Below are positions 1 to 16,194 of a DNA stretch of 16,194 nucleotides, in pieces. This DNA is from Calditrichia bacterium (GTDB taxonomy: Bacteria; Calditrichota; Calditrichia; JAJRVZ01). Numbering within the stretch: position 1 is the first letter of the stretch; every line of letters starts with the position of its first letter. A model generated the notes under the pieces. It had not been told where the DNA came from, did no database searches, and saw only the letters and a list, made by a program, of their open reading frames with translations. Location of the stretch: the NCBI GenBank assembly GCA_963777955.1, contig CAVZSQ010000005.1, forward strand, positions 1 to 16,194, read 5' to 3'. Made by a program: the position numbers and the translations under genes.

Positions 1-53
1 CCGAAGACAGGATTTCGATCGCCAAAAAGTATAATATGAAAAAATATCTTTAG
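1..53 (+). CDS. Probable 3' end of an upstream gene (…EDRISIAKKYNMKKYL*), product unknown
   Basis: Frame starting at 3 is open to TAG at 51-53, ending 26 nt before the next gene. Too short to identify. Confidence 0.3.
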   Translation, partial: EDRISIAKKYNMKKYL

Positions 54-79
54 ATCAGAACGATATAGGAGGAATACTC

Positions 80-1057
80 TTGAAAGCAGTTGTGTACACT
101 AAATATGGCTCGCCGGACGTGCTTAAACATACAGAGCTCCCGAAGCCAATTCCCCGGGACAATGAAGTGCTGATTAAAGTACAGGCGGCGTCCCTGAATG
201 CAGTCGATTGGCGTTTGCTGAGAGCTAAGCCGTTCTTTATCCGCCTGATGGGCCTGGGCCTGCTGAAGCCGAAAAATAGGATACTTGGAGCCGATGTGGC
301 GGGACGAGTTGAAGCAATTGGCCGGAACGTCAGGCAGTTTAAGCCGGGTGATGAGGTCTTCGGGGATATCTTCGGGTCTGGTTCGGGCAGTCTGGCCGAA
401 TATGTCTGTGCGCCTGAAAATGTCCTGGCGTCGAAACCAGCCAGGATATCATTCGAAGCAGCTGCGGCTGTACCACTGGCCGGCGTTACCGCATTGCAGG
501 GTTTGCGTGATAAAGGCAGGATTCAGCCGGGGCAGAGGGTTTTGGTCAATGGCGCCTCAGGTGGTGTGGGGACTTTTGCTGTGCAGATTGCCAAGTCGTT
601 TGGGGCCGAAGTCACCGCCGTTTGCAGCACAGGCAAAATAGACATGGTACGCTCACTTGGTGCAGATTACATCATCGATTATACCCGGGAAGATTTTACT
701 AAGAACGGACAGAGCTATGACCTGATTTTTGCCGCGAACGGATTTCATCCGATTTCAGATTATAAACGAGCTTTAAGTCCAAAGGGCATATATGTCATGG
801 CCGGGGGTTCCATGGCCCAGATGTTCCAGGCCCTGCTCCTGGGCCCATTAATTTCAATGACCGGCAGTAAGCAAATGTATGGTGTGTCCGCCAAAGCAAA
901 TCAGAAAGATTTACTATTTCTGAAAGAACTTCTCGAAACCGGTAAAATAGTACCGGTTATAGATAGACGTTTCCCCTTAAGTGAAGTTCCGGACGCATTC
1001 CGGTATCTTGAAGCGGGGCACGCCAAAGGAAAAGTAGTAATAATTATGGATCATTAG
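80..1057 (+). CDS. NAD(P)-dependent MDR-superfamily oxidoreductase (quinone oxidoreductase-like; usually annotated as alcohol dehydrogenase)
   Basis: TTG start with AGGAGG at 68-73; motifs MKAVVY..YGSPDVL, LGADVAGRVEAIG, GASGGVG nucleotide-binding loop, C-terminal GHAKGKVVI; no Cys-rich structural-Zn lobe. Confidence 0.9.
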   Translation: MKAVVYTKYGSPDVLKHTELPKPIPRDNEVLIKVQAASLNAVDWRLLRAKPFFIRLMGLGLLKPKNRILGADVAGRVEAIGRNVRQFKPGDEVFGDIFGSGSGSLAEYVCAPENVLASKPARISFEAAAAVPLAGVTALQGLRDKGRIQPGQRVLVNGASGGVGTFAVQIAKSFGAEVTAVCSTGKIDMVRSLGADYIIDYTREDFTKNGQSYDLIFAANGFHPISDYKRALSPKGIYVMAGGSMAQMFQALLLGPLISMTGSKQMYGVSAKANQKDLLFLKELLETGKIVPVIDRRFPLSEVPDAFRYLEAGHAKGKVVIIMDH

Positions 1058-1065
1058 GAGATGAA

Positions 1066-1452
1066 ATGGCCATTAGAATCGTCAGACTGGGCAGCCCCAG
1101 GGGAGAAGATGAAGGACTGCGCATCGGTACGGTTAGGCGTCCTCCCCGGGGAGTTCGCAAGGAAGATTACTCTGCCAAGAATTTTTATGATATCTGGTTT
1201 CCCAATCTTGCCCCCAGCGAGTCTTTGTTGAAGGAGGCAAAAGCAGCGAATGATGAAAAAGCGTGGAATCTTTTCAACCGAAAATTCCTGGCCGAATTGA
1301 AATCACCGCTGGCCAGTAAAGATTTGGATTTACTGGCTGCACTTTCGCATCAAACAAATATGTCAATAGGCTGCTATTGCCAGGATGAGAGCCGTTGCCA
1401 CCGTTCAATTTTGAGGGAACTTCTCGTTCAAAGAGGGGCCGACCTAAAGTAG
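1066..1452 (+). CDS. DUF488 family protein (YeaO-like)
   Basis: GLRIGTVRRPPRGVRKED, WFPNLAPS, C-terminal CYCQDESRCHRSIL; AGGAG RBS overlapping the previous stop. Confidence 0.8.
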   Translation: MAIRIVRLGSPRGEDEGLRIGTVRRPPRGVRKEDYSAKNFYDIWFPNLAPSESLLKEAKAANDEKAWNLFNRKFLAELKSPLASKDLDLLAALSHQTNMSIGCYCQDESRCHRSILRELLVQRGADLK

Positions 1453-1464
1453 ACTCAACCGGAG

Positions 1465-2340
1465 ATGGAAAATCTTAATAAAAGTACCGGCATCCTGGCC
1501 ATGGCGGCCACGGCATTTCTCTGGAGCATTGCCGGATTATTTATAAAAGTTATCGATTGGAATCCCATTGCCATAGCCGGTGTGCGCAGCCTGATAGCAT
1601 CAGTAATTATTATCTGCTATTTAAAGCAGCCCAGGATTCATCTTTCATTTCCGCAGATTGCGGCGGCGTTAGCCAATGCTGCAACCATGCTGCTGTTTGT
1701 CTCGGCCAATAAAACTACTACTGCCGCCAATGCGATTCTGCTTCAATATTTTGCACCGGTTTTGACTGTTTTTATCGGTGCTATCTTACTTAAGGAACGC
1801 ACCCGTGTTGAACATTTCGCAGCATTACCTCTGGTAACAGCAGGTATAATTATTATGTTTTTTGATAAACTGGCCGGCGGGAAATTACTGGGCAATGTCC
1901 TGGCAATCATGTCGGCAATAACTTTCAGTTTTTATATTGTGTTCATGCGTATGCAAAAAGATGGATCACCGCTGGAATCGATTCTGTTGTCACATTGGTT
2001 CACTGCCGGGACCTGCCTGATTATATCATTTTTCCTGCCGCTGCCGCAGGTAACTTCAAAAGCGCTTGCGGCCATTGCGGTATTAGGCATTGTGCAAATC
2101 GGTATATCAGCGATTTTATTTTCTATCGCGATTAAACGCATTTCTGCAGTTCAGGCTAATCTCATCGCAGTCATCGAACCGGTATTTAATCCCCTGTGGG
2201 TGTTCCTGGCGATAGGAGAAGCTCCGGGTATCAATACCCTGCTAGGCGGCGGAATCATTATTCTGGCGGTGACAGTTTCTTCCATTATCAGCGCACACCG
2301 GACAGAAGAAGTTGCTAGCTCTGACAAATTATTGAGGTAA
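1465..2340 (+). CDS. EamA/DMT family transporter
   Basis: 291 aa, about 10 hydrophobic segments in two repeats; TTAANAILLQYFAP, LLKER and IEPVFNPLW motifs; GGAG RBS. Confidence 0.88.
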   Translation: MENLNKSTGILAMAATAFLWSIAGLFIKVIDWNPIAIAGVRSLIASVIIICYLKQPRIHLSFPQIAAALANAATMLLFVSANKTTTAANAILLQYFAPVLTVFIGAILLKERTRVEHFAALPLVTAGIIIMFFDKLAGGKLLGNVLAIMSAITFSFYIVFMRMQKDGSPLESILLSHWFTAGTCLIISFFLPLPQVTSKALAAIAVLGIVQIGISAILFSIAIKRISAVQANLIAVIEPVFNPLWVFLAIGEAPGINTLLGGGIIILAVTVSSIISAHRTEEVASSDKLLR

Positions 2341-2346
2341 ATAAAT

Positions 2347-3495
2347 ATGAAGAGATTTTTGGTAGTTTTGGCCCTTTGTTTATTTTCTGTCTTTAATTCA
2401 TGCCGTGACTCCGCCGACAGTAACGACGAAATTCAACAGCCGCCGCCAACTGTCCACGACTCCCCCCTGGCCACTGTGCTCGACTCGATGCGTTATGCTT
2501 ATAAACTCCCGGCACTGGCCGGTGCCATAATCTGCGATACAAGTGTACTTGACGCGCAGGCAGTCGGCTGCCGGCGCTATGGCGGTCTGGCGAATGTAAC
2601 GAATAACGATCAATTCCATATCGGTTCGGATACCAAGGCCATCACCGCTGTGCTGATCGGACTCCTGGTGGACGAAGATCTTTTAAACTGGGATTCCACT
2701 TTATCGTTATTGTTTCCCGAATATGCGCAGACGATGCGGACTGAGTATCGTTCGGTCACGGTGCGCGATATCCTTTCCCACAGCGCTGGATTAGTAACCG
2801 ATCCCACTCTAACGCTTACGAAAACAACGTTGACCGAACAGCGCCTGGAAGTTGTTGCCTGGGCGGTTGCACAAACCCCGACGAACGCAATAGGAACATA
2901 TAACTATAGCAACACCGGTTACATCATCGCGGGTGCAATTGCGGATAAATTAACCGGTCGTGCTTATGAAGATCTGCTATTCGAAAAAGTTCTTCAACCA
3001 CTCGGAATAACCACTGCCGGATTCGGACCCATGGGCACGACCGGCCTCGAGGATCAACCTCTCCAGCATACACCTTCTTATAAACCTCTCGAACCGGGAT
3101 CGAATGCGGATAATCCACCTATTTATAATTCAGCGGGAAGACTGCATATGTCTATCGGCGACTGGGGCCGGTACATCCAGTGGGTACTGGCCTGTGAAGC
3201 CGGCCAGCCCACCTTGCTGCGCGCAGAGACCGCACAGATGCTGACTACGGGTGTAGTTCCGATGGATGGGGAGGGTTCGTACGCCTTCGGTTGGGCGGTC
3301 CTGGATCGGCCGTGGGCTAACGGCAGGGCGCTTACGCATGCGGGGAGTAATACATTTAACTTCGCCGTGGCCTGGCTCGCGCCGAACCGGAAGTTTGGTG
3401 TGATCGCTGCTACAAATATCTGTGCCAGCACCACACCGGCCTCAATGGATGCGGCCATCTGGCGGCTGATTTGTTTCCATTTAAATGGACAATAA
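2347..3495 (+). CDS. Serine hydrolase of the beta-lactamase/AmpC-like family, predicted lipoprotein
   Basis: SxxK (IGSDTK), ILSHSAG, YxN (YSN), HAG triad; signal peptide ending FNS-C; GAGGT RBS. Confidence 0.88.
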   Translation: MKRFLVVLALCLFSVFNSCRDSADSNDEIQQPPPTVHDSPLATVLDSMRYAYKLPALAGAIICDTSVLDAQAVGCRRYGGLANVTNNDQFHIGSDTKAITAVLIGLLVDEDLLNWDSTLSLLFPEYAQTMRTEYRSVTVRDILSHSAGLVTDPTLTLTKTTLTEQRLEVVAWAVAQTPTNAIGTYNYSNTGYIIAGAIADKLTGRAYEDLLFEKVLQPLGITTAGFGPMGTTGLEDQPLQHTPSYKPLEPGSNADNPPIYNSAGRLHMSIGDWGRYIQWVLACEAGQPTLLRAETAQMLTTGVVPMDGEGSYAFGWAVLDRPWANGRALTHAGSNTFNFAVAWLAPNRKFGVIAATNICASTTPASMDAAIWRLICFHLNGQ

Positions 3496-3614
3496 TGCGA
3501 AACCTTGAACAGGTACCTGAACCATACAACCAGTATCATCCAAAGTGCCATGAAAAATTGAGAGAATAAAATAATTATTGGGCAAATACAAAATCTGTGG
3601 AAGGAGATAAGATT

Positions 3615-3864
3615 ATGAAGATAGCCTTGATCATTGTGCGAAGTTTAATGGGGCTTTTATTCCTGTTTTCAGCGATTGCCTTTCTGACGGGAAGGTTTGT
3701 GCCCCTGGCGGCTGTATTGATTTCTCCCATCATCAGTAAATATTTTTTTTGTACATGCTTTTCTTGGTCCGGAAGGTTTACCGGTGGCGATATTTTTAGT
3801 GCTGGCAAACTCGTTTGTGATTTATAACCACCGGGAAAGTTACAAGCCGTTATTAAAGATTTAA
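3615..3864 (+). pseudogene. DoxX-like membrane protein remnant (apparent internal deletion plus +1 frameshift near 3735)
   Basis: AAGGAG 3601-3606, ATG 3615. MKIALIIVRSLMGLLFLFS-AIAFLTGRFVPLAAVLISPII continues in the +1 frame as VNIFFVHAFLGPEGLPVAIFLVLANSFVIYNHRESYKPLLKI* (TAA 3862-3864). Confidence 0.65.
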
Positions 3865-3918
3865 GATTCAGCAGCATTAATTTGAAATCATTATATTAAT
3901 CATACCGAAGGGGAAAAA

Positions 3919-4320
3919 ATGTTATATTATCTCAAACTTTACCTGGCAACGCTCGTCGCTTTCTTTGCCATTGATATGGTCTGGCTTGGCCTGGTGGCAC
4001 GTTCGTTTTATCGAAGACATCTTGGCTTTCTTCTGGCTCCTAATCCCAACTGGCTGGCGGCAATAATTTTTTATCTGTTATTTATTTTGGGAATCTTGCT
4101 GTTTGTGGTTCTACCCGGATTAAAAGGCAACTCGCTCAGGACAACCTTGCTGTACGCGGCTCTATTCGGACTCATCACCTATGCTACGTATGATCTGACC
4201 AATCTGGCCACTGTTAAAAACTGGCCGGTACTGGTCACCGTGGTGGATCTGATCTGGGGAACGGTCTTGAGCGTAGCGGTCAGCTGGGTTGGTTTTATGG
4301 CAGGCAAGTGGCTGAGTTAG
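3919..4320 (+). CDS. DUF2177 family membrane protein
   Basis: FFAIDMVWLG, AAIIFY, YATYDLTNLAT..NWP...VDLIWG motifs; 133 aa, about 4 TM segments. Confidence 0.88.
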   Translation: MLYYLKLYLATLVAFFAIDMVWLGLVARSFYRRHLGFLLAPNPNWLAAIIFYLLFILGILLFVVLPGLKGNSLRTTLLYAALFGLITYATYDLTNLATVKNWPVLVTVVDLIWGTVLSVAVSWVGFMAGKWLS

Positions 4321-4353
4321 GGCAGCATTGTGGATCTGAAAACCAGGGGGGAT

Positions 4354-6132
4354 ATGCAAATCAGGTATCTTGACAGTAACCGGTTATACTACGCTTTTTT
4401 AGCCGGCGGGGCAGCCGTTATCAGCAATCAGAATTATTTGAACAAAATCAATGTGTTCCCGGTAGCCGATGCCGATACAGGTACCAATATGGCTTCGACC
4501 ATGCGTTCGATCGTGGAAGGTACCCGAATTTATCCCTCGGTGAAAGATACGTTCCGCTCCATCGCTGATGCCGCTTTAATGGGAGCCAGAGGCAACTCCG
4601 GCATTATTTTCGCCCAGTTTATTCATGGTTTGAGCACGGAAATTCAACACGAAAAACGTATTATGGCTGCAGGTCTCGCTAATTGCTTAAATAAAGCGGT
4701 AGGGTATGCTTATGAATCTATTTTAGAGCCTGTGGAAGGAACCATGCTGACGGTAATGAAAGATTGGGCGCAGGCAATTAAGAAATACGCTGAAAAGAGC
4801 AATGATATCGTGGAAGTTTTACATCAATCTTTCATCACGGCCCAAAAGTCCTTAGCCGAGACACCTCAAAAACTTAAGATTCTGGCTGAGTCCGGGGTTG
4901 TCGATGCCGGAGCAAAAGGTTTTGTTGATTTCCTGGAAGGAATTAGCAAATATATCACCCATGGGAAATTAAAGGACATTTCAAAAGCAACACTGACCTG
5001 GTTTGATTCAAAAATTCATCCGGCAGGAAATTCAAAAGAGATTAAATATGGATATTGTTCCGAAGCAATTATCACCGGCAGCAAGCTGGACCCGAAAGAT
5101 TTCCAAAGACAATTTTCTGCCTATGGTGATTCTCTAGTCGTAGCGGGTTCTAAAGAAAAACTCCACCTGCATATTCATACCAACCAGCCGGCAGAACTCT
5201 TTTATGACATTAAAGATTACGGCGACATTGCTCAGATCAAAGTTGATGATATGAAGAAGCAATATGAGGTAAGCCGAACCCGGAAATATCCCGTCGCTCT
5301 GGTAACCGATTCCGCCTGCGATATTCCCGAAGAAATGATTAAAAAATATCAGATTCATATCCTGCCCTTTCAGGTGTCCTTTGGGAACAACCTGTTTCTG
5401 GATAAACTCACGATGACTTCCGAGCAATTTTACCAGATGCTCAAAACTGATAAAAGCCATCCTAAAAGTGCACAACCAGGTTATAAAAACATCCAGAACC
5501 TGTTTGCCTTTCTAAGCAGTCATTACGAATCAATAATCGCTGTACATATTTCCGATAAACTCAGCGGAGTCTTTCAGCAAAGTTTGATAGCGGGGAATAG
5601 AATAAAAAACAAACCCATCACGGTTATCAATTCCCGTCATCTTTCTGTTTCCGAGGGTCTGCTGGTCATGCGTATCGCCCAGGCTATCGAGACCGGTTTA
5701 ACTCACGATGCAATCATATTAAAATCTGGTGAATGGATCGATAAAATCAAAATATATGTGGATGTCAATTCGTTAAAGTATATGGTACGCGGCGGCAGGG
5801 TAAGTCATCTGAAAGGTTTAGTCGCTAAATTATTAAATTTAAAACCCATTGTAAGTCTGGATTCTGAGGGGAAAAGTATCGCCTTCGGCAAATCTTTCAG
5901 CCGGAAGGGGAATATGAAAAAAATCATCAATATAATTTCTGATATGAAAGACAAAGGTGAAATATGGAATTATGCAATTGTTCACTCCCAGGTACCGGAA
6001 AGGGCTGCTGTCTATGCAGAAAAATTGACCCGGATTCTTGATCTGCAGCCCGCGTACATTATGGACATATCACCTGTTGTCGGTGTCCACAACGGTATCG
6101 GCGCAGTGGGCATAGCTGTGATGTATCAATAA
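4354..6132 (+). CDS. DAK2 (FakA-like) - DegV (FakB-like) fusion, putative single-chain fatty acid kinase
   Basis: FakA motifs INVFPVADADTGTNM, GARGNSGII, PVEGTMLTV, GVVDAGAKG, YGYCSE...HLHIHT; DegV motifs VTDSACD, SAQP, ISDKLSG, RGGR, LKPIV, GVHNG. ATG 4354 after AGGGGGG is preferred to GTG 4330. Confidence 0.88.
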   Translation: MQIRYLDSNRLYYAFLAGGAAVISNQNYLNKINVFPVADADTGTNMASTMRSIVEGTRIYPSVKDTFRSIADAALMGARGNSGIIFAQFIHGLSTEIQHEKRIMAAGLANCLNKAVGYAYESILEPVEGTMLTVMKDWAQAIKKYAEKSNDIVEVLHQSFITAQKSLAETPQKLKILAESGVVDAGAKGFVDFLEGISKYITHGKLKDISKATLTWFDSKIHPAGNSKEIKYGYCSEAIITGSKLDPKDFQRQFSAYGDSLVVAGSKEKLHLHIHTNQPAELFYDIKDYGDIAQIKVDDMKKQYEVSRTRKYPVALVTDSACDIPEEMIKKYQIHILPFQVSFGNNLFLDKLTMTSEQFYQMLKTDKSHPKSAQPGYKNIQNLFAFLSSHYESIIAVHISDKLSGVFQQSLIAGNRIKNKPITVINSRHLSVSEGLLVMRIAQAIETGLTHDAIILKSGEWIDKIKIYVDVNSLKYMVRGGRVSHLKGLVAKLLNLKPIVSLDSEGKSIAFGKSFSRKGNMKKIINIISDMKDKGEIWNYAIVHSQVPERAAVYAEKLTRILDLQPAYIMDISPVVGVHNGIGAVGIAVMYQ

Positions 6133-6144
6133 GCAGGAATAAAT

Positions 6145-6916
6145 ATGTTTCTAGCAATTTTATACTCCGCACTAACAATATTGATCTATATGCTCGGTTG
6201 GTTTATTGCCGCCCTGCTCAAAAAAGATAATAGTATTGTGGATATTGCCTGGGGACTGGGTTTTGTAGTGATTGCGGCTGTAAATCTCCTCATGAGTGAG
6301 ACATGGTCCGGACGGCAGTTGCTCATAACGGTTTTAATCGTTATCTGGGCCTTCCGGCTGGCCGGGCACATCATCGTCCGCAACCGGGGCCGGGGAGAGG
6401 ATTTTCGCTATGCAAAATGGCGTGAAGAATGGGGCAAGAATGTAATCATAAAAACATTTATTAATGTTTTTATGTTACAAGGACTTTTTATGTTGATCAT
6501 CGCCTATCCGATCATTCTGGTTAATTGTACGGCACAAAAAGAATTAAATTTTTTAGATTTATTGGGATTAGCAGTCTGGTTAACAGGCTTTTTCTTTGAA
6601 TCCGTGGGGGATTATCAATTATATAAGTTCAAAAAGGACCGCTCCAACAAAGGGAAGATCATGACTTCAGGATTGTGGAAATATACGCGCCATCCCAACT
6701 ATTTTGGGGAAGCAGCCAGCTGGTGGGGTATTTTTCTGATTGCTCTATCGGCACCTTATGGCTTGACGGCCATTATCAGTCCCCTGGTCATAACATTCTT
6801 ATTGTTAAAAGTTTCCGGAGTACCCATGCTGGAGCAGAAATATAAAGATAATCCTGAATTTATGGAATATGCCGGAAAGACCAGCAGCTCTTATTCCCTG
6901 GTTTCCTCATTCGTAA
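6145..6916 (+). CDS. DUF1295 family membrane protein (steroid 5-alpha-reductase-like C-terminal region); true C-terminus probably in the +1 frame
   Basis: [46 protein letters not shown]; family-typical LIPWFP tail at 6890-6907 in the +1 frame with TAA 6914-6916 (ORF as read ends at 6924). Confidence 0.88.
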
Positions 6917-7041
6917 GATACTGATTATATATAACGATAAACGGATTATATACTTTTGGCTTATCAATGCAGCAGTTTTTAATCCACGCTCATGTGTTTC
7001 AACATCACAGCTGGTCGGTACAGCTGCTGACAATTTATTGT

Positions 7042-7082
7042 TTGCATTGGTTCGAATTTAGGTCTATATTTGGACTTAGATT
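7042..7082 (+). promoter_or_regulatory. Probable TA promoter with overlapping operator inverted repeat
   Basis: TTGCAT (7042-7047) N17 TATATT (7065-7070); inverted repeat AATTTAGGTCTA-tatt-TGGACTTAGATT (7055-7082) spans the -10, 22 nt before the antitoxin ATG. Confidence 0.65.
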
Positions 7083-7104
7083 TAAAATGTATAAGGAATA
7101 AATT

Positions 7105-7380
7105 ATGAAAAATATAAGTGTAGCAAATGATATAGTACCTATTGGTGAATTCAAAACCCGAATATCCAAATGGATTAATAAATCCAGAAAAACAAGACAT
7201 CCGATTGTCATAACCCAAAATGGAAAACCTGCAGCGGTAGTGCTTACTCCCACGGACTTCGATCAACTTCAGGAACTCAAGCAATTTACCGAATCAATTT
7301 CCCGGGGTTTGGCTGATGCTGATAAAGGAAAACTGTTAACTATACCTGAACTCATTGCTGAATTGGCAAAAAGAAGATAA
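7105..7380 (+). CDS. Type II antitoxin, Phd/YefM family
   Basis: 91 aa; IVPIGEFKT...HPIVITQNGKPAAVV; SISRGLADADKGK; lies directly upstream of a RelE/ParE toxin. Confidence 0.9.
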   Translation: MKNISVANDIVPIGEFKTRISKWINKSRKTRHPIVITQNGKPAAVVLTPTDFDQLQELKQFTESISRGLADADKGKLLTIPELIAELAKRR

Positions 7381-7392
7381 AACAGATCGCTG

Positions 7393-7689
7393 ATGAAACT
7401 GCTGTGGACGCATGAAGCATTAGCACGATTAATTGAAATCGAAGGATATATTGCAGATGATAGTCCGGTCAGGGCAAGAGAATTCAGTGCCCGACTTATC
7501 AAACGTGCCCAATCAATATCAAACAATCCACGAAAAGGAAGAATCGTTCCGGAATTTTCTTTACCTGCTCTGAGAGAATTGATATATAAAAAGTATCGAA
7601 TTGTTTATAGAATTCAAAATAATACTATAGAGATTTTAACCGTATTCGAGTCCCACAGTCTTATTCGAGTAAAAGAACTAATAAAATAA
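7393..7689 (+). CDS. Type II toxin, RelE/ParE family
   Basis: 98 aa; LLWTHEALARLIEIEGYIADDSP, PRKGRIVPE, LRELIY..YRIVYRI, IEILTVF. Confidence 0.9.
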   Translation: MKLLWTHEALARLIEIEGYIADDSPVRAREFSARLIKRAQSISNNPRKGRIVPEFSLPALRELIYKKYRIVYRIQNNTIEILTVFESHSLIRVKELIK

Positions 7690-7697
7690 TAGATGGA

Positions 7698-7786
7698 GTA
7701 CAACCGATCTCCTGTACAGAATGCCTGAGCAGTGACCTTGAGTTATTATATATATTGAACGGCATCTGTGGACAGGAGCGTTAAAC
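7698..7786. repeat. Imperfect inverted repeat (attC-like or regulatory hairpin) between toxin and blc
   Basis: Arms CTCCTGTACAGAATGCC (7709-7725) and GGCATCTGTGGACAGGAG (7761-7778) pair with small bulges; flanked by GTACAAC (7698-7704) and GTTAAAC (7780-7786). Confidence 0.5.
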
Positions 7787-7799
7787 ATGGGAGGCGAAT

Positions 7800-8318
7800 A
7801 TGGAGATAAAAAAGTTATTAATAATACTAATTGTATTCATGATCGGCTGTGCGGGGATCCCTGAAAATGTTAAACCTGTTGATGATTTCAAATTGGAGAG
7901 ATACCTGGGCAAGTGGTATGAAATTGCCAGGATGGATCATTCCTTTGAACGGGGTTTGACTAAAGTAACTGCAGATTACAGTCTGCGGGATGATGGCGGG
8001 GTTCGGGTATTGAATCGCGGCTATTCTGTTGAAGATAGTTCGTGGAATGAAGCCGAAGGGAAGGCTTATTTTGTTAAAGAACCGGATCAGGGTTATCTGA
8101 AAGTTTCCTTCTTCGGCCCTTTTTATGGTTCGTATATCGTTTTTGAACTTGACCACGAAAAATATCAGTATGCACTGGTTTGCGGTCCTAAAAAATCCTA
8201 TTTATGGATTCTGGCCAGAGAACCGCTGTTAAAAGACGATATAAAAGATATGCTCATTGCCAAAGCAGCAGCAGCGGGTTTTGACACGGGCAAACTTCTC
8301 TTTGTCAGACACGACTAA
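7800..8318 (+). CDS. blc: Bacterial lipocalin, outer-membrane lipoprotein Blc family
   Basis: Lipobox MIG-C; RYLGKWYEIAR, FERGL, LKVSFFGPFYGSY, YLWILAR; GGAGG RBS. Confidence 0.92.
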   Translation: MEIKKLLIILIVFMIGCAGIPENVKPVDDFKLERYLGKWYEIARMDHSFERGLTKVTADYSLRDDGGVRVLNRGYSVEDSSWNEAEGKAYFVKEPDQGYLKVSFFGPFYGSYIVFELDHEKYQYALVCGPKKSYLWILAREPLLKDDIKDMLIAKAAAAGFDTGKLLFVRHD

Positions 8319-8353
8319 TCATTTAATCTTCACGCTTTAGTGCAGAGTCTGCC

Positions 8354-8962
8354 ATGGCATCAGGAATTATTAAATTGATCCATAAACTCATCACCTTTTT
8401 CACTCCTCCTAAAAATTGGCAGATACCTGTCATCGTGATCCTGGGGATCCTGGGAGGTCTGGCCCTGCTGATTCTGCGCCTTTCCAACGCCGCATCGTAT
8501 CTCTCCGACAATCCCCGCACCTGCGTCAACTGCCATGTGATGGCTCCCGAGTACGCCACCTGGCAGCACAGCAGTCACACGCGGGTGGCCACCTGCAACG
8601 ACTGCCATGTACCGCAGGATAACCTCTTGCGCAAGTACGCTTTCAAAGCCACTGACGGGATGCGGCATTCCTATGTATTTACCTTCCGCCTCGAACCGCA
8701 GGTCATTCAGATCAAGCCGGCGGGAAAATCAGCCGTGCAGGAGAATTGCATCCGCTGCCATACTGCCCTGCTTGATCGTGTTACCATCCGGAACATATCG
8801 CTGAAAGATTTTCGTCACGGTCAGGGGCAGCTGTGCTGGGACTGTCACCGCGAGACACCTCATGGCCGAGTACACAGTCTGGCCTCGGCACCGTATGCGC
8901 GGGTACCGCGGCTGACTCCGGCCATGCCGGAATGGATCGCAAAGTATATTAAGAAGCGTTGA
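8354..8962 (+). CDS. nrfH: Cytochrome c nitrite reductase small subunit (NapC/NirT-family tetraheme quinol dehydrogenase)
   Basis: N-terminal TM helix; SYLSDNPRTCVNCHVM; four CXXCH motifs (CVNCH, CNDCH, CIRCH, CWDCH); directly upstream of nrfA. Confidence 0.95.
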   Translation: MASGIIKLIHKLITFFTPPKNWQIPVIVILGILGGLALLILRLSNAASYLSDNPRTCVNCHVMAPEYATWQHSSHTRVATCNDCHVPQDNLLRKYAFKATDGMRHSYVFTFRLEPQVIQIKPAGKSAVQENCIRCHTALLDRVTIRNISLKDFRHGQGQLCWDCHRETPHGRVHSLASAPYARVPRLTPAMPEWIAKYIKKR

Positions 8963-8995
8963 TCATGACATTGCTCATTTGTACAGGAGAAAATA

Positions 8996-10466
8996 ATGGC
9001 AACCATTCGTGAACGGATTCGCACCACACCGTGGCTCGGCTGGGTCCTTTTTGCCGCTACGGTGATAATTGTATTTCTGATCGGCCTGTTCGGCGCCTCG
9101 ATCATGGAGCGGCGGGCCGAGGAGGTTCAACTCTTCCAGGTGGTCAAACCCATGGCCCAATGGGAACCGCGGAACGAAGTATGGGGAGAAAACTTCCCGC
9201 GGGAATACGAATCGTATATCGCCACCCGCGACACCTCGTTTTCCAGCAAATACGGCGGCTCGCGTATGCGGGACATCCTGCGTGATGATCCGCGGGCAGT
9301 GATCCTCTGGGCGGGTTATGCATTTTCGCGCGATTACAACCAGGCCCGCGGGCATTACTACGCCATCGCTGATATCCGCCAGACGCTGCGAACCGGTGTG
9401 CCGCAGCCGGCAACCTGCTGGACCTGCAAAAGCACCGATGTACCCAGGGTTATGGACAAAATGGGACCGGCCGGTTTTTATAAATCTGCCTGGGCAGACC
9501 TGGGGGCGGAAATCGTCAACCACATCGGCTGCCAGGATTGTCATGACCCAAAAAGCCTGAACCTGCGGATTACCCGTCCCGCACTGGCGGAGGCGTTTCA
9601 ACGACTGGGGCAGGATGTAAATAAGGCCACTCATCAGGAGATGCGTTCTCTGGTTTGCGCGCAATGTCATGTCGAATACTATTTTAAAGGCGAACACGAT
9701 AAGTACCTGACCTTCCCCTGGGATGACGGCTTCAGTGCCGATTCCATGGAAGCATATTATGATAATAATCAGCACGTTGATTTTGTGCACAAACTGAGCA
9801 GAACCCCGGTCCTGAAAGCGCAGCATCCTGATTATGAGTTATATCGTACCGGTATCCACGCCCAGCGCGGTATCTCCTGCGCGGACTGCCACATGCCCTA
9901 CCGCAGCGAAGGGGGCGTAAAATATACTAATCACTGGATGCGCAGTCCGCTGGCCAACATCGCCGGGTCGTGCCAGGTCTGTCACCGCGAATCCGAAGAG
10001 GAATTAAAGAAAAATGTTTATGACCGGCAGGACCGGGTCAAGGAACTGCTGCTGCTGGCCGAGGACGCTCTGGTGCGGGCCCATCTCGAGGCTGAATATG
10101 CCTGGAGCAAAGGTGCCGTGGACGATCAGATGCAACCGGTACTCAACCTGATCCGTCATGCCCAGTGGCGCTGGGACTGGGTTGCCGCGGCTAACGCAGT
10201 CGGATTCCATTCGCCTGCCGAAGCGTTGCGCACGCTCGGTACGTCAATTCAGAAATCCCAGGAAGCGCATGCCGAACTCGTACGAATCCTGGCCAGACAC
10301 GGGATATTGGAACCTTATAATTTGCCCGATGTCTCGACTAAAGAGAAAGCGCAGCAGTATGTCGGACTGGACATGACCAAGGCCCGGGAGGAAAAGGAAA
10401 AGTTTCTAAAGGAGGTAGTTCTCAGCCTGGGATGAGCAAGCGAAGGCACGGGAAGCGAAATATTAA
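8996..10466 (+). CDS. nrfA: Ammonia-forming pentaheme cytochrome c552 nitrite reductase; last ~14 codons in the +1 frame
   Basis: CWTCK active-site heme motif plus CQDCH, CAQCH, CADCH, CQVCH; CHVEYY and KAQHP motifs; AQWRWD; AGGAG RBS. ORF as read stops at 10435; the +1 frame gives AWDEQAKAREAKY* ending 10466. Confidence 0.95.
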
Positions 10467-10468
10467 AT

Positions 10469-11639
10469 ATGAATAAAATGAATTCATCTTTAAAAACAGG
10501 TATACGAATTTTTAACGGTGTTGCTATTTTTACCGGTGTAATTGCTCTGTTCATGCTGGGTACAGGCAACTGGGGAGGGTTTTTCGGTACCCTGATAATC
10601 AGTTTGGGTTTTTTCGGATTTGCCTGGGCCGGGCAACGTTTGTTTTCAGGTGATGATAACCCTAACCCGCGACAGGGGGTCAGTCAGATAATCGCTGTTA
10701 TATTCGGCGGTGCCGGCGGGATGATGCTGATCGGCAGTGTCTGGTTACTGGTGGAGGGGGAATTCGGCGGATTCATCGGACTGGGCATATTCGGACTGGT
10801 TTTCTGTGCGGTAGCCTATTTCGGTTCGCGCCTTTTCGCCATGCCCAAAGGTATGAAGGAAATTCAGGTCGGTACGGCCAGCAGGGAAATCGGTGGTGTA
10901 CTGGGACAATCGGGCCAGCTCAGCGAAACCAGTTTTATGTATGTCGATGAAAAAATGCCGGAGATCGAGATTAAAAAGATGCAGCAAAAATGGACCGAAG
11001 AGCCCTGGACCCAGCGCGAAGATTGGGCGCAGGGAAAAGTGGTTCAGCAGGGACCGGGCAGTATCCGCCTGCTGATGCGGTTTTACGGTAATATGGAATA
11101 TAATTGCCTGCGGTATCGCCGGATTCGGAATAATAAGTGAATGGGGCCAGCCTGACTTCCCCTGGTTTTTGTTTATTTTTCCCCTTGCCGGACTCGCCCT
11201 GGTGATCTGGACTGTACTTACCTGGATTCGCCGGCGAAAATTCGGAATCAGTATTGTCGATTTGAAAACCGTTCCGTTTTACCTGGGTGATTGGCTGCGC
11301 GGTACCGTGCATACCGGCGTCCGGGTGCGCAATGAACCGGCTAAAGAATTCAAAGTACGGCTGGTTTGCGCGCAGCGAACTTCGGTACTCGACTCAGAAG
11401 GGGAGCGCAGGGTTTCTGAGAAGAATGTCTGGAGCACGGAACAAAAAGTTTATGGCAGTATCGCTGCCAACTCTGATACTTTCGATGTTGCCATCAATCT
11501 GGCCATACCAGGACATCTGCCGCCCACGGCCTTACAACCGGAAGATGATCGGAATCTGTGGCGCCTGGAAATCTCTGCAGCAACCAGAGGCTTGGATTAC
11601 GCCGCGCAATTTGAAGTCCCGGTGTACAATAAGGATTAA
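10469..11639 (+). CDS. Uncharacterised multi-pass membrane protein (~389 aa), split into two ORFs by a +1 frameshift near 11077
   Basis: Removing one base in CTGATGCGG gives LLIGFTVIWNIIACGIAGFGIISEWGQPDFPWFLFIFPLAGL, which reads without a stop into ORF 11169-11639. Confidence 0.7.
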
Positions 11640-11656
11640 ATGGAGGTATCAAAATT

Positions 11657-12007
11657 ATGATGGGATTTAAAGTATTTGTTTCTTTAGTCTCGATCATTTT
11701 ATTGTTTTTTTCATGTAAGGGAAAACCTACTGAAGCAGATACAGCAAGCTTAATGATAATCGTAGTTGATAATGACTCCCAGGAAACTCCGATTGCCGAT
11801 GTCGAAATTATTATTACCCCCGGAAACATCACAAAAAAGACCGACTCGAAAGGATTGTGCCGGTTCGAACTAAGTCCCGGCGATTACTATGTGGATGCCA
11901 GGGTATGTTGTATTGGCCCTGGCTGGATCCAGTACCATGAACCGGTAAACATTATGATAAATGAAAGTAAAATACTGAAACTGCATGGTTGTCTGGCCTG
12001 CTTATAG
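11657..12007 (+). CDS. Small lipoprotein with carboxypeptidase-regulatory-like beta-sandwich and Cys motifs
   Basis: GGAGGT RBS; lipobox FFS-C; VVD..SQETPIADVEI...KTDSKG.CRFELSPGDYYV pattern; CC and C-terminal CLAC. Confidence 0.65.
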   Translation: MMGFKVFVSLVSIILLFFSCKGKPTEADTASLMIIVVDNDSQETPIADVEIIITPGNITKKTDSKGLCRFELSPGDYYVDARVCCIGPGWIQYHEPVNIMINESKILKLHGCLACL

Positions 12008-12107
12008 CGGGATTATCTTTATGAATTTGCCCAACTGCTGTTCCAATAATAAGCAGATATCCGGATAAATGTATAAATGACATAAAAAATAATTTGAGGT
12101 ACTTTAA

Positions 12108-13030
12108 ATGAGAAAATATTTTTTCACGGCCACACTTACAATGCTAATCATTTTTTCAGCAGTTGTAATTTCATTTCAATGTAAAAGTAAACAGGCATAA
12201 AAATAATAATGAACCTGTTGCAGGAGTTTACAGGTTGGTTCGAAGCCAAGGTGGTGGCTGACAGGGTCTGGCGCATCAGTGATCACGGCAGTGATAATAT
12301 GTACCTGGTGGCGGGGGATGAGAAAGCATTGCTGATCGATACCGGTATCGGTGTGGCGGATTTAGCCGAATATATCCGGACCATTACCAAACTACCAGTC
12401 ATTGTAGTCAACACACACGGCCATCCTGATCATGTGGGAGGAAATTTCCAATTTTCAGAAGTGTATGCCCAGCCCATGGATTTCGAACTGACCAACCAGT
12501 TTTCCGGTCAAATCAATCATGAACATACCATTCAAGTGACCATGAAAGATAATCCAGGATTTGTATCTCCTTTTATTAAAGATACAACTGCATATAAAAT
12601 GCCGACCCTGTTACCCATAAAATCAGGATATATATTTGATCTGGGCAACCGGAAACTGGAAGTCATCGAGGTTCCCGGTCATACCAAGGGGAGTATTGTG
12701 CTGCTGGATGCCGCGAATAAATTATTGTTTACCGGGGACAATAATAACACGCTGGTCTGGCTTTTCCTGGACGGCTGCCTGCCGCTGGAGGCGTATTTGC
12801 AGACGTTACAGAAACTCAATGAACGCAATGCCGAATTCGATCATATTCTGCCCGGACATGGGGATGTTCTGGATAAGTCTTTTATAAATGATCAGATAGT
12901 TTGTGCCCAGCAGATCATCAGCGGCGAGTGCAAAGGAGAAAAGTACGAATCCTTTGCCGGCCCGGCCTTGAAATGTACATATCAGAGTGCCAGTATCGCT
13001 TTTAATCCGGATAATATTCATATAAAATGA
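12108..13030 (+). CDS. MBL-fold metallo-hydrolase; lipoprotein-type signal peptide disconnected by frameshift(s) at about 12198-12224
   Basis: LIDTG, THGHPDH, PGHTKG, FTGD, PGHG motifs in 12209-13030; upstream GAGGT + ATG 12108 encodes MRKYFFTATLTMLIIFSAVVISFQ-CKSKQA*. Confidence 0.82.
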
Positions 13031-13055
13031 TAGTGATTATAGAAAGGGATAACAT

Positions 13056-13892
13056 ATGATAAAAAAAATGATATTACTTCCATTGATAGTCATTTTTGAA
13101 ATGGCTTGTTCATCAAATGGTACAGATGCTAAACCCCAAGCTATGCGTATTATGAAGTATGATGAAGTAGCCTTACCAAATGAGGAGGTGCGAGCCGGGA
13201 ACAATGCTTCACTGCCGCGTATGGTAATAAAGAAGGGCTCATTATTGTTAAGAGTAAATAACTATCAGACTTCCTTTGAACTGGTCAAAACAATAGTTCT
13301 GCAGGAGCAAGGATTTATCGTCTCGACACAAGTCGACCAGTATGAAGATAAGGCCACCGGGGGGAATCTAATTATAAAAGTACCATCCGCCCGTTTTGAT
13401 ACAACCATGAGTAAATTAAAATCCATTGCCGATCGCATTGAGAATGAATCCATCAGCGGAAATGATGTCACCGAAGAATTTTATGATCTGCAAGCTCGTC
13501 TGGTTAACAAACGCAAGGTGGAGCAGAGGTTTCAGGAAATTCTGAAGACCGCCAAAACCACCAAAGAAATATTAGAGGTTGAACAGGCTCTGGGAGAAAT
13601 CCGTGAAGAGATTGAACGGATGGAAGGACGCAGTCGTTTTCTTTCAGATCAGGTTAATCTTTCAACTATAGATTTGAAGATTTATGAAACTGATTATGGT
13701 TATTATTATGGCGATCGTACTTTCTTTGCAAAAATCGTTCAAGGATTTAAGAAAGGTCTGACCGTTTTTGGTGATGTGTTGAGTGTACTGATTGTTCTGG
13801 TAATCGCCACAATCCCCATCTGGATTCTTCTGGCATTACTAATATTTATTAGCTTAAAAGTATTCAAGCGTTACAAATCAAAAAGGAAATGA
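13056..13892 (+). CDS. DUF4349 domain-containing protein (probable lipoprotein with C-terminal TM segment)
   Basis: RMVIKKGSL, IKVPSARFD, DVTEEFYDLQARL, ILEVEQAL..IREEIERMEGR..FL.DQVNLSTI; N-terminal MA-C; hydrophobic C-terminus. Confidence 0.85.
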   Translation: MIKKMILLPLIVIFEMACSSNGTDAKPQAMRIMKYDEVALPNEEVRAGNNASLPRMVIKKGSLLLRVNNYQTSFELVKTIVLQEQGFIVSTQVDQYEDKATGGNLIIKVPSARFDTTMSKLKSIADRIENESISGNDVTEEFYDLQARLVNKRKVEQRFQEILKTAKTTKEILEVEQALGEIREEIERMEGRSRFLSDQVNLSTIDLKIYETDYGYYYGDRTFFAKIVQGFKKGLTVFGDVLSVLIVLVIATIPIWILLALLIFISLKVFKRYKSKRK

Positions 13893-14591
13893 AAATGCAT
13901 AAACCCCACTTTGAAATTCATTATGCGGAGAGAATTGGCTGGCTGCGCGCGGCGGTGCTGGGTGCCAATGATGGTATAGTATCAACGGCCAGCCTGGTGG
14001 TTGGTGTGGCTGCCGCCCAGACTTCTCACAGCGGCGTACTGGTCGCCGGTGTGGCCGGACTGGTAGCCGGGGCCATGTCCATGGCCGCCGGAGAATATGT
14101 GTCGGTCAGTTCCCAGGCCGATACCGAAAAAGCAGACCTGGCACGTGAAGGCAAGGAACTGGAAACCGACTGGGCTGCCGAGCATGCGGAACTGGCAGGT
14201 ATCTATGTCAAACGCGGTCTTGAACCGCAACTGGCCGGACAGGTGGCAGAGCAGTTTATGGCCAAAGATGCACTGGCAGCTCATGCCCGTGATGAACTGG
14301 GACTGTCGGAGACGCACAGTGCCCGACCGATCCAGGCGGCCATGGCTTCGGCTGCAACCTTCGCTGTCGGTGCGGCACTGCCGCTGCTCGTAACACTGAT
14401 CAGTCCATTATCAAAGGTCATCCCTTTTGTGGTCGTGAGTTCCCTTATCTTTCTGGCCCTGATGGGCGGTTTACAGCCCCTGGATGGGGGGAGCAAAACT
14501 GGTGGTGGGGACTGTGCGGGTGACTTTCTGGGGAGCCCTGGCTATGGGGCTCACCGCTGCTGTGGGAGCACTCTTTGGTACGGTTGCCTGA
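13889..14591 (+). CDS. VIT1/CCC1 family Fe2+/Mn2+ transporter; last TM helix in the +1 frame
   Basis: WLRAAVLGANDGIVS, AGAMSMAAGEYVSVSSQAD, AHARDELG, PIQAA; +1 frame from about 14481 reads WMGGAKLVVGTVRVTFWGALAMGLTAAVGALFGTVA* (TGA 14589-14591). Confidence 0.88.
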
Positions 14592-14625
14592 AGCAATCCA
14601 TGAACAGGGTACAATATAGCCTGGT

Positions 14626-14641
14626 TTAAAGTACACTTTAA
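14626..14641. promoter_or_regulatory. Perfect 7-2-7 palindrome TTAAAGT-AC-ACTTTAA, putative transcription-factor operator
   Basis: Exact dyad in the intergenic gap, 26 nt upstream of the carboxylesterase ATG. Confidence 0.5.
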
Positions 14642-14667
14642 TACACAAATATCAGAGGTAATGAAAA

Positions 14668-16194
14668 ATGAAAAAATTAATTTACACAATCGGGGGGATC
14701 TGTTTGATGAGTTTATCATTTATGTTCTGTGGTAAAAATAATGCTCCCGTACAGGTAAAGATCGAAAATGGCATGATTGAAGGATACCAGGATGCAAAAA
14801 CAGGTTTACAATTGTTTTTAGGAATTCCCTTTGCCAAACCGCCGCTGGGTGAGCTCAGATGGAAAGCACCGCAGCCTGTCGATAACTGGGAAGGAGTTTT
14901 AGAAACTAAAAAATTCGGTCCCAAACCGGTTCAAATTAATTTTTATGGGGATATGATCTACAGGGACAGTGGTACCAGCGAGGATTGCCTTTATCTTAAT
15001 GTCTGGGCTCCGGTTAAAAAGGATCCGCAAGGACTGCCTGTGCTGGTATATTTTTATGGCGGCGGTTTTGTGGCCGGTGACGGTTCCGAACCACGGTATG
15101 ACGGCGCCAGCATGGCTGAAAAAGGAATAGTGGTGTTAACGGTAAATTATCGCCTGCATATCTTTGGTTTCCTGGCCCACCCGGAACTTAGTGCTGAATC
15201 TCCGTACAAAGCTTCTGGCAATTACGGTCTGCTGGATCAGAATGCGGCGTTGAAATGGGTGCAAAAAAACATCGCCGTCTTCGGTGGTGATCCCAAGAGA
15301 GTAACCATCGCCGGGGAATCGGCCGGTTCCATATCGGTAAGTGCCCAGATGGCTTCGCCGCTGTCCAGAGACCTGATTGCCGGGGCTATTGGTGAAAGCG
15401 GGGCTGCAATTAATCCCACCCTGGCACCGGTGCCCCTGGCTGAAGCGGAAAAAACCGGATTGGAGTTTGCCAAAAACGCCGGCTTCAATTCACTGGCTGA
15501 GTTGAGAGCACTGAATACCGATTCGATCTTTGCCGTCTACAACAAATCCAAACGTTTCGGCTTTCCGTCGGTCATCGATGGTTATTTTTTACCGAAGACA
15601 CTGCCCGAAATTTTCCGGGCCAGAGAGCAGGCTCAGGTTCCCTTGCTGTTAGGCTGGAACTCCGCAGAAATTCCGGGTATGGCCTTCATGCAGGGTCTGC
15701 CTTATACCGAAGAAAATTATATTAAGAAAGTAAAAGAAGCATATCCCGATGATTATGATGAGGTTTTGAAACTATATGCTCATGGATCTGAAAAAGAAAC
15801 CGAGTTATCGGCAACCGCCCTGGCCTCCGACCGGTTTATCGCCTACAGCACCTGGAAGTGGTTTGACCTGCAGCGTAAGAACAGTTCCCAGCCGGTCTAC
15901 CGCTATCTTTATAGTAAGATACCCCCTCCGGCCGCGGCGAAAAATGAGGATACTTCTTTTAAAACAGCAGAACCAATCGGAGCGCCGCACGCCTGTGAGA
16001 TTCCGTATTGTCTGGGCAACCTGGAACTGATCAAAGATTGCGCCTGGACTGCGGATGATTATAAAGTTTCTGCGACCATGCAGAATTACTTTGCCAATTT
16101 TATTAAAACCGGAAATCCGAATGGAAAAGGTCTTCCGCAATGGCTGACCGCGGCAACCAACGATACCACCCCGCCGGTAATGGTCATTGATGTT
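14668..16194 (+). CDS. Type-B carboxylesterase/lipase family protein, predicted lipoprotein, truncated at the window end (absent from the ORF track)
   Basis: GAGGT RBS, ATG 14668, frame open to 16194; MKKLIYTIGGICLMSLSFMF-C; FLGIPFAKPPLGELRWKAP, SEDCLYLNVW, YGGGF oxyanion loop, GNYGLLDQ, GESAG (Ser 15319-15321), NSAE, GAPHACE (His 15988-15990), FIKTGNPNG. Confidence 0.93.
   Translation, partial: MKKLIYTIGGICLMSLSFMFCGKNNAPVQVKIENGMIEGYQDAKTGLQLFLGIPFAKPPLGELRWKAPQPVDNWEGVLETKKFGPKPVQINFYGDMIYRDSGTSEDCLYLNVWAPVKKDPQGLPVLVYFYGGGFVAGDGSEPRYDGASMAEKGIVVLTVNYRLHIFGFLAHPELSAESPYKASGNYGLLDQNAALKWVQKNIAVFGGDPKRVTIAGESAGSISVSAQMASPLSRDLIAGAIGESGAAINPTLAPVPLAEAEKTGLEFAKNAGFNSLAELRALNTDSIFAVYNKSKRFGFPSVIDGYFLPKTLPEIFRAREQAQVPLLLGWNSAEIPGMAFMQGLPYTEENYIKKVKEAYPDDYDEVLKLYAHGSEKETELSATALASDRFIAYSTWKWFDLQRKNSSQPVYRYLYSKIPPPAAAKNEDTSFKTAEPIGAPHACEIPYCLGNLELIKDCAWTADDYKVSATMQNYFANFIKTGNPNGKGLPQWLTAATNDTTPPVMVIDV

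Follow-up and report, generated by a model that had tools for sequence, protein, structure and literature searches.

A fused fatty-acid kinase and a DUF1295 membrane protein as the conserved core of a candidate lipid salvage or repair unit in a Calditrichia bacterium

Introduction

The stretch of DNA analysed here (the window; 16,194 nucleotides of a Calditrichia contig) carries genes for a DUF2177 protein, a single-chain protein with FakA- and FakB-type domains, a DUF1295 membrane protein and, beyond a toxin–antitoxin (TA) pair, a Blc-type lipocalin (Table 1). Do these genes form one unit, how many of them belong to it and what might it do to lipids? DUF1295 and DUF2177 are widespread families, algae included, and Chlamydomonas genes of both appear in a table of the singlet-oxygen response (PMC4067076); a literature search, with most subscription journals outside its scope, found no functional study of, or activity assigned to, either family, nor any functional study of the fusion. 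An earlier note on this DNA had read the four genes as an undescribed lipid-salvage module. That novelty does not hold, because Chazan et al. (bioRxiv 10.1101/2021.02.16.431466) reported DUF2177, DegV proteins (Dak2–DegV fusions included) and DUF1295 near heliorhodopsins in 2021 and proposed membrane-lipid remodelling or oxidative repair; the main text of that preprint assigns no activity to DUF1295.

Results and discussion

Gene arrangement and a strain-level insertion

Pfam matches and open reading frames bear out the earlier description of the locus: the named genes are all present and co-oriented, and the gaps of 33 and 12 nt flanking the kinase gene are correct. Co-orientation and short gaps are weak evidence here, because the whole contig is tightly packed on the plus strand (all 19 annotated genes, with gaps below 60 nt in 13 of 18 cases), and the evidence for a unit is conservation elsewhere. 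Promoter, terminator and repeat scans of the sequence gave nothing exceeding chance (ten sigma-70 sites compared with 14.2 expected), and the ends of the TA region were not clear from them.

Table 1. Features of the locus (window coordinates)
Feature	Position	Strand	Basis
DUF2177	3919..4320	+	Pfam PF09945, 1.6e-47; predicted four-helix small membrane protein
Fused fatty-acid kinase (Dak2 + FakA-like_M + DegV)	4354..6132	+	Pfam; single frame, start ATG
DUF1295	6145..6924	+	Pfam, 7.7e-79; predicted seven-helix membrane protein
AT-rich insertion separating DUF1295 from blc	6925..7786	.	36% GC; alignment breaks versus C3 and L129
Phd/YefM antitoxin, within insertion	7105..7380	+	PF02604, 2.8e-16
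ParE/RelE-type toxin of type II pair, within insertion	7393..7689	+	PF05016, 4.7e-17
Blc-type lipocalin lipoprotein	7800..8318	+	PF08212 (Lipocalin_2), 5e-41

The TA region has 36% GC, compared with 43% for the DUF2177, kinase and DUF1295 genes preceding it. It is missing from a second copy of the locus on contig C3 (92–96% identical), where the similarity ends at 6917 and restarts at 7787, and from an independent metagenome contig, L129 (95% identical), where the similarity ends at 6930 and restarts at 7782 and blc lies 64 nt beyond DUF1295. The region is a real strain-level insertion outside the lipid unit, to which the TA pair is unrelated; with it set aside, blc does follow DUF1295, as the C3 copy and L129 both show. 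Relative to L129, the DUF1295 gene of the window has one extra base near 6889, present also in the C3 copy, which puts its last dozen residues out of frame; the ending typical of the family lies in another frame, with its stop at 6914–6916. Short-read contigs, none of which spanned 6889, lack the extra bases that the window has at 3599 and 3734 (one at each), and so the base near 6889 is likely to be an assembly error.

The fused fatty-acid kinase

Pfam places FakA_N (Dak2), the FakA middle domain and a complete FakB/DegV domain in the fusion, in this order, with no match to FakA_C. The PDB relatives are 7W7H, 7RM7 and 4X9X; scores with the NCBIfam FakA and FakB1 models are under cut-off. The ATP/Mg ligands of Staphylococcus aureus FakA_N (N32, D38, D40, T41, N82 and D185; PMC9136124) correspond to N33, D39, D41, T42, N81 and D184, which are invariant in 47 of 47 fusions, and the Cys-His-His triad of the middle domain (C235, H273 and H275) is retained in the same 47 and at all 17 loci of a further set. 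The carboxyl-binding residues of FakB (T61, S93, R170 and H266; PMC10848957) align, through 4X9X, with S372, S404, R482 and H579; all 47 fusions have Ser or Thr at 372, S404 and R482, and only 23 have H579. The arginine with which FakB docks onto FakA_C (R202; Arg202/205) is Phe515 here and is Arg in 0 of 47 rows, which fits the loss of FakA_C. Judged by its sequence, the fusion is a single-chain fatty-acid kinase uniting the ATP-binding and middle domains of FakA with a whole FakB. The complete residue conservation makes it very probable that, within the same protein, a free fatty acid would be bound by the FakB half and phosphorylated by the FakA half, yielding acyl-phosphate for PlsY or PlsX.

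The host genome does contain plsX and plsY, the route into phospholipid assumed in the earlier note; plsB was not found in it, and plsY lies within 3 kb of the fusion at four of 65 fusion loci. The host also carries several acyl-CoA-ligase-type genes, so the kinase may not be needed for ordinary salvage. Ordinary FakA is encoded in 21 of 55 fusion genomes, making the fusion a second kinase there. The existence of a FakAB that is naturally a single chain and lacks FakA_C is relevant to the role of that domain, whether fatty-acid receiver or mere dock for FakB.

Conservation across genomes

DUF1295 is encoded directly 3' of the fusion at 46 of 65 fusion loci, five of the 65 being incomplete; an adjacent DUF1295 is missing from 14 of the 60 informative loci. 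An even draw of 401 Bacillota genomes yielded 14 new fusions, 13 with DUF1295 directly 3' and one on a contig that stops 36 nt past the gene. The kinase-then-DUF1295 order, mostly with gaps below 100 nt, spans six phyla as named in record titles. By genome, DUF1295 accompanies the fusion in 47 of 54 cases (it was not found in the other seven), compared with five of 26 among relatives that lack a whole fusion. In the reverse search, 27 of 80 metagenome relatives of DUF1295 have the fusion directly upstream, and 50 of the 80 loci have no Fak gene, 12 of these with less than 400 nt upstream. Tree distances of the fusion and DUF1295 are correlated (Mantel r 0.82, 44 pairs), which is not counted as co-evolution because kin share both genes. 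The recurrence expected by the earlier note thus stands for DUF1295 and, at 15 of 65 fusion loci, for DUF2177, and falls for the lipocalin (three of 65); the conserved core is the fusion with DUF1295, smaller than the four-gene module.

Genes for glutathione peroxidase, catalase, MsrA/MsrB, AhpC, TspO and photolyase recur as neighbours in separate lineages, each at a minority of loci and partly clade-bound. The locus might be a co-regulated stress cassette whose members share no substrate, the fusion performing plain salvage while DUF1295 and DUF2177 act otherwise in the membrane. The nearby unrelated repair genes (photolyase, pyrimidine-dimer glycosylase) point that way, as do DUF2177–DUF1295 pairs without any Fak gene (30 of 80 loci) or with cfa-like or FAD-oxidoreductase genes (eight of 80). 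The fixed kinase–DUF1295 order in six phyla is, however, far tighter than the linkage of other stress neighbours, and the fusion is kept beside ordinary FakA; we regard such a cassette as unlikely.

DUF1295 as a candidate reductase

The structure model of DUF1295 (pLDDT 93) matched the delta-14 sterol reductase MaSR1 (PDB code 4QUV; Z 15.4, r.m.s.d. 4.0, 231 aligned residues) and SRD5A (PDB code 7C83; Z 15.3, r.m.s.d. 4.1, 216 aligned), the first unrelated row having Z 7.0. As modelled, the protein has the seven-helix steroid/sterol-reductase (SRD5A/ERG24/ICMT) fold, in agreement with the reductase-like character ascribed to it earlier. A search of the Atlas gave nothing usable outside its own family. 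D156, N185, Y186 and E189 align with the NADPH ligands D163, N192, Y193 and E196 of PbSRD5A; N159 of PbSRD5A is replaced by Glu, R170 by Lys in only 24 of 40, and no counterpart could be placed for R226/H230. Nor was a position placed for the catalytic Q-E-Y motif, because a profile of three bacterial SRD5A sequences aligned to the N-terminal catalytic half only at low confidence. UsgR, a fungal relative in the DUF1295 superfamily, is an ene-reductase (PMC8597850).

The same fold admits a SAM-dependent membrane methyltransferase of the ICMT/PEMT type, in which case the unit would methylate a lipid or acyl derivative. ICMT structures match the model at Z 11.6 and 11.1, Pfam gives weak matches to PEMT (5.4e-9) and ICMT (7.3e-6), and the NCBIfam ICMT model weakly matches 25 of 49 members (best 2.9e-8). 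Against this, the reductases give the better scores along the full chain, a profile search of the PDB yields reductases only, and the N-Y-x-x-E and Asp NADPH-ligand positions are nearly invariant; methylation seems to us quite improbable. The fold and a partly matching cofactor site make it probable that DUF1295 is a membrane enzyme using NAD(P)H to reduce an activated C=C bond of a lipid.

The small membrane protein and the lipocalin

The DUF2177 model has four helices (pLDDT 88), and D19, W22, G84, Y91, N95, W113 and G114 are invariant over 49 rows. Fold searches gave a best Z of 7.9, no E below 2 and no assignable fold, and an Atlas search returned DUF2177 clusters only. The gene is a frequent third member (nine of the 14 new Bacillota fusions have it), and in two Bacillota lineages the small membrane protein of the unit is DUF1475 instead, which occurs at 17 of 65 fusion loci and never together with DUF2177 at one fusion locus. 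Remote homology of the two was rejected (hhalign probability 0.3%), as was strict replacement, DUF1475-bearing Halanaerobiales keeping DUF2177 elsewhere in the genome.

The lipocalin of the window has both its domain (NCBIfam Blc score 224 bits, under the 267 cut-off) and a lipoprotein signal, a hydrophobic stretch ending in Cys17. The earlier note made it the integral first step of a four-step pathway in which fatty acids are captured by Blc, modified or translocated by DUF1295 and DUF2177 and activated by the kinase. Linkage in several lineages and two gene orders, after DUF1295 in the C3 copy and L129 and before the fusion in L039, L085, L150, L166 and, about 1 kb ahead, L030, speaks for such a role. 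Yet no new Bacillota locus has Blc within 1.5-kb flanks (0 of 14), it was found in only 13 of 55 fusion genomes, all four genes occur together at 0 of 65 fusion loci, and in the window blc is separated by the insertion and abuts nrfHA (35 nt from nrfH). Blc is an occasional companion of the unit and may assist it, as a dispensable periplasmic factor, in some diderms. The proposed order of capture, modification or translocation and activation is not supported, DUF2177 has no assignable fold or activity, and the full pathway is very unlikely.

Heliorhodopsin and the methylase core

The published association raises the alternative that the unit serves heliorhodopsin-based light responses as their lipid arm and is a leftover here. 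Heliorhodopsin does occur in 15 of 50 other fusion genomes given the same search as the host and in six of 14 fusion genomes, and locus L181 combines it with DUF1295 and DegV. It was not found, however, in the host genome (92% complete), in six of six fusion-bearing relatives of the phylum or within any of the 65 fusion loci; the host has lpxC, and the residues identified for the kinase and for the candidate reductase are preserved. We consider a leftover arm very unlikely. Separability from heliorhodopsin suggests that these neighbours are a lipid unit of their own.

As the earlier note observed, the methylase/oxidoreductase core is absent; the window has no cfa-like methylase, FAD oxidoreductase or DUF1365. 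The association of DUF1295 and DUF2177 with such genes that it mentioned was recovered, for cfa-like methylases or FAD oxidoreductases, at the eight loci mentioned above. DUF1365 was found in only one of 55 fusion genomes. Matches to cfa and DUF1365 in the host assembly were rejected as host genes because their only copies, at the start of contig C22, lie in a stretch of 74% GC in a 45%-GC genome.

Proposed function

We tentatively propose, at somewhat less than even confidence, that the unit is dedicated to salvaging or repairing lipids and that this includes the reduction of a double bond. Kinase and reductase would share a special set of acyl chains, most likely unsaturated ones that have suffered oxidative damage or are unusual in some other way, and these chains would be reduced and returned to phospholipid; this is the weakest step, suggested by the linkage, the coexistence with ordinary FakA and the stress-gene neighbours. 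A more specific version, which we consider a long shot, has the kinase make the acyl-phosphate of an alpha,beta-unsaturated or oxidised fatty acid and DUF1295 reduce the double bond on the phosphate, which would stand in for the CoA of trans-2-enoyl-CoA reductases, members of the same superfamily as DUF1295. If true, anaerobes of six phyla would share a way of repairing lipids that depends on neither CoA nor ACP; DUF1295 would gain a defined substrate, and the lipid genes beside heliorhodopsins would be explained. The near-obligate pairing with a kinase leaves acyl lipids as the candidate substrates of DUF1295, whose role could be tested in psychrophilic Clostridium species and Marinifilum, of which cultured strains exist.

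Comparison with known systems

With the FakA/FakB systems of Staphylococcus, Streptococcus and Bacillus the fusion shares the ATP/Mg ligands, the Cys-His-His triad and the Thr/Ser-Ser-Arg-His site of FakB; it differs in being one chain, in lacking FakA_C and the docking arginine (Phe instead), and in occurring in diderms, often in addition to ordinary FakA. DUF1295 resembles SRD5A (7C83, 7BW1), MaSR1 (4QUV) and UsgR in its seven-helix fold and appears to match some positions of their NADPH site, but is 13–14% identical to SRD5A and MaSR1 in structural alignments, with Q-E-Y not placed. The SigmaE–ChrR clusters comprise the furan fatty-acid genes ufaM/ufaD/ufaO of Rhodobacter and smlt2367–2375 of Stenotrophomonas, an operon that includes a lipocalin-family gene. 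Relatives of DUF1295 and DUF2177 adjoin cfa-like or FAD-oxidoreductase genes, and locus L175 adds the fusion in one row with DUF1295 and a cfa-like gene, whereas the window and the 65 fusion loci have no methylase, desaturase or DUF1365. The triad beside heliorhodopsins has the same three families, the same fusion and a similar lipid proposal; the present case differs in the absence of heliorhodopsin from the genome and fusion loci, in its diderm host and in the added Blc. Set against the main text of that preprint, what is new is that the unit occurs where heliorhodopsin and the cfa/DUF1365 core are both missing, that a diderm carries it, that ordinary FakA is often present as well and that its tightest measured link is that of the fusion to DUF1295.

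Gene layout and assembly quality

An earlier note grouped DUF2177, the Dak2-DegV fusion, DUF1295 and the lipocalin gene blc into a lipid-salvage module, and its gene calls and two gaps (33 and 12 nt) agree with the annotation for all five genes described. The window is the entire contig C5 of a 4.2 Mb genome (92% complete), in which all 19 annotated genes share one orientation with mostly short gaps, so that the local arrangement is uninformative by itself. Among named sequences, the one most similar to the fusion (88% identity) bears the record title Calditrichota, and lpxC is present in the genome, making a diderm host most likely. Genes for a cytochrome c nitrite reductase, nrfH-nrfA, lie immediately 3' of blc.

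Nearly the whole window recurs on contig C3 at 92-96% identity, with many one-base indels, ~1.5 kb of extra DNA between nrfA and the next gene and a fusion disrupted by eight single-base insertions. Duplication at 83-96% also links several further small contigs to larger ones, which suggests mixed strains. Extra bases at window positions 3599 and 3734 (absent from short-read contigs) and near 6889 (absent from the 95% identical contig L129) are probable assembly errors; three more window genes look frameshifted relative to C3 by single extra or missing bases. The 36%-GC stretch carrying the Phd/ParE pair is missing from both C3 and L129, where DUF1295 leads directly to blc, and the pair was therefore rightly set aside in delimiting the module. 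The cfa and DUF1365 genes of the assembly, clustered with an FAD oxidoreductase, are located in a ~77 kb, 74%-GC stretch that opens contig C22 and is joined to a 45%-GC contig; this stretch probably comes from a foreign, high-GC organism through a chimeric join.

Locations of features (window coordinates unless another contig or locus is named)
Feature	Location	Remark
Small membrane-protein gene	3597-3861	Apparent frameshift relative to C3; contradicted by short-read contigs
DUF2177	3919-4320	
Fusion	4354-6132 (+)	
DUF1295	6145-6924	
Phd/ParE pair	7105-7689	
blc	7800-8318	
nrfH-nrfA	8354-10435	
Membrane protein of unknown kind	10469-11639	Apparent frameshift relative to C3
VIT-family gene	13889-14629	Apparent frameshift relative to C3
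Second copy of window	C3:11558-27765	
High-GC stretch	C22:1-77000	Locus L027
Glutathione peroxidase, blc, fusion	L039:6910-9449	Cloacimonadota record
DUF1295, cfa-like methyltransferase, fusion	L175:3293-6918	
Long DUF1295 ORFs	L206:1094-2383; L207:585-1874	429 residues

Conservation of the neighbourhood

We compared 65 fusion loci, many of them close kin (set A: five from relatives and 60 of 61 from a further search, leaving out the window, its C3 copy and L034, a duplicate of L029). Record titles place them in Calditrichota, Aminicenantes, Thermotogota, Bacillota, Cloacimonadota and Bacteroidota; some 'Eubacteriales' titles cluster with Aminicenantes on the tree and look unreliable. DUF1295 is immediately 3' of the fusion in 46 of the 65, or 46 of 60 when five loci ending within 600 nt are removed, and in three genomes whose set A locus is without DUF1295 it lies 3' of a fusion on another contig (L117, L121, L122). 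Within 3 kb we found DUF1475 at 17 loci, DUF2177 at 15, TspO at five, PlsY at four and Blc at three. A cfa-like gene, an FAD oxidoreductase or heliorhodopsin occurs in none of the 65 loci, nor do all four genes of the proposed module occur together in any of them. Because the contigs are short, all of these set A counts are lower bounds.

Among 401 Bacillota genomes sampled evenly (set B), 16 contained the fusion, 14 of them new. Cultured, non-pathogenic bacteria with the fusion include Clostridium frigoris and Marinifilum caeruleilacunae. DUF1295 directly follows the fusion in 13 of these 14 (the remaining contig stops 36 nt past the gene) and DUF2177 is next in the row in nine; neither Blc nor heliorhodopsin was found within 1.5 kb. 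The expectation that the fusion would co-occur with the module genes in other genomes is borne out for DUF1295 and DUF2177 and largely fails for the lipocalin (3/65 and 0/14). In the phylum of the host the fusion is patchy (7/86 genomes, counting the host) and its sole new case, L216, is without DUF1295. At the genome level, DUF1295 is present in 47 of 54 fusion genomes versus five of 26 relatives that have no whole fusion. Of 55 fusion genomes, 33 encode DUF2177, 50 PlsY, 13 Blc and one DUF1365. Heliorhodopsin is encoded in 15 of 50 fusion genomes in one count and in six of 20 in a second (6/14 Bacillota, 0/6 from the host's phylum), each time on a separate contig from the fusion in those six Bacillota; a search of the 92% complete host genome found none.

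Starting instead from DUF1295, we took the top 80 among its 584 metagenome relatives (set C, in which L130 duplicates the DNA of L037). The fusion is directly upstream in 27 of these 80 and any Fak/DegV gene is present in 30; DUF2177 occurs in 37, cfa-like genes in five, FAD oxidoreductase in three, heliorhodopsin in one and Blc in five (three on the same strand). These counts make DUF1295, alone or with DUF2177, a module whose partner is the kinase in some genomes and the cfa-type cluster in others. Locus L175, with its three genes consecutive and co-oriented, bridges both contexts. The long DUF1295 ORFs of L206 and L207 possibly carry an extra N-terminal domain.

Peroxidase, catalase, Msr, AhpC, TspO and photolyase genes are scattered among the loci. 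The most complete lipid-repair-like arrangement observed is that of L039, with its three genes consecutive, and L117, another contig on which DUF1295 stands behind the end of the fusion from the same genome. Six Clostridium loci (L053, L056, L058, L060, L061, L092) read fusion, DUF1295, DUF1475, a Rieske oxygenase-like gene and hemerythrin, the last two being oxygen-handling genes in strict anaerobes. At L075, L076 and L083 an alpha/beta hydrolase (Hydrolase_4) immediately precedes the fusion, DUF1295 and DUF2177; this protein could be a source of released fatty acid.

The predicted fused kinase

The fusion consists of FakA_N, a middle domain and a complete DegV domain; in databases, proteins of this type appear as 'DAK2 domain-containing protein' or 'DegV family protein'. 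All 47 fusions compared (47/47) retain the ATP/Mg ligands and the Cys-His-His triad that were established in Staphylococcus aureus FakA (PMC9136124). The carboxyl-binding residues of FakB (PMC10848957) correspond to S372, S404, R482 and H579 of the window fusion (4X9X alignment, 20-residue offset subtracted), the His being retained in only 23/47. Since FakA_C is described as lacking the carboxyl-binding Arg (PMC10848957), the C-terminal domain is, judged by sequence, a true FakB. At the position of the Arg through which FakB docks on FakA_C, 38/47 fusions have Phe and 0/47 have Arg. The host carries plsX (two matches) and plsY; plsB was not found in its genome, where DegV matches are confined to the two copies of the fusion. 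Of 55 other fusion genomes, 21 additionally have an ordinary FakA.

The membrane proteins

The DUF1295 model (pLDDT 93) resembles the NADPH reductases 4QUV (Z 15.4) and 7C83 (Z 15.3); ICMT, which shares the core fold (PMC7591894), scored 11.6 and unrelated entries 7. Foldseek ranked the same proteins at the top, but with E > 0.001. NADPH ligands of PbSRD5A (PMC7815742) have counterparts in D156, N185, Y186 and E189, which are nearly invariant; the remaining ligands differ, and an alignment of the catalytic half to SRD5A was not achieved. Ene-reductase activity is shown for a fungal protein that has been compared to DUF1295 (PMC8597850), and trans-enoyl-CoA is listed as a substrate of the SRD5A family (PMC5656259). 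DUF2177 is modelled as a four-helix bundle, with no clear relative in fold searches.

The analysis establishes which genes are present, how they are linked, which residues are conserved, the fold and the insertion. Beyond that, the fusion would likely act as a fatty-acid kinase and DUF1295 would probably act as a reductase. That the two would share an unusual or damaged acyl substrate is plausible, given that the fusion is a second kinase in 21 of 55 fusion genomes and that stress genes are scattered among its neighbours.

Comparison with known systems

A ChrR-controlled cfa operon includes a lipocalin, with no DUF names given in the portion consulted (PMC11832516); UfaM, UfaD and UfaO are defined in PMC7380195. 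A table of Chlamydomonas singlet-oxygen-response genes includes DUF2177, DUF1295, DUF1365 and CFA2 (PMC4067076). The accessible parts of PMC5241685, PMC12594616, PMC13400652 and 10.1101/2021.02.01.429150 contain nothing on the fusion, DUF1295 or DUF2177. The earlier note put the module forward as a candidate undescribed one; Chazan et al. (10.1101/2021.02.16.431466) already describe DUF2177, DegV and DUF1295 as a group in the vicinity of heliorhodopsin genes, note Dak2-DegV fusions among them and suggest a role in remodelling lipids or repairing oxidative damage. The unit in the window is a variant of that neighbourhood without heliorhodopsin, and this putative unit would couple the action of a fatty-acid kinase to that of an ene-reductase in the membrane.
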